Source of the DNA: an uncultured Gammaproteobacteria bacterium | GTDB taxonomy: Bacteria; Patescibacteriota; Patescibacteriia; UBA10025; JAHIVO01 | Length of the DNA: 53,724 bases | Direction of reading: 5' to 3' | Assembly: GCA_964549245.1 (NCBI GenBank) | Contig: CAZJUO010000002.1 | Span: 1 to 53,724, forward strand | In this document: positions 1 through 53,724 of the stretch, one piece after another | Layout: every line of letters begins with the position of its first letter | Numbering within the stretch: position 1 is the first letter of the stretch | Translations under genes and position numbers: made by a program | Notes under the pieces: generated by a model | What the model saw: only the letters and a program-made list of their open reading frames with translations | Databases searched by the model: none | What the model was told of the DNA's origin: nothing

Positions 1-243
1 CATGAGCAAACTTAGGTAGGGTAATACTTTTAAGCCGATGCTCCCTAAGTTAACGAACATTTGCACAAATGAATTCAGATCGCATGGCTTTTCGCCTGAT
101 CCTGTTTGCTGGCTGCCAAGACATTCGTCGGGGATGACGGTCCAGCCGCTTGGATAGTCGGCTGCTTGTGCCGGCAGGGGCAGTAACATAGCGATACTAG
201 CCGCAATCAGTAATAGTAATGGGGTTGCTTTGGCGGGGTTCAT
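1..243 (-). CDS. small secreted membrane protein, TrbC/VirB2 pilin-like (3' end cut by window edge)
   Basis: Own translation of the minus strand from ATG 243-241 gives MNPAKATPLLLLIAASIAMLLPLPAQA (signal peptide) ...PDEC...EKPCDLNSFVQMFVNLGSIGLKVLPYLSLLM. The start overlaps the stop of the upstream gene (TAATG). The ORF is open at the edge, so it is absent from the ORF track. Confidence 0.4.
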   Translation of the reverse strand, partial: MNPAKATPLLLLIAASIAMLLPLPAQAADYPSGWTVIPDECLGSQQTGSGEKPCDLNSFVQMFVNLGSIGLKVLPYLSLLM

Positions 244-1652
244 TATTGTGTAGAATATTCTAATTGAATTTTACGGGCGGTGGTTTTTACCAGGTCGCTT
301 GTATCGACCGTATGGGCGGTGGCATCAGTTATCATTTCGGCGAAGTACTCTTCGGCAGTTTCGGGCTTTAATCCGTGATACCAGCTTTGCGCGGTTAACG
401 CCTGGCGCGCAAAGGTGCTCTGATCTGGATTGCCGAGCTGTTCATTGAGTACTGATCGGAGTACGCTGGTTTGGTTTGAAGCCTCTAGGTAAGGTTTGAT
501 ACGATCTGGCTCGGAAGCAAACTGCAAAAAGTCCCAAGCTTCGTCAATTTTATTAGCGCTGGTCTGTTTGGCAACGGTATAGGTCCAGTAGTTGGCGAAA
601 TTTATTTCGTTTTCTGGATTTACCTGTGGAACAGGAGCAATAGCGTAGCGCAATCCCTGGCTTTTGGCTTGGATTTCTGATTCTTGGTATTTATAGCCGA
701 AGAAAAAGGTAAGGTTTCCATCAGCGAAAAAATCAAGCGCATTGGGCATATTGCTATTCCAGGTATAAACGGATTTTACGGGCCAGGAAAAGTCCGTAAA
801 GAAACGCAATGCCTCGACGCCAGGATAATATTCGCTGTCTGCGGCAGAAGCTTTGTCAAAGGCAACCGTGTCTCCCGAAACCATGGTGGCGCCGTTCTGC
901 ATCATCAGCAGGGAAACGATATCATGCGCTCGAGGAACATTTTTATAGGCACCAAGGGCGGTAGCGGCCCGCAAAACATTATCCTGCCCGTCAACTACAG
1001 CGATATTCGCTACAGTAGTGGCAAAATCAGCCCAGGTTGAGGGGGGTTGGGCCAGGTGGGCTTGGTCGAGCAGATCCTTGTTGTAGTACAAAACGAGCGT
1101 GTCGACTCCGAATGGCAGGGCGTAAACCGATTCATCAAAGACAACGTCGTCGTATACTACGTCGATATAGTCACGACTGATATCGTTTGGGGTAAGGCCC
1201 GGTTCAGTGATATTTTTAAATTTAGTTTCAGTTTTAAATAAAATCTTCTCGGTACGGAAGTAGGTTACCGTTGTATTGGCCGGCATAGGCGTGATATAGC
1301 CCTTGTGTTTGAATTTGTTGATCCAAGAATTTGGTAGGGCATAAATATCGGGCCCGGCATTGGGTTGTTGTGCCCATCCCTCAACCAGCAGGCGCTCATA
1401 TTCTTCGTAACGTTTTTTTGCATAGTTTATCGTTACGTAAGGGTGTGACCGTTCATAGGCGTCAATGATGCCCTGCCAATCTGTTGTTTCGTCCCAAACA
1501 CCCCACATGGTTAGGGTGATTTTTTGGGGCGGACTTTCTTTTGGACTGACTAGAATGAAGAGTACAATAACGAAAATTAAAACAATGCAACCCAAAATTA
1601 TTATGATAAAGAATTTGGAAAGTCCCTGTTGTGAAGGCCAAGGAAATAACAT
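243..1652 (-). CDS. ABC transporter extracellular solute-binding protein (sugar-type family 1), N-terminal membrane anchor
   Basis: 469-aa ORF. It has a TM anchor followed by a periplasmic-binding-protein-like sequence (TLTMWGVWDE, YALPFGVDTLVLYYNKDLL). Confidence 0.7.
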   Translation of the reverse strand: MLFPWPSQQGLSKFFIIIILGCIVLIFVIVLFILVSPKESPPQKITLTMWGVWDETTDWQGIIDAYERSHPYVTINYAKKRYEEYERLLVEGWAQQPNAGPDIYALPNSWINKFKHKGYITPMPANTTVTYFRTEKILFKTETKFKNITEPGLTPNDISRDYIDVVYDDVVFDESVYALPFGVDTLVLYYNKDLLDQAHLAQPPSTWADFATTVANIAVVDGQDNVLRAATALGAYKNVPRAHDIVSLLMMQNGATMVSGDTVAFDKASAADSEYYPGVEALRFFTDFSWPVKSVYTWNSNMPNALDFFADGNLTFFFGYKYQESEIQAKSQGLRYAIAPVPQVNPENEINFANYWTYTVAKQTSANKIDEAWDFLQFASEPDRIKPYLEASNQTSVLRSVLNEQLGNPDQSTFARQALTAQSWYHGLKPETAEEYFAEMITDATAHTVDTSDLVKTTARKIQLEYSTQ

Positions 1653-1656
1653 GTAT

Positions 1657-2532
1657 TTAGAGTGAAAGATTTTTTAAATAAGCGCGCAAATCTTTTCCCA
1701 GATCATCCCGCTGAAGCGCGAATTCGATATTGGCCTTGAGGTACTCAAGCTTGTTGCCGGTATCGTAATATTTGCTATTTTTTATTTCACAGGCATAAAC
1801 CGGTTCTTGCTTCATGAGCTCTAGTATAGCGTCGACAAGCCACAGTTCACCGTCTTTGCCGGGCTTGATATTATTTAAGCAGCGAATGGCCGCGGGCGTC
1901 ATGATGTAGGCCCCGTGGGTAGCGAGGGTAGAAGGGGCTTCTTCGGGTTTTGGCTTTTCTACCAAGGACAGGATTTGATAGACGTTATCTTTAATGTTTT
2001 TAATTTCCGCAATGCCGTAGCGCGAAACATCTTCTCGAGCTACCGAAACGGCACTGATGACGGAATGGCCGTATGTTTCATAGACCTCTATCATTTGCTG
2101 CAGGCGAGGCGGATGGCTGTCAAAAAATTCATCTCCCCACAATACCGCAAAAGGCTCATTGTCATCCAGGAGATGTTGAGCTGATAATACGGGCGTGGCG
2201 TTGCCGTAGGGCCCCTTTTGCCGTACATAGACAAAGTTGGCCATGGTGGCGATTTTTTTTATTTCTTCCAGCTTTTCCAGTTTTCCGCTTTCTTCCAATT
2301 GGCGTTCAAGTTCTGCCGAGTGGTCAAAATGGTCTTCCAGCGATCGTTTTTGCCAGCTGGTTACTATGATAATGTCTTCAATGCCGGAATTAACCGCTTC
2401 TTCAACGACATATTGAATAACGGGTTTATCGACAATAGGCAGCATTTCTTTGGGTTGCGCCTTGGTGACTGGCAGAAAGCGCGTGCCAAAGCCAGCGGCG
2501 GGGATAATTACTTTTTTTATTTTTTTTTGCAT
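1657..2532 (-). CDS. galU: UTP--glucose-1-phosphate uridylyltransferase
   Basis: N-terminal IIPAAGFGTRFLPVTKAQPKEMLPIVDKPVIQY nucleotidyltransferase signature. Length of 291 aa is typical of GalU. Confidence 0.9.
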   Translation of the reverse strand: MQKKIKKVIIPAAGFGTRFLPVTKAQPKEMLPIVDKPVIQYVVEEAVNSGIEDIIIVTSWQKRSLEDHFDHSAELERQLEESGKLEKLEEIKKIATMANFVYVRQKGPYGNATPVLSAQHLLDDNEPFAVLWGDEFFDSHPPRLQQMIEVYETYGHSVISAVSVAREDVSRYGIAEIKNIKDNVYQILSLVEKPKPEEAPSTLATHGAYIMTPAAIRCLNNIKPGKDGELWLVDAILELMKQEPVYACEIKNSKYYDTGNKLEYLKANIEFALQRDDLGKDLRAYLKNLSL

Positions 2533-2594
2533 AGGCCAGAAAATATGCTTCAGATGTACTTTATTATATCATAAATCGGACAAAAAGTGAAGCC

Positions 2595-3632
2595 CTAAAA
2601 GCTTTGTTTGGTGGGCAGGGTATTTATTTCTGGCACCAGGCGCGGTTGCGCATACTCAAAAATTTTAATTGGAATAAGGGCAATATCAGTAACATCCCTA
2701 TTCGTAAAGGTAATTTTGGCAATGACGCCTTCACGAGTCGGCTCGGACCACATTTGGTCAAAGACAAAATTACCTAAACTGTAAAAAATATATCCGTGTT
2801 TATATTGTTCATAGGGTTGAAGCACGTGAGGATGGTGGCCGAGAACCAGTGTGGCGCCATGATCGATGGCAGTGTGGGCAAAGGTGATTTGCTCCTGGCT
2901 GGGTTGGTGACTATATTCAATGCCAGCATGCATGGAGACGACAATTATATCAACTTTGTTTTGGAGCTTTTCAATATCACGTATAAGCTTGTCGGTATCC
3001 ATAAAATAAACACCGCTTCGTTGATCGGTGGCTTGGTAGGCGCCAGGGGTAAAACCGCTTTGTGTGTAAGCCAGAAAGCCAAAGGTGGTCTTGTTGACCG
3101 TAAGTATGGCCGGTTGTGCTGCCTTATCCAAATTCATGCCCGCTCCGGTATGGGCAATGCCAGCCTGGTTTAAGGCTGTGATGGTAGTCTGTATGCCTTC
3201 AGCGCCCTGGTTGTTGAGGTGGTTATTAGCAAGTGACAGTATTGAAAAACCCGCGTATTGCAAACCAGTGACCGCTGTTGGGTCAGCGCGGAAGCTCATG
3301 CCGTATGGTTCGACCACAGCGCCTTTGATCAGGGGCGTTTCCAAGTTTCCAAAAACGATATCACCCTGTCTAGTATTGTCTGCCGTTTCCCTGAATGGAT
3401 AGAGCCAGTCGTTATGATTTATCATTTTCTGTTCCACGGTGCGGGCCAGCATGATATCGCCCACAGCAATCAGGGTGGTGGTTTTTGTTTGTGGTACGGC
3501 TATTTGGTAATCAGCTACCAACGGCCACGGAGCGGTGATGGCAATAATAAAAATGGTTATTGCGACAACACTAAACAAACCCACCAGCAGCCACCCAAGG
3601 AATGTATTTTTATTGAAGAGAAAGTTAGACAT
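2595..3632 (-). CDS. CapA family (poly-gamma-glutamate capsule synthesis-like) metallophosphatase, membrane anchored
   Basis: Motifs AVGDIMLAR, FGNLETPL, VSMHAGIEY and LGHHPH, with an N-terminal TM helix. Confidence 0.75.
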   Translation of the reverse strand: MSNFLFNKNTFLGWLLVGLFSVVAITIFIIAITAPWPLVADYQIAVPQTKTTTLIAVGDIMLARTVEQKMINHNDWLYPFRETADNTRQGDIVFGNLETPLIKGAVVEPYGMSFRADPTAVTGLQYAGFSILSLANNHLNNQGAEGIQTTITALNQAGIAHTGAGMNLDKAAQPAILTVNKTTFGFLAYTQSGFTPGAYQATDQRSGVYFMDTDKLIRDIEKLQNKVDIIVVSMHAGIEYSHQPSQEQITFAHTAIDHGATLVLGHHPHVLQPYEQYKHGYIFYSLGNFVFDQMWSEPTREGVIAKITFTNRDVTDIALIPIKIFEYAQPRLVPEINTLPTKQSF

Positions 3633-3635
3633 TGC

Positions 3636-4571
3636 TTACGTATCAAAGCCTAGTAATTGTATTTCAGTTTGCAGATCAATGGAAAATTGTTGCCTGACCT
3701 TATCGTGGCATAATTGCAGCAATTGGTAAGCTTGGCCGGCCGTACCGTGGCCGAGGTTTATAAAGTAGTTAGGATGCATCGCGCTGGTAGTTATCTCGCC
3801 AATAGCAGCGTTTCGCAAACCCGCCTTATCGATCAGCCAGCCGGCGGGTATTCTGCCCCCACGGCTTTTTGTTTGAGCTTCTTTTTCAAAAACATTCCGC
3901 AGTCGCTCGTCGCTGGCGACGGGATTAATAAACATCGAGCCAGCGCTTTTGATATTTTGAATCTGTTTTTTGTTGCGCTTGTTGACGGTGGCTTCTATGC
4001 GCTGTTGTATTTTTTTTGGCTCATCGTTGGATAAAGCTAGGTGCCCTTGGAGTATCAGCCATTCAGGATGGTGCTTAAAAAAGCTGCCACGATAGCCGTA
4101 CTGGCAATCTTGCTTAGAAAACGTTTTGTATTGCTTAGTGGTAGCGTTGAAAGCGGCAACTTCCTGCAGGCAGTCTTTTATTTCAGTGCCAAAAGCCCCA
4201 GCATTGCCTCGTATGGCGCCGCCCATAGTACCGGGGATACCCGCCAAAGACTCAAGACCACTTAGTGCGTTTTGTTGCGCCATGGCAATAACATCAGCCA
4301 GGGCGGCGCCAGCATCCGCAATGAGAGTGTTTTTTTGAACCTGAATACCGCTGGCAGCCAGTTTAATAACCAAGCCGTTATAGCCCTGGTCGGCTACTAA
4401 AATATTGCTGCCCCCGCCAAGCAAAAAATACGGCACGCTGTGCTGGTTGGCCCAGTTTATCGCCTGTTCGAGATCCGCGCGATCCTTGGCCTCATAAAAA
4501 TATTTAGCCGGTCCGCCCAAATAAAAGGTAGTTTTGGGAGCCAAGGGGATATTGTTTGTAATCGGTAGCAT
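3636..4571 (-). CDS. murB: UDP-N-acetylenolpyruvoylglucosamine reductase
   Basis: Motifs PLAPKTTFYLGGPA and FLLGGGSNILV (FAD-binding domain) plus a C-terminal MurB-like domain. 311 aa. Confidence 0.9.
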   Translation of the reverse strand: MLPITNNIPLAPKTTFYLGGPAKYFYEAKDRADLEQAINWANQHSVPYFLLGGGSNILVADQGYNGLVIKLAASGIQVQKNTLIADAGAALADVIAMAQQNALSGLESLAGIPGTMGGAIRGNAGAFGTEIKDCLQEVAAFNATTKQYKTFSKQDCQYGYRGSFFKHHPEWLILQGHLALSNDEPKKIQQRIEATVNKRNKKQIQNIKSAGSMFINPVASDERLRNVFEKEAQTKSRGGRIPAGWLIDKAGLRNAAIGEITTSAMHPNYFINLGHGTAGQAYQLLQLCHDKVRQQFSIDLQTEIQLLGFDT

Positions 4572-4580
4572 GATTGTATT

Positions 4581-4976
4581 TTATGAAAGCGGCAGAATAA
4601 AGTCCAGCACTATCCCGGTTATCAGGGCCAATCCAGAGAGGACAAAAATAAAAATATAATTCCACTTCTCTTTGGAGGTACGCAGGGTTCTAAAAATGTA
4701 TTGCATGGCCTGGCGGTCATTTTTTTCCAGGGGCAGTGATTCTACTTTAGCCAGCAGTTGGTGCTCGGTGATAATCTTGGCGCGTTTTTCTGAAATCTGG
4801 AAACGGTGAATAAAGTAGATGATAAAACCAACTGTACCGACGTACCAGGCGATTTGCACCCAGAGCGGACTGTAAAAATTGAGAACCACGATTACGCGGT
4901 AGGCAAAGGTGGCAATAATGCCAGACCAGAAAAAGAAGAGGCGAAGCATTGGTGAGTGTGCTTTGGTTTGTTCCAT
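4581..4976 (-). CDS. hypothetical integral membrane protein
   Basis: 131-aa ORF with 3-4 predicted hydrophobic helices. It is tightly packed behind murB. Confidence 0.5.
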   Translation of the reverse strand: MEQTKAHSPMLRLFFFWSGIIATFAYRVIVVLNFYSPLWVQIAWYVGTVGFIIYFIHRFQISEKRAKIITEHQLLAKVESLPLEKNDRQAMQYIFRTLRTSKEKWNYIFIFVLSGLALITGIVLDFILPLS

Positions 4977-5150
4977 AGAAAAGTATATTAGTTGGTTATT
5001 TGCTACTGTATATTATTCCCCAATTTGTTTAATTGGGCAAACCGGGCAATTGGTAATATTGACTTTTCTGACCATATGTAATAAGGTATATGCGGCTCTT
5101 TTTATATTAGAAATACAGATAATGCATAATAAACATCCAAGGAGGACAGA

Positions 5151-6323
5151 ATGCAAGGCATTGAAAAAGAATATGCCACCGTATGCATACGTGCGGTAAT
5201 CAGCGCATATCGCGCTTTATTTGAAGCAACAGCCGCTGAAGCTTTGAGCTTTACCGGACAGAGCGGGCGATATGGCAAAAGAGACACCATTGGCTTTGAT
5301 GCCATACCTGAAATAATTATTGCGGATCGGCTTAAAGCTTTTGATCGGCACAGCATTTTGATCACTGAAGAGCTGGATGAGGCGGCCAAGAAACGCTGGC
5401 CCACCGATTCTGATCCGGTTCGACAGCCGCTAATGTTTTTTTCTGATCCGGTTGACCGATCAAAACAATTACGCCGGCTTATCGAAGGTTTATCAAAAGA
5501 CAAGCCGCTCCAACGGCTAGGAACATTGATGGGCCGAAAGAAGTGTATAGGTCTATGGGAAGAAATGTTTGAACCTCCCGCGGCCATTACCGGCGCTACT
5601 ACGTCCATTACCTGTGTTCGAAAGGGCGGCGTGATTTTCTCTGTCGTACTGAATCTGATTTCCCAGACGATATTTCTCGCCTCCGGTGATGGAATTTTCC
5701 GCATGAAATTACCTGCCTTTACCAATGAGAAGCTTGACCAGATCGATTTTGACTACATTATAAAACATGGTCGGTCATTGAACTTTCCATTGGCCAAAGA
5801 TACCTGTTTTAGCCCCGGTGATTATAAACGTTTTGTAACTTTTTTGGGCAAATCCGGGTATAAAGAGTGTTTCAATGATAGCATGATATTTGTCACCGAG
5901 CCTGACGATTATCTGCATCATACTGAACCGGGAGGACCGGCGCGAATACTGTATTTATCCGAACTGCAAAAAGGCTACGGGTCCATTGGTTTTATTCTCG
6001 CCAATGGCGAAAAGATCGGGGAATGGATACACTGGCTGGCTTTTGTAAAATTCTGCCGTAAGCAAGGCGGCCAGAAGCTTCGGGTTTTTGAAATTTTCAT
6101 TGAGCGGCCATGGACCAAAGAAGGCATTCTTATGTCAACCTCGCCCGCCTACAGCATTTTTTGCGAGGATGAACGAGGTGTTTACCTTGACGTCAGCCGT
6201 TTGAGAAATTTCAATAAGCCCAGCAAATTCCGCTCCATGCTGGTAGTTACTACCTCGGATAATGAGCGGATTATCCACGTCATGAAGCAGCACGGCTATC
6301 GGGAAATTCACTTTATTAAATGA
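5151..6323 (+). CDS. divergent inositol-monophosphatase/FBPase-fold (FIG superfamily)-like protein
   Basis: FDAIPEIIIADRLKAFDRHSILITEELD and FFSDPVDRS resemble the IMPase EE and DPxDGT metal motifs. The C-terminal GEKIGEWIHWLAFVKFCRKQGG lines up with the WDxxA...AGG region but is degenerate. Confidence 0.4.
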   Translation: MQGIEKEYATVCIRAVISAYRALFEATAAEALSFTGQSGRYGKRDTIGFDAIPEIIIADRLKAFDRHSILITEELDEAAKKRWPTDSDPVRQPLMFFSDPVDRSKQLRRLIEGLSKDKPLQRLGTLMGRKKCIGLWEEMFEPPAAITGATTSITCVRKGGVIFSVVLNLISQTIFLASGDGIFRMKLPAFTNEKLDQIDFDYIIKHGRSLNFPLAKDTCFSPGDYKRFVTFLGKSGYKECFNDSMIFVTEPDDYLHHTEPGGPARILYLSELQKGYGSIGFILANGEKIGEWIHWLAFVKFCRKQGGQKLRVFEIFIERPWTKEGILMSTSPAYSIFCEDERGVYLDVSRLRNFNKPSKFRSMLVVTTSDNERIIHVMKQHGYREIHFIK

Positions 6324-6396
6324 GTACACACTCCTCATCTGTCAGCAGATGGGGAGTTTTTTGACATCTTGGGCCAAACGCGATATATATACAGGC

Positions 6397-6975
6397 ATGA
6401 TGAATAAAATAGTCCTGGACATTGAGACAAAAAATTCTTTTTCAGAAGCGGAGAGCAGGGAGGCTACGGCGCTGGATATATCCTTGTTGGTTATTTATGA
6501 GTATGCTACTGATACGTATCATAGTTATACGGAAAAAGAATTTAAAAAGTTATGGCCGCTTTTAGAGCGAACGGATTTGATAATTGGCTATAATTCAGAT
6601 TATTTCGATATCCCCCTGCTCAATAAATATTATCCGGGCGACCTCCAGCAGATACCCAGCCTTGATTTACTGGCCGAAATATATAAAACATTGGGCCGCC
6701 GCGTTTCTCTTGATATGGTGGCTTCCGGAACCCTCGGTGCCAAAAAAATCGGCAAAGGGTTGGAGGCCATACGCTGGTGGCGGGATGGCGAGATAGACAA
6801 AGTGCGCCGCTACTGCCAGGAAGACGTGCGCTTAACCAAAGAATTGTATGAGTACGCGCTGGCTAACAATAAGCTGCGCTTCAAATTGGTAAATGATATT
6901 GTTGACGTACCGCTGGATACGAAAGATTGGGAAAAACGCGGCCGATCGGCTTTGAATTACACACTGCCTATTTAG
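6397..6975 (+). CDS. RNase H-like 3'-5' exonuclease domain protein (DEDD / PolB-exonuclease-like)
   Basis: LDIETKN (ExoI), IIGYNSDYFDIPLL (ExoII) and YCQEDVRLTKELY (ExoIII). The start was moved to ATG 6397 (MMNKIVLDIE). Confidence 0.65.
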   Translation: MMNKIVLDIETKNSFSEAESREATALDISLLVIYEYATDTYHSYTEKEFKKLWPLLERTDLIIGYNSDYFDIPLLNKYYPGDLQQIPSLDLLAEIYKTLGRRVSLDMVASGTLGAKKIGKGLEAIRWWRDGEIDKVRRYCQEDVRLTKELYEYALANNKLRFKLVNDIVDVPLDTKDWEKRGRSALNYTLPI

Positions 6976-7029
6976 GTTGGTGGGACGGAAGCACAATAAA
7001 AAATCCACGAATTCATTTGTTTGGGGATT

Positions 7030-7050
7030 ACCGCTATTAGGCGGTTTTTA
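7030..7050 (+). terminator. weak intrinsic terminator after the exonuclease gene
   Basis: ACCGC-tattag-GCGGT followed by TTTT. Confidence 0.4.
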
Positions 7051-7117
7051 AATTGGAAGGACAGAATGGCTGCTGGTAAAAAGCATCAAGGTATTTGCCA
7101 TCAGAGGTAAATAGTTT

Positions 7118-8842
7118 TTAACTGCCGTTGCTTGAACAGCCGGCGTTTACCTCTCCGGTTAATTTTTTGGTTATATCATCGTAAATAAATGGCGTGTGCC
7201 GTCCCTGCGGAAAAGTGTAGTAGCATTTCGGCAGGTATTCAAAGGATTGGTTAAAATACGTATTGAAAACAAGCCGGAAGATATTGGCTGGGTCGGCCGC
7301 AGTACTAAGCATGTCCTGGTTAACTTCTGGCAGGTGATAGGCGGCCAGAATACCATACTTCATTTCCAAATATTGCTGTGACCATTCTCTCATGTCAGCT
7401 TCATCAAGGGTGTCCAATACGTTCTCCACGACCAATTCCTCTGATAGCAATTCTATTGGATAGGGGCCCTCGTCAGATTGTATTACAATAATTGCTTGAT
7501 TATTACTATTGGCATTGATTTTTTGGATTAATTTTTTGAACTGCTGGTTTAAAAAAAGTATTTGGTCGGTATATTTCTCTTTTATGGAAGTGTCTATGTT
7601 ATTATTGCCAATATTGTCTGATAACGACCCGTCAGGATTGAAATAGTATGGGGGGTGCGGCGACATAATGTGCGCAAAGATAAAACGATTTCCTGATGGC
7701 CCGTCAGCAATTTGGTCCAATGTTTTGAATTGCTCCAGTATGTAGTCCGCCCCGCCTTGTGCGCGATCAAGGCCAGCTATGGTGTAGCTGCCGATTTTTA
7801 AGGACCGCTTTTTGATAATAGACCAGAAAATACTGTGGGAAAGGCTTTTCTTTTCCGAACCAGTAGGTATATACGTTTTATTAAAGAGGGTCAATTGAAA
7901 GGGCGTTAGCAGTTCATCGGCCAGCGGAGCTTGGCTGGTTGCTTCATACCAATTACCGATATGATAATACGTATAGCCCAGATTTTTAAGCTCTCTAATG
8001 ACTGGAGAATAATGTATTGAGCGGTGGTAGGGCTGAACGGTTTGCAAGGAGGCCTTTTGGAATTTTGTAACCACATCAGAGTTGTAGTCGGCCATCAAGG
8101 TGGAGGCCACTGACATGGCAGTAAAAGGGTAGTTGCTTTTGGCGTCAGGCGGCACATAAAAATTATTTTCGGTAAGAAAATTAATAAACTCTGAATTATC
8201 AAAATCAAAGTCCTGGCGGAGGATGTCTTGGCTGGTATAGCGGTCAGGGACAATATAATAAATATCAGGCTTAGTAGTATCCTGGTCAGTTGGAGAGGCC
8301 GTAACCAGCGAATCTGGTTGATAAAAAAATTGCGGCCATTGGACAATTACCGCTTTGACAAAAGGATAAAACTGGATAATAAAGGCAACGACAACGCCAA
8401 TGCATATTGACCGATAAAGAATTTTGCTTTCAAAAGCGATTTTTTTCGTTACTTTCTGGATAATAAGGGCAAGTAACAAGCCGATAATAACGGTGGAAAA
8501 AAACAAAATGAGAGCAAAGTAAAATTCTTCAGTTTGGTTAAATTGATTTTGAAATTCAAAAAGGGGGCCGTTGTATTGGTGGCCAATAATAAAAACGGTA
8601 AAAATTCCCCCGACTATACCAGCCAGCCGATTTTTATTAAAAGGGAAGACAAAGAGGGCGGCTATCAGCACGGTGAGGATAGCATTCAATAGTACAGGCA
8701 GGATAATGTCCTGGAGAGTGATTGACGGGCGGTCCCGCAGCCAAGTACTGATAACTGGCAAGAGGCCAAACAAGAAGAGGATAAAAAATAACAGCAGCCA
8801 GTTTTTAATGTATTCTAAAAATATTGATAGTCTTTTTCCCAT
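7118..8842 (-). CDS. membrane-bound sulfatase-like (alkaline phosphatase superfamily, LTA-synthase/phosphotransferase-like) protein
   Basis: About 5 N-terminal TM helices, then an extracytoplasmic domain with IYYIVPDRYTS, FIFAHIMSPHPPYYF and IVIQSDEGP. Confidence 0.65.
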   Translation of the reverse strand: MGKRLSIFLEYIKNWLLLFFILFLFGLLPVISTWLRDRPSITLQDIILPVLLNAILTVLIAALFVFPFNKNRLAGIVGGIFTVFIIGHQYNGPLFEFQNQFNQTEEFYFALILFFSTVIIGLLLALIIQKVTKKIAFESKILYRSICIGVVVAFIIQFYPFVKAVIVQWPQFFYQPDSLVTASPTDQDTTKPDIYYIVPDRYTSQDILRQDFDFDNSEFINFLTENNFYVPPDAKSNYPFTAMSVASTLMADYNSDVVTKFQKASLQTVQPYHRSIHYSPVIRELKNLGYTYYHIGNWYEATSQAPLADELLTPFQLTLFNKTYIPTGSEKKSLSHSIFWSIIKKRSLKIGSYTIAGLDRAQGGADYILEQFKTLDQIADGPSGNRFIFAHIMSPHPPYYFNPDGSLSDNIGNNNIDTSIKEKYTDQILFLNQQFKKLIQKINANSNNQAIIVIQSDEGPYPIELLSEELVVENVLDTLDEADMREWSQQYLEMKYGILAAYHLPEVNQDMLSTAADPANIFRLVFNTYFNQSFEYLPKCYYTFPQGRHTPFIYDDITKKLTGEVNAGCSSNGS

Positions 8843-8846
8843 TGCT

Positions 8847-10238
8847 CTATTTTATTTTAGTCTGCATGAGGTATAGAATCCTTTTACTATCGGACAGGGC
8901 AATTTTTTCCCGTATCTGAAAATATTTTGAAAACTCGGATTCAAAAGAAGCTTGGTGGTAATTGGGAAAGATATCTTCCCGGCTGACGAGCAGGCGCTGG
9001 GCATTGGAATCTTCCTTGGGCACGAATTCGATGCATAAATACTCCAGCTGTGAGCTGAAGAAACGCGCGATATTGGCCAGCGGCAGGTTATTTGAAATAG
9101 CCAAGTGGTGGATGAAAGCCAGACACAATCCCATGGAAAATTTATAGCGGCCCAAAAAAGCCTTTCTTTCTTTATTGGACCAGCCGATAGCGGGGCTGGG
9201 GCTGGTCAGATCTATAATAAGCGGCAGCAGGAATTCATCTTTTTCTTTTTTGGCTGTTTGGTAGCAGTGCTCAATGGCCAGCGGGTCGATGTCGGTGGCC
9301 AGGGTAAATATTTTTTTCTGCGAAGCCAATGCGCTGAAACTGCCGTCATTAGCACCGGCGTCCCAAACAGAATCAGGCTGGCAGGCGGTGATCCATCGGG
9401 AAATCACCTCTTTTTTTTGCCGAAAAGCACGAGAGGAATAATTGGTTTGCTGGTAATAATCACCCCATTCGGTTTTATGCTTTGAAATATTTAATGCTTC
9501 CACGGTGGATTGGAGGCTATTGATAATACCCAGTAGCCTGGATTTGCTTAAATGCAGCTTCGATTTTTTATCCATATTATTTGTAGAAGCGTGCTTGGCC
9601 AGGCTTCGCGCGTGGAGGTGTATGTGGGTAGCCAAGCCCATCGATAGCCTTGTTTTGCCAGGCAGCAGCTTGGCGGCTAAGCCTAATGGTATCCCATCAA
9701 GATATAACTGCGTTAGCTTGCCCATGGTGATATCCGTATGGGCCAGGAGGGCCAAGGGCGCCAAAAAGTGCTGGCAAAATTGGCGGTAGGCTACCCAGGG
9801 ACGGTTTTCTTTATACCGTTCAAAGGAAAGCGTGTCGATAAGCGTTGGTGCGCCCCGTAAAAATTGGATATTATAAGCACTAGCGTCTTTTAAGCTAAGG
9901 CCGTGCTGCAGGGCCAGGGATTGTATTTTTAGCGTTACCAAAGCCGCATCCTTGAGCCGGCCAAAACTCCATTCATAAGGATAGGAAATAAACGGTATTT
10001 GTTCCGGTTGGATGACTTTATAGGCCAGATCAGGAAGCTTAACAGTATCCAGCTCCCGATGGCCAATCATCAGCCGTAAGTCAGTTAAGATTTTTAATAA
10101 TCCAGAACTAACCAGCCGGTCATAGTCGGCTTGGTAGATTTTGTTTATTTGACGGCAATAAAGACCGTCTTTTTTAAACACAAAGCCGCTCGGATCCCTA
10201 AACGATGAGTCAACGGCGGCGTAGGGTGAATCGGTCAT
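8847..10238 (-). CDS. class I SAM-dependent methyltransferase with a large N-terminal extension
   Basis: The C-terminal half has VWDAGANDGSFS (SAM motif I-like). The N-terminal roughly 230 aa are unassigned. Confidence 0.6.
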   Translation of the reverse strand: MTDSPYAAVDSSFRDPSGFVFKKDGLYCRQINKIYQADYDRLVSSGLLKILTDLRLMIGHRELDTVKLPDLAYKVIQPEQIPFISYPYEWSFGRLKDAALVTLKIQSLALQHGLSLKDASAYNIQFLRGAPTLIDTLSFERYKENRPWVAYRQFCQHFLAPLALLAHTDITMGKLTQLYLDGIPLGLAAKLLPGKTRLSMGLATHIHLHARSLAKHASTNNMDKKSKLHLSKSRLLGIINSLQSTVEALNISKHKTEWGDYYQQTNYSSRAFRQKKEVISRWITACQPDSVWDAGANDGSFSALASQKKIFTLATDIDPLAIEHCYQTAKKEKDEFLLPLIIDLTSPSPAIGWSNKERKAFLGRYKFSMGLCLAFIHHLAISNNLPLANIARFFSSQLEYLCIEFVPKEDSNAQRLLVSREDIFPNYHQASFESEFSKYFQIREKIALSDSKRILYLMQTKIK

Positions 10239-10489
10239 TACGATTGCTTATTTTTTTTGATCTTATTTTTAATTTTCAGCAGAACGCCTCTCCAAAGGTT
10301 CTTGGTGGCGTAGAGAATGCCAAAAAGCGCACCCAGGATAATTTGAATGAGATAACTGCCGGTGCCCGGGTCAACGTAGGCGTGGGTCATTTTTACCGGA
10401 AATACTAACAGTACGACTATCAATATGATTATTTTTATTGAATCGGGCGCTGTTTTTTTTATGGTACCTCCGGATTCTGGTGTTGGCAT
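10238..10489 (-). CDS. small membrane protein
   Basis: 83 aa with two hydrophobic helices. Its stop overlaps the start of the methyltransferase gene. Confidence 0.45.
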   Translation of the reverse strand: MPTPESGGTIKKTAPDSIKIIILIVVLLVFPVKMTHAYVDPGTGSYLIQIILGALFGILYATKNLWRGVLLKIKNKIKKNKQS

Positions 10490-10660
10490 AAGCTGTTAAG
10501 ATATTACATAAAGTTAAACATTCCCCTCTACTTTTATTATCTGCTTTAATTTTACATTATTTTACCATAAATTGAAAATAAAAATGAGCAGGAGGGGCTG
10601 GTGATGCGTTTTTATACTGCTATATCGAGCCTTGGTAATGGTAAAGATGACGTGGGAAAA

Positions 10661-10689
10661 TTGTTTTTTTATTTTCGTTGCGGTATAAT
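10661..10689 (+). promoter_or_regulatory. sigma70-like promoter TTGTTT-N17-TATAAT
   Basis: TTGTTT at 10661-10666 and TATAAT at 10684-10689, about 40 nt upstream of ATG 10727. Confidence 0.45.
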
Positions 10690-10726
10690 AATATGCACAA
10701 GACATTGTTAGTAAACAAATACAAAC

Positions 10727-11614
10727 ATGGCCCTTGCGGAATTTCATAATTTTTATCCTTACCAACGATTTGTTTTTTGGCCGCTATGGATTTTATCCGT
10801 ACTATTAACAGCTATTATTAGCGGTGTTTTGTATTTTGTTTTCTCGTCTATTACTTTGCACGATGTGCAAAACGACCTGGAGCAAATTGCCATAAAGACA
10901 GCCGCTTTTATCCCGACTGAAGTGCATGAGCGCTTAGAAAAGCCCAGTGACCAAAGCTCCGACGATTATCGTTTGCTAGAGCTCTATTTACAGTCCATCA
11001 TGTCCGGCAATCCCAGTATTGACGATATTTATACCCTGCGCCCGACTGAAGATCCTGATACCATGCAGTTTGTGGTCAGCGGCGAGGAGACTGAAGACGA
11101 GAACCGTGACGGCATCATCGATGAAAGCGAGCAAAAAGCCATGCTGGGGGAAGAATATGACATAACGCAGGCGCCAAAGATCAAAGAAGCCCTTTCCCAA
11201 CCGACACATGACGATAGCATTACCTATGATAAGTGGGGAGCCTGGATATCCGGTTACGCACCATTACGAAATGATCAGGGTGAGGCTGTGGGAGTAGTGG
11301 GGGTTGACTATGAAGCTGGACTGCTTAGTGAAGAACGGCGGCAAATATTATTACCGCTGTTTTATATCAATCTGGCGCTCATCTTGCCCTACGCTTTGTT
11401 ATCATGGTATACAACCCGGAGGATAGGGAAACCGTATCGAACCTTGATCCAAGCTATGGATCGTGTAGTGCATGGCGATATTAATTATAAAATGACCTCC
11501 AGGAAAAAAGGCGAAGAATTCTTATTGGCCAGACTTTTTAACAATATGCGGGACACGTTATTGCATGTCTGCCAGCATGAGGCGAAGAAAAAATACAAAC
11601 CCGACGAAGAGTAA
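10727..11614 (+). CDS. membrane sensor with extracytoplasmic Cache-like domain and HAMP domain, no output domain
   Basis: TM1, then a periplasmic domain (GAWISGYAPLRNDQGEAVGVVGVDY), then TM2. This is followed by the HAMP-like RRIGKPYRTLIQAMDRVVHGDINYKM...EEFLLARLFNNMRDTL. The ORF ends about 20 aa later. Confidence 0.6.
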   Translation: MALAEFHNFYPYQRFVFWPLWILSVLLTAIISGVLYFVFSSITLHDVQNDLEQIAIKTAAFIPTEVHERLEKPSDQSSDDYRLLELYLQSIMSGNPSIDDIYTLRPTEDPDTMQFVVSGEETEDENRDGIIDESEQKAMLGEEYDITQAPKIKEALSQPTHDDSITYDKWGAWISGYAPLRNDQGEAVGVVGVDYEAGLLSEERRQILLPLFYINLALILPYALLSWYTTRRIGKPYRTLIQAMDRVVHGDINYKMTSRKKGEEFLLARLFNNMRDTLLHVCQHEAKKKYKPDEE

Positions 11615-11627
11615 GAAATTATTGGAT

Positions 11628-11659
11628 AAAAAACCCGTCATTAATCTGACGAGTTTTTT
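11628..11659. terminator. bidirectional intrinsic terminator between convergent genes
   Basis: A-run, then ACCCGTCA-ttaatc-TGACGAGT, then TTTTTT. Confidence 0.55.
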
Positions 11660-11676
11660 ATGTTATGTAGTGGTAA

Positions 11677-12459
11677 TTAATAGTTCATCAATCCGGCCCA
11701 ACCGTCGCTTGATGGCTTTACGGTTTCTGGCATAGTGCCTTTGAATTTTGAATAGCCATCATGCAATTCATACGTTTCGATGCTGAATCCCGGAATAGTA
11801 TTGATCAGATGATTTGCCTGGTCTTCAAAATAGTCTTCAGCCTGCTGGAGGTATTTATCCGGTACGTTGAACATGCCCACTTTTCCTTGTTCTAAATCCA
11901 GAGCAACGGTTTGCCGGTCAATCAAGCGTACGCTCACTTTGGCGTAAACTGGCGCTTTGATATATTTATTGAGCATACCGGAAAGCTCGAGACCTCCCTC
12001 GTACTGCCTGACCTGTAAGTCTTGGATAATCGGATCGGGATTTTGGTAGCGGTGCAGCCAGGAAGTGATTTCTTCTGCAGTTATTTGGGTGTCAACAGCT
12101 ACTTCACCGGCGAATATATCTTGATTGCCCGATGAATAATCAGCCGTTTCACCGGTAATCTGCAAGGGGATTTTCATTTTTAGGCTATCGAGCGCTTGAT
12201 CGCTGGTTTGCACTTTGAGGTCGCGCGGTTTATTGGTGCCAAATAAAGCTGACAGCCCGGGGATGCTATACAAGCCAGTGGCTGTTACGGCTACGGCCAA
12301 TACTACAACCACGATCAATAGGACGATGAAGAAGTTTCTCCAACCATGCCTTTTTTTAGGCTGATTGATATTTTGATTCTGGTCAGGTTTTAGCGCCTGC
12401 AAATTTTGGGCGGACAGGGGTTTTTGGGGCGCGGGGTTGTTGTTTTTTTGTTGGGCCAT
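11677..12459 (-). CDS. hypothetical membrane-anchored extracytoplasmic protein
   Basis: 260 aa with a Q/N-rich N-terminus, a single TM and a soluble domain. No recognisable motif. Confidence 0.5.
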   Translation of the reverse strand: MAQQKNNNPAPQKPLSAQNLQALKPDQNQNINQPKKRHGWRNFFIVLLIVVVVLAVAVTATGLYSIPGLSALFGTNKPRDLKVQTSDQALDSLKMKIPLQITGETADYSSGNQDIFAGEVAVDTQITAEEITSWLHRYQNPDPIIQDLQVRQYEGGLELSGMLNKYIKAPVYAKVSVRLIDRQTVALDLEQGKVGMFNVPDKYLQQAEDYFEDQANHLINTIPGFSIETYELHDGYSKFKGTMPETVKPSSDGWAGLMNY

Positions 12460-12466
12460 GGTTTAT

Positions 12467-13159
12467 TTATGTAAACGAATAAATTACCAAACCAATGCCT
12501 AGGATTATTCCAGCAATCCCGAGCACTTTCATGATGGTTGCGGAGCGTGCTGTTCTTTTCTCGACTTCCTCTTCGGTGCGGTAGCTGATGAGGAATTTTT
12601 TATCGTGCTTCTGCATACAGTATCCTTCCGCAGTTTTTGTAACATAACCGAAAACATAAGCATTTTCATTGGCCATTAAGGCTCGTTCGCTGACGCGGGC
12701 ATTAAAATTTGTTAGGCCGGAAAAAATGTTTTCTAAAAGGCTGTTATTGAAACGTTGGCCTCGTTGCCATCGTTTTTCGCCAAGATCACGGGGTTCTATG
12801 GTGGCCCCGTCCGGATTGATTTTTATTTTTCCCGACCCATCATCGATATAAAAAGGGATTTGCTTTTTGTCTTCCTCGACCGTCTCCCAGTTTGTTTCCA
12901 TACGCCCGTCATTGTCGCGCTCCCAAACTTCTTTTTCCACCTCATATTCATAGTAAACACACGGTTGATTGCTAAAAGGAGTTTGCAAGGGAGACTGGCA
13001 AACAACTTTGCCGTAAATTTCAGCTTGAGTATCTGGCTGCACTTTTTGTATGGGCGACACTGATGATTGTTTCATGCTGGTACTGGTAGCTTTTTGTTTT
13101 TTGGCCAGCCACAGAAAGAGACCGCCCAATCCTGCGGCAAATATTCCTACAATAAGCAT
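12467..13159 (-). CDS. GIDE-domain-like membrane protein
   Basis: TM helices at both ends. The central PCVYYEYEVEKE...FYIDDGSGKIKINPDGA pattern resembles the GIDE family. Confidence 0.5.
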   Translation of the reverse strand: MLIVGIFAAGLGGLFLWLAKKQKATSTSMKQSSVSPIQKVQPDTQAEIYGKVVCQSPLQTPFSNQPCVYYEYEVEKEVWERDNDGRMETNWETVEEDKKQIPFYIDDGSGKIKINPDGATIEPRDLGEKRWQRGQRFNNSLLENIFSGLTNFNARVSERALMANENAYVFGYVTKTAEGYCMQKHDKKFLISYRTEEEVEKRTARSATIMKVLGIAGIILGIGLVIYSFT

Positions 13160-13194
13160 AAGCGAATGTCGTTAATAGTCATGGTATTTAATTA

Positions 13195-13680
13195 TTAATA
13201 ATGGATATTTTTTCCAAGGCCGAATTTAACGCTGCGTACGATAATGCCTATGACGCTGCCTGCCATACCCAGCCAAAAGGCTAGACGGGCAACAATATTT
13301 AGCCAGTTAATATTGACAGCTGAAAAGTCGAGGGGGAATATTGTCACCAAATTGTACAAAACTATGATGGTAATAATATCAAGAATGGTCCGTCCCAAAA
13401 AGTAGAAGCGCCGCTCGTCGTACAATAAAAAGATGATATTGATAATAATGGTGACAATTAAGCTAAAGTTAAAAATATCTACCATTTTTTCCCAGTCATC
13501 GGTGATGAATGCCAGATTCCAGTCAGCGATTTTGTTGACAACAAACAACATAGCCCCGCTGATGACAGCGGTAGCCAGGTAAGAGCTATAGCGGCTAACT
13601 TTTTTTGAAATTTTCGGGGGAGATTGTTTGGGCAGGCTGGCAGTTGATTGCGTCACGGGTTTGGTGTGGTTATTCTTCAT
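13195..13680 (-). CDS. hypothetical integral membrane protein
   Basis: 161 aa with 4 hydrophobic helices. Confidence 0.5.
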   Translation of the reverse strand: MKNNHTKPVTQSTASLPKQSPPKISKKVSRYSSYLATAVISGAMLFVVNKIADWNLAFITDDWEKMVDIFNFSLIVTIIINIIFLLYDERRFYFLGRTILDIITIIVLYNLVTIFPLDFSAVNINWLNIVARLAFWLGMAGSVIGIIVRSVKFGLGKNIHY

Positions 13681-14188
13681 AGTTGGCGTTTATTTCGTTA
13701 TTATTTTCTGGGAATATAGAAAATTCTGCGAAGTCAATTTCATTCATTTGTTCGGTGGCAGCAGCCCTGATTTTTACTTTAGCTCCGCGGCATTGGTCAG
13801 GCTGGTCATAGCGCCATTCCATAGATCGGGGCGCGGCACTGACTGCTTGGCCGATGTTTTGCTCTTTGTACCAAAAATAGCCACAATCAACTTCCCACTG
13901 GTAGTAAAGCGAATCGGTCTTCCCCAGCTCACTGCCCTGAAAAGCGCCTTGAGCGGACAATTGGTAGTGGTAGGGTGTGGTGTCATCAATAGTATCAAGC
14001 AGGGGATCGGCTTTGATGCCGGAGATGGTTGCAGGGGCTGCAGTTTCCGCGGCTTGATTAGCGTTATTCTTTTGTTGCTGCGCTTTTTTTTGAAAAAACT
14101 CCTTGGTGCAACCGCTCGTTACGGCAGCCATAATGATAAGTGGAATGACTAGTATGATTGTTTTTATGGCAATTTTCATAAACCACAA
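13670..14188 (-). CDS. putative lipoprotein
   Basis: Signal peptide with lipobox-like LIIMAAVTSGC. Confidence 0.55.
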   Translation of the reverse strand: MWFMKIAIKTIILVIPLIIMAAVTSGCTKEFFQKKAQQQKNNANQAAETAAPATISGIKADPLLDTIDDTTPYHYQLSAQGAFQGSELGKTDSLYYQWEVDCGYFWYKEQNIGQAVSAAPRSMEWRYDQPDQCRGAKVKIRAAATEQMNEIDFAEFSIFPENNNEINANYEE

Positions 14189-14345
14189 GCTTACTACTTA
14201 TGCATAGTAAGTATAGCAGATTTTTCAGATTTTACTTAATGTAAATTTTATCGGTGAGCGCAGGCTTATCTGGTGTGGTATGCGACATGACAAAGCTTCA
14301 CCAGGCGGTTATGTGGCTAGATTCTTATGCTTATTTGAGCGCTGG

Positions 14346-15482
14346 TTAATTTTTGAATTTAAATAATTTCCAGGCAATTGCAAAGGAAATAACTATCCAG
14401 GCTCCCATAAAAGCCAGTTGGGTATAAATATCTGACAAACTGCCGCCATTAATCGAAACTTCCCGCAGGGCTTCGATTACCGGAGTTAACGGTAAAAAAT
14501 CCACAATACTGGCTACTACTTTTGGCAGTGTTTCTGATGGAAAAAACACCCCGGAAAAGAACATCATGGGCATGGCAACAACCTGGGAGAGGGCTTCAGC
14601 TGTCTTGGTATTTTTTGAATAACCGGCGATGGCAAAGCCGATATTCAAGAAAATCAAACTTGCTAGAATACTAATAGTATAAATCAATACGTAATTACCC
14701 TGTACTACCACTCCGAAAGCAAGGCGAGCCAGACCGATAATTAAGGTGATTTGAATTATATTTAGAAATAAGTACGAGCCAACTTCAGCCATCAGAAAAT
14801 CGCGTACTTTGAGGGGAGTGGCCGATAACCGTTTCAATAATTTTTGTTCACGGTATCGGCTGATGCCGGTAGAGATGCCAATGATAGCTGACATCATCAG
14901 GGCCATGCCGAGGATACCGGGCATGATAATATCAATATATTCAATGTCGTTGGATTGGATGTTTTCCGTGGTATAGGAAAAAACAGCCGGAGCTTGGGCT
15001 ATCTGCATATTCATTTGGTCAACAAATTTATCGACGATGCTTAAAGCGACCTGGTTGACGGTAAGATTACTTTCGTCATAAAAAACCTGAATGGGCGAGG
15101 GTTGGGGCACCTCCTGCGGGGCGGGCGGTTCCATTCCTGCCGGGAGTTCAGCCGGCAACTTGGCAGCGGCAGGTGCCGTGAAATCTTCCGGAATTAGTAT
15201 GACAATTTCAACATCACCATCTGTTAACTGCTGTTTTGCTTCTTCAAGCGTGGCGGGCGCTTCTTGTTTTTTTAAAATTTCGATTTTTTCCAAGCCGCCG
15301 CAGAACTGCTGTGAAAGTTCTGATTGGGCATTGTCGATTATGACGTATTTGGCGTTGCCCATTTTGGTAAAGTCAAACAACCCAAAGATCACGATAAACA
15401 TCAAGGGAAACGCCAGAGACCAGAAAATCGCTTGTTTGTCCCGAAACGTCATTTTGATATTGGCCCAAAGGAGTTGTAGCAT
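14346..15482 (-). CDS. ABC-2 type transporter permease
   Basis: 378 aa with an N-terminal TM, a large extracytoplasmic loop and 5 C-terminal TMs. It lies directly downstream of the ATPase gene. Confidence 0.8.
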   Translation of the reverse strand: MLQLLWANIKMTFRDKQAIFWSLAFPLMFIVIFGLFDFTKMGNAKYVIIDNAQSELSQQFCGGLEKIEILKKQEAPATLEEAKQQLTDGDVEIVILIPEDFTAPAAAKLPAELPAGMEPPAPQEVPQPSPIQVFYDESNLTVNQVALSIVDKFVDQMNMQIAQAPAVFSYTTENIQSNDIEYIDIIMPGILGMALMMSAIIGISTGISRYREQKLLKRLSATPLKVRDFLMAEVGSYLFLNIIQITLIIGLARLAFGVVVQGNYVLIYTISILASLIFLNIGFAIAGYSKNTKTAEALSQVVAMPMMFFSGVFFPSETLPKVVASIVDFLPLTPVIEALREVSINGGSLSDIYTQLAFMGAWIVISFAIAWKLFKFKN

Positions 15483-15523
15483 AGAAAGTAATAGGAATTA
15501 GTAATCAGTAGTTACTAAAAAGG

Positions 15524-16456
15524 TTATTCACGTAGTTTTTTACCAGTCAGCTCTAAAAATACGTCTTCCAAATTGGATGAAATTACTTCCAAATCCTGCA
15601 TAAAAACGTTATTTGTTTCAGCCCATTTATATAGTTTGGGCAGTGCTTCATTGCTCTTGGTAACTTGGAGATGGTAGATGTGATTTGGTTTTTTGTCTAC
15701 TTTTAGAATTCCTTCAACTTGTTCTAAAGAATTTACGGAAAGTTGGTCTTCGGTATGGAAATAAATACGAGCAGAAGATTGTAGCTTTCTGACTAGGTTT
15801 TTGGGCGTGTCAATGGCGATAATTTTCCCTTGGTCCATAATACCAACCCGATCGCATAAATACTCGGCCTCTTCCATATAGTGGGTTGTCAGAATAATGG
15901 TTTTGCCCTGTTCATTTATTTTTTTAATAAAACCCCACATATGGTGCCTGGCTTGCGGGTCAAGCCCGGTAGTTGGTTCGTCAAGAAATACAATTTCCGG
16001 GTCATTAACCAGGGCGGCACAGATAGAGAAACGCTGTTGTTGGCCGCCGGATAATTGCTTGATCATAGCTTTCCTCTTGGAATTTAAGCCGACAATTTCC
16101 AATAGTTTGTCCGCCTCCACGGAAGTTTTGTAAAATGTTCCGAAGAGCGCCAGTATTTCCCCTAAGCGCAAATATTCATAGTAAGCCGAAGACTGTAGCT
16201 GGATACCAATGAGGTTTTTTACTTGTTCGAGGTTTTTTTGCGTGCTGATGTTTTTAATCAACGTTTCGCCGCTGGTTGGTTCTTGCAAACCCTCGATGAT
16301 TTCCAGCGTGGTGGTTTTGCCAGCGCCATTAGGGCCCAGCAAGCCGAAGATTTCTCCTTTATCCACTGAAAAAGAGGTATCGTTGACCGCTATGAGATCG
16401 GATTTGTCTGGTTCTTTGAATTTTTTTGTTAAATTTTTTACTTCGATGACAGGCAT
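15524..16456 (-). CDS. ABC transporter ATP-binding protein
   Basis: Walker A GPNGAGKTT, signature LSGGQQQR and Walker B IVFLDEPTTGLD. Confidence 0.9.
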   Translation of the reverse strand: MPVIEVKNLTKKFKEPDKSDLIAVNDTSFSVDKGEIFGLLGPNGAGKTTTLEIIEGLQEPTSGETLIKNISTQKNLEQVKNLIGIQLQSSAYYEYLRLGEILALFGTFYKTSVEADKLLEIVGLNSKRKAMIKQLSGGQQQRFSICAALVNDPEIVFLDEPTTGLDPQARHHMWGFIKKINEQGKTIILTTHYMEEAEYLCDRVGIMDQGKIIAIDTPKNLVRKLQSSARIYFHTEDQLSVNSLEQVEGILKVDKKPNHIYHLQVTKSNEALPKLYKWAETNNVFMQDLEVISSNLEDVFLELTGKKLRE

Positions 16457-16607
16457 ACTATATATTGTAGATTGATTGGTAGTATATCAGAATAATGCAA
16501 TCCAAACAATAGAGCGGTGCAAGTTGTCATTGAGCCATTAATGCACGATTTGTTTTATAAGGGCGGTAACGCTATACTAATAATATAATACGTAATATAA
16601 TAGGAAT

Positions 16608-16823
16608 ATGAAAGACAATAAAACACCAGACAAAAACGAAGCCCATAAGGCGTTTGATACGCTTTCCCAAAAGGCCAAGGACATGAAAGAAAAGTTTGAG
16701 GAAATGGATGAGAGCACTAAGAAGAAAGTTATGGCCGGGGTAGGCGGCGCCTTAGCTCTCTTGGCCACTATCGGGTTGGCCAAAAAAATACACCGCAAGA
16801 AAAAGAACAAAGATACGGAATAA
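16608..16823 (+). CDS. small charged protein with C-terminal membrane anchor
   Basis: 71 aa with a K/E-rich helix followed by VMAGVGGALALLATIGLA. No clear SD. Confidence 0.4.
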   Translation: MKDNKTPDKNEAHKAFDTLSQKAKDMKEKFEEMDESTKKKVMAGVGGALALLATIGLAKKIHRKKKNKDTE

Positions 16824-16868
16824 GGTTTAAAAAAGGGTGCTGCGAGAGCGCTCTTTTTTAATTGGTTG

Positions 16869-16897
16869 TTGACAGGCAAGCTATTAACGGATAAGCT
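16869..16897 (+). promoter_or_regulatory. promoter TTGACA-N17-TAAGCT
   Basis: TTGACA at 16869-16874 and TAAGCT at 16892-16897. The -10 context TAAGCTGTAATAATT is nearly identical to that at 19359. Confidence 0.45.
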
Positions 16898-16981
16898 GTA
16901 ATAATTGTTTTTAATGTTCCTTAGAAAAATATAAAACGGTCCACCTACGCCAAGGCTACGGCGGACAAGGAGGAAAATAAC

Positions 16982-17368
16982 ATGGCAGAAAAACAAAGCG
17001 CAGTACCGAGTAATGATGCAGGCGCTTCAAGATTCAAGGGTTGCTATATTGTACAGGTGATAACCGCCAAGCAGTTGACCGAGTCCGGGTGCCCGCATTG
17101 TAAAAGTATTTATGGGGTTTCGGACCGGGTTTTTACAATGGACCAGTTGAGCCCTGAACACAAGGTTTGCGAATTTGTTGTGCACCATAAGTGCAGTACA
17201 TGTCAGCGTTCCATAGTAGTGGTTGGTGAGTTGCCGCCGGCAGACTCTATTGAGAGCCTGAAATTGGCTGTGTTTATGGCAGTGAATAACGTTAGTGTCT
17301 TCCAGGTACATAGTGCCCTTAGTAGCGCTTTGTCTAAATCAGCGGTGCGCGGCGGAAAGGCATTTTAA
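16982..17368 (+). CDS. hypothetical protein with two Cys pairs (zinc-ribbon-like)
   Basis: SD GGAGG lies 8 nt upstream of the ATG. Cys pairs are CPHC...CSTC. The gene has its own promoter and terminator. Confidence 0.5.
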   Translation: MAEKQSAVPSNDAGASRFKGCYIVQVITAKQLTESGCPHCKSIYGVSDRVFTMDQLSPEHKVCEFVVHHKCSTCQRSIVVVGELPPADSIESLKLAVFMAVNNVSVFQVHSALSSALSKSAVRGGKAF

Positions 17369-17393
17369 TTGTATAACGATTTCTGGCCGTTTA

Positions 17394-17420
17394 AAACAGC
17401 TCCTAAGAGCTGTTTTATTA
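17394..17420 (+). terminator. intrinsic terminator
   Basis: ACAGCTC-ctaa-GAGCTGT followed by TTTTATTATT. Confidence 0.6.
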
Positions 17421-17487
17421 TTGACAAAAAACAACAGCAGTATAAACTTAGGAAAACAAATAAAGCACTTTAATAAGAAGGAGTAAA

Positions 17488-18138
17488 TTGATGATACAGA
17501 TAATTCCGGCGATTTTATCGGATAATATTTTTGAAATTCAGGGTAAGCTAGAACAGCTTCACGGGCTAAGTGAATGGGTACAATTTGATGTATGCGATGG
17601 AACTTTTGTTAAAAACAGGACTGTAGCAGTGGCTGATTTAGCAAACATACAAACCAAGGCGCGCAAAGAAGTTCATTTAATGGTTGAAGACCCTTTGAAG
17701 TATTTGGATGAATGTCAGTCAATAGGCGCTGAACGGGTGTATGTGCATGTCGAAGCCCTAAAAGATCGTCACAATTTTGCCCAACTCATAAGTTATAGTA
17801 ACCAAAGATCGATGACTATCGGAGTGGCGATAAATCCTGATACGGATTTTGATGTGCTGGGCCCTTGTTTGCGCGTGGTGCATCACGTGCTGGTCATGGG
17901 GGTACAGCCTGGCTGGCAAGGAGCTACCTTTATTCCCAAAGTACTTACTACCGTGAAAAAGCTAGCCGAGTTAGCGCCTCGGATAACCATCGGCATTGAT
18001 GGCGGTATCAAGCTGGGCAATATCCAGTCAGTAGCCCAAGCAGGGGCAGAAAATATCTATGTCGGCAGTGCGTTATTTAAGAATGACAATCCGGCTAAAG
18101 CAATCAAAAAATTTAAAACCAAAATAGCTTGTTTTTAG
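17488..18138 (+). CDS. ribulose-phosphate 3-epimerase family protein (divergent)
   Basis: Motifs IIPAILS, QFDVCDGTFVKN (canonical HxDVMDGxFVPN), HLMVEDP, MGVQPGWQGATF and IDGGI. SD AAGGAG is present upstream. Confidence 0.7.
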   Translation: MMIQIIPAILSDNIFEIQGKLEQLHGLSEWVQFDVCDGTFVKNRTVAVADLANIQTKARKEVHLMVEDPLKYLDECQSIGAERVYVHVEALKDRHNFAQLISYSNQRSMTIGVAINPDTDFDVLGPCLRVVHHVLVMGVQPGWQGATFIPKVLTTVKKLAELAPRITIGIDGGIKLGNIQSVAQAGAENIYVGSALFKNDNPAKAIKKFKTKIACF

Positions 18139-18153
18139 ACAAGAGGAGGGTTT

Positions 18154-18537
18154 ATGAAAGAGAATATGCCGGTGGCGGCTCAAGTAGCAGTATTATGCGA
18201 CCAAAAATTACTCCCTAAAATACTGGCGGAGCGGGTAGCCAAGGGCGCTGCGCTGTTGGACGAGCATTTCGGCGGACCGGGGTGGATTGGAAAAGTCGAT
18301 TGGGCTGCATTGGATTTTGTTGGTGTGGTTGATGGCAAGAACAACGATATTTTAGCCCAATTATTTCGCGATCCTTATGCTACTGGAGCTTTATTAGGCG
18401 TTGATAACCAAGAGTCTTATTACGGCTTTCGGCCGCCGTTGCTTGATCAAGGCGAAGCGCTCGTCGAAGCATGGAAAGCCTATATACGTATGCGTTTGAC
18501 CAGCGGAGAAATAGATATTGCGCAGTATCTCGCCTAG
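18154..18537 (+). CDS. hypothetical protein
   Basis: 127 aa. SD GAGGAGG lies upstream. The gene is followed by a strong terminator. Confidence 0.5.
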   Translation: MKENMPVAAQVAVLCDQKLLPKILAERVAKGAALLDEHFGGPGWIGKVDWAALDFVGVVDGKNNDILAQLFRDPYATGALLGVDNQESYYGFRPPLLDQGEALVEAWKAYIRMRLTSGEIDIAQYLA

Positions 18538-18551
18538 TTAAAAAAGGCTAA

Positions 18552-18586
18552 ACAGCCATTTAATGTACGTGAATGGCTGTTTTTTA
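18552..18586 (+). terminator. intrinsic terminator
   Basis: ACAGCCATT-11 nt-AATGGCTGT followed by TTTTT. Confidence 0.7.
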
Positions 18587-18606
18587 ATTTATTGAACTAT
18601 GGCAAA

Positions 18607-19278
18607 CTATGGCAGGGAATATTTGGCGTGTTCGCGGTAGTGGAGCACATAATCAAGAGCTACCTTGGCAGTTATGACCATGATTGTGAAAATAGTGTTA
18701 AAGCCCACAAAGGTCATAATAAAACCACTGCCAAGCAGAACCAAGTGCATTACGATTACTCGCCCGTAGGGAGCCATCATTGCTTTGCTTGGAGAGGTTT
18801 GCAGGTATTCTTTTTTACCGATAAAGTTGGATTTATATGATATGCCGTGGCTAATGAGCAGAGACAGCGCGAGCGTGAAAAAACCAACTACGGAAAAATC
18901 TATTTGGTTCAATAGTTCCGGAATGGGAGTGCTGGTTCCGAGGGTATTATCGGGGAGGCTAGGCAGGCCGAAAAGAGCCACCACAAAAACGCCATGCACA
19001 ATGGTAAATATCCCAAAATGCATGATAAAAAAAGGTATCATGAAAAATTTTCCCGAACCCTTGATGGGCAGGTTATTAATTTTCGCGGAGGAAGGATTCG
19101 GCGCCTCTGCTTTGGCAATTTTTAGTACCGTGTAAAACCCAATGATAACGTTTTCCATCCAGTAGGCCAGCATAATAGAGAATAAGCTCCAGTCGAACAA
19201 CACAACACTAGCTAGGGCTATACAGTTGGCAATGATCAGGGAATACGCGGACATTTTTTTTGGCACCGAGGGAAGCAT
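18607..19278 (-). CDS. integral membrane protein (DUF6498-like)
   Basis: 223 aa with about 6 TM helices. The LAYWMENVIIGFY motif is reminiscent of that family. Confidence 0.5.
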   Translation of the reverse strand: MLPSVPKKMSAYSLIIANCIALASVVLFDWSLFSIMLAYWMENVIIGFYTVLKIAKAEAPNPSSAKINNLPIKGSGKFFMIPFFIMHFGIFTIVHGVFVVALFGLPSLPDNTLGTSTPIPELLNQIDFSVVGFFTLALSLLISHGISYKSNFIGKKEYLQTSPSKAMMAPYGRVIVMHLVLLGSGFIMTFVGFNTIFTIMVITAKVALDYVLHYREHAKYSLP

Positions 19279-19336
19279 GGTTTAATTGTAGCACACCCGA
19301 AAGCATATATGGTAGATATTCATAGGCATTTATTTA

Positions 19337-19364
19337 TTGACAAAAAATAATAATATTGTAAGCT
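19337..19364 (+). promoter_or_regulatory. promoter TTGACA-N16-TAAGCT
   Basis: TTGACA at 19337-19342 and TAAGCT at 19359-19364, followed by GTAGTAATT as at 16898. Confidence 0.45.
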
Positions 19365-19407
19365 GTAGTAATTATCAAGGCAGGATATATCAAAACGCGG
19401 AGGAACC

Positions 19408-19896
19408 ATGAACCTTAAACAAAGAATCAGCCAGTTAAGAGAAACTGGCGATGTAACAGTTGAATTTCGTTTACCGCATAGTACAGCGGGCAGCCCCTAT
19501 GAGATGGCGGAGGAGCCGCCGCCCGATCCAATGGTGGATATCAACGTGGCTCTAGCTCGCGCTACTGAAGATGATCGGTTTGAGCTATTTAAGGAGTTGT
19601 ACCAGCTGTGGGTTAGCTACGCGGCTCATGGTAATAATGCACACCGAGCAGAAGCAGAACAAATATTTGGGCCGCACATGGGCGCGGTCACCAATAATAT
19701 GGTTTATTACCAGTATGGTGAGCAACAGAACGGCGAAGCAATATTCCATATCAGGTGTTGGCTACATATATCGGAGCGGCAGTGCATGCAGGGCGCGTAT
19801 GTGGTTACCGTACGGGGTGTAGCTGCGGTGGTTGAACAGTATTACAAGGCAGCACAAACGATCTTGAGCTGTTCTCATGAAGCAGCCATGGTCTAA
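19408..19896 (+). CDS. hypothetical protein
   Basis: 162 aa. SD GGAGG lies upstream. The gene has its own promoter and terminator. Confidence 0.5.
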   Translation: MNLKQRISQLRETGDVTVEFRLPHSTAGSPYEMAEEPPPDPMVDINVALARATEDDRFELFKELYQLWVSYAAHGNNAHRAEAEQIFGPHMGAVTNNMVYYQYGEQQNGEAIFHIRCWLHISERQCMQGAYVVTVRGVAAVVEQYYKAAQTILSCSHEAAMV

Positions 19897-19906
19897 ATTT
19901 TTTTAA

Positions 19907-19935
19907 GTCAGAGAATATACCTCTGGCTTTTTTAT
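19907..19935 (+). terminator. intrinsic terminator
   Basis: GTCAGAG-aatatac-CTCTGGC followed by TTTTTTATTTT. Confidence 0.6.
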
Positions 19936-19993
19936 TTTGACTTGTTGCTGTTGGCAATGAATACAGGATAAGCGAAGCTTTGGCTATAATACG

Positions 19994-20416
19994 TTATTCA
20001 ATATCGTTTCCAAACCGCCAAAAAAAGGTAGTGATATTGGGATTACCTTCCATATAACCGATGGCACGCTCAAGCTGGAGTTGGGATAAGGTGCTGCTTA
20101 AATTTACTGGAAAGGTATCCTCGCCCGTGTGGTATTTTTTTAAAACCGGCAAAGCCGCTTCATCTCCCAGTTGGCCTAAGGCCCAGGTGGCCGTATTGCG
20201 GTTGCGCATGTTATTGGTTGGATCGTCGAGATAGGCTATCAATGCTGTGACACAACTGCCGCTATATTTGTCTTTAGCCATCTGGCAGGCGTCTTTTACC
20301 CCATAGCCTATGGTGGTTACGCTGATCAGAAAAATCAGCGCCAGGGTCATTAAACTTACCGCACCGCCATAGACTAGTATATCTTTCCATGAAATATTTT
20401 TTAACAAGGTAGGCAT
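19994..20416 (-). CDS. membrane-anchored HEAT-repeat protein
   Basis: N-terminal TM. ATWALGQLGDEAALPVLKKY matches the HEAT/PBS-lyase repeat pattern. Confidence 0.55.
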   Translation of the reverse strand: MPTLLKNISWKDILVYGGAVSLMTLALIFLISVTTIGYGVKDACQMAKDKYSGSCVTALIAYLDDPTNNMRNRNTATWALGQLGDEAALPVLKKYHTGEDTFPVNLSSTLSQLQLERAIGYMEGNPNITTFFWRFGNDIE

Positions 20417-20418
20417 AG

Positions 20419-20619
20419 TTATTGATACATAAAAATTTGTTCTATTGGTTGATCGAATGTTTTAGAGATTTTTAACGCTAGTCGCAGTGAGGGCACATAC
20501 TTGTTCTGTTCAACAGCGATGATCGTTTGGCGGGTAACGCCCACGGCGCGAGCTAAGTCCTCCTGGGTCATGGAATGCTGGGCACGGAATTGCCTTATTT
20601 TGTTATCGATGGCCGCCAT
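20419..20619 (-). CDS. XRE-family helix-turn-helix transcriptional regulator (YozG-like)
   Basis: [39 protein letters not shown]. The start was moved to ATG 20619. Confidence 0.8.
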
Positions 20620-20998
20620 GTTTTTTATTAAAGTAATGAAAGAAAATAGCGTATAGGGCAATATTAAAAATCGCCAAATAACTAAAGATTACGCCCAACG
20701 ATTCATTAAATGCGTTTTCTTGATGCTGTCCGGGGAAAATCAGCAAAATTGCAAAGACGCTGAAAATAAGCGTAGTGTATAAATATGTCCAGCGGGCTGC
20801 CTGGCCGCTGATGGTAAGTACGCGTTCGTCAATTATTTCCTGTTTATATTTATTTCGGACCGCGAAGATAAACAGAATGCCGATCAAAAAACCGAAAATA
20901 GCCAAGTACAGATTGTTGATCAAGAAGGCGGCCAATATTATTATCCCAATAGCCAGTAATATCAGCAGACGAATAATAGAAAATTGTTTAAGGCCCAT
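20603..20998 (-). CDS. membrane protein (DUF2178-like) co-operonic with the HTH regulator
   Basis: 131 aa with 4 TM helices. It overlaps the HTH gene start, a typical membrane-protein/HTH pairing. Confidence 0.55.
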
Positions 20999-21025
20999 AA
21001 TGATAATGTTAAGTATACATTACAT

Positions 21026-21054
21026 AATGTAAAGCATACTTTACATATTGTCAA
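21026..21054 (-). promoter_or_regulatory. promoter TTGACA-N17-TACATT with embedded palindromic operator
   Basis: On the minus strand, TTGACA is at 21054-21049 and TACATT at 21031-21026. The 8-bp-arm palindrome ATGTAAAG-cata-CTTTACAT (21027-21046) and TTACAT-a-ATGTAA (21020-21032) overlap the spacer and the -10. Confidence 0.5.
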
Positions 21055-21133
21055 GCCAAGTTATCCACAGCAGTAAAAAACCCTGTTCAAAAGTTATGTT
21101 GCGTTTCGTGGTTGTTGACCGTATGATATTTAA

Positions 21134-21697
21134 CTAGTTTATAGCTGACAACAATCCTTTAGCTCGTTTTTTTACCGTCGGTCTAGTGTTTTTTATCTGC
21201 CGCTTAAGCCAAGCGATGATAGCTTTATTCCCCTTAATCGTTTCTTTGAAATCAGCCAGCACATTGATGACATGACCAATGATGATAGTGCGGCATTCCG
21301 GCGAGGGTTTACCTTTATTGTAGTAGGTGATTTTTTCTACCCCGAGCAGAGCGTGGAATATTTTATTGCGTAGTCGTGGTTTTTGCCGGGCAATTTTACC
21401 AAGTGCTTTGCTGGCATTACCAGCAGTGATCAGACTGGGATCTTTTGTGTAGGCAATCAGACGCGGCACTAGTTTTGTAATAGTGCCTTTGGCGTCTACC
21501 GCAGCCAGGTTGCCGATAACTATCAATGACGTCCATTTCAGTACGTTATTCTCGCTGTCGAGTAAATTAATAAAGGTTTTAAGTTTTGGGTATAGTTTTC
21601 TGGGATTCTTTTCCGACTGGGCGATAGCCTGCTTAGCGCAGTGGTATTTGACGTGCGGGTTGTCGGATTGGAGATCTTTGAGATTAAGTTGCTTCAT
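21134..21697 (-). CDS. HEAT/ARM-like repeat protein (hypothetical)
   Basis: Start chosen at ATG 21697 (MKQLNLKDL). The sequence shows an all-helical repeat-like pattern. Confidence 0.4.
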   Translation of the reverse strand: MKQLNLKDLQSDNPHVKYHCAKQAIAQSEKNPRKLYPKLKTFINLLDSENNVLKWTSLIVIGNLAAVDAKGTITKLVPRLIAYTKDPSLITAGNASKALGKIARQKPRLRNKIFHALLGVEKITYYNKGKPSPECRTIIIGHVINVLADFKETIKGNKAIIAWLKRQIKNTRPTVKKRAKGLLSAIN

Positions 21698-22094
21698 AGT
21701 ATTTATGATGATGGACGCAATAAATTTTGTCGCCTTTGGTCCAGCGTCGCTGCTCCCGTTTAACAAATCGTCTGATGCCGTGGTCGCGGATGTATTCGAG
21801 GTTGGCGATCATACTCATCTCGTATTTAGTACGGTAGCGTTTGTCCAATTGTTTTAATCTAGCACACGGGAAGGTATCGCACTGGAAGCAGTACTGCCAT
21901 TTGTTTTTTTGCCGTTTGGTACAGGTTTTGATGCGGCAGGTGAGGCAGCTCTTCGCTTTTGCCTTGTCGCTGCCGCGGCATCCAGGACAGGGAATGTTTT
22001 GCCGGTCTGGCAACTTTCCTAGTTTTTTGAAATAAGCCATACAGAGATGGCAGTTCATGCCGCAGGGAGCGATGTGGTATTTAGTGATAGCCAC
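21684..22094 (-). CDS. DUF3795-like cysteine-rich protein
   Basis: Cys pattern CGMNCHLC...CPGCRG...CLTCRIKTC...CFQC...C. Confidence 0.6.
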   Translation of the reverse strand: MAITKYHIAPCGMNCHLCMAYFKKLGKLPDRQNIPCPGCRGSDKAKAKSCLTCRIKTCTKRQKNKWQYCFQCDTFPCARLKQLDKRYRTKYEMSMIANLEYIRDHGIRRFVKREQRRWTKGDKIYCVHHHKYYEAT

Positions 22095-22095
22095 G

Positions 22096-22434
22096 TTAGT
22101 TTATTTTAGTTTTTTTGAGCAGACCAATAACCTCTTTTTCGCTAATAGCTTTCACTGATTTAAATTCCAAGCATTTAAACGTTTTGCCGCCGCCGGAGAG
22201 TTTGGCGTGCTCTGATTTTGGCAAATGCTTTAGTGAAAAACCAAGGTTAACGTGATCTTTCGGCCCGACAATATAAAAGTGACCACTGTAGTAGGGTACA
22301 CCTAACTTAAATTCCTCGACAATCTCCGGATACGTTTTCAAAATTAATTTCCGCAGCTTGTTGCAGATTTGTTTTTGGGGGGAGGGTTGCTTATTGATGT
22401 AGTCAGTGACGGTTTTATTCATAAGGTTAGCCAT
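22096..22434 (-). CDS. DUF1801 (YdhG-like) domain protein
   Basis: 112 aa with a VTDYINKQP...LRKLILKTYPEIVEEFKLGVPYY pattern. Confidence 0.6.
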   Translation of the reverse strand: MANLMNKTVTDYINKQPSPQKQICNKLRKLILKTYPEIVEEFKLGVPYYSGHFYIVGPKDHVNLGFSLKHLPKSEHAKLSGGGKTFKCLEFKSVKAISEKEVIGLLKKTKIN

Positions 22435-22621
22435 TAATTTCCTGTACCCTACCCACTTCGCCCGTAGTCAGGCGCACCTTGATACCATGCGGGTGCGTGG
22501 GCGAATTAGTCAGGATATCCTGGACAATACCGTAGGTTAGTCTGCCGGATCGCTGGTTATGTTTGAGGATAATAGCTACCTCCAAGCCTGGTTTAATGTC
22601 GTCTCGATTTGTTCCGTTCAT
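22427..22621 (-). CDS. YwbE family protein
   Basis: RSGRLTYGIVQDILTNSPTHPHGIKVRLTTGEVGRVQEI. Confidence 0.7.
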   Translation of the reverse strand: MNGTNRDDIKPGLEVAIILKHNQRSGRLTYGIVQDILTNSPTHPHGIKVRLTTGEVGRVQEING

Positions 22622-22799
22622 GCTATGGTTATTTAGTTACTAATATTTGTCGTGATATATCAATCACCGTCCGTTTCCAAAACCTCGCCTGTTTCGCCTT
22701 GCGAAGCACCTCCTGCCTCTGCAAGGCACGAGCGGGCTGGTGGTGGGCGGGCAATTTCCAAACAAATTCCAATAATTAATATTCAAAAGCTCAAATTGT

Positions 22800-22847
22800 G
22801 AGATTGCCGCGTTGTCCCGCTAGCACGCGGCTCCTCGCAATGACAAG
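22800..22847 (+). repeat. orphan copy of the GAGATTGC...GCAATGACAAG hairpin module
   Basis: GAGATTGC-cgcgttgtcccgctagcacgcggctcctc-GCAATGACAAG has the same termini as the modules flanking the GIY-YIG gene at 25.6 kb. Confidence 0.6.
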
Positions 22848-22980
22848 AGTAGCGTTTTTATTTTACGCTGATGTTGGCGGAAAATCAAATACCCAAGTTA
22901 TTCTCATTTGGATACATTAAAACCGCCAAACTTTACTACAGCAGGTCGGTGGCCTAGCTATATATGTGCGTGAAAATTAC

Positions 22981-23277
22981 TTAATGAGGAGAAATTATCT
23001 CCCCGGAAAGGAATATAATTACAAAAGCGCCGATGGCTATGGCCAGGAAAACCAAGATAGTCCGTTCTCGTTTCATGAGGACAGCCAAAATCCCGGTGAT
23101 AAAAGCGGCTATGCCGCAGAGGCCGGCCAGGGTAAAGGGGATGGCCAAAATCAGGTTGTCAAAATATTTTTCGCCGCCGCGCTGCCCGGAGAGAACTAGC
23201 CCGTAAAATACCAAGAGCAGGACAATAAATCCGATAATGAGCCCGACTGACCATTTTCCTAATTTTGTATGAGGCAT
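22981..23277 (-). CDS. small integral membrane protein
   Basis: 98 aa with 3 hydrophobic helices. Confidence 0.5.
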   Translation of the reverse strand: MPHTKLGKWSVGLIIGFIVLLLVFYGLVLSGQRGGEKYFDNLILAIPFTLAGLCGIAAFITGILAVLMKRERTILVFLAIAIGAFVIIFLSGEIISPH

Positions 23278-23326
23278 AGGGGTTGGTTAGCAACTAATTA
23301 ATTGATTAAAGTAGTAAAGGGGATTT

Positions 23327-23803
23327 CTAGGCTTGGCTTTTCAGCCATTCGATAACTGGTGCCACTTCTTCTTTAGCCAGGCCGCCCGTTTTGATAGTGC
23401 CTTTTTTGACGGCTGCTGCGAATATTTTTTTCAGCACCAGGTTTAGTTTGTCAAGATCGATAACGCCGGTCACTTTTTTATAACCGGCCAAGCCGTTTCG
23501 GATGTGCTCGGGTATCATTTCGTATTGGGTGCGGCTGTCTTTGTCTCCTTCCGGCGAGACACCGACTACCAGCAGGTACACCTTCTTATCTTTTAAGATA
23601 TCCCATTTGCTGGCAAGGAAGGAGTTGGCAGCGATTTTGCCCATAAAAACCCGTGAAGCAATAATTATCACGTCGTATGGCGACGGATTAGGATCGGCAC
23701 GATTGGCGTCAATGAGGTCAATATTAGGCAGGGCCTCGGCGATCCACTCAGCGTACTGTCTGGTGGCGCCCCATTTGGTGAAATATATAATGGCAGGTTT
23801 CAT
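23327..23803 (-). CDS. flavodoxin-like domain protein
   Basis: The sequence starts with MKPAIIYFTKWGATRQYAEWIAE. 158 aa. Confidence 0.6.
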   Translation of the reverse strand: MKPAIIYFTKWGATRQYAEWIAEALPNIDLIDANRADPNPSPYDVIIIASRVFMGKIAANSFLASKWDILKDKKVYLLVVGVSPEGDKDSRTQYEMIPEHIRNGLAGYKKVTGVIDLDKLNLVLKKIFAAAVKKGTIKTGGLAKEEVAPVIEWLKSQA

Positions 23804-23958
23804 GTGGTGTACTGGATGAGTAATTGTAACGCTTTTTATTTTACGCTTTTATTAGTTAATAATCAACTAAGTTGCCTTGACAAAAGGCTATGTATGGTAT
23901 ATAGTAGGTTGTTACATAAGGTAATTTGCTATTTAAAAAACAAATGGAGGTTATACCT

Positions 23959-24387
23959 ATGAAAAAAGGTAATCTGCTTTTTACTATTTTTGTTGTTGTC
24001 CTGCTGGCTGTTGGCACCACTGTGCCGGCGCATGCACAGGCGGGCTGGTTCGTGGCTGGCTGGCTGCTTGGATCCTCTTCAGGGGATAATATCCAGGGTG
24101 GTGCTTCTGGCGAGGTATTGTATGTTGTTGACAGTGTTGTTGCCAAGGTTATAAATCCGCTGGAGGTGCGGACTACCACGCTGAAAGTTGACTATGATTA
24201 CGGCCACGTTAAAAGAGGCATTTCTCTTGGGGAAATCTTTGAACAAGCCATGAATGAATTATTCTATGAATATGCCGAAAAGAAAGAGTATATCCCTTTG
24301 CGCATCAGCCGGGTAGTCAGTTTCAAGCCAGGGGAACAGTGCGTCTACTGGATCGAGTTTACCGCGCGAAGTAATTTTTCGAAATGA
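23959..24387 (+). CDS. secreted hypothetical protein
   Basis: SD GGAGG lies 9 nt before ATG 23959. Signal peptide is MKKGNLLFTIFVVVLLAVGTTVPAHA. Confidence 0.5.
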   Translation: MKKGNLLFTIFVVVLLAVGTTVPAHAQAGWFVAGWLLGSSSGDNIQGGASGEVLYVVDSVVAKVINPLEVRTTTLKVDYDYGHVKRGISLGEIFEQAMNELFYEYAEKKEYIPLRISRVVSFKPGEQCVYWIEFTARSNFSK

Positions 24388-24566
24388 TAAGCCCAGAAAG
24401 CATCGGGGTATCTATGGAACAAGTATTTGAAATCATCGCCTTATCCGGATTGATACTCGGGGTTATTGGCGGCCATCGGCTCAACACGTGGTGGGGCAAG
24501 CTTATTGGCTGGGGAGGCCTCCTCATGTGTTATGGCGGCTGTACCGTTTTGTACTTAGCCCGCTAA
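24384..24566 (+). CDS. small membrane protein
   Basis: 60 aa with an ATGA overlap with the preceding gene and two hydrophobic helices. Confidence 0.4.
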   Translation: MISPESIGVSMEQVFEIIALSGLILGVIGGHRLNTWWGKLIGWGGLLMCYGGCTVLYLAR

Positions 24567-24635
24567 AATAATTTACGCTAGCAATTTTGGTTGCTGGCGT
24601 TTTTTGTATTTCCATGGCGACCGGTGGGAGTTTTG

Positions 24636-25190
24636 TTATTTGAGTAAAGCGGTATAGGAGAGTCTAATCTTGGGTTGTGCAATGATAGTAAAGCCAGTTC
24701 GCTCCGCTGTTTTCAGTGACTGGTTGAATTCTTTTTCTGAAACATGGTGCTTGGGTTCGGCAATAAAGACCCGTGCGTTGGGCTTGAGGATGTTTTTAAT
24801 CTGTTGCAGGAAACTGGCCTGGTCAGGCAGTTCATGAAGCACATGGAACAACAATACAAAATCAACAGGCGTAGAAACGCCGAGACTGCCTGGCGGAGTG
24901 AGGCGCAGTTCAATACGCTCTGCCAGAGGGGTGCTTTGTATTTTTTCTTGTACCTTATCCAGCATTCCTTGCTGCATGTCAGTAGCGATGACTTTGCCGT
25001 TTGGGCCAATCATGGTTGCCAAGGGGACAGTAAAAAATCCCGGTCCGCAGCCAAGGTCAAGGACGGTCATGCCGAGAGTAATGTAGGGGGCTAAAATTTT
25101 TTTTGGGTTGTTGATCAGTTTGCGCAGCCAGCTATCCAGGGAACCGGCTTTTTCCATGGGGCAGACTGAATGTCGGGGGGTGTTTTCCAT
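24636..25190 (-). CDS. class I SAM-dependent methyltransferase
   Basis: VLDLGCGPGFFT motif I. 184 aa. Confidence 0.75.
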   Translation of the reverse strand: MENTPRHSVCPMEKAGSLDSWLRKLINNPKKILAPYITLGMTVLDLGCGPGFFTVPLATMIGPNGKVIATDMQQGMLDKVQEKIQSTPLAERIELRLTPPGSLGVSTPVDFVLLFHVLHELPDQASFLQQIKNILKPNARVFIAEPKHHVSEKEFNQSLKTAERTGFTIIAQPKIRLSYTALLK

Positions 25191-25200
25191 TAAAAATAAT

Positions 25201-25482
25201 TTATTTTAATTGTTTATTGTCTGGCGAAGAATCTGAATTTTTGTTCTTTTTGCGCAGGAAAAAATACCAGGAGGCAATGGCCAGGACCACTAAGGTGATT
25301 ATTGTTATCGCTCCGCCGATAAAGTCTCCCCGCGCAAAGTAACGGACTATTTGTATTAGTTCTGCGATGAGCACCAGCGGTATTATTATCAGAAAAAAGA
25401 TTTTTAGTATTTTTTCCACAGCAAGGCTATATAATTGTTTATAAAACTGTACTGTTTTTGAGATTACTCCCCCCGGACTCAC
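25201..25482 (-). CDS. small membrane protein
   Basis: 93 aa with two hydrophobic helices. Confidence 0.45.
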   Translation of the reverse strand: MSPGGVISKTVQFYKQLYSLAVEKILKIFFLIIIPLVLIAELIQIVRYFARGDFIGGAITIITLVVLAIASWYFFLRKKNKNSDSSPDNKQLK

Positions 25483-25567
25483 TATGGCGAGGCAGGCGGA
25501 CTAGTAGTCGTCTTTTTTCATTTTATTACTATATTCGGGTTGATACTTACAATGGGAAACAATTTTT

Positions 25568-25952
25568 CTTGTCATTGCGAGGAATGAAATGACGAAGCAA
25601 TCTCACCCCTCCTTATTATACCAACCTTCACTCAAGTCTTCCCATTCCGGATTAATTCTTTCAATCAGATTGATTTTCTTCTGCCGCGAGCCTCCCTTGA
25701 TTTGCTTTTCTCTGGCAATGGCATCATTAATGTACTGGAATTCCTCGTAGTAAACCAATTTGTTGATATTGTATCTCTTGGTAAATCCATCCACTTCTCT
25801 ACGCTTATGCTGAAGGACACGGCCCATCAGTTCGCCAGTGACACCAGTATAGAGCGTAGTGTTTACTTTATTTGTCATGATGTAAACGTAGTAGTGGCGC
25901 TCTTTTCGCATAGTGGCTTTTTGAGATTGCTTCGCTTCGCTCGCAATGACAG
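25568..25952 (-). mobile_element. candidate miniature element: GIY-YIG ORF bounded by inverted hairpin modules
   Basis: Left module 25568-25604 is CTTGTCATTGCGAG...GAAGCAATCTC. Right module 25923-25952 is GAGATTGCTTC...CTCGCAATGACAG. The outer and inner arms are reverse complements of each other. Confidence 0.45.
25603..25911 (-). CDS. GIY-YIG nuclease family protein (small, catalytic domain only)
   Basis: YYVYIMTNKVNTTLYTGVT...RVLQHK...E. 102 aa. Confidence 0.85.
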   Translation of the reverse strand: MRKERHYYVYIMTNKVNTTLYTGVTGELMGRVLQHKRREVDGFTKRYNINKLVYYEEFQYINDAIAREKQIKGGSRQKKINLIERINPEWEDLSEGWYNKEG

Positions 25953-26086
25953 TGGTGTGCGAATTGGAGTTGTCACAATAACAAGAGAAAGTGGGCTTTA
26001 AACACTATTTAGGAAGCTCCGTTAAAACAGAACTCTTTTTTCATGACAAAAAGGTGAAGCTTATCATAGCGAGGAAAAAACTGAAA

Positions 26087-27157
26087 TTAATCTTTTTGCA
26101 CTTTATACAGCATCAGATAGCTCCCGTCATTGAGTTTAACTACCGATGGGTCGGCCGTTACATGTGAATTTGGGTCATAAAAATCGTAGCCTGACGATTC
26201 AAAAATATTTGCGTCAACTCCCGTGGCAATGTTAATGCCGGCAGTATACAAATACCAGGTATCGCCTTCCACAAATACGTCGGGTACCGCGCCGCCTTGA
26301 TATACGGGGCCTATATATTCAAATGCCAGTCCGTCGGACGCAGTAGCCAGGTTAACCATATTGCCCGCCAAATCACCGACAAACATGTACCACGTACCGT
26401 CAGCATACTCCACGTCCGGATCAAAAGCGCCGTTATGCTCAAAACGCATGCCTTGTTCCTGCGTAAAATTAATTCCATCATCAGAGATAGCAGAATAAAT
26501 TTTTTGCGGGGGTTCAATGCCGCTAGCCGGTTTATTAAGGCGCGGTTCATTGATATCAAAATAGTATAAGCGTATTCGGCCATCGGCCAGGAGTACCGGA
26601 GCAGGATCGGCGGTGGCTTTATCTCCCAGTCCGTCAATGGTTAGAATTTCTGGTTCTGACCAGGTTTGGCCTTGGTCTTCAGACTTTACCATGCCCAGCT
26701 GTTCTTTTAGGCCGTTAGTGGAAACATCTACGAAATAGACGAAAATCGTACCGTTTTTTACCACTGCACCCGGCACCGAAGCGTGTTCAGCCAGGATAAC
26801 GTTCGATGGCGTCCAGTTTAGTAAATCAGTACTGGTAGCATACGTTACTTTATCGCGGTAGGGTCCTTCATTCATGGCAGACCAGTTAAACATATTAGAA
26901 TCTTGTTGGACGGTTTTTTGGTTGGTGTTGCTGTTACTTGTAGTGATTTGCTCGGTAGTGCAATTGTAAGGGATGCCATAACAGGTTACGTCGACCGGTC
27001 CGATGGCGAGCATACTGTGTTCAAAGCCCAAGCAATCGCACGATTTTATTTCGCACCCAGCGCAGGTACCGCCCGAACCGCTTTTTCGGGGGAAGAAAAA
27101 AATTCCTGCCCCAATGATGATTATAACTACCAGAATAATAATTGTTTTTTTATTCAT
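26087..27157 (-). CDS. secreted beta-propeller protein with BNR/Asp-box (sialidase- or glycoside-hydrolase-like)
   Basis: N-terminal TM or signal and a Cys-rich linker. One clear Asp-box is present (SEDQGQTWS). Confidence 0.5.
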   Translation of the reverse strand: MNKKTIIILVVIIIIGAGIFFFPRKSGSGGTCAGCEIKSCDCLGFEHSMLAIGPVDVTCYGIPYNCTTEQITTSNSNTNQKTVQQDSNMFNWSAMNEGPYRDKVTYATSTDLLNWTPSNVILAEHASVPGAVVKNGTIFVYFVDVSTNGLKEQLGMVKSEDQGQTWSEPEILTIDGLGDKATADPAPVLLADGRIRLYYFDINEPRLNKPASGIEPPQKIYSAISDDGINFTQEQGMRFEHNGAFDPDVEYADGTWYMFVGDLAGNMVNLATASDGLAFEYIGPVYQGGAVPDVFVEGDTWYLYTAGINIATGVDANIFESSGYDFYDPNSHVTADPSVVKLNDGSYLMLYKVQKD

Positions 27158-27162
27158 AGTTT

Positions 27163-27576
27163 TTATATAGTTTGTAAAAATTTTTCAATTGTATTGTACC
27201 GTTCCTGGAAAATCAGGTAAAGGCTTTCGGCTTTTTCAGGACGGCCAATGAGAATTAATTTTTTTCCTAAGCCATAGGCTATTCCCGCTTCGATATGAGT
27301 AGAAGTACCGGCCGGCAGAAGCACAATTACCGCTTTGGCATTTTTTAATCCCTGGAGGTCTTTTTGAAAAACGTATTTGAAGTAGGAATCATTATAAAAA
27401 TCCTGAACCTGTTCGAATTTTTTCATCTGTTCTTCCGGAGGTGCGGTTGGCCGATCAGGATCAGCCGGGGTATCACAAAAACTATAACACGTTTTGCCGC
27501 GCTGTTTTAGTTGCTCAATAAGATATTCGCACTGCTTTTTGTTGCGGAAGCGGGAGATGATGGTATAGTCGGTCAT
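27163..27576 (-). CDS. nucleoside 2-deoxyribosyltransferase-like protein
   Basis: The C-terminal AVIVLLPAGTSTHIEAGIAYGLGKKLILIG resembles the NDT family E-x-G...GK motif. Confidence 0.5.
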   Translation of the reverse strand: MTDYTIISRFRNKKQCEYLIEQLKQRGKTCYSFCDTPADPDRPTAPPEEQMKKFEQVQDFYNDSYFKYVFQKDLQGLKNAKAVIVLLPAGTSTHIEAGIAYGLGKKLILIGRPEKAESLYLIFQERYNTIEKFLQTI

Positions 27577-27624
27577 GCGTTTGGCGGGCTTTACAAAATG
27601 ATAATAATACTATAAGCTAGGTAT

Positions 27625-27765
27625 ACCCTTTCATGTGATATATATCACATACTTGGCGATAAATGCGTATTGTATTGATTATGAATTAAGCTATGTGGGC
27701 TTATTCAGGCGGTGAGGGTTACTAACGAGGTGGGGATACTACGCATTTTATCGCCTTTTTTATTT
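27625..27765 (+). ncRNA. candidate small structured RNA (unclassified)
   Basis: A plus-strand promoter-like TTACAA-N16-TAAGCT sits at 27591-27618. It is followed by the 18-bp palindrome 27633-27650. A 15-bp stem (27655-27669 with 27740-27755) is followed by TTTTTTATTTT. Confidence 0.3.
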
Positions 27766-28044
27766 TGGCTGTAATATAGTTTGCTCCCAATCAGGAAAAT
27801 ACTGCCCAATGCTTTCAATATCAAATTTCGGCAGAATGGATTCTTTTGGCTCGTGGGCTAACAAGAATTCAAACGAATGGATCACCAAATCGTCAGGATC
27901 ATCATCATTGCCGGTTAGGCGCTGGGCAGTGGTTAACGGCACGCTTACTAGGTGCTCGGTATGACGCTCTTTTTCCGTTAATCGCACCGTGTATTCCCAG
28001 CCAAAGTCGTTTTTTATTTTTTTATAAATGCTTATTTCCGGCAT
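27760..28044 (-). CDS. hypothetical protein
   Basis: 94 aa and acidic. No recognisable motif. Confidence 0.45.
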   Translation of the reverse strand: MPEISIYKKIKNDFGWEYTVRLTEKERHTEHLVSVPLTTAQRLTGNDDDPDDLVIHSFEFLLAHEPKESILPKFDIESIGQYFPDWEQTILQPK

Positions 28045-28247
28045 AATTATTGTTAGTTTGGCTGTTTACATTGTATCATATTTTAAAAGATAAAAAGAAC
28101 CCTGTGTAAAAGGCATAACGGGTTTCGGCTATATTGTTGTTGCTTATGATTCTTTCGGAAAAAGCGGTTGCTTTTTGACACTTAAACATTATAGTGCTAT
28201 GGTAAAGTAATTTTAAAACAAACACAGCTTCTTTGAAAGGAGAAATA

Positions 28248-28982
28248 ATGCTGAAAGGATTACGGAAATTGAAGTTTTTGCCGTCAAATAACCGTGAATT
28301 CTCTGCTTTGTTCAGAGAACAAGTACAGAAAATTGAAGAAATTGCCCAACTGTTTCAGCAGCTGATCGACTGCCATGAAACGGAAACGCAACAACAATTG
28401 CATAAAAAAATTAAACGAATTGAATCTGAAGCTGACGATATCCTGACCAGGATTAAAAGTGCCTGCGAAGATTCTTTAATTCCTCCTTTTATTTCAGCGG
28501 ACATACTTGATATTTCACGGCTACTCGATGATATTGTTGACGGGATAGAAGGGGCTGCGGACGACTTCATAGAATATAAAATCGAAATGCCGCCTTCAGA
28601 AATTATTAGCATTACGGAGATCGTGGTCAAAGCCAGTATGAAAATTCATGCTATCGTTCCGGCGCTGGAAAAATTTGAACACCCAATTGATTTATATGGA
28701 GAGATGAGGGAATTGGAACATTTGGCGGACGTGATTAACAAAAAAGGCATTCCCAAGTTTTACCTTGAGGTTGAAGAAGCGGCGCGACAGTTAAGTAAAA
28801 TGGGATCCGTACTCAAAACTCTTAAAGGCGCGCAGAGAGTAATTGATCTCATCAGTCAGACGATCCAGATGCAGAATCGAGCGATAGCAATCGATAAAGT
28901 AATCACTAGATTGGAAAAGACAACGGATACATTACGCCAAGTTACCTTTTTGGTGAGGGGGGTGATTTCAAAAAATGTCTGA
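28248..28982 (+). CDS. DUF47 (PhoU-like, Pit accessory) family protein
   Basis: SD AGGAG lies before ATG 28248. The protein is helical and overlaps the downstream Pit gene, a classic DUF47-Pit pair. Confidence 0.75.
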   Translation: MLKGLRKLKFLPSNNREFSALFREQVQKIEEIAQLFQQLIDCHETETQQQLHKKIKRIESEADDILTRIKSACEDSLIPPFISADILDISRLLDDIVDGIEGAADDFIEYKIEMPPSEIISITEIVVKASMKIHAIVPALEKFEHPIDLYGEMRELEHLADVINKKGIPKFYLEVEEAARQLSKMGSVLKTLKGAQRVIDLISQTIQMQNRAIAIDKVITRLEKTTDTLRQVTFLVRGVISKNV

Positions 28983-29979
28983 TCTTCTATTGCTCTTATT
29001 GGTTATCGCAGCAGCCTTAAGCTATGATTTCATTAACGGTTTCCATGATGCCGCTAATGCAATCGGGACAAGCATCGCCAGCCATGCCCTGTCACCACGC
29101 AGCGCGATTGTCTTGGCGACGGTTTTTAACTTCATCGGGGCGCTGTCGCACACGGCTGTTGCTTATACTATAGGCAAGGGGGTAGTGCATTCAGGAATAG
29201 TGACTATACCGATGCTGATTTTCGCGCTGCTGGGGGCGATTATCTGGAATCTTATCACCTGGTGGAAAGGACTGCCTTCTTCGTCAACGCATGCTTTGGT
29301 TGGGGGGTTGATCGGCAGCGCGCTGGTGGCCAGCAATATTAATACCGGAGTGCTAATTTTTTCGGGTATTGCGAAAATCGTCGTGGCGATGTTTTTGGCG
29401 CCTATCGCCGGATTTTTGGCCGGCTTGGTATTGATCGTGCTTATTGTTTGGCCGTTACAATGGTTGCGGGTAAAAAAGCGGCCGATCAACCGCCATTTTA
29501 AAAAACTGCAGATTATTTCCGCCGGTTGGATGAGTTTCTCGCATGGGATGAACGATGCCCAAAATGCCATGGGCATCATTACCATTGCGCTACTTAGTTA
29601 TGGCGCCATAGACTCTTTTCACGTGCCGATGACTATCAGAATTTTGTGCGCGGGGGCAATGGGCCTGGGTACTGTTTTTGGGGGCTGGCGCATCATCCGC
29701 ACTATTGTAAACAAGCTTTCCAGCCAAGAGCCCATGCCTGTGAAAGGATTTTCCGCACAAACCGCAGCAGGCGGTGTTATTTTTTTCATGTCACTACTGG
29801 GAGTGCCTATTAGTACTTCACATGCGATTTCCAGTACGGTCATGGGCACTACCGCCGCTGAAAGGGTTAGTGCCGCCAACTGGGAAGTGGGAAAAAATAT
29901 GGTCGGCGCTTGGATCATAACTATACCGATCAGCGCCTTTATTGCCGGATTCTTACAGTGGATTTTTCATGTTCTTTAA
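28975..29979 (+). CDS. pit: inorganic phosphate transporter, PiT (PHO4) family
   Basis: FINGFHDAANAIGTSIAS and a repeated GMNDAQNAMG motif. About 10 TM helices. Confidence 0.9.
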   Translation: MSDLLLLLLVIAAALSYDFINGFHDAANAIGTSIASHALSPRSAIVLATVFNFIGALSHTAVAYTIGKGVVHSGIVTIPMLIFALLGAIIWNLITWWKGLPSSSTHALVGGLIGSALVASNINTGVLIFSGIAKIVVAMFLAPIAGFLAGLVLIVLIVWPLQWLRVKKRPINRHFKKLQIISAGWMSFSHGMNDAQNAMGIITIALLSYGAIDSFHVPMTIRILCAGAMGLGTVFGGWRIIRTIVNKLSSQEPMPVKGFSAQTAAGGVIFFMSLLGVPISTSHAISSTVMGTTAAERVSAANWEVGKNMVGAWIITIPISAFIAGFLQWIFHVL

Positions 29980-29997
29980 GCAATACGATCAAAAAAC

Positions 29998-30024
29998 CGT
30001 ACTTACCAAAAGTACGGTTTTATT
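29998..30024. terminator. intrinsic terminator (A-run upstream, T-run downstream)
   Basis: CCGTACTT-accaa-AAGTACGG followed by TTTTATT. Confidence 0.65.
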
Positions 30025-30112
30025 ATTTCGAAAGCTCGACCTTAACCTTTATTCGTTACAGAAAAGTAATGATAGTTGTAGGCCAATCAAAATGTTTTTC
30101 AGGTTGTGGTAG

Positions 30113-30640
30113 TTAGTAATGATAATCCCAGCCTGGTTGCCAGCTGCCTGTCGTTCGCCAGTCTTCGGCTATAGCTTGGGGCCATGTTTTTTTATGGCAA
30201 ATTACCTCCAGGGCAAGCTGCGGAGCCTGGTGGGCGACAATAGCGATGTTGTTATTACCGAATTGCTGTTTTGTTTGTTCGAGATAACTTTTTATTCGCC
30301 TTTCGACATCCCGGTAGGATTCACCTTGGGGAAACGGTTGGCCGATAAAGCGCTCCAGGTGGTTTTTAAAGTGGTATGATTTGCCGTTCCATAGGCCGTA
30401 ATTAACTTCTCGTAGACGTTTGTCTGGAATAACTTTTTTGCCAAACGCCAAAGTCGCGGAGTCAACGGCTCGTTTTAGATCAGAACAAAAGATAGCGGAA
30501 AATTGTTTTACATCAACCAGTTGGCCCAACTCTTTTGATTGTTGAATGCCGAGAAATGATAATTTGCCAGGTAGCCAGCCGGTGGCTAGATCTTTTTTAT
30601 TATCAGTGGTGGTGCCGTGGACAAAATAAGTAATTTTCAT
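30113..30640 (-). CDS. histidine phosphatase (phosphoglycerate mutase-like) family protein
   Basis: Motifs ITYFVHGTT (RHG-like position), CSDLKRAVDSA and IVAHQAP. Confidence 0.65.
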   Translation of the reverse strand: MKITYFVHGTTTDNKKDLATGWLPGKLSFLGIQQSKELGQLVDVKQFSAIFCSDLKRAVDSATLAFGKKVIPDKRLREVNYGLWNGKSYHFKNHLERFIGQPFPQGESYRDVERRIKSYLEQTKQQFGNNNIAIVAHQAPQLALEVICHKKTWPQAIAEDWRTTGSWQPGWDYHY

Positions 30641-30666
30641 TAAACAAAAAGCGAGTTATTAAATTT

Positions 30667-31083
30667 TTATTTATTCACCATAAAAAAAGCGATAATCCCA
30701 ATAGCCAGCAAAACCAGCCCGGCAATGGTAATTCCCAGCAATACTTTATTGTTCGTGCGCAATGATTCCCGTTTGGTGCGGCTGGCAAAAGCCGGAATGA
30801 AAATAGCCGCCCAAATAGGAGCAAATATAACCACGCTCGAACCGACATCTTGCGCCGCTTCCGGGTCATCAGCTATTTGAATAATGATAATTACTACCGA
30901 CAAGGCTACTACGGCAATACCGATCAGCCAGACCAGCCAGCGCGTTTTTTTGGGCAGGGGTTGGGCAGCTTGCTCTGCAGACGAGGGCTCGGCAGGTGAT
31001 TGTTTTTTCTTTAAGGTTAAAGCTACCAGTAGAATGCTTAGTAATACCAGTATGGCAACGGCAATAAATAAAGTAATAGACAT
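30667..31083 (-). CDS. integral membrane protein
   Basis: 138 aa with 4 hydrophobic helices. Confidence 0.5.
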   Translation of the reverse strand: MSITLFIAVAILVLLSILLVALTLKKKQSPAEPSSAEQAAQPLPKKTRWLVWLIGIAVVALSVVIIIIQIADDPEAAQDVGSSVVIFAPIWAAIFIPAFASRTKRESLRTNNKVLLGITIAGLVLLAIGIIAFFMVNK

Positions 31084-31099
31084 ATAATTTTATTACTTA

Positions 31100-31891
31100 T
31101 TATTCAGTATAGGTAAGGGTGTATTGGGCAACGATATTCCCTTGACTGACCACCGTATCCAAATCAGCTCCCCAGCCGCCTGTTTCTGCGTCGGCTATAT
31201 AAAAATCGCCTTCATCAAAAACCGCTAAAGTGTCCTTGTCCGTGATGGCTTGATAATCAAAGGTGTCGCTGTTTAAGTATGTAGCGTAGATATAATAGAA
31301 AGTGCCGATTTCATGCCAGGGGTCATACTGGGCGTCACACCCTTCGTACAGGTCCAGCATAATACTGCGGGTGTCGGCTACAGCCAACACGTCCGGCATA
31401 GCGTCCGTGTTGCAAAAGGCCATGGACAAAGCTCCGGCACTGCCCGTATCCCGAATCGTATCCGCATTGCCGTGGCTGGCCACGTAATAATAATCATCAC
31501 TTAATTCGCTGGTAGCTGGCGCCACTTTTGGCAGTGGGTCGTTTACTTTCATGAAATAGAGTACATAAATCGGGTATTCCTCATTGGTATCGATCTGGAT
31601 AGCTACCGATCCTTCCACTTTGCCGTCGGTAGAGGCGATGGAAATTTCAGTTCCGTCGTACTTCATCAGGTCAGCGTATGAATCTTCTTCGGCAGGGCCG
31701 CTGGTGTTGGACGAGGCTGTATTGGTTGTGCTGGCGGCAGTATTCGTATCAGTGGCAGTTTGGTTGGTGTTCGTATTTTCGTCTCCGCTCATCACAAAAT
31801 AAACCACCGCCGCTCCACCGACCAGCAGTATAACTACTACGGCGATCCAGATCAGGGGCGATTTTTTCTTTGCGGGTTGTTGATTTTCCAT
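31100..31891 (-). CDS. membrane-anchored extracytoplasmic hypothetical protein
   Basis: TM anchor, T/N-rich linker and then a soluble domain. Confidence 0.5.
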   Translation of the reverse strand: MENQQPAKKKSPLIWIAVVVILLVGGAAVVYFVMSGDENTNTNQTATDTNTAASTTNTASSNTSGPAEEDSYADLMKYDGTEISIASTDGKVEGSVAIQIDTNEEYPIYVLYFMKVNDPLPKVAPATSELSDDYYYVASHGNADTIRDTGSAGALSMAFCNTDAMPDVLAVADTRSIMLDLYEGCDAQYDPWHEIGTFYYIYATYLNSDTFDYQAITDKDTLAVFDEGDFYIADAETGGWGADLDTVVSQGNIVAQYTLTYTE

Positions 31892-31909
31892 AGTTATAGT
31901 TTTTAATTA

Positions 31910-32590
31910 TTATAATAAATATTGCTTTTGTATAAAGGGGAGCAGTGAATCGATGGTATGGTAAGAGCCTGCCTCGCTGCGCCACTCATTAAAAAATCCC
32001 CATTGGTTCCATTGCCAAATTGCCACATGCGTTCCATGGCAGTTATCTGAGTCAGCGTATGACCCCTCAATAACGAGGAGTTCTTGCTGGCCATCCTGGT
32101 CGATGTCGTTGAAAGCTATCTCGCAGTTTGGTCGCGACAAGTTCGACGAACCCCAGACTTGCTGTAGCTGATGATTGCTATATTCATACACAAAGAGATG
32201 GTTTTTTATACTAGTATCGTTTTCCGTTTCCCAGAATGGCTGTGAGGGGCCGTAGTCACCTTTTTTCCAAAGGGATAAAACCAGGTTTAGTTGGCCGTCA
32301 TAGGTGGCATCGGCTATGGTAAAAGCATCGATCCACCAGTTATCAGGCGATTGCCACAGTCGCGCACCGCGGTCATATACGCTAAGCCGGCCATTGTGCA
32401 GAGAAAGGTGTTCGGGGTTGGCGTCCTGTGTCAGATCAATTGACTGCTCTTGATGGTTAGTGCGCTGTGAAGCAAAGGTTATAAATGCAGTGTCTGCGTT
32501 ATTAAATTTTGCATTTGCGTAGGTAACCGCTGAACAGAGCAGCGCTAGGGTACTAATAGTTACGGTCACTGGAATAAAATACTTGATCAC
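31910..32590 (-). CDS. secreted protein with FG-GAP/VCBS-like motif
   Basis: Signal peptide present. FNDIDQDGQQELLVIEG resembles a Ca-binding FG-GAP repeat. Confidence 0.45.
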   Translation of the reverse strand: MIKYFIPVTVTISTLALLCSAVTYANAKFNNADTAFITFASQRTNHQEQSIDLTQDANPEHLSLHNGRLSVYDRGARLWQSPDNWWIDAFTIADATYDGQLNLVLSLWKKGDYGPSQPFWETENDTSIKNHLFVYEYSNHQLQQVWGSSNLSRPNCEIAFNDIDQDGQQELLVIEGSYADSDNCHGTHVAIWQWNQWGFFNEWRSEAGSYHTIDSLLPFIQKQYLL

Positions 32591-32596
32591 GGATAC

Positions 32597-34906
32597 TTAG
32601 TTATTTGCTAAAAACGAGGCGGTCCAGTCGGGACGTTCTGGAGCGTCATCCGAGAGCAACAGTTCACGCCATTTTTCATCAGTCAGGCGGTCTGATAGCT
32701 GCCAGGGAAATTCGTAGTAGGAAAAAACACCACCCTGGGCTATTTTTACCACTCCTTCTACTTCAACCAATACATAGATAGTATCAATTTTTCCTACCCC
32801 TTCTTCCAATACGGTGCCGTTAGGATCAGTGGCTACGTCCGCTACGATAGCCGCCGGGTTGTTGTGCAGGTATTCATCTTGGTATTGCCCGCTTTGTTCC
32901 ATGTCCTCCTGGTGGACGTCGAGCCAAAAATGTTCCAGTTGACCGCCATACGAACGGATCAGTTCGTATTCTTCTTCAGTGCGGGATTCGTTATTCAATT
33001 CTTTTTCGGCAATGGTTTTCAGCTGGGTAGCCAGGGTTTCCATATTGGACAAGCTGGTTGCCATATCTTCAGAAATGAGGTCGCGTATGGATAAGCCTTC
33101 TTTGGTCATTTTAATAAGCGCAGCCAACCGGGCAAAGACTTCGGGGCGCGGCTCTACATAGCCTCGGTCATCGAATTGGGGCGGCGGGCCGGCTCCCAGT
33201 TCGGCGTAGACCTGCTTGGCATAGAGAATGGTATCGTGTTTTAATTCGGTCCAGCTTCCTAAATACGAATTAAGGTCTTTGCGTACCCAGGCGGTATTTT
33301 GCATAAAAGTGGGGTAGCCGTCGGTAGCCGGGGTGGTCAATGGCTTGAGTGCGTACAGCCAACCCCAGTACAGATTTTGGGTCCAGACGGAGGTGTCCAG
33401 TTCATCGACATAGTCTTGGAGAAGCTTCATATTTTCAGGGTAGCGCAGGTATTTTGTTTCGCCATCCGCGTCAAGGATAGCATATGCCTCTTGTGAGCCC
33501 ATAGCGGCGGTAATATCCAGGCCTTTGGGCAGCATGCGCGAATCAGGCACCGTGCCGCCGCAATCCATAGTGCCGTGCAAATTCCCAACGTCCCGGCAAA
33601 CGAGGCGCTGCATTATCGAAGCGTCGATGGTGAAGCGCTGGCCCATAAATCGAAAACCTTTTATTTCCGTCTCACGGTCAGGCTGGATGGATGGCTGAAA
33701 AATGGGGATTGAGTTGATTTGCGGCGGATCGAGCTTTCGCGCGGCGGCATAAAAACTGTCAAAAGCGGCAGTATTTTGTGCCAGTTCCAAAGCGGTGGGC
33801 GCATCTCCATATGCATTGGTTAATAACGTTTTCAAATCATAGTAGGTGATATCGTCACTTTTGCCGACAAAAAAGTTTGTCGGTTCGTAAATAGCGTCCC
33901 AAAGCGCCGCTCGGGTATCATCCATGAGCAGTCGGGTGATCAAAGCCGCTGAAGCTGTTTCGTCAGCACTTTTTAAGCGGAACGTCATCCGTCCAAGCCA
34001 CATCATTGATTTGAAATAGTCGGATAGCTCTTCAGAGCGGTCATAGTGGCCGCGCGGAATATACTGGGAGTAATCTTCTTTGAGCAATTCTACTGACAGC
34101 ATGCCTTGGGGAGTGGGCAGCTGTACGCCGGCATCCTGGCCCATATTAATCACTACTGCGTCGTGGAGCGTGTCGTGAGCTTCAATATATTCTAATTCTT
34201 GTTCCACTTCTGTTTTTACAATTTCAGGAATGGTTACCGTGTCATCGAGCAGCACGCTGGCGATTGTAAAAAAGGCTATATTTCTACGCGCCGCATTTTC
34301 CCATTCCGTATTTTTTAATGCTACATATTGTTCCTGGGCGGCAGCTAGCATAGAGGAATTTAGTTCCTGTAATGTATCGATAAGATAATTTTCCTCCGCT
34401 TTCCGTAGCAGATGATCGAATAAGAGGTGGTAATTATGCAAAAATGAATCAACCGTAATAAAGCTGGGCGTGTAATTGTAGCGGTGCCCTTCGTATAATG
34501 GGTAGAATTCGTCGTACGATCCGCTCTGCACTATGAAATTATTTTGCAGTAGTTTTTGTTTTGCTTCAGCGTTGGAAAGCAGGTAAGTAACCTGATCCTT
34601 GTTGTCTACATTGGCAAAATCAGCCGCCACGGTGAAAGACGGCACTTGGGGGGTCGTGCTTACCGAGACCGGTTGATATTCGGCAAACGTAGCGGCCAGC
34701 GCAGTTGGTATAGTAATAGAGTCTACAAAATCATTGTTATCAGCTGTTGTGGTATTGGTGTTAGTTACTTGCTTATTCGCATTTTCGCTGACTGATGGTT
34801 GGCCGTTGGCCATGATTAGATATACGGCCACTACCGCAGTTACCAGAATGATAATGCCAAATATCCAGAGCACGATCGGCAGGGCTGGTTTTAATGTAGT
34901 GTTCAT
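32597..34906 (-). CDS. DUF3160 domain protein, membrane anchored
   Basis: 769 aa with an N-terminal TM. YIPRGHYDRSEEL and the overall pattern are typical of DUF3160. Confidence 0.65.
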   Translation of the reverse strand: MNTTLKPALPIVLWIFGIIILVTAVVAVYLIMANGQPSVSENANKQVTNTNTTTADNNDFVDSITIPTALAATFAEYQPVSVSTTPQVPSFTVAADFANVDNKDQVTYLLSNAEAKQKLLQNNFIVQSGSYDEFYPLYEGHRYNYTPSFITVDSFLHNYHLLFDHLLRKAEENYLIDTLQELNSSMLAAAQEQYVALKNTEWENAARRNIAFFTIASVLLDDTVTIPEIVKTEVEQELEYIEAHDTLHDAVVINMGQDAGVQLPTPQGMLSVELLKEDYSQYIPRGHYDRSEELSDYFKSMMWLGRMTFRLKSADETASAALITRLLMDDTRAALWDAIYEPTNFFVGKSDDITYYDLKTLLTNAYGDAPTALELAQNTAAFDSFYAAARKLDPPQINSIPIFQPSIQPDRETEIKGFRFMGQRFTIDASIMQRLVCRDVGNLHGTMDCGGTVPDSRMLPKGLDITAAMGSQEAYAILDADGETKYLRYPENMKLLQDYVDELDTSVWTQNLYWGWLYALKPLTTPATDGYPTFMQNTAWVRKDLNSYLGSWTELKHDTILYAKQVYAELGAGPPPQFDDRGYVEPRPEVFARLAALIKMTKEGLSIRDLISEDMATSLSNMETLATQLKTIAEKELNNESRTEEEYELIRSYGGQLEHFWLDVHQEDMEQSGQYQDEYLHNNPAAIVADVATDPNGTVLEEGVGKIDTIYVLVEVEGVVKIAQGGVFSYYEFPWQLSDRLTDEKWRELLLSDDAPERPDWTASFLANN

Positions 34907-34973
34907 ATTGTTTGTTTATAATAATAATTACTATCTATTGTATATTTTAGCTTAAAATTGGCTAAAAAGAAAT

Positions 34974-35004
34974 AAAAAACCGGTATTGTATAAACAATAC
35001 CGGT
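34974..35004 (-). terminator. intrinsic terminator of hutU
   Basis: Minus strand ACCGGTATTGT-ttat-ACAATACCGGT followed by TTTTTT. Confidence 0.7.
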
Positions 35005-35025
35005 ATATCGATAGGAAATGCCGAT

Positions 35026-36675
35026 TTATTCGTAGCCAATATCAAGCATCGGCATTTTGATTTTATCGTCGTGTGCGCGAGCGGTATTAATAGCCGCTTC
35101 ATATCCGGCATCAGCGTGGCGGATCACCCCAATTCCCGGATCGTTGGTAAAGACGCGTCTGGCTCTATCCAGGCAGGAAGTATCATCAGTAATGACAAAA
35201 CATTGTCCGGCGTGAAGCGCTTTACCAATTCCGACGCCACCGCCATCATGGACACTAACCCAGGTAGCGCCGCTTACCGCATTGAGCAGAGCATTGAGCA
35301 CGGCCCAGTCAGCAACAGGGTCACTGCCGTCCTTCATGCCTTCTGTTTCACGGCCCGGCGAAGCTACTGATCCGCAATCAAGGTGATCACGGCCAACCCA
35401 GATAGGCGCTGATATATCACCGTCCACGATAGCTTGCCAGATCTCCTTTACCGCTTGGGCGCGTTCACCCATGCCCAGCCAGCAGACCCGCGCGGGCAAG
35501 CCCGGTAGTTTAGAAAAATCGATAAATGACTGCGCTTTGGTGATCCAGTTACGGAGCATCTCATTTTCCGAAAACAGCCGGAGAAGGATTTTGTCAACGA
35601 CAGCAATATCGGCAGGATCGCCGGATAAAGCGGCAACCCGGAACGGTCCACGGCCCTGGCAGAAAAGCGGACGGATATAGAGCGGGACAAAACCTTTGAT
35701 ATTAAAGGCGTTGGCTACTCCCTGATCCTGGGCATGGAAACGGATGCCGTTGCCATAGTCAAAGACGGTAGCACCACGATTTTGCATTTCCAGTAAATAG
35801 TTGACATGCACAGCGGTGGATTCCTGGCATAGCTTGAGGAATTCTTCCGGATCGTCTTCCCGCAAAGCGAGTGCCTTTTCAAAGCTTATGCCTTCGGGGA
35901 AATAGCCTTTCATCAAATCATGGGCCGCGGTTTGGTCGGTAACAATATCCGGTATGATATTATTGGTCAGTAAGTGGTCAAGCACATCTACCATGTTTGC
36001 CTGGAGGGCAATGGCGATCGCTTCCTTTCCGCCTTTCGCTTGATAGGCCCGCTGTACCGCTTGTTCAATGTCGGTGTAAGCTTCGTCAATCCATCCTTCA
36101 TCCTGACAGCGTTTGATTTTTGAGGGGTTAATTTCAACGATTAATGTAGCGGCTCCGCACATTTTTCCTGCTGGTGCTTGAGCCCCGCCCATATTCCCGA
36201 GCCCTGATGATAATAGCCAAGTGCCCGGTTTAGCTCCGGCCGCGGCAAAGGTTTCATAGGTGCCTTGCATGATGCCCTGCTGTCCGATGAAAGCCCAGGA
36301 GCCGGCAGTCATCTGCCCGTACATAGTCATGCCCGCTTCTTCAAGGGGCCAGAACGTTTCATCGTTGGCCCAGCGGGGGACCAGCATGGAATTGACGATA
36401 AGTACGCGCGGTGCGTTTTGGTGGGTTTGTACTACCCCGACCGGTTTCCCGCTCTGAATTAAAAGCGTTTCATACGCTTTTAAGCTTTTCAGCGCTTTGA
36501 CAATGGCGTGGTAGCAGGCCCAATTGCGAGCCGCTTTGCCCCGGCCGCCGTAAATAATCAGTTCTTCGGGTACCGCGCCCTGGACGATGTTGTTGGTCAG
36601 CATGCGTAGGGCACCCTCGATTTGCCAGTTGGCGCAATGCTTCAGATCGGTTCCTGTGATAAGTTGTATGCTCAA
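35026..36675 (-). CDS. hutU: urocanate hydratase (urocanase) family protein
   Basis: 549 aa with colinear urocanase hallmarks (IYGGRGKAARNW, GQMTAGSW, GLGNMGGAQ, DGSD, HDGGGVG). Confidence 0.85.
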   Translation of the reverse strand: MSIQLITGTDLKHCANWQIEGALRMLTNNIVQGAVPEELIIYGGRGKAARNWACYHAIVKALKSLKAYETLLIQSGKPVGVVQTHQNAPRVLIVNSMLVPRWANDETFWPLEEAGMTMYGQMTAGSWAFIGQQGIMQGTYETFAAAGAKPGTWLLSSGLGNMGGAQAPAGKMCGAATLIVEINPSKIKRCQDEGWIDEAYTDIEQAVQRAYQAKGGKEAIAIALQANMVDVLDHLLTNNIIPDIVTDQTAAHDLMKGYFPEGISFEKALALREDDPEEFLKLCQESTAVHVNYLLEMQNRGATVFDYGNGIRFHAQDQGVANAFNIKGFVPLYIRPLFCQGRGPFRVAALSGDPADIAVVDKILLRLFSENEMLRNWITKAQSFIDFSKLPGLPARVCWLGMGERAQAVKEIWQAIVDGDISAPIWVGRDHLDCGSVASPGRETEGMKDGSDPVADWAVLNALLNAVSGATWVSVHDGGGVGIGKALHAGQCFVITDDTSCLDRARRVFTNDPGIGVIRHADAGYEAAINTARAHDDKIKMPMLDIGYE

Positions 36676-36773
36676 AGTTTACCTCCGTTGTGTAATAATG
36701 GTTATTTTGTTAGGTACTGTTTTTATTTTTAGTTAAGTTATTAATAGTAGCTAAGATTAGCCCAGCTGTCAAT

Positions 36774-36800
36774 AAAAAAACCGCACCATCTATAGTGCGG
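36774..36800 (-). terminator. intrinsic terminator
   Basis: Minus strand CCGCAC-tatagatg-GTGCGG followed by TTTTTTT. Confidence 0.65.
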
Positions 36801-36818
36801 CGGAAAGGGCAAACAAAG

Positions 36819-37730
36819 TTATAGTTGCTGAATGTTATTGATCATTTGATAATGATTCAAACGAATAGCATCAATGCCAAGCCGTTTCAGCAGTTCATAT
36901 TCCTGGCCATAAAATAGCGGATCGGGCTGTACGTCAAAATAACGGCCGAGGAGCTCAATTTTGTCCCAAAGCGGAACATTAAAAACAAAAAGCTCGCGAA
37001 ATTCATAACAATAGCAAGTCAAATATCCCCAGGTAACCTGGATTACCACAATCATTTCATCGTGGTTTCGTTGCGCCATAAAAATATTTGATCCGTCAGA
37101 CCAGCGAAAGGTTGGATTTGGATCATCGAAGCACCAGGAGTCCCCGTCCGGATTTCGGACCGTAAGCGGCTCAACGTGGTGGTAGCCAGGCAAGTATTCA
37201 AACCCTTGCGTTTTTACATATTCACGGGCCATGTGAGCCGGGTTTATCTTTTCATCAAAATGCAGTTCAAAGGCACACCCGGTATTGGGATAATGTGTCC
37301 AGGCCACTGTATCGATTCGGTCCGGCGCCAAGGGTTCGAGCTCTTTGTATCTCTTCAGCTCATTCGTTACCACTATCGGGATGCTGTCTTTAGAAAAATT
37401 AAAACAAATCCGTATCCCATGCAAACTTACTGGTGCCACTGGATAAACGTCATGGACAAAAAGTTTTTTATGGCCGCCGATAGGAATAGTATACGTTCCT
37501 GTCCGATCGCTGTTAATAAGAAATGAGTCCAACCTCCCCAAGACGTAATCATACTTATGGATTAGCTGCGTATCTGGGTGCGTGCCGTTACTATTCATCG
37601 TAGCCAGAATACTGGCCGGCTCCAAAAAACAAATTGGCATGTCCTTATCACGCGGTCCTGTGGGATTGCAGCAATTGCTGATAAACAATGCCAATATTAG
37701 CAAGAGCAAGATGCTTAGTGCCCCTTTCAT
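36819..37730 (-). CDS. putative lipoprotein, hypothetical
   Basis: SD GGAGG lies 6 nt before ATG 37730. Signal is MKGALSILLLLILALFISNCC. Confidence 0.5.
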   Translation of the reverse strand: MKGALSILLLLILALFISNCCNPTGPRDKDMPICFLEPASILATMNSNGTHPDTQLIHKYDYVLGRLDSFLINSDRTGTYTIPIGGHKKLFVHDVYPVAPVSLHGIRICFNFSKDSIPIVVTNELKRYKELEPLAPDRIDTVAWTHYPNTGCAFELHFDEKINPAHMAREYVKTQGFEYLPGYHHVEPLTVRNPDGDSWCFDDPNPTFRWSDGSNIFMAQRNHDEMIVVIQVTWGYLTCYCYEFRELFVFNVPLWDKIELLGRYFDVQPDPLFYGQEYELLKRLGIDAIRLNHYQMINNIQQL

Positions 37731-37875
37731 AAATTCCTCCTTATGGTAAGGTGCGTTGTTTAGGTTTTTTAGTGGGCTGTTTTGCAGATTTGCCCAGAAA
37801 GAACCTTGTTTTAAAATAGTATATATCGGTAAAAAGGGCAATAGCGGGGGATCGGCTCTTGCGCCCTAGGGAAGT

Positions 37876-37933
37876 TTGACATATATAGAACACCTGTTCT
37901 ATAATTATTATATAATCTAGAACAAGCGTTCTA
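37876..37933 (+). promoter_or_regulatory. promoter TTGACA-N18-TATAAT with two TAGAAC-N4-GTTCTA operators
   Basis: TTGACA is at 37876-37881 and TATAAT at 37900-37905. Palindromes are TAGAACACCTGTTCTA (37886-37901) and TAGAACAAGCGTTCTA (37918-37933, abutting the ATG). Confidence 0.65.
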
Positions 37934-38526
37934 TGGCTAAACAGGAAAAAATAACCAGGCAAAAAATAGTCGATTCAGCTTTCCAAATCCTGGAGCAGGG
38001 GGGGTATCAAGCTCTGTCCATGAGAAATATTGCCAAAAAGGCCGGCATTGCCCAGTCGGTAATTTATTATTATTTTCAGAACAAAAAAGAAATTATCGCC
38101 AGCCTACTGCTGAAATTATCCGACGATATCAATAAAAAATCCCAAACTAGTATTAAGGGTTTGGACACGAAAAAGGCCCTGGAAAAAATTATTTACATAA
38201 CTTTCAAAAACGGACGGCATTTTGCTACTTCTTTCTGGGGTGACTTTGAAAACGAAATCAAGCTAGACAAGACATTGATGAAGATTTATGAAATCAGGAA
38301 TGAAATACTCAATAAATACTTTAGTACCATCACCCACGTTATTCAGCAAGGCATTCGCCATCAAGAAATTAGGCGAGTAGATCCGCGGCAGATCTGCCTG
38401 ACTATCGCCTACCAAATCAAGGGGTATGGGGTTATCCGCTGGAAAGACAACATTACCGATAAAGAAATGAGAGATTTTGCAAAACACTTCACCAATCTAT
38501 TATTTAATGGTATAAAGAATAAATAA
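37933..38526 (+). CDS. TetR/AcrR family transcriptional regulator
   Basis: The N-terminal HTH is SMRNIAKKAGIAQSVIYYYFQNKKEI. Confidence 0.85.
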   Translation: MAKQEKITRQKIVDSAFQILEQGGYQALSMRNIAKKAGIAQSVIYYYFQNKKEIIASLLLKLSDDINKKSQTSIKGLDTKKALEKIIYITFKNGRHFATSFWGDFENEIKLDKTLMKIYEIRNEILNKYFSTITHVIQQGIRHQEIRRVDPRQICLTIAYQIKGYGVIRWKDNITDKEMRDFAKHFTNLLFNGIKNK

Positions 38527-38543
38527 TTATTTTTAACAAAGAT

Positions 38544-39413
38544 ATGAGCGTTATTGAAGTAAAAAATCTAAAAAAATATTTTGGCAAGACCAAGGCGGTC
38601 GACGACGTCTCTTTTTCCGTGGAACAAGGCGAGATATTCGGCTTTCTGGGTCCCAACGGAGCGGGCAAAACTACCACTATCCGCTGCATGATGGATTTTA
38701 TCCGGCCGACCGGCGGCAGTATCGCCATACTGGGGAAAGACGCCCAAAAAGATTCTGTGGAACTGAAGAAAAAAATCGGCTATCTTTCCGGCGAATTAAA
38801 ACTCTATAAAAAGTGGACCGGACAAGACCATATTGACTTTGTCAAAAGCTTGAATGGAGACCACGATATGGCCAAGGAAATATGCGATCGGTTTGGTTTT
38901 AATCCCGCGCTAAAGGTAAAATCACTCTCTTCTGGCAACCGCCAAAAGCTGGGCATTGTCATGGCTTTTATGACCAAGCCCGCAGTGCTGATCATGGACG
39001 AGCCGACCAATGCCCTGGATCCGCTGTTGCAAAACACTATGTATGAGCTGATTGAGGAGGTGGCTAAGCAGGGCACTACGGTTTTTATGTCCTCGCACAA
39101 CCTGGCTGAAGTAGACCGGGTTTGCAGCCGGGTAGGTATTATTAAAAAAGGCAAGATGGTTGCCACGGAGAGCATAAAAAACCTTAAGGAAAAGCGCCTC
39201 TATACCATTACTGCTTTTTTCAAAGGTGCATTCGACAGGCAAGCTTTTGCTATGGATAATGTGCAGGTCACCAAGGAAATTAATGAGGGGCTGATCTTGA
39301 GCGCCAAGGGCGATATAAACCCCCTGGTTAAAAAGCTTAGCGAATTTAATTTGAGAGATCTGCAAATAGAGCACGCTTCGCTCGAGGATATATTCTTAGA
39401 ATTTTACGAATAA
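38544..39413 (+). CDS. ABC transporter ATP-binding protein
   Basis: Walker A GPNGAGKTT, signature LSSGNRQK and Walker B LIMDEPTNALD. Confidence 0.9.
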   Translation: MSVIEVKNLKKYFGKTKAVDDVSFSVEQGEIFGFLGPNGAGKTTTIRCMMDFIRPTGGSIAILGKDAQKDSVELKKKIGYLSGELKLYKKWTGQDHIDFVKSLNGDHDMAKEICDRFGFNPALKVKSLSSGNRQKLGIVMAFMTKPAVLIMDEPTNALDPLLQNTMYELIEEVAKQGTTVFMSSHNLAEVDRVCSRVGIIKKGKMVATESIKNLKEKRLYTITAFFKGAFDRQAFAMDNVQVTKEINEGLILSAKGDINPLVKKLSEFNLRDLQIEHASLEDIFLEFYE

Positions 39414-39417
39414 ATAT

Positions 39418-40221
39418 ATGCTAAAAATATTTTGGAGACAAATTAAAGACAGAAAATACTCAATAATTATTTTTAGTGCGGCCGGCGTAGCACTGCTCTG
39501 GCTGTATATATTGATGTTTCCCTCCATGCAGGATCTGGGAGAAAGTATCTTGACGCTGATGGAAGGCTACCCCGATGCCTTTATGGAAATGTTTCCCATT
39601 TCCCAGGCTAGCTTTTCCAATATTGAAAATTTTCTGGCTATTGAACAGTATAGCCTGATGGTGCCCATACTCATCACCTTTATGCTGGTAGCCATTGCCG
39701 GTGTAGGCCTGGCCGGTGAAGTGGAGCGCGGTACAGCGGAAATTCTGCTGTCCCGACCGGTATCCCGTATAGGGATATTTTTCTCAAGATATCTCACCGG
39801 ATTATTTGGTTTGGTGGTTTTTATTATTGCTTCAACGCTGATGATTGTACCCTTGGGAGAACTGCATGGTGTTGACTATAACCTGGCCAATTTTGTGTCA
39901 ATTTCTGCACTCTGCTTGGTTTTTGGCTGGGCTATCTTCAGCATGGCTTTGATGCTCTCGGCCATCTTTACAGAACGCAGCCGGGTCTATATGATCATGG
40001 GCGGTATGATGGTGGGTATGTATGTATTGCAGATAATTTCCTCCATCAGTGACAAGTGGGAAAATGTAAAGTATTTTTCATTTTTCTATTATTACGATTA
40101 TAACCAGGCTTTGTTGGAAAATACCCTGGACACTACCAATATTATTCTTTTTGTCGCGGTAGCGGTACTGTGTACAGCAGTCGGTGCATATTGGTTTAAT
40201 AGGCGTGACATGGCTATCTAA
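39418..40221 (+). CDS. ABC-2 family permease
   Basis: 267 aa with 6 TM helices. It is a paralogue of the next gene (shared SAIFTERSRVYMI motif). Confidence 0.75.
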   Translation: MLKIFWRQIKDRKYSIIIFSAAGVALLWLYILMFPSMQDLGESILTLMEGYPDAFMEMFPISQASFSNIENFLAIEQYSLMVPILITFMLVAIAGVGLAGEVERGTAEILLSRPVSRIGIFFSRYLTGLFGLVVFIIASTLMIVPLGELHGVDYNLANFVSISALCLVFGWAIFSMALMLSAIFTERSRVYMIMGGMMVGMYVLQIISSISDKWENVKYFSFFYYYDYNQALLENTLDTTNIILFVAVAVLCTAVGAYWFNRRDMAI

Positions 40222-40225
40222 AAAT

Positions 40226-41029
40226 ATGGGCACTATCTTTTTAAGAATCCTAAAAGACCGAAAAATATCCCTGGTGGTTTATTGCCTGACTGGCTTGCTG
40301 CTGTTGTGGATTTTCATCGCTATGTATCCGTTGATCCAGGAGCAGGCCGAGGGCATGATGGCTTTGGTGGAAGGGTTGCCTGAAAATTTTATGAACGCTT
40401 TTGGGGTAGATAGCGAAAGCTTTACTACCGTGGAAGGTTTTTTAGCAGCCAAACAATATAGCGCCACCTGGCCCTTGATGGTTATTCTCCTGCTGGTAGC
40501 CATTGCCGGTACGGTAATCGCCGGAGAAATAGAAAAAGGTTCGATCGAGATAACATTGTCCCGGCCCGTTTCGAGGTTAAAGATATTCTTTGGGCGCTAT
40601 CTTGTCGGTCTGGTCAGCTTATTCTTTTTTACTGTATTCTCCGTTTTTTCGGTTTTTCCGTTGGCCGCTCTGTATGATATAAATATTGATTTTTCCAACG
40701 TGGTAAAGCTGTCGATCATTACTTTTTTGTTTGGTATGGCCATCCTTAGCGTGGCCCTGTTTTTCTCGGCCATCTTTTCAGAACGCAGCCGGGTTTATAT
40801 GATTATTGGCAGTTTAATGGTCGGTATGTATATAATGAACACTATTGCCCTGATCAAAGAAAGCATTGACTATATCAAATTCGCTTCCTTTTTCCACTAT
40901 TTGGATACTACAGGGGCATTAATTTTTAACACTATTGGCACTACTTCGATTATTGTGTTTTGCTGCTGTGCGATAGCGTTTGCCATTGCCGGAGCCTGGT
41001 GGTTTAACAAGCGTGATATCGCGGTGTGA
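40226..41029 (+). CDS. ABC-2 family permease (tandem paralogue)
   Basis: Start at ATG 40226 (MGTIFLRILKDRK). It shares the GEIEKGSIEITLSRPVSR and SAIFSERSRVYMI motifs with the preceding gene. Confidence 0.75.
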   Translation: MGTIFLRILKDRKISLVVYCLTGLLLLWIFIAMYPLIQEQAEGMMALVEGLPENFMNAFGVDSESFTTVEGFLAAKQYSATWPLMVILLLVAIAGTVIAGEIEKGSIEITLSRPVSRLKIFFGRYLVGLVSLFFFTVFSVFSVFPLAALYDINIDFSNVVKLSIITFLFGMAILSVALFFSAIFSERSRVYMIIGSLMVGMYIMNTIALIKESIDYIKFASFFHYLDTTGALIFNTIGTTSIIVFCCCAIAFAIAGAWWFNKRDIAV

Positions 41030-41392
41030 GTGTTGGTGACTAGCAACTAATAATCAGCAATTGGTAGTGCGGAATTAGCTTCATATAAAAAACCCCAGCT
41101 GCTGACTACTACGCCAGGCTGGAGTTTTATCCGCGCTTGCAGTTTTTACAAAATTCATGGGGTGGTGCTGTCTGCTTCAGCTACGCCATTTTTCCGCTGA
41201 CCCGGGTATAGCGCGAAACAATACTCCGGCAGGTTCTCGCGATCATTGCTTTAGGCGAAGACCACCAAGAAATGTACAGATTTCATAATGCCCTACTTAT
41301 CCTCCTTTTTTATGGAAATAAGATCTTGGCATTAGCAATATATTGCCTGGTAAACAGTGACCAAGCTCTTTTATGATACAATACTATTATCT

Positions 41393-42589
41393 ATGGAGCA
41401 AACAATGGCAAATAAACCTCGAAACGTAAAACTTATGTATTGGTCGTTCATTTTCGGCGGCATGCTGTTTTTTTTGCCGGTGTTGGCTTTGTACTATGAG
41501 CAAAGTCTTTTTTCCTTGACCAATGTAGCCATTATTTATTCGGTGGAGGCATTGGGCATTGTGCTGTTTGAAGTGCCATCGGGGGCTTTGGCAGATTTAT
41601 TTGGCCGCAAGAAAACCATAGTATTAGGCAATGCCGTCGTACTGCTCGGTTTGGTCTTTTTAGCAATTGGGGGAAACATGTTGATGTTTATAGTATATGC
41701 CCTGCTGTCATCCTTTGCCCGGAGTTTGGTTAGCGGCTCGGACAGCGCTTTGATATATGATTCGTTGCAGGAAGCTGGCCAGGAACAAAAATACGAAAAA
41801 ACCATTGGCACGTATTATGCTATGTGGACTATCGGAGCAACTGTAGGGTCATTAATTGGCGGGCATACGGCGGCCATGGATTTACGATTTCCTATTTGGT
41901 TAAGTTTTGTGCCGTTAGTCATATCCACGATTATCGTTTTGTTTTTACAAGAGCCCGTTTACCAAAAAGCAACACACAAAAACATATTCCGCCATATGGT
42001 GCAGACTGCCCGCTTTGCTTTTTCGGTGAGGAACTTTGTGTTATTATTTGTTTCTGCTTTTATTGTTTTTGGTTTTGGTGAAAATGTTTTAATGATGGGC
42101 GCGTTATTTCTAGAATTTAAAAAAGTTCCCATTGAAGTTATCGGCTATGCCACCGCGGCGGTTACGGCTTTGATTGCCTTGGGGGAATTTTACGGGCATG
42201 AAATCGGTTTAAAGATCGGCCGAAAGAAAATTTTACTCGTGATTGGCGCTGTAACTCCGGTATTATTTTTTGCGGCTACGCAGGTTTGGCAGTATTGGGC
42301 TGCCCTGTTGTATGCGGTGCCAGCCTTGTTTTTTGGCGTCCGTCACGTGGTTATCAACGCCTTGCTCAACCAGGGCGTTGGTTCTAGCCAGCGGGCGACT
42401 ATGGTTTCGTTATGGAGTTTTTTCGGGGAGTTGGGGATTTTTGCCGCGGCCCCTTTTATCGGTTGGCTGGCGGATATATACGATATTAACGCAGCTTTCA
42501 AAATATCGGCGGGGCTATTGCTTGTAGCGCCGGTATTGTATAGCTTTTTACGGCTTAATAAAAAGGCAGCGGATCAAGGCAGCCGTTAG
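41393..42589 (+). CDS. MFS transporter
   Basis: About 12 TM helices. GALADLFGRKK matches the MFS loop 2-3 motif. The start is uncertain (GTG 41357, ATG 41393 or ATG 41405). Confidence 0.75.
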   Translation: MEQTMANKPRNVKLMYWSFIFGGMLFFLPVLALYYEQSLFSLTNVAIIYSVEALGIVLFEVPSGALADLFGRKKTIVLGNAVVLLGLVFLAIGGNMLMFIVYALLSSFARSLVSGSDSALIYDSLQEAGQEQKYEKTIGTYYAMWTIGATVGSLIGGHTAAMDLRFPIWLSFVPLVISTIIVLFLQEPVYQKATHKNIFRHMVQTARFAFSVRNFVLLFVSAFIVFGFGENVLMMGALFLEFKKVPIEVIGYATAAVTALIALGEFYGHEIGLKIGRKKILLVIGAVTPVLFFAATQVWQYWAALLYAVPALFFGVRHVVINALLNQGVGSSQRATMVSLWSFFGELGIFAAAPFIGWLADIYDINAAFKISAGLLLVAPVLYSFLRLNKKAADQGSR

Positions 42590-42633
42590 TCTTTGGTAGA
42601 GGATATAAGAGTGCGGCCACGCATCAGGAACAT

Positions 42634-43926
42634 TTATGCTTCCCTTAAATATCCCCAGTTGTGAAGCTTGTCGCTATTTTCCATCCATAGGTCACCAATG
42701 TCAGTCCGGTAATACATATTGGGAATTAGTATGTTTTTAATGCGATGGTAAGCTTGCTCTTTGGCTTGCTTCATAGTTACGCCTTGCCCAACCACGATCA
42801 GGGCCACGCCGGCCAGGCCAGTTAAGGTCCACTCGCCGTTTACCAGCTTGACATCTTCGATGTGGATGCCGTCGTAGTTTTTACCTTTGAAAACAATAAC
42901 TACGTCTTTGGAGTACACGTCAAAGGTTTTTTTGTCGTGAAACGGGTAGGGCGGGACGACCACGCGCACCCCCACTTGGAAGCCCTTGCGTACTTTAAAA
43001 TCAAACGCTTCGCCCGAAGCCAGTTTATATAGAAATTCGCCAATCGGGGTGATCATGCTTTCTTGCTGGATGCTGATAGTGGGGTAGCCAAAACGGGCGG
43101 TAAATTCCAAAGGATAGATGCCATAGCCATTGACGATGCAGTTTAAGTCGATATAGCCAACGTATTTTTCTTGGGCTAGCCGCGGTTCCAGTTTTTTTAG
43201 CGTACTGTTAAAAAGCTTATTGGGCCCTGACCAGAACATACTGGTGCCCATTTCGCCGGTAGCGGGGCCGATATTGCCTGGAAATAATTTTTTGTGCTCA
43301 AAGTTGATGTTGATCGGATAAATGAATTGCCGCCCATTAAAAAAAGCGCCGACAGCCACTTCCACACCGGTGACTTTACGCTGCAGCTGAAAAACCTTGA
43401 TTTTATTTGACCAGACCCGACGGTAAGCCTCCAGAACTCTTAATACGTCACCGCCGTCTTTTTCCATGCCCACAAACAGCAGGTTTTTCAAATTCTGCGC
43501 CTCGCCGCTGGGCTTGATAACGTATTCATCCGGACGGCCTTTGACGTATTCTATAGCCTGGTCAAAATCGGTAAACTCTTTGTAGTTTAAAATATTGATC
43601 CCGTTTTTTTTAAGCTCCTCCTGGCCAAAGGAACGCTCGTCTTCCAGCTGATCAGTGTATGGAGTCCCGCCAATCACCAGCTTTCCCTGCTGGCGCAGTT
43701 TGTGGGCCTTGGCGCCCATGCCCAGCACATCATCAAAAACAATAATGTCGGCCCAGTCCGTTTCTTTTCGCCAGTCGTCTGTTTTTGGCACAAATCCGTC
43801 GGCAATATCAGCTTGAGTTTTATCGCCGATGTAATATTTAGCTTCGTGCCCTTCTTTGGTGACCTGCCAGGCGATATCAGAAATCAGCGCGCCGTCTGAC
43901 ACGAAGAGGAATTTTTTCTTTTGCAT
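42634..43926 (-). CDS. ATP-grasp enzyme, phosphoribosylamine--glycine ligase (PurD)-like
   Basis: 430 aa with a pre-ATP-grasp N-domain and an ATP-grasp core (YVIKPSGEAQ, GYIDLNCIV). The assignment to true PurD is uncertain. Confidence 0.55.
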   Translation of the reverse strand: MQKKKFLFVSDGALISDIAWQVTKEGHEAKYYIGDKTQADIADGFVPKTDDWRKETDWADIIVFDDVLGMGAKAHKLRQQGKLVIGGTPYTDQLEDERSFGQEELKKNGINILNYKEFTDFDQAIEYVKGRPDEYVIKPSGEAQNLKNLLFVGMEKDGGDVLRVLEAYRRVWSNKIKVFQLQRKVTGVEVAVGAFFNGRQFIYPININFEHKKLFPGNIGPATGEMGTSMFWSGPNKLFNSTLKKLEPRLAQEKYVGYIDLNCIVNGYGIYPLEFTARFGYPTISIQQESMITPIGEFLYKLASGEAFDFKVRKGFQVGVRVVVPPYPFHDKKTFDVYSKDVVIVFKGKNYDGIHIEDVKLVNGEWTLTGLAGVALIVVGQGVTMKQAKEQAYHRIKNILIPNMYYRTDIGDLWMENSDKLHNWGYLREA

Positions 43927-43998
43927 GGAAGTAGGGTTAATGCTTAATAGCCAGCTACCAGTATATCCCGTGCTGGTTTGGTTGTCCAGAGGGTGTTT

Positions 43999-44538
43999 TT
44001 ATTTGAGGTATTGTTGAAATGTTTTTCTGAATTTTGCCAGCTTTGGGCTAATGACTGCCTGGCAATACGGTTGTTCGCCATTTTTTATAAAGTAGTCACG
44101 GTGATAATCCTCGGCCGGGAAAAAATGCTCCAGCGGTTTTATTTGCGTGACTATCGGTTCGGAATATATTTTTTCTTTTTTTAATTGAGCGATAATATTT
44201 TCTGCTGTTTTCCGTTGCTGATCATCATGGAAAAAGATGACCGAACGGTATTGTTCGCCAATATCATTGCCCTGGCGGTTGAGCTGGGTAGGGTCGTGCG
44301 TTGCGAAAAAGATTTGCACGAGGGTTTGGTAAGGAATAATATTCGGATCATATTCAATTTGCACTATTTCGGCATGGCCCGTGGTGCCCGTACATACCTG
44401 TTCATAGGTGGGGTTTGGGGCAGTACCGCCAGCATAGCCGGGGGTAACCTGTGTTACGCCTTTAGCTTGCTTGAAAATTGCTTCAGTACACCAAAAGCAT
44501 CCTCCACCAAAGGTAGCTTTTTCTAGCGTTGCATTCAT
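43999..44538 (-). CDS. msrA: peptide-methionine (S)-S-oxide reductase
   Basis: GGGCFWCTEAIF active-site motif. Start at ATG 44538, with an ATGA overlap with the upstream gene. Confidence 0.9.
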   Translation of the reverse strand: MNATLEKATFGGGCFWCTEAIFKQAKGVTQVTPGYAGGTAPNPTYEQVCTGTTGHAEIVQIEYDPNIIPYQTLVQIFFATHDPTQLNRQGNDIGEQYRSVIFFHDDQQRKTAENIIAQLKKEKIYSEPIVTQIKPLEHFFPAEDYHRDYFIKNGEQPYCQAVISPKLAKFRKTFQQYLK

Positions 44539-44852
44539 AAAGCGATAATAAAAAGAATAATAAAGATAAGCAAGGCTTCGATTACTAGCCAGCTGATAGT
44601 ATAAAGTGTGAACTGTACTGCTTCCTTTTTCAGGCCGTTGAGATACCACATCACCGGCCGGCCAAAGACCAACAGGCCGACGATAGCCGCGGAGATGGTG
44701 AAGAGCATGAGCATGGAGATAGCTGTCAATAGCGTATCTGTTTCTCCAAACAACCGACTGCCGTTATTCATCAGCATGGCAACTAGGCTGATATAGACGA
44801 CCACGCCGAGCGAATGGAGCAGGCTGTGGCTAATTAATTTATTTTTTTCCAT
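44535..44852 (-). CDS. small integral membrane protein
   Basis: 105 aa with 3 hydrophobic helices. Confidence 0.5.
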   Translation of the reverse strand: MEKNKLISHSLLHSLGVVVYISLVAMLMNNGSRLFGETDTLLTAISMLMLFTISAAIVGLLVFGRPVMWYLNGLKKEAVQFTLYTISWLVIEALLIFIILFIIAL

Positions 44853-45417
44853 GGGGTTTAGTAAATAATAATGAATAAAAAGTCTGCCTGAATTTTTTAT
44901 CCAGTCGGGCTTTGTATAAATAATTTTTTATATGCGGATCACGGAAATCATCCTCATCTGACAGCATAAGCAATTCGTCAAAGCTGACTGGTTTGAGGGT
45001 GATTTTTTCTCCAGCATCTGGTTTTATGTCTTGCTTACGCTCACAACCGCGGGCTATATAGGTAAAGATAGTCCAGATTATTTTTTCGTAAGGGCTGTTT
45101 TTGTTCCAGAGCCGCCAGTCGCTAGCCGTATAGCCAGTTTCTTCGAGCAGTTCACGCTTGGCGGCAGTCAATTTATCTTCGCCTGTATCTGCGCGACCGC
45201 CAGGTAGTGATATACAGGGTTTGTGCCAGTCGGGTTGCTGCTGTATTTGCAAAATAATTTTATCTCCTGATACCGGCAGAATTTGTACTGTATCAGGCCG
45301 CTGCAGCCGCTCGAATGTTTGTATGGTGCCGTCAAACTGTTTTTGAGGCCAGTGAAAGACGTCAAAGATTTGGCCGTGGAAAACTCGCGTGGCGTTTTTT
45401 GGAAGTTTTTTAGGCAT
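44839..45417 (-). CDS. NUDIX hydrolase
   Basis: Nudix box GGRADTGEDKLTAAKRELLEETGY. Start at ATG 45417. Confidence 0.8.
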   Translation of the reverse strand: MPKKLPKNATRVFHGQIFDVFHWPQKQFDGTIQTFERLQRPDTVQILPVSGDKIILQIQQQPDWHKPCISLPGGRADTGEDKLTAAKRELLEETGYTASDWRLWNKNSPYEKIIWTIFTYIARGCERKQDIKPDAGEKITLKPVSFDELLMLSDEDDFRDPHIKNYLYKARLDKKFRQTFYSLLFTKPHGKK

Positions 45418-45552
45418 ATTATATAGTCTATAGATAGTGTGGTTATTGTATGATTTTTGTCGCTCAATGGCAAACGGTAATTTGCCGAATAATTGTAAGT
45501 AGTATATTATAGAGGTAAGAAGCCTCCCCACATTTTTGGGGATTTTTTGTTT

Positions 45553-45612
45553 CGGAAGTGGGGGTTAGTTGTGAGAGGCGTGTCGGGAAGTGAGGTTTTG
45601 GGAGGTGAGTAT
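45553..45612 (+). repeat. GTGAG-rich left arm of the imperfect inverted repeat around the four-helix-bundle gene
   Basis: GGAAGTG, TGTGAG, GGGAAGTGAG and GGAGGTGAG. These are mirrored by CTCACTTC and CTCACAT copies at 46012-46076. Confidence 0.55.
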
Positions 45613-45637
45613 TCTAATTTAAAATAATATAACTACT

Positions 45638-46011
45638 ATGCCAATAAAAAGTTATTCGGATTTAATTGTTTATCAGAATTTATACAAGGCGATGGCACTC
45701 GTCCTAACTATAATAGTTCCGAATTTACCCAAAGAGGAAAAAAATGATTTAGCTAGCCAGTTGCGCCGCGCTTGTAAAAGCCCCCAGCTTTGCTTGCCGA
45801 AGGGTATGCTAAGAAAAACTACAAACGAAGTTGGAAAAAATATATAGATGACGCAATTGGGGAGTGTAATGAGATGATTCACCATTTGAGTGTTTGTCGA
45901 GACGTCTATTTTCAATACGTTCCCAAGGGCTTAAGCGACCGCTTAATAGAAGTATATAACATTTCCGGAAAGCAACTCTATAATTTAGTAAAAAACTGGA
46001 TAAGTAATTAA
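45638..46011 (+). pseudogene. four-helix-bundle protein (23S rRNA intervening-sequence protein family), interrupted by a frameshift
   Basis: Two ORFs in different frames (45638-45847 and 45790-46011) together give ...QLRRACKSP/PALLAEGYAKK..., matching the family RRAxxSIPxNIAEG core. The frame change lies at the C5 run 45781-45785. Confidence 0.7.
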
Positions 46012-46076
46012 TCTCACTTCTTATCCCACACAATTCGACTCACATCTCACTTCTAAATCCCACCACCCAAGGTGGG
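46012..46076 (+). repeat. CTCAC-rich right arm of the imperfect inverted repeat
   Basis: CTCACTTC (46013-46020), CTCAC (46039-46043) and CTCACTTC (46046-46053), then the hairpin CCCACC-acccaa-GGTGGG. Confidence 0.55.
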
Positions 46077-46087
46077 CACAGCGGGGA

Positions 46088-47014
46088 TTAGTTTTTTTCA
46101 AGGTATTCCTGGCGTGAATTGTTGTCTCTTTTTTTCTCATGCGAGAAAATAATAGTTGTTAGTATGGCATTCACATAATCCATCGGAGCATCATTGGCCA
46201 GTATGACGTTGTACGTTTTTTTATATTGTTCGAGTAGTAATTCGATATTATCATTCAAAAATCCGATGGTAATGAGATGGTTATATTTAAATCCAGTGAC
46301 CATGTCAACGTCGGCCAAATTATCGCCCAGCAGAATAACATTGGGCCGGTTTTTAATTTTTTGGTAGACAGGAAAGTCTTTTATGAGCGTTTCGTTTTTA
46401 TTCAAGCTATGGATAATCGGCTCTTGGACACCGACCATTTTTCCCTTTTGGTCCCAATTATAACGGTTGGAGATAATAAAAATATTGTCTAATAAACACC
46501 GATTATGTTTTAGAAATACCTCTATGGAGTAGTCGCCGATGCCGCTGGAGGACATAATAACTAGAGGAATATTGTTTTGCTGTAATATGGTAAAAAACTC
46601 ACGTGCCCCGGGCCGCAATTGGATTTTTCCAGCGGTCATAGCTCGCTCAATATCTTGTTTGGTCAGGCCAGACTGTTTGAATAGCGTGAAGTGCTTGTCC
46701 CACCACTCACGCATAGCCTGGCGTTTTTGTTGGTCAGTCAAGCGGGGGTCGATTTCCATGGCATGATATTTTTTATACAAAGCCTTGGCTTTAGCCGGGT
46801 AATTGGGGGTTAAATAGTTATGGTCACGCAGAATGGAGATGAGGGAGGGGATTTTTTTGCCGTTGACGAATGTCTTAGTCAAGGTGCGGTCAAAATCAGC
46901 TATAACGTGTAGCTTGTCCATTCCATCGTCTTTGATGGCCTGAATTAGTTTTTTATTATCTCGGGGGTTTTGTTGTTCGATAACGTTTTTCATGGGAATG
47001 TAATGGCGGCGCAC
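46088..47014 (-). CDS. HAD-superfamily hydrolase, pyrimidine 5'-nucleotidase (UMPH-1)-like
   Basis: IADFDRTLTK (DxDxT motif I), MSSSGIG and LLGDNLADVDM. Confidence 0.6.
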   Translation of the reverse strand: MRRHYIPMKNVIEQQNPRDNKKLIQAIKDDGMDKLHVIADFDRTLTKTFVNGKKIPSLISILRDHNYLTPNYPAKAKALYKKYHAMEIDPRLTDQQKRQAMREWWDKHFTLFKQSGLTKQDIERAMTAGKIQLRPGAREFFTILQQNNIPLVIMSSSGIGDYSIEVFLKHNRCLLDNIFIISNRYNWDQKGKMVGVQEPIIHSLNKNETLIKDFPVYQKIKNRPNVILLGDNLADVDMVTGFKYNHLITIGFLNDNIELLLEQYKKTYNVILANDAPMDYVNAILTTIIFSHEKKRDNNSRQEYLEKN

Positions 47015-47824
47015 TTAATCAGTCAGCAGTGACTTCATTTGTTTGGTGATCAGTCGAGCGGCGAAGCCGGGGCTTAAGCGGTAAAGAAAATTCATCATTT
47101 TTGAGTCATTACCCACAAATACCCGTGCCTTATTCTTAGCTATGCCGCGGATTATTATCTGGGCAGCTTTTTCTGGTGATAAGGTTTTGTAACTTTTGGC
47201 GGCTGTACTGCCATTTGCTACGGGGTTTTTCACACCGGAATTCGCGGTAATATTGGTATTGGTAGCTCCGGGAAAGACGACGGTTACGTGTACGTTGGTA
47301 TCTGCTAATTCAGCATGTAATCCCTCGGTCAGTAATTTGACGGCTGCTTTTGAAGCGCCATAGACGCTTTGGCCGGGCACGGGTAAAAAGCCGCCCATAC
47401 TGGAAACGTTGACGATATGGGCTGCGGGCCGTTTAAGCAAGTACGGTAAAAATGCTTTGGTCATATAGAGTGTGCCGTAGAAATTGACATTCATTACCCG
47501 ATTGATGGCTGTTTCGTCCAGATCATTGATTTTGACAAATGGTTGAATAATGCCAGCATTATTAACGAGGCCGTCCACTGCCTTGTGCGCAGCTATAATT
47601 TTTTCCGGAAGTTTTTCTACTGCTTGCTTGTCGGTTATATTAACGATGTGTGTGGACAGACGGCTGGCGCGTTTACTAGCTAGTGTTTTAGTCTCCTGTA
47701 GAGTTTGTGCGTTGATATCGACCGCGGCCACGCTGGCCCCCTGTTTGAGTAAGGTTAACGTTAGAGCACGGCCGATACCGCTGCCGCCGCCGGTGACGAC
47801 TATGGTTTTGTTATGTATATTCAT
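47015..47824 (-). CDS. SDR family oxidoreductase
   Basis: TGGGSGIGRA, NNAG and YGASKAA. Confidence 0.9.
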   Translation of the reverse strand: MNIHNKTIVVTGGGSGIGRALTLTLLKQGASVAAVDINAQTLQETKTLASKRASRLSTHIVNITDKQAVEKLPEKIIAAHKAVDGLVNNAGIIQPFVKINDLDETAINRVMNVNFYGTLYMTKAFLPYLLKRPAAHIVNVSSMGGFLPVPGQSVYGASKAAVKLLTEGLHAELADTNVHVTVVFPGATNTNITANSGVKNPVANGSTAAKSYKTLSPEKAAQIIIRGIAKNKARVFVGNDSKMMNFLYRLSPGFAARLITKQMKSLLTD

Positions 47825-47870
47825 AGGATAATAACTTAATAATTATCTTTATATGCCTTGAGCAGGCGCA

Positions 47871-48464
47871 TTAATTTTTAGCGAAAATATAAATACCTCG
47901 TTCCACCTTACCGATTTTTGCTGACATACCTTTTAATAGTGTGGGTAACAGTACTTGATAAAATTTCGGGGAAAAGAAATCAGGATCTCCAACGGTTACT
48001 TTTGGTTTTATTCCATTTGATATTTTACTGACTAACAAAGCATGACCGAATTTTTTCTTTTTATCAAGCGCGGACATAAAGGTAATGATCATTACGTCAT
48101 GCCCCTTTTTTAGGCTCGTACGGATTAAGTTAGCCGGGTCTTCTGTGGCAGAGCGTTTATAATAGGTTACATGCAGGGGGATTTTTTTATTCCGAAAAAA
48201 ACGGTTAAACGGCCCGGCTTTATCAGAGTCCTGGCAGCCGTAACCGAGTAACGGTTTTTTGGCTGACACCTTGATGCCTTTTGGAAAGAGGTGTTTGTAT
48301 TTCGGCGGTACAACCAGTTTTAAGGCCCGGCCGATTTCCTCCTGGGTAAAGATCGGCAATTTTCTGCGCAGTAAAATCCATTGGACGGCACACGGCACGC
48401 AACACAGCCTTTGCTGGGTTAGGGGGAGATAGGAGGGGGTGACTTTTATTGATGGTTTTTTCAT
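47871..48464 (-). CDS. hypothetical protein, possibly papain-like (C39-like) cysteine peptidase fold
   Basis: QQRLCCVPCAVQWIL (Gln then Cys), GHALLV and GDPD could form a Cys/His/Asp triad. Assignment is weak. Confidence 0.35.
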   Translation of the reverse strand: MKKPSIKVTPSYLPLTQQRLCCVPCAVQWILLRRKLPIFTQEEIGRALKLVVPPKYKHLFPKGIKVSAKKPLLGYGCQDSDKAGPFNRFFRNKKIPLHVTYYKRSATEDPANLIRTSLKKGHDVMIITFMSALDKKKKFGHALLVSKISNGIKPKVTVGDPDFFSPKFYQVLLPTLLKGMSAKIGKVERGIYIFAKN

Positions 48465-48576
48465 GTGTAGTAATACGCGTTTTAAATTGGCGAAGGTCTT
48501 TGGTACCTTGGTAAGCTCGATGTTTAGGTGGAGTTTACGCTTACTGCGTTCACTTCATGATTCGCACAGACAATTT

Positions 48577-48591
48577 CCCAGAGCGGAGGAG
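48577..48591. repeat. left arm of perfect 15-bp inverted repeat (CCCAGAGCGGAGGAG)
   Basis: Exact reverse complement of 49148-49162. Confidence 0.9.
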
Positions 48592-48603
48592 GTGAGATTC
48601 GCC
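48584..48603 (-). pseudogene. tRNA 3'-end-like fragment (T-loop remnant plus acceptor 3' strand plus discriminator)
   Basis: Minus strand GGCGAATCTCACCTCCTCCG matches the tRNA-Ser(CGA) 3' end TTCGAATCCCACCCCTTCCG at 15/20 positions. Its acceptor strand is complementary to the 5' fragment at 49148-49154. Confidence 0.55.
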
Positions 48604-48655
48604 CAGTCATCCGACTGGGCGCCATGCCGGATGGCATGGCAAACCCCAAGCAGAA

Positions 48656-48669
48656 GGGGCGAGAGCGGC
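48656..48669. repeat. 14-nt direct repeat GGGGCGAGAGCGGC (copy 1)
   Basis: Identical to 49115-49128. Confidence 0.85.
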
Positions 48670-48681
48670 TAATTAATTCAA

Positions 48682-48768
48682 CGGAAGGGGTGGGATTCGA
48701 ACCCACGGTACCCTTGCAGGTACATCGCTTTTCGAGAGCGACCCGATCGACCACTCCGGCACCCTTCC
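48682..48768 (-). tRNA. tRNA-Ser (anticodon CGA), type II with long variable arm
   Basis: Manual cloverleaf is GGAAGGG-TG-CCGG-AGTGGTCGA-TCGG-G-TCGCT-CTCGAAA-AGCGA-TGTACCTGCAAGGGTACC-GTGGG-TTCGAAT-CCCAC-CCCTTCC-G. CCA is not encoded. Confidence 0.9.
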
Positions 48769-48770
48769 AT

Positions 48771-49082
48771 CTATTCCTCATATTTAATTTGCTTGTACTT
48801 TCCTATTGATTTTAAAAAACTTGATAATTGTCTATTTAGGAATTTTTTACAATCACTTGTCTTTAGGAATTTCTCTCGCCGCCTGGCATCTTCCTCGAGA
48901 ATATATGCTTCATAGTGAATCAGTCGTAACGGCCGTAAGTGTTTAGTTGATTTTACCTCACCATCATGGTGTTGTTTAACCCTTTGTTTGAGTGCTGTCG
49001 TAAAGCCAGTATATAGTGTATTGTTTTTTAGGAGTAGTAGATATACAAAGTACATATTGTTATGTGAATGCGTTTTCGCCAC
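48771..49082 (-). CDS. GIY-YIG nuclease family protein (small, catalytic domain only)
   Basis: MYFVYLLLLKNNTLYTGFTTALKQRVKQH...E. The true start may be ATG 49055. The stop TAG at 48773-48771 lies 2 nt before the tRNA. Confidence 0.8.
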   Translation of the reverse strand: MAKTHSHNNMYFVYLLLLKNNTLYTGFTTALKQRVKQHHDGEVKSTKHLRPLRLIHYEAYILEEDARRREKFLKTSDCKKFLNRQLSSFLKSIGKYKQIKYEE

Positions 49083-49114
49083 GGGATGAACCCGTGGCGC
49101 CCCGAGTTAATCTC

Positions 49115-49128
49115 GGGGCGAGAGCGGC
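49115..49128. repeat. 14-nt direct repeat GGGGCGAGAGCGGC (copy 2)
   Basis: Identical to 48656-48669. Confidence 0.85.
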
Positions 49129-49154
49129 CCGTTCAACCACTCCGGCACTCCTCC
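49119..49154 (-). pseudogene. tRNA-Ser-like 5' half (acceptor 5' strand, D arm, 5' side of anticodon arm)
   Basis: Minus strand GGAGGAGTGCCGGAGTGGTTGAACGGGCCGCTCTCG is identical at 31/36 positions to positions 1-36 of tRNA-Ser(CGA). No matching anticodon 3' strand follows. Confidence 0.6.
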
Positions 49155-49162
49155 GCTCTGGG
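49148..49162. repeat. right arm of perfect 15-bp inverted repeat (CTCCTCCGCTCTGGG)
   Basis: Exact reverse complement of 48577-48591. Confidence 0.9.
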
Positions 49163-49172
49163 GTTTTGATAA

Positions 49173-49715
49173 TTAACGTTTATAAATGTATACGATACTA
49201 CTGTTGGGATTTTGGGGTTTGATCTGTACAGTTTTGATAGGCTGCCATTGGGGAATTTTGAAAGCATACGAGAGGACCATAGTTCCCGGCTTCAAATCAG
49301 CCTTGAGTTTTTCTCCTACTTTTTTCATAACGCTGTCTATTAAAAAACAAAAAACTACCGTAGCTTCACTTAGATTTTCATGATAAAAATTTTTATAATA
49401 TACAGTTGTTTTAGCCTGTTGTTTTTTAATGTTCATTTTGGCCCGCCAGTAAGCCAGGGGGGTTATTTCAAAGCCGACCGTGGTAGCGCCGGCAGCCTTT
49501 TCAATAGCGATTAAAGTGCCAGCATCACCGCATCCAAGGTCATAGACGCGATCCTTGGCAGTAATGTTCGCTTCTTTGATAATGATAGGAACTAGGTTTT
49601 TTGGGCTGCGCACAAACGGCACTTTAGTATATAATAAGACGAATAAAATTACCAGCGACAGTATGGAGACAGAGACCGTGAGTATTAGAATAATAATGAG
49701 GAGAGTAAGCAGCAT
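49173..49715 (-). CDS. membrane-anchored class I SAM-dependent methyltransferase
   Basis: Start at ATG 49715. N-terminal TM, VPFVRSP, then VYDLGCGDAGTL motif I. Confidence 0.7.
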   Translation of the reverse strand: MLLTLLIIILILTVSVSILSLVILFVLLYTKVPFVRSPKNLVPIIIKEANITAKDRVYDLGCGDAGTLIAIEKAAGATTVGFEITPLAYWRAKMNIKKQQAKTTVYYKNFYHENLSEATVVFCFLIDSVMKKVGEKLKADLKPGTMVLSYAFKIPQWQPIKTVQIKPQNPNSSIVYIYKR

Positions 49716-49722
49716 ATGGTTT

Positions 49723-50982
49723 TTAAAATAGGGTTGTTTGCTTTTTTTCCGCTTGCCGCAGTTCTTGATCAGAGAAAATGGATATGGTGCCGTATTCGCC
49801 GTCGTAGCCGGGCAGTGCGGAAATAGTACCCTGACGCACGCGCCGTATGCCTTCGGCAATTGTTGGAGTTGTCATTTTTTGCAGTTCTTCCAAGGGGATG
49901 TTCAATAGTATGTTGAATTCATTTTGGCCCTTTTTTATCAGGGATTCATATTCACCTACAACGGTTTTTGTATTCACGCCTTTTTGCATGACCGCGGCGA
50001 TGATTTCTTGGAGCGGCACTAGGCTTTTGAACCCCGGACGGTTTTTGGGCTGGTACCCTTCCGGCCGGTCGGCTAATTCATTAACGCGATAGAGGACGCC
50101 GACGGTCAATTTTTTCTTGCACTTGGGGCACACCCCTTTATGCTTATTGGTCTCGTTTGGTGAGAGCCGAACTTCGCATTTGCGGTGGCCGTCAAAATGG
50201 TACCGACCTTCCTCCGGAAAAAACTCAACTGTATAGTCAATTTTATTTTTGTCATTAGTGTGCTTGATAGCTTCGAGTATTGCATCATACGTTAACGATT
50301 CTAAATTAAATACCGTGGCTTCCCGCCCCATTTTGGCTGGTGAGTGCGCGTCTGAAAAGGAGACGATTGACATGCGGTCAAGCTGGGAAAGGCGCCAGTT
50401 CATGGGAGGATCGGAGGAAAGGCCTGTTTCAATAGCATGAATATGCTTTGCCATGCCGCCAAAACATTCTTCTAACGTGTCAAAGCCGGACTTAGAGCCA
50501 AACATGGAAAACCAGGGCGTCCAGATGTGCGCTGGTATGAGCATAGCCCGGGGAGAAGTATCCATAACAATTTTTACCAGTTCTTCCGAGTCGAGACCGA
50601 GAATAGGACGACCGTCTGATTTGATATTCCCAATTGTGGCTAGCTGCGAATTAAATTTTTTCACACTGGCCAAATCAGGCATAATGATGACGTGGTGGAT
50701 ACGGCGAGCTACGTCATTTTTTTTGTAGATACAGCTTAACTCGGTAGTCAGCATGAAATGGCAGGCATGCTTGCGGTTTGTAAGCCGATAGAGGCCGTTA
50801 TCCTGCTGCTGCAATTTTTTAGTTAGCTGCCCAAACCAGGCAGGGTGCGTAAAATCAGATACGGTAATAACGTCGATGCCTTTAATATCAGCCCAGCGGG
50901 CCATTATAGGCAGTTCCATTTGCTGGGAAACGGCCCGTGAATATTTTGAGTGGAAATGTAAATCGGTAAAATAGCTTGGCAT
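49723..50982 (-). CDS. endonuclease Q (PHP-domain, deaminated-base endonuclease) family protein
   Basis: DLHFHSKYSRAVS...VSDFTHPAWF (PHP motif) and a C-terminal zinc finger CPKCKKKLTVGV. 419 aa. Confidence 0.7.
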   Translation of the reverse strand: MPSYFTDLHFHSKYSRAVSQQMELPIMARWADIKGIDVITVSDFTHPAWFGQLTKKLQQQDNGLYRLTNRKHACHFMLTTELSCIYKKNDVARRIHHVIIMPDLASVKKFNSQLATIGNIKSDGRPILGLDSEELVKIVMDTSPRAMLIPAHIWTPWFSMFGSKSGFDTLEECFGGMAKHIHAIETGLSSDPPMNWRLSQLDRMSIVSFSDAHSPAKMGREATVFNLESLTYDAILEAIKHTNDKNKIDYTVEFFPEEGRYHFDGHRKCEVRLSPNETNKHKGVCPKCKKKLTVGVLYRVNELADRPEGYQPKNRPGFKSLVPLQEIIAAVMQKGVNTKTVVGEYESLIKKGQNEFNILLNIPLEELQKMTTPTIAEGIRRVRQGTISALPGYDGEYGTISIFSDQELRQAEKKQTTLF

Positions 50983-51075
50983 AGGTGTAATAAATGTACA
51001 TATAGTCTACCATTGCTATTTTCTTTTCTCAAATAAAAAACTGCCGATTGAATAATCAGCAGTTTGTCGAAAGGA

Positions 51076-51876
51076 TCAGTGGTTGCGGTTTTTTACCAAA
51101 ATGCCCGGTTGAGCGCTGTTGATGAGGTCATCTGCAGAAATCCCCATATCTTCATATACGGCAATAAGCGCGGCAAAAGCTTCCATAAAGCGGTGTAACT
51201 TTTTATCTAAATCTTCTTGGTCGTACTGCTGGGCACGGCGGTCATTGCCGTGACCGCGATAAAGAGCTGGATGAGGAAGCTCGAGTCGCAAGGCCTGGGG
51301 GTTATTTTGCCAGATGCGTAAAACGATTTCCATAGGAATTCCGTACCCCTTGGTGATGAGCTTTGGTGTAATTTTTTCGGCTAGCCAGACGGGTATTCCG
51401 AAATAACCTGATCGGGCATCGGTAATCTGCATTCCGGTTGTTTTTTGCAGTTCTCTGGCAAACAGGTTGTTCAGTACTACGCGGTCTAATGGCGTTCCTT
51501 GGTGGATTGATTGGGGGTGAAATCTGGAACATACCGCTATACTGGCGCCAGCCTGCAGTAAACGTATCAGTTGGATGATAAACTCCGGCCGATGTTGTCC
51601 GTCAGCGTCGATTTTAATAAGATACTCATATCGGCCATGATTAATAATAGCTTCAAAGCCAGCCTTATACGCCGCTCCCACGCCTTGGTTAGCGGCCAGC
51701 GTAACTGCTGTACAATTTCTTTGTTTAATAATGTCGGCGGTATGATCGGTAGAACCGTCGTTGACTACCCAGACGTCAGCATAGGCGCAATGATGCTGCT
51801 GTACTAATGTAATCATAGGACCCAAGGTTTGCGCGTCGTTAAATGCCGTGAACATGACCGCTGTTTTTGCTTTCAT
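51076..51876 (-). CDS. family 2 glycosyltransferase (polyprenol-phosphate sugar transferase-like)
   Basis: Motifs FNDAQTL, VVNDGSTDHT and KIDADGQH. Confidence 0.85.
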   Translation of the reverse strand: MKAKTAVMFTAFNDAQTLGPMITLVQQHHCAYADVWVVNDGSTDHTADIIKQRNCTAVTLAANQGVGAAYKAGFEAIINHGRYEYLIKIDADGQHRPEFIIQLIRLLQAGASIAVCSRFHPQSIHQGTPLDRVVLNNLFARELQKTTGMQITDARSGYFGIPVWLAEKITPKLITKGYGIPMEIVLRIWQNNPQALRLELPHPALYRGHGNDRRAQQYDQEDLDKKLHRFMEAFAALIAVYEDMGISADDLINSAQPGILVKNRNH

Positions 51877-51988
51877 TGCCCACCTCTTTTTTATTATTTG
51901 TGATAGTGCTTTTTTCGTTTTGTGTGATTGTTGTTTATAGCAGTGTATGGTATTTATTGGCTCATGTCAAGAAATATTTTTTTGTGAT

Positions 51989-52744
51989 TTATCCCGCGGC
52001 AATAAGCGTTTCCGCTAACCGTAGCTGTATTTGGTTGTTGACGCCCAATCCCTCGATAGGTTCAGCCGCTATGGAGGTAATTTTTACACCTTGCTGGCAG
52101 GCTCTGTGTATAAGGTCAGTTAAGTAATACTCTTTTTGGGCGTTGTTGTTTTGTAAAGCGGGGATGTTGCCCCAGAGCCATGAAGCATTAAAGCATAAAT
52201 AGGTAGGGTTTAATTCCTTGATTTTTTTCTCTTGGGCGGAGGCATCTTTCACTTCAATAATTTTATTAATATTGCCTTGTTCGTCTCTGACTATTCTGCC
52301 CAAATCATAGTAGTTTTTTCTCCAACCCCTGAAGTGCGGTACGGTAATGGTGGCCATGGTCAGTGTGGCTTTGGTTTTGGCATGATGCGAGATAATTGTT
52401 TTAATGGTTTTTGGACTGATACACGGTTTGTCGCCATATAAGATTAGTATGTATTTTTTTTGTTTATCAACCGCGTTTTGGGCGCAGGCTACAGCGTGGC
52501 CGGTGCCTAATTGTTTCGTTTGGTATGCATAGGTAAATTTTTCCCCCAGATGGTTTTTTACTCGATTAGCCTGATGGCCCACAACAATGCAGGGCTGATG
52601 TGGGTAGCCTGCTTTAGTAATTGCCCCGATGACATGGTCGATGATTGGTTTTTGGTTTAGGGGAACAAGAACCTTGGGTAGGGAATTATTATTCATCCTA
52701 GTCCCTTGGCCGGCCGCCAAGATAATTATCTGCGTATGTTCCAT
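51989..52744 (-). CDS. sugar-1-phosphate nucleotidyltransferase resembling the GlmU N-terminal (uridyltransferase) domain only
   Basis: Start at ATG 52744 (MEHTQIIILAAGQGTRMNNNSLPKVL). Motifs QLGTGHAV and YGDKP. There is no left-handed beta-helix acetyltransferase domain. Confidence 0.75.
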   Translation of the reverse strand: MEHTQIIILAAGQGTRMNNNSLPKVLVPLNQKPIIDHVIGAITKAGYPHQPCIVVGHQANRVKNHLGEKFTYAYQTKQLGTGHAVACAQNAVDKQKKYILILYGDKPCISPKTIKTIISHHAKTKATLTMATITVPHFRGWRKNYYDLGRIVRDEQGNINKIIEVKDASAQEKKIKELNPTYLCFNASWLWGNIPALQNNNAQKEYYLTDLIHRACQQGVKITSIAAEPIEGLGVNNQIQLRLAETLIAAG

Positions 52745-53037
52745 GATTTTATGATTGTTGGTAGTTTGTATAAAAAATGATAAATGTAGTGTATCATTAA
52801 GTAATAGTAACAGCAATGCGATACTGCCTGCGGCATTATTATCATATAATGACTGATTTTTAAATTTTGTCCGGGCAAGCTTTCCCACGGGCGATCACGC
52901 ACTTCGCCCTCCGCACCCATGACCGAGTCATGTTTGCTTCAGGCTCCATGCGTGTCTCCCTTTTCCTCGTCCGCCCATTGGCGGACTCGGATTTCGAGTA
53001 AAGGAACAACACTCTTCTAGTTGAAGAGCGTCTTTCA

Positions 53038-53058
53038 TATAAACTGGCGATGGCCTAC
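53038..53058 (-). repeat. duplicated fragment of the 5S rRNA 3' end plus flank (TATAAACTGGCGATGGCCTAC)
   Basis: 21-nt exact direct repeat of 53137-53157, which spans the 5S 3' terminus. Confidence 0.85.
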
Positions 53059-53101
53059 CCCTCGGCTCGTTTTACTCGCTCGGGGCAAGCTTTCCCAAAT
53101 C

Positions 53102-53130
53102 AAAAAACGTCTCTAGTGGTTAGAAACGCT
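53102..53130 (-). terminator. intrinsic terminator downstream of 5S rRNA
   Basis: Minus strand CGTTTCTA-accac-TAGAGACG followed by TTTTTT. Confidence 0.7.
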
Positions 53131-53142
53131 TTTTGTTATAAA

Positions 53143-53258
53143 CTGGCGATGGCCTACTTTCCCCGCGGTGTGCCCCGCAGTATCATCGGCGCAGGCAGGC
53201 TTAACTGCTGAGTTCGGAATGGGATCAGGTGTGACCCTGCCGCTTGAAGCACCAGAGG
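53143..53258 (-). rRNA. rrf: 5S ribosomal RNA
   Basis: The minus strand reads CCTCTGGTGC...CCCATTCCGAACTCAGCAGTTAAGC...GTAGGCCATCGCCAG. These are classic 5S loop C/helix III and terminal helix sequences. Confidence 0.9.
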
Positions 53259-53451
53259 TTAAAAAATAAATGATTATTTCTTATACCTCCAGTCTCAAGC
53301 TTAATACGGTTTGATCGGCGTAAGATACAGAATGATGCTGACAAAAGCGATAACCAGAATAAACACAAAAATAAGTTGTATGTTTATTTTTTTATTCATA
53401 TTTTGTTTAATAATTTGGGAAAACACGTAGCAAGCAATTGCAGTCTTTTAG

Positions 53452-53724
<273 letters not shown>

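Follow-up and report, generated by a model that had tools for sequence, protein, structure and literature searches.

A GIY-YIG nuclease gene of the Ssn family between inverted hairpin modules in a probable Patescibacteria genome

We analyzed a 53,724-nt stretch of DNA from a probable Patescibacteria genome (hereafter, the window) containing a small GIY-YIG nuclease gene that lies between two inverted copies of a hairpin module. As judged from sequence comparison, the locus belongs to the known pairing of Ssn nucleases with SRM repeats, and its modules represent a class that was overlooked by the published search string. In our preferred reading, to which we assign a probability of roughly 80%, an Ssn-family gene is accompanied by its cognate SRM-type repeats, the protein would cut the module in single-stranded DNA (ssDNA), the two partners would co-evolve as a pair, and the unit would have been moved over evolutionary time. 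The evidence comprises the anatomy of the locus, family membership by homology, the association between gene and module, the covariation of the module stem, the co-variation of protein and module, and the boundaries of the unit. By analogy with its homologs, the window protein most likely cleaves ssDNA, and its biological role might be, for example, to limit module-bearing incoming or replicative ssDNA or to propagate itself.

These results add a probable Patescibacteria genome to the hosts of the Ssn nuclease/hairpin-repeat pairing and define a very widespread module class, GTC-X5-GAG...CGAA-rc(X5)-CTC. They also provide handles on the question of mobility, namely the unit boundaries, the polarity bias of the gene-less module pairs, the co-variation of protein and stem, and one strain-level case of presence and absence. 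In addition, every cognate pair of protein and module is a candidate reagent for cutting ssDNA in a sequence-specific manner.

Anatomy of the locus

The features of the locus are listed in Table 1. The modules are approximately 30-37 nt long and read GTCATTGCGAG...GAAGCAATCTC, with the ORF enclosed between two inverted copies; on the gene strand, the order is M2 (sense), 11 nt, ATG...TGA, and M1 (antisense). M2 reads (C)TGTCATTGCGAG-CGAAGC-GAAGCAATCTC on the gene strand, and M1, inverted with respect to it, reads CTTGTCATTGCGAG-GAATGAAATGAC-GAAGCAATCTC. The pattern GTCATTGCGAG...GCAATCTC is found at 25571-25604 on the plus strand for M1 and at 25923-25950 on the minus strand for M2. The outer arms (25570-25581/25940-25951, 12 nt) and the inner arms (25593-25605/25922-25934, 13 nt) are both 100% complementary. 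The TGA stop codon shares the GA of GAGATTGC with the downstream module. At a locus from the same mat study that holds a 90% identical homolog (L001), the counterpart of the spacer between M2 and the ATG is AAAAATGCCTCT. A sequence-only reading of this DNA had described an ORF with two inverted modules at these positions, reverse-complement arms, an ATG 11 nt from one module, a stop codon overlapping the other, and no transposase nearby, and all of this was borne out, the last point by the absence of transposase domains from the ten ORFs neighboring the cassette.

A covariance model trained on 86 modules taken from other loci gave only three significant matches in the 53.7-kb window, corresponding to M2, M1, and M3, with the next match at E=0.57. 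Because the model finds exactly these three elements, the module observation is not a product of chance. The solo module M3 contains an inner GC hairpin (GCCGCG...CGCGGC), and a relaxed tblastn search found no GIY-YIG remnant beside it. Two candidate decayed modules that had been picked out by eye (26060-26097 and 25460-25492) were unsupported by the covariance model. The cassette occurs once in the window, and its gene is intergenic, with unrelated genes as neighbors, and does not lie in an intron. Scanning for promoters and terminators returned nothing at the cassette and no T-run or terminator-like site at the modules, and neither the cassette of the window nor any of the gene-less pairs listed has a visible direct repeat at its flanks.

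Two minor features of the region were also recorded. At 25712-25723, the sequence coding for the conserved catalytic motif AIAREKQIK (GCCATTGCCAGAGAAAAGCAAATC) is similar to the module (GTCATTGCGAG..GAAGCAATC); 10 of 12 positions match in the outer arm, possibly by chance. Ahead of M3, at 22680-22800, a GC-rich stretch is followed by the A/T-rich 'ttccaaacaaattccaataattaatattcaaaagctcaaa' within an intergenic region of 546 nt.

Table 1. Features of the GIY-YIG locus and of the solo module in the window.
Feature	Coordinates	Strand	Supporting match or sequence
Whole unit, module - GIY-YIG gene - module, 385 bp	25568..25952	.	
GIY-YIG nuclease gene, Ssn family, single-domain, 102 aa	25603..25911	-	PF01541, E=1e-13
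Upstream module M2	25923..25952	-	covariance model match 25921-25954(-), 46.1 bits, E=2.7e-9
Spacer from M2 to the ATG, 11 nt	25912..25922	-	AAAAAGCCACT
Downstream module M1	25568..25604	+	covariance model match 25567-25606(+), 41.6 bits, E=3.5e-8
Solo module M3, intergenic	22798..22848	-	covariance model match, E=1.2e-5

Consensus and covariation of the module stem

The 589 module copies yielded the consensus Y-GTC-X5-GAG-[variable, often GC hairpin]-CGAA-rc(X5)-C-(T/C)-C, with size peaks at 26 and 32 nt. The inner sequence of M2, GAGCGAAGCGAA, is the commonest variant (24 of 589 copies). The heptamer GCGAAGC, a DNA mini-hairpin whose unusual stability was reportedly described by Hirao et al., is present in 171 of the 589 modules.

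We assessed the basal stem by seeking every type of 3' box after every type of 5' box. The 5' box predicted the complementary 3' box, with complement counts of 394/453 for ATTGC, 50/60 for ATTCT, 35/47 for ATCCT, 19/28 for ATCGC, and 13/15 for ATTCC, and the off-diagonal counts were almost nil. This compensatory covariation across copies indicates that the module stem is real. The 5-bp stems in the window are themselves weak, with nearest-neighbor folding energies of -4.7 and -2.7 kcal/mol and z-scores of -0.97 and +0.32 for the two flanking modules, so that the stem is backed by covariation rather than by stability. The earlier proposal that each module folds on itself through ATTGC/GCAAT was upheld by the covariation in hundreds of copies, whereas in the window the fold is energetically unremarkable. 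Searches against Rfam 15 gave no match at gathering scores and none at E<=1 over 22400-26200.

The GIY-YIG protein and its assignment to the Ssn family

The PF01541 domain spans residues 7-81 of the 102-aa protein and is the sole domain in the ORF. The AlphaFold model (pLDDT 92.8) shows one compact GIY-YIG domain, for which UPF0213 BH0048, Slx1, and the N-terminal domain of UvrC are the closest solved folds. Residues Y10, Y21, G23, R31, H35, and E68 are invariant among 32 homologs, and N87 is nearly so. Homologs number in the thousands, with the best ones in Patescibacteria, followed by Mucilaginibacter, cyanobacteria, and others; a profile search returned 23,743 clusters (at 50% identity) at E<=1e-3 and 9,488 at E<=1e-10, all of them small proteins. 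The protein had no match in NCBIfam, PADLOC, or PHROGs, and a sequence search of the PDB returned weak UPF0213 entries only and no Ssn structure.

Some peculiarities of annotation were seen in this family. Gene callers frequently read across the modules, some C-termini end in ...IASLRSQ, and N-terminal extensions of 30-70 aa before the domain are common, so that the annotated protein lengths are unreliable. These peculiarities were noted in P0068, in P0102, and in many representatives of 120-170 aa.

The Ssn proteins are single-domain GIY-YIG proteins of approximately 94 aa, assigned to cd10448 (GIY-YIG_unchar_3), that bind and cut ssDNA without acting on double-stranded DNA (dsDNA) or RNA (Chenal et al., 2025, Nat Commun, PMC11893778). 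Their cut is strand-specific and falls directly upstream of a hairpin repeat, and in vitro cleavage was reported for four homologs from Neisseria and Wolbachia (PMC11893778). The Neisseria repeat, termed NTS (CGTCATTCCCGCGMAVGCGGGAATCYRG; SRM is the general name), is present on the flanks of the gene and in hundreds of copies, and the role described in Neisseria is to limit module-bearing incoming ssDNA; the authors liken the NTS-ssnA-NTS arrangement to an insertion sequence and compare it with REP/RAYT (PMC11893778).

The published criterion of homology is a tblastn match at E<1e-10 to Neisseria SsnA (PMC11893778). A tblastn search of the N. gonorrhoeae chromosome with the window protein gave a single match (E=1e-16, 45.9% identity, 85 aa), and pairwise BLASTP with this Neisseria homolog gave 46% identity (E=3e-26), the comparator in both cases being an N. 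gonorrhoeae gene identified as ssnA from its NTS flanks, rather than the purified N. meningitidis protein. The homolog (locus L203) is flanked by canonical NTS copies, and the 46% identity to it places the window locus in the Ssn family. This gene occupies positions 1490-1773 of L203, from NZ_CP119142.1, a 2.17-Mb N. gonorrhoeae chromosome filed as a plasmid. Ahead of the aligned region, the nearby ATG is in a different frame and an in-frame one is missing, so that the gene may be frameshifted in this strain.

The two systems share single-domain GIY-YIG proteins of about 94-102 aa, oriented hairpin repeats that flank the gene and recur elsewhere, mostly between genes, the repeat frame YGTCAT...stem...ATC, and inverted repeat pairs, which are also present at the Neisseria locus L203. 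They differ in the host, which here is a probable Patescibacteria genome, and in the build of the repeat, the present module combining a basal stem of just 5 bp with a conserved GAG/CGAA internal loop and a distal hairpin that varies, whereas the stem of the NTS runs on continuously for 9 bp. The published SRM string, HGTCWYN(0-2)YYVSBRHN(0-5)WNVSBRGN(0-2)RNCYNB, matched nothing in the window and none of the 589 modules; in the Neisseria control it found 8 NTS copies. This string is a search tool and not a definition of the family. Given the shared frame, the different build, and the 0/589 result, we file the locus under the Ssn/SRM pairing with a separate module class. The sequence-only reading had treated it as a miniature mobile cassette and had not recognized the published pairing.

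Distribution of the modules and their association with the gene

We searched species-representative genomes and viral contigs for the exact pattern GTCATTGCGAG-N(4-34)-GCAATCTC. Exact 19-nt matches were found in at least 120 stretches of the species-representative genomes, representing more than 15 bacterial phyla, and in at least 120 stretches of viral contigs. Among the matches listed, a GIY-YIG ORF was present at 4 of the 120 genome loci and at none of the 120 viral loci. A generalized detector found 280 modules in the 120 genome loci listed, including 64 (+,-) pairs with spacers of 8-76 nt, 12 (-,+) pairs, and 117 solo copies.

The association is far tighter when it is viewed from the protein. 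A module lies within 150 nt of the gene in 62 of 68 related loci (91%) and on both sides of it in 43 of them, and the (+,-) arrangement of the window is the commonest (22 of 68), with other arrangements at the remaining 46. In 21 of 37 cases among the relatives, the downstream module begins 0-2 nt past the stop codon. The related loci contained 276 modules, compared to 7 in shuffled sequence. Since the modules are mostly gene-free, yet the related genes lie near modules, the modules are a dispersed repeat family to which the gene is tightly tied. A count of solo modules versus ORF-containing pairs, as proposed earlier, gave mostly solo copies or gene-less inverted pairs.

The protein and the module also vary together. 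Mean protein identity was 64.3% within the same stem class and 58.7% between different classes, and none of 2000 permutations was as extreme. The nearest-neighbor protein shared the stem class in 63 of 66 cases.

Beside many related genes, the outer arm together with approximately 9-10 nt is repeated in tandem 2 to 5 times, as at L205 (2201-2260, 2842-2900, and 2975-3040) and L213 (2775-2850 and 3300-3410); in one example, CTGTCATTCTGAGT+tctcctgtg occurs three times. This 'arm stutter' may have been left behind by nicking and repair that took place repeatedly. Separately, loci L176 and L180, obtained from different samples, are 99.7-100% identical and yet differ by ~368 nt in the copy number of a module array directly downstream of the GIY-YIG gene, possibly as an assembly artifact.

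Unit ends, genomic contexts, and presence or absence

Homology between the window and L001 runs from TGTCAT to ATGACAAGA, the outer ends of the modules, and is confined to 25568..25952. In L001, the gene lies between dnaK- and dnaJ-region genes. For 27 cassettes offered for alignment with 300-nt flanks, many pairs aligned from -5..-1 to 0..+2 around the outer GTC/GAC. The immediate neighbors differ in all four close homologs, and in one comparison (L206 versus the window) the gene lies on opposite sides of a common PHO4-PhoU-GH43 block. L001 additionally carries two gene-less pairs of ~190 nt, 8 kb apart and ~90% alike up to the outer arms, one of which contains a 47-nt module identical to that of the GIY-YIG cassette.

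A strain-level difference was observed among the plasmids of Planktothrix. In Planktothrix agardhii No.66, a 430-nt gene-bearing segment is located exactly at the module outer arm, with the outer arm present at both of its ends; at this place, an intact gene-less pair is found on the plasmids of PCC7805 and NIES-204. The extra segment of No.66 is at the outer arm and not between the two modules. In contrast, each of three proteins that recur with identical sequence occupies one context throughout its contigs (P0006, 10; P0042, 23; and P0068, 24), and comparison of near-identical strains revealed no filled/empty pair.

Searches for an empty site of the window locus yielded none, and the reads of three runs of the source study contained no excision joint there. 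At the modules, the mapped reads showed breaks in the assembly and a very high depth. Three read 'skips' considered as excision events proved to be other gene-less pairs with unrelated spacers and flanks. In the collections searched, the window genome had no close relative; the GIY-YIG and GH43-like proteins of the window had no record elsewhere, the only other copy of the methyltransferase was on a 1.5-kb contig from the same sample, and the closest GH43-like homologs (74-76%) were not syntenic with the window.

The evidence for mobility is mixed, and past mobility is plausible. The earlier view of the locus as a mobile cassette agrees with a discrete unit that ends at the outer GTC/GAC, with the differing neighbors, and with the common gene-less pairs of the same polarity, but not with the occurrence of the exact configuration at only 22 of 68 loci, the single context of each identical protein, and the failure to find an empty site.

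Defense-related neighbors were noted at some of the related loci. The gene of L213 (P0068) lies between mod and res of a Type III restriction system at all 10 places shown of the 24 contigs, and that of L205, on the Planktothrix plasmid, lies between an MmeI-type enzyme and the DISARM gene drmA. In PCC7805, a PIN/antitoxin pair is nearby instead.

Proposed mechanism and alternative explanations

In the preferred reading, the 102-aa protein would bind the module once the DNA becomes single-stranded. The single-stranded module is predicted to fold into a basal stem of 5 bp, X5/rc(X5), between 5'-YGTC and C(T/C)C-3', and above this stem lie the conserved GAG...CGAA internal loop and a distal hairpin that varies. 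By analogy with the Neisseria and Wolbachia homologs, the protein would cut the module strand just 5' of the hairpin, and M1, M2, and M3 would be its target sites. With the flanking modules inverted, a nick would be expected immediately beyond each end of the unit, the two being on opposite strands. These positions match the points where homology between cassettes stops, and the two may be linked. Protein and module would co-evolve as a pair. Over evolutionary time, the unit was probably moved between genomes and sites by module cleavage followed by host recombination or repair, rather than by a self-contained transposition reaction, and in present populations it would behave as a stable resident gene.

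The mobility part of this explanation could be refined by homing-like spread, which we regard as possible, albeit on balance rather unlikely. The gene-less (+,-) pairs would then be empty alleles whose single-stranded modules are nicked by the nuclease, with a filled copy serving as the template for recombinational repair, through which the pair would acquire the gene. This proposal accounts for the location of the gene, most often inside a (+,-) pair, the polarity that also prevails among the abundant gene-less pairs (22 of 68 loci, and 64 versus 12 among the matches listed), for the end of homology at the outer ends of the modules, for the identical 47-nt module in a cassette and a gene-less pair of one genome, and for the Planktothrix gene at a place where two related plasmids hold an intact gene-less pair. 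It is weakened by the mere ~30-45 nt of homology that the modules offer per side, by the position of the extra Planktothrix segment at the outer arm rather than between the modules, by the other configurations at 46 of 68 loci, and by the absence of filled/empty pairs among the near-identical strains.

A related proposal is that the unit is a still-active selfish element with a new mechanism, in which an ssDNA-specific GIY-YIG nuclease drives its own spread and that of the gene-less pairs through cleavage of hairpins in ssDNA and the use of host repair. We consider this unlikely; if true, it would explain the occurrence of a 19-nt-identical module in more than 15 phyla and in viral contigs.

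It is improbable that the unit is an autonomous miniature transposon, with the modules as terminal inverted repeats, the GIY-YIG protein alone moving the 385-bp unit, and the gene-less pairs as MITEs. GIY-YIG enzymes are hydrolytic nucleases for which covalent intermediates, strand joining, and strand transfer are not known, which argues against the sequence-only suggestion that the nuclease is the only mobility function. The architecture does resemble that of an insertion sequence, as also remarked by Chenal et al. (PMC11893778), the unit has discrete ends, the gene-less pairs are dispersed, multi-copy, and end at the outer arms, and there is no other transposase nearby. Nevertheless, target-site duplications are not visible at the pair ends, the window contains a single copy of the cassette, each identical protein keeps one context across 10-24 assemblies, and the reads lack an excision joint at the window locus.

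An RNA-level role, in which the modules would be generic intergenic repeats that serve as terminators, mRNA stabilizers, or insulators and the gene would merely be located among them, fits the majority of modules that are not beside a gene, the depletion of modules from long ORFs (0.37 inside versus 0.86 base coverage), and the downstream module that abuts the stop codon, but is highly improbable in light of the presence of a module near 91% of the related genes, the agreement of protein relatedness with stem class, the absence of T-runs and terminator-like sites at the modules, the lack of Rfam matches even at E<=1, and the reportedly stable DNA mini-hairpin in many modules. Furthermore, the homologs bind repeats of this kind in ssDNA but not in RNA (PMC11893778).

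Comparison with other repeat-associated systems

The REP/RAYT (TnpA-REP) and IS200/IS605 systems also have one small gene between inverted hairpin repeats, many solo or clustered repeat copies that are recognized as single-stranded hairpins, and no target duplications, none being visible at the present pair ends; their enzymes belong to the HUH Y1 transposases, which form a covalent intermediate through tyrosine, whereas the present ORF encodes a GIY-YIG domain only. The dRS3-bounded intergenic mosaic elements of Neisseria and MITEs resemble the gene-less pairs as short intergenic units with inverted ends made of the same repeat, and array copy number appears to vary between near-identical contigs for the present modules. 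In contrast, classical MITEs are IS-derived, with a DDE transposase and target duplications, neither of which was seen here. GIY-YIG homing endonucleases of the I-TevI type share the catalytic fold and the occurrence of the gene as a discrete insert in varying contexts. They differ in having extra DNA-binding domains, in cutting dsDNA, and in residing usually in introns, whereas the present protein is a bare ~100-aa domain that is not intron-borne.

Second GIY-YIG ORF and other features of the window

Besides the cassette gene, the window contains another GIY-YIG ORF, a divergent one with 41% identity to it, at approximately 48774-49054 on the minus strand, directly upstream of a tRNA-Ser(CGA) gene (48681-48769). 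The ORF and the tRNA gene are together enclosed by a perfect 15-nt inverted repeat (48577-48591/49148-49162) and by a 14-nt direct repeat (48656-48669/49115-49128). ARAGORN and Rfam detected no second tRNA or intron at 48577-49162, and a 36-nt copy of the 5' half of the tRNA-Ser, 86% identical to it, lies at 49119-49154. The end of the window (53141-53724) is occupied by a 5S rRNA gene and the 3' end of a 23S rRNA gene.

Follow-up and report, generated by a model that had tools for sequence, protein, structure and literature searches.

A tRNA-Ser gene whose ends lie on either side of a GIY-YIG open reading frame (ORF) and a second, complete tRNA-Ser(CGA) raises the question of how such a locus arose and whether the displaced ends still belong to a functional gene. 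The locus lies within the window, by which we mean the whole 53.7-kb stretch of DNA analysed. All of its features (pieces, hairpins, ORF, and inner tRNA) are on the minus strand, in the order outer 5′ piece, double hairpin (HH), AAAA, ORF, inner tRNA, decayed second junction, second HH, and the final 18 nt of the outer gene. Read along that strand, with vertical bars marking insertion points, the features are:

49148..49162, minus strand: leader arm of an inverted repeat: GGAGGAG from the outer tRNA, preceded by 8 leader nucleotides (CCCAGAGC)
49119..49154, minus strand: 5′ piece of the outer tRNA-Ser(CGA), positions 1-36
49077..49118, minus strand: HH module of class 2, with 5-nt loops, inserted in the anticodon loop at CTCG|AAAA
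49056..49076, minus strand: 4 nt of resumed tRNA (AAAA; on the right flank the sequence agrees with how the tRNA continues), followed by the untranslated ORF leader
48771..49055, minus strand: 94-aa single-domain GIY-YIG gene, UPF0213 / prokaryotic Slx1-like (Pfam PF01541)
48681..48769, minus strand: intact inner tRNA-Ser(CGA), found by ARAGORN and scored at 55.4 bits by the Rfam tRNA model
48656..48669, minus strand: second copy of a 14-nt junction sequence, GCCGCTCTCG|CCCC, 12 nt past the inner tRNA and 100% identical to the first copy
48644..48659, minus strand: degenerate hairpin CCCC TTCTGCTT GGGG, read from the sequence
48600..48640, minus strand: second HH module, class 1, with 4-nt loops, at the T-loop junction ..TTTG|..|AATC
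48584..48599, minus strand: 3′ piece of the outer tRNA-Ser(CGA), with T-loop AAT, T-stem 3′ strand CTCAC, acceptor strand CTCCTCC, and discriminator G
48577..48591, minus strand: trailer arm of the inverted repeat (CTCCTCC, G, CTCTGGG); the helix is present in the predicted RNA fold

The outer 5′ piece contains the acceptor 5′ strand, the D arm, and the anticodon-stem 5′ strand and loop, ending in CTCG. As the first-pass annotation of this DNA had stated for 49154-49119, it is identical to the inner tRNA at 31 of 36 positions (86% in a repeat comparison); the 5 differences include acceptor changes that are compensated. The tRNA 3′ end that was placed at 48603-48584, with 15 of 20 positions identical to the inner tRNA, was likewise found upon reading the sequence. 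An intact, uninterrupted tRNA-Ser(CGA) on another contig (L030) matches the 5′ piece at 34 of 36 positions and the 3′ piece, together with the CG that precedes it (CGAATCTCACCTCCTCCG), at 18 of 18. Since both pieces match the L030 tRNA, we conclude that they represent one gene type, as had been proposed from the compensated acceptor positions 4 and 6 (GGAGGAG/CTCCTCC in the outer gene versus GGAAGGG/CCCTTCC in the inner one, an observation that we reproduce). The perfect inverted repeat reported between 48577-48591 and 49148-49162 was also recovered: its 15-nt arms are 100% complementary and 556 nt apart, and an arithmetic estimate puts the chance expectation of a perfect repeat of this length at ~6e-4 for a region of ~1.1 kb. 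In the 15-bp helix, 8 flanking base pairs extend the acceptor stem of the defunct outer gene. The earlier description of the pieces as two halves is overstated, since they comprise only positions 1-36 and ~56-73, and the middle (~37-55) is missing.

Between the pieces lie, as annotated, a GIY-YIG ORF and a complete tRNA-Ser(CGA), which begins 2 nt past the ORF stop codon. The 94-aa protein matched PF01541 with 47.4 bits (cut-off 22.6; E = 2.5e-12), and has the stand-alone format of ~90-100 aa of the minimal UPF0213 / prokaryotic Slx1-like GIY-YIG group (YhbQ, YazA), as that family is defined (PMC1564403, PMC7017083). In an alignment of 30 relatives, including the window protein, residues Y15, T16, G17, R25, and E49 were invariant and Y5 and H29 nearly so, in line with the catalytic motif conserved in the superfamily (Tyr of GIY, Tyr-x-Gly of YIG, Arg, and Glu); the window protein has every invariant residue. 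Its closest PDB matches were 1zg2 (E = 3e-11) and 1ywl. An AlphaFold2 model (pLDDT 86.8) consisted of one compact domain followed by short C-terminal helices, and Foldseek ranked 1zg2 and 1ywl (UPF0213) first for this model, followed by Slx1-Slx4 entries. Characterised GIY-YIG homing endonucleases (I-TevI, I-BmoI, SegB) use a separate DNA-binding domain for their long target; Pfam revealed no second domain in the 94-aa protein. At E <= 1e-10, the family comprises 2,493 clusters when grouped at 50% identity. The GIY-YIG gene is the sole ORF between the outer pieces, and no tyrosine or serine recombinase was found at the element end; the flanking genes code for a methyltransferase-like protein and a protein without a Pfam domain.

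The hairpins come in pairs. The class 2 module consists of H1 (49100-49118, CCCCGAG ATTAA CTCGGGG), CG, H2 (49079-49097, CCACGGG TTCAT CCCGTGG), and CG, while the class 1 module consists of H4 (48621-48640, GCCATGCC ATCC GGCATGGC) and H5 (48602-48619, CCCAGTC GGAT GACTGGG), again followed by CG. A perfect 14-nt direct repeat, GCCGCTCTCGCCCC, overlooked in the first-pass annotation, is present at 49115-49128 and 48656-48669; it corresponds to the end of the outer 5′ piece and the first 4 nt of H1. The degenerate hairpin at 48644..48659 is probably a decayed H1-like arm, and a T-arm stub in the same downstream region does not fit the outer T stem. On the cassette reading given below, this region, with its 14-nt repeat, degenerate hairpin, and ill-fitting stub, needs several extra events. 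No further hairpins of this type were found elsewhere in the window, and the idea that the HH is a dispersed genome-wide repeat was rejected, the window hairpins being confined to one locus.

Comparison was extended to ~100 related loci, 84 of them non-redundant, from tiny uncultured (CPR) bacteria. A co-oriented tRNA was located no more than 60 nt from the ORF in 57 of the 84 loci, with none of these 57 on the opposite strand, and an HH, 40-42 nt long in the related loci, was within the same distance in 48. Two mirror arrangements could be distinguished: type U (5′ partial copy, HH, ORF, intact tRNA), to which the window belongs, in at least 22 loci, and type D (intact tRNA, ORF, HH, 3′ partial copy) in at least 10. 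In the window and in no fewer than 32 related loci, the ORF is thus placed between an intact tRNA and a displaced partial copy. A phage origin was rejected, since 50,697 phage records gave a single weak hit and no phage relatives.

The sites of insertion are precise. For 40 of 59 modules, both HH flanks fit one exact position in a tRNA of the same locus, and the matched junctions lie either in the T-loop (..TTCG|AAT..) or in the anticodon loop (..CTCG|AAA, ..TGCG|AAG, ..TCCG|AAG), with the consensus YCG|A; the T-loop target TTCG|AA is itself palindromic. The form CG-H1-CG-H2-CG was seen in 39 modules. At targets that have CA instead (the tRNA-Glu T-loop TTCA|AAT of L041 and the tRNA-Leu anticodon loop CTCA|AAA of L075), the dinucleotide past H2 is also CA, which indicates a 2-bp target duplication at non-CG sites.

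These observations suggest that the locus is probably a tRNA-Ser(CGA) gene colonised by a homing-type selfish cassette that regenerates its own tRNA target. Judging from the sequence, the cassette likely comprises the ~40-nt HH palindrome and the 94-aa Slx1/UPF0213-type GIY-YIG gene, and would always be accompanied by an intact copy of the interrupted tRNA. A mobile cassette with a replacement tRNA was among the readings initially offered, and it is now supported by the recurrence of partial tRNA, hairpin pair, ORF, and intact tRNA on dozens of independent contigs and for more than 14 tRNA species, and by the uninterrupted outer tRNA in L030. The putative nuclease, probably a dimer, would cut loop-encoding DNA at YCG|A, leaving a 2-nt stagger, as is typical of GIY-YIG enzymes, and the break would be repaired by copying from an occupied allele. 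Because the cassette sits between a truncated and a complete tRNA copy, the two copies could act as portable homology arms. The host would retain a working tRNA and would not need splicing, since the cassette carries or recreates the disrupted gene part. The ORF, being co-oriented with the tRNA and abutting it, is presumably co-transcribed with it. In the window, the ORF and inner tRNA may have come from a diverged donor, with more hairpin insertions and deletions following; the difference between the inner (GGAAGGG) and outer (GGAGGAG) acceptor strands fits such an arrival.

An explanation without mobility is that a tRNA gene was duplicated in tandem and one copy decayed, the GIY-YIG gene being a host tRNA-operon gene and the hairpins REP-like stabilisers or terminators. 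The constancy of ORF neighbours across many samples is consistent with this. An identical ORF was observed in an identical context in 12 contigs from many samples, and a look for one ORF in differing contexts found P0039 and P0015 in an unchanged neighbourhood in all contigs, with varying unit copy number. A search for an empty site through orthologues of the neighbouring gene (56-64% identity; Kaiserbacteria and other Parcubacteria) yielded none, the orthologues not being syntenic. Tandem repeats are present in L054 and in L023, where two identical units lie on one contig. We nevertheless consider this explanation unlikely. It does not account for a three-part arrangement that recurs with nucleotide-precise loop junctions at more than 14 tRNA species, or for the frequent 100% identity of partial and intact tRNA copies when the ORFs of different loci are only 45-80% identical. 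One unit, running from 7 nt ahead of the ATG through the HH and AATCCCG, is shared by L068 and L069 at 99.7% identity in differing flanks, and the 2-bp target duplication at non-CG sites also argues against simple duplication and decay; no terminator-like T-run accompanies the hairpins.

Other loci point in the same direction. One HH sequence occupies two loop contexts within the single locus L097, and in L053 a near-identical HH is present again at a second T-loop context. L111, L112, and L114 contain a second unit where L109, L110, and L113 run into the intact tRNA, so copy number varies. If the cassette does regenerate its target, tandem units are expected, as the regenerated tRNA would be hit again. 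The element would be without obvious self-immunity, since the regenerated intact tRNA retains the presumed target, and the ORF context that stays constant over 12 contigs implies that the elements are not hyperactive.

The 15-bp helix could instead be an RNase III-type processing stem that brackets a polycistronic transcript of the leader, GIY-YIG mRNA, and tRNA-Ser, the tRNA-like ends having been kept for this purpose. Both the minimum free energy and the centroid folds of the 601-nt transcript close with this helix (z = -8.1 versus shuffled sequences), but the strongly negative z arises mostly from the tRNA and the GC hairpins. The 8-bp extension of pairing past the acceptor stem can hardly be due to chance, as 126 of 128 tRNAs of the related loci have extensions of no more than 3 bp; it is, however, missing at the uninterrupted L030 tRNA. 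In most related loci only one side has a partial copy, which makes a terminal helix impossible there. The hairpins themselves show no sign of selection as RNA. In the class 1 alignment (A2, which includes the window H4 and H5), 98.6% of stem positions were paired, with 70 compensatory double changes; in the class 2 alignment (the window module and 14 relatives), the values were 99.5% and 52. G-U pairs occupied 0 and 2 cells, respectively, among 574, and stem mismatches had no sense-strand wobble bias. Since the stems covary almost without G-U pairs, the hairpins behave as DNA palindromes, and RNA-level selection was rejected given that nearly all changes are double Watson-Crick changes. We therefore regard the processing stem as quite unlikely. 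The HH might serve as a substrate of the nuclease or as a site for protein binding, or it might be a miniature element in its own right.

A truly split or interrupted gene, in which the helix unites the outer pieces into a second tRNA-Ser, was another reading of the first-pass annotation. Archaeal split and permuted tRNA halves together contain all tRNA positions and are joined at bulge-helix-bulge motifs (PMC4033280). The window pieces resemble them in being genomically separated, with complementary GC-rich flanks, and their acceptor strands pair perfectly, the compensated positions included, in a helix that extends further. Unlike the archaeal halves, they miss ~20 positions and enclose an intact gene, a tRNA-Ser(CGA). 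Neither the anticodon-stem 3′ strand nor the variable arm nor the T-stem 5′ strand is present in the outer pieces, the anticodon is severed after its second base, and the extra downstream sequence repeats the anticodon-stem 5′ strand instead of supplying its pairing partner. Covariance models recovered the inner tRNA but gave no tRNA, intron, or tmRNA match for the outer pieces; with the Rfam tRNA model (RF00005) at E <= 10 they were unmatched both in context and in isolation, though at 36 and 20 nt they may be too short. In-silico removal of hairpins as introns at the ~100 loci, with four boundary variants and ARAGORN, never produced a genuine, complete new tRNA. Since positions ~37-55 are absent, the outer pieces do not form a functional split tRNA, and the reading is contradicted; what likelihood it retains is negligible. 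Two further candidates were set aside: a group I/II intron, tmRNA, or other known RNA (Rfam at E <= 10 over 48300-49400 found the inner tRNA and noise only), and a tRNA-Sec or long-variable-arm tRNA produced by deletion between the 14-nt repeats, in which the anticodon stem cannot form.

An assembly chimera or collapsed repeat is hardly tenable: the 36-nt and 14-nt repeats and tRNA paralogues can mislead assemblers, and the contigs of L015, L111, L112, and L114 terminate within repeats, but these repeats are below typical k-mer length, both junctions lie in a 1739-nt stretch that a Logan contig (SRR7048225) reproduces with 100% identity, although the reads behind it may be those of the window, and dozens of contigs share the architecture even though their projects and assemblers are unrelated.

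By analogy, the closest counterparts of the cassette appear to be T4 SegB and the mobile endonuclease ORFs (mORFs) of fungal mitochondria. SegB is a free-standing GIY-YIG homing endonuclease encoded in a tRNA gene cluster without an intron; it recognises a conserved T-psi-C stem-loop motif of tRNA-gene DNA, generates 2-nt 3′ overhangs, and spreads jointly with neighbouring tRNA genes (PMC2330249). The cassette gene similarly adjoins tRNA genes and is intron-free. In contrast to SegB, which has two domains and a 687-bp coding fragment, its product is a single domain of 94 aa from the UPF0213/Slx1 branch; SegB has neither a double hairpin nor a partial tRNA duplication, both of which the cassette possesses, and it is hosted by phages and not by CPR chromosomes.

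The mORFs (Allomyces atp6; Glomus atp6, atp9, cox2, and nad3) encode LAGLIDADG or GIY-YIG proteins and insert without introns; the interrupted part is supplied again as a foreign copy, so that the gene remains complete, and the native part persists as a diverged remnant (PMC3630166). The intact inner and remnant outer tRNAs of the cassette follow the same logic. In the window, too, an intact copy accompanies a displaced partial one, the two have diverged (31/36), and the remnant, presumably the native copy, resembles the gene of a relative (34/36 and 18/18 to L030). The mORF targets, however, are protein-coding and have only their 3′ end replaced, whereas the cassette targets a tRNA gene and may duplicate either end, giving the mirror types, and the window differs further in having a whole tRNA within the wrecked gene.

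Short GC-rich elements with hairpins are also known from fungi, namely the double-hairpin elements of Allomyces mtDNA and the GC-rich palindromes that flank Neurospora mitochondrial tRNAs (Paquin et al. 2000 and Yin et al. 1981, as cited in PMC2800124). As far as they are described in that source, the likeness is one of form: they are short, GC-rich, two-hairpin, apparently mobile elements of AT-rich genomes, some of them near tRNA genes. Within the same account, the HH of the cassette differs from them in its fixed length of 40-42 nt, its YCG|A tRNA-loop target, its 2-bp duplication, and its linked nuclease gene. Integrase-borne genomic islands in tRNA genes cross over in the anticodon loop or T-loop; they carry a tRNA segment by which the gene is made complete again, and at their far end lies a displaced partial copy. 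The cassette uses the identical two tRNA-gene sublocations. Unlike these islands, it has no integrase, measures ~0.4 kb, and may have the 5′ part as its duplicated part; its junction is an inserted palindrome, whereas an island junction is a simple block of identity.

In the full-text literature, subscription journals being outside its coverage, no published description of such a bacterial arrangement was found. Within that coverage, a GIY-YIG double-hairpin cassette that probably invades tRNA genes in CPR bacteria appears to have no earlier description, its logic being akin, by analogy, to that of SegB and mORFs. We see an even chance that such cassettes represent a previously undescribed class of mobile element, in which minimal UPF0213/Slx1-like genes with a 40-42-nt HH insert at the centres of palindromic tRNA-loop DNA (YCG|A) with a 2-bp duplication and spare the host because a partial or complete duplication restores the tRNA; tRNA shuffling between genomes would be a possible consequence, and UPF0213 proteins would acquire a role. 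In a bolder extension of this idea, the 94-aa nuclease would read DNA structure (a cruciform or cloverleaf) rather than sequence, which would also explain tRNA genes that are centred in perfect palindromes, such as the outer tRNA of the window and those of L083 and L090. To our knowledge, UPF0213/Slx1-like proteins are widespread and have solved structures, and no function has been assigned to them; the cassette offers a concrete genomic setting for them. It suggests that a selfish nuclease gene may occupy essential intron-less tRNA genes, and it suggests a route for horizontal tRNA gene replacement. A putative nuclease of 94 aa whose target is defined by a palindrome or a structure may be of biotechnological interest. 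Such cassettes could also account for tRNA pseudo-fragments, tandem repeats, and contig breaks near tRNAs in CPR bins.

The first-pass annotation had described, at 48577-49162, a tRNA-Ser gene split around a GIY-YIG ORF and an intact tRNA-Ser(CGA). The observation was confirmed with a repeat finder, which returned a 36-nt direct repeat (86% identical) and a perfect 15-nt inverted repeat, as well as a perfect 14-nt direct repeat absent from that annotation. At the junctions, where it had advised inspecting read support, a Logan contig from SRR7048225, possibly built from the reads behind the window itself, is identical over 1739 nt spanning both of them. The features of the locus, from upstream to downstream, are as follows:

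49155-49162, minus strand: leader, CCCAGAGC
49119-49154, minus strand: 5' piece of the outer tRNA-Ser, GGAGGAGTGCCGGAGTGGTTGAACGGGCCGCTCTCG
49100-49118, minus strand: hairpin H1, followed by CG
49079-49097, minus strand: hairpin H2, followed by CG
49056-49076, minus strand: resumed tRNA sequence (AAAA), then a 17-nt leader
48771-49055, minus strand: GIY-YIG ORF, 94 aa
48681-48769, minus strand: intact (inner) tRNA-Ser(CGA), starting 2 nt past the ORF stop codon
48670-48681, minus strand: spacer, 12 nt
48656-48669, minus strand: second copy of GCCGCTCTCG+CCCC, 14 nt
48644-48659, minus strand: degenerate hairpin
48600-48640, minus strand: hairpins H4 and H5, then CG
48584-48599, minus strand: 3' piece of the outer tRNA, AATCTCACCTCCTCCG
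48577-48583, minus strand: trailer, CTCTGGG

The organism is a CPR bacterium, as the neighbouring gene has its relatives in Candidatus Kaiserbacteria and other Parcubacteria. At the window edge (53141-53724, minus strand) are a 5S rRNA gene and the 3' end of a 23S rRNA gene.

Of the annotation's three readings, that of a mobile cassette was judged right, since the architecture recurs widely at tRNA genes. Related loci (L numbers below), all carrying relatives of the ORF, were collected from genomes (13), from metagenomes (80) and, in a few cases, through exact-protein look-ups. A co-oriented tRNA lay within 60 nt of the ORF in 57 of 84 non-redundant loci, downstream in 41 and upstream in 19 (some loci had both), and none of these 57 tRNAs lay on the strand opposite to the ORF. 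A hairpin pair, the 40-42-nt module represented in the window by H1+H2 and H4+H5, was present within 60 nt of the ORF in 48 of the 84. The proteins most closely related to that of the window are encoded at tRNA-Ser(CGA); other relatives are found at tRNAs for Ser (GGA, GCT, TGA), Gln, Arg, Lys, Met, Glu, Tyr, Leu and Gly. Feature maps revealed two mirror-image arrangements. Type U (22 or more loci, the window among them) consists of a 5' partial tRNA, hairpin pair, 8-28 nt, ORF, 0-40 nt and intact tRNA; type D (at least 10 loci) consists of an intact tRNA, 0-14 nt, ORF, 2-44 nt, hairpin pair and 3' partial tRNA. Remnants flank both sides in several loci (the window, L015, L053, L054, L082). 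Within a locus, partial copy and intact tRNA were often 100% identical, although ORF identity between loci was only 45-80%. At L002 (Cloacimonadota MAG JAUVLU010000008), a 169-nt segment is duplicated (2783-2951 and 3260-3428, 96% identical); it extends ca. 130 nt upstream of the tRNA and contains an older tRNA-Ser-like 5' piece full of extra insertions. In three loci (window 49173-49859, L016 1501-2049, L017 926-1486), the tRNA-Ser(CGA) cassette has a class-I SAM methyltransferase-like gene close by, on differing strands and from differing subfamilies; this probably marks residual synteny, not a functional association.

The junctions are precise at single-nucleotide level. A partial tRNA copy terminates at ...YCG| and is succeeded by two hairpins, both with CG at their end; the tRNA sequence is then picked up for 4-7 nt (AAAA, AATCC, AAGCCG and similar) before it diverges. 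Both flanks fitted one position of a local tRNA in 40 of 59 hairpin pairs. The format CG-H1-CG-H2-CG is found in 39 pairs. The sites are TTCG|AAT in the T loop and, in the anticodon loop, CTCG|AAA in Ser(CGA) and TGCG|AAG or TCCG|AAG in two Arg tRNAs. Where the target carries CA (TTCA|AAT in the Glu T loop of L041, CTCA|AAA in the Leu anticodon loop of L075), the dinucleotide after the second hairpin is also CA, which indicates that 2 bp of target are duplicated. Two modules lie off these sites: that of L051 follows the TCG anticodon of an Arg tRNA, and that of L044 is situated beyond the anticodon loop. Lone hairpins occur in the D loops of decayed partial copies (L015, L017, L026, L030, L075).

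The hairpins fall into two classes, each with 7-bp stems, and the window has one module of each. Class 1 has 4-nt loops, ATNC in the first hairpin and GNAT in the second; class 2 has 5-nt loops, ATNAA and TTNAT. The second hairpin resembles the reverse complement of the first. Paired positions amounted to 98.6% in 26 class 1 sequences, with 70 double changes and no G-U or one-sided cells, and to 99.5% in 15 class 2 sequences, with 52 double changes and two cells (G-U); shuffle and sliding controls both fell far below these values. RNA stems normally pass through G-U intermediates. The strict Watson-Crick covariation, with G-U nearly absent, points to a constraint at the DNA level, for instance a cruciform, a hairpin in single-stranded DNA or a symmetric binding site for a protein. 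The pair could serve as substrate for a structure-selective nuclease of the Slx1-like kind, bind a protein or be a miniature element in its own right. That the hairpins are introns was rejected, because their in silico removal revealed no hidden complete tRNA.

Several loci bear on mobility. A 99.7% identical unit, running from 7 nt upstream of the ATG through the hairpin pair and AATCCCG, is common to L068 and L069. In one it lies behind tRNA-Lys; in the other it follows unrelated DNA, and the 3' tRNA remnant is a different one. An identical hairpin-pair sequence occurs in anticodon-loop and T-loop contexts in L097, and near-identical pairs stand on either side of the ORF and tRNA in L053. 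One 13-kb contig (L023) holds two 100% identical tandem units of 5' partial, hairpin pair and ORF. Another ORF is followed by the intact tRNA in L109, L110 and L113, and by tRNA positions 1-36, a hairpin pair and the ORF again in L111, L112 and L114. Such tandem units would be expected from repeated insertion into the regenerated tRNA, or from unequal exchange. Identical ORFs retain their neighbours across many samples, which counts against high activity. Overall, we consider it probable that the locus is a mobile element. Tandem arrays of trailer, GGGTTCG, hairpin pair and tRNA 3' end, devoid of an ORF, follow intact tRNAs in L054 (ca. 900-1200) and L015 (2996-3179); the latter reaches the contig end, and an assembly loop may account for part of it.

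The annotation had also offered the 15-bp helix as an RNase III-type processing stem. Since the helix would form in the predicted fold of the full-length transcript, a processing role is possible at the window locus alone. Seven of its 15 bp are the acceptor stem of the dead outer gene; the 8-bp extension is no family feature, being missing in L030, and acceptor helices were extended by at most 3 bp in 126 of 128 tRNAs of related loci. Two intact tRNAs have perfect extensions into leader and trailer, Arg(tct) of L083 (447-520, 15 bp) and Lys(ttt) of L090 (1783-1857, 7 bp); in these loci, as in the window outer tRNA, removal of the tRNA leaves a perfect palindrome.

The uninterrupted tRNA with acceptor GGAGGAG/CTCCTCC that the annotation had proposed to look for was found in the metagenome locus L030, whose intact tRNA-Ser(CGA) shares this stem and T stem GTGAG/CTCAC with the window outer gene. 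It matches the 5' piece at 34/36 positions and the 3' piece, with its preceding CG, at 18/18. By this comparison, the pieces derive from a single tRNA-Ser(CGA) gene, as claimed; they are not its halves, for the whole stretch from anticodon position 36 to the T-loop CG is missing. Because of this gap, and because the downstream GCCGCTCTCG merely repeats the anticodon-stem 5' strand instead of pairing with it, the pieces cannot build a functional tRNA, and the supposed novel split tRNA is a remnant. Nor did covariance models bear out tRNA homology of the outer pieces, which at 36 and 20 nt may be too short to score: the inner tRNA was the only one called at the locus by ARAGORN and Rfam, and neither an intron nor a tmRNA nor a second tRNA turned up in Rfam searches of the locus, even at E <= 10. 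ARAGORN found one tRNA gene across the whole 53.7 kb.

A mechanism for the mobile cassette can be proposed from what the loci display, namely their architecture, insertion sites, palindromic hairpins and linkage to the GIY-YIG gene. The nuclease would cleave loop-encoding DNA at YCG|A, the palindrome TTCGAA fitting a dimer of the minimal domain, and by analogy with GIY-YIG enzymes such as T4 SegB would leave a 2-nt stagger. The cassette would then be copied by repair from an occupied allele, with truncated and complete flanking tRNA copies serving as homology arms, so that an intact tRNA would always be left to the host. The ORF and the tRNA share an orientation, with hardly any gap between them, which suggests expression of the ORF from the tRNA transcript. 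The inner tRNA departs from the outer one at 5/36 positions, with compensated acceptor changes, and this suggests that it came from a diverged donor. The downstream part of the window (14-nt repeat, degenerate hairpin, and class 1 pair whose left stub GGGGTTTG is mismatched to the outer T stem) needs further events. We give this specific cleavage-and-repair mechanism an even chance.

T4 SegB, a GIY-YIG enzyme leaving a 2-nt stagger, recognises a T-arm motif of tRNA genes (PMC2330249) and works in a similar mode, but represents a two-domain family to which the window protein does not belong. Fungal mitochondrial mobile ORFs that carry duplicates of gene ends (PMC3630166) restore the gene by the same logic, their 'foreign versus native' ends paralleling the inner and outer tRNAs. 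The hairpin pairs recall Allomyces mitochondrial double-hairpin elements and the GC palindromes on the flanks of mitochondrial tRNA genes in Neurospora, as these are cited in PMC2800124. No description of a bacterial tRNA-nested arrangement was found in full-text searches of the non-subscription literature.

The window also contains a second, different small GIY-YIG ORF (ca. 25610-25920, minus strand; tblastn, 37% identity to the first over 59 aa at 25669-25845), flanked by imperfect ca. 36-nt inverted repeats (TGTCATTGCGAG...CGAAGCAATCTCA at 25570-25605, complement at 25922-25951). No tRNA lies near it, and the whole (25570-25951) looks like a GIY-YIG mobile unit of another kind. Endonuclease ORFs of the LAGLIDADG and HNH types occur close to the neighbouring gene's orthologues and to another cassette (L098 457-1455 and 3588-3824; L099 1655-1903; L109 1-377); homing-type nuclease genes of several kinds appear to abound in these genomes. 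The first ORF encodes a single-domain protein of the UPF0213/Slx1 branch of GIY-YIG (PMC1564403, PMC7017083), its nearest solved relatives being the UPF0213 proteins BH0048 and EF2693, then Slx1. Its family comprises 2,493 clusters at E <= 1e-10, a number that rises to 15,420 at E <= 1e-3, and the family pattern is that minimal GIY-YIG genes are linked with double hairpins at exact positions within tRNA genes.
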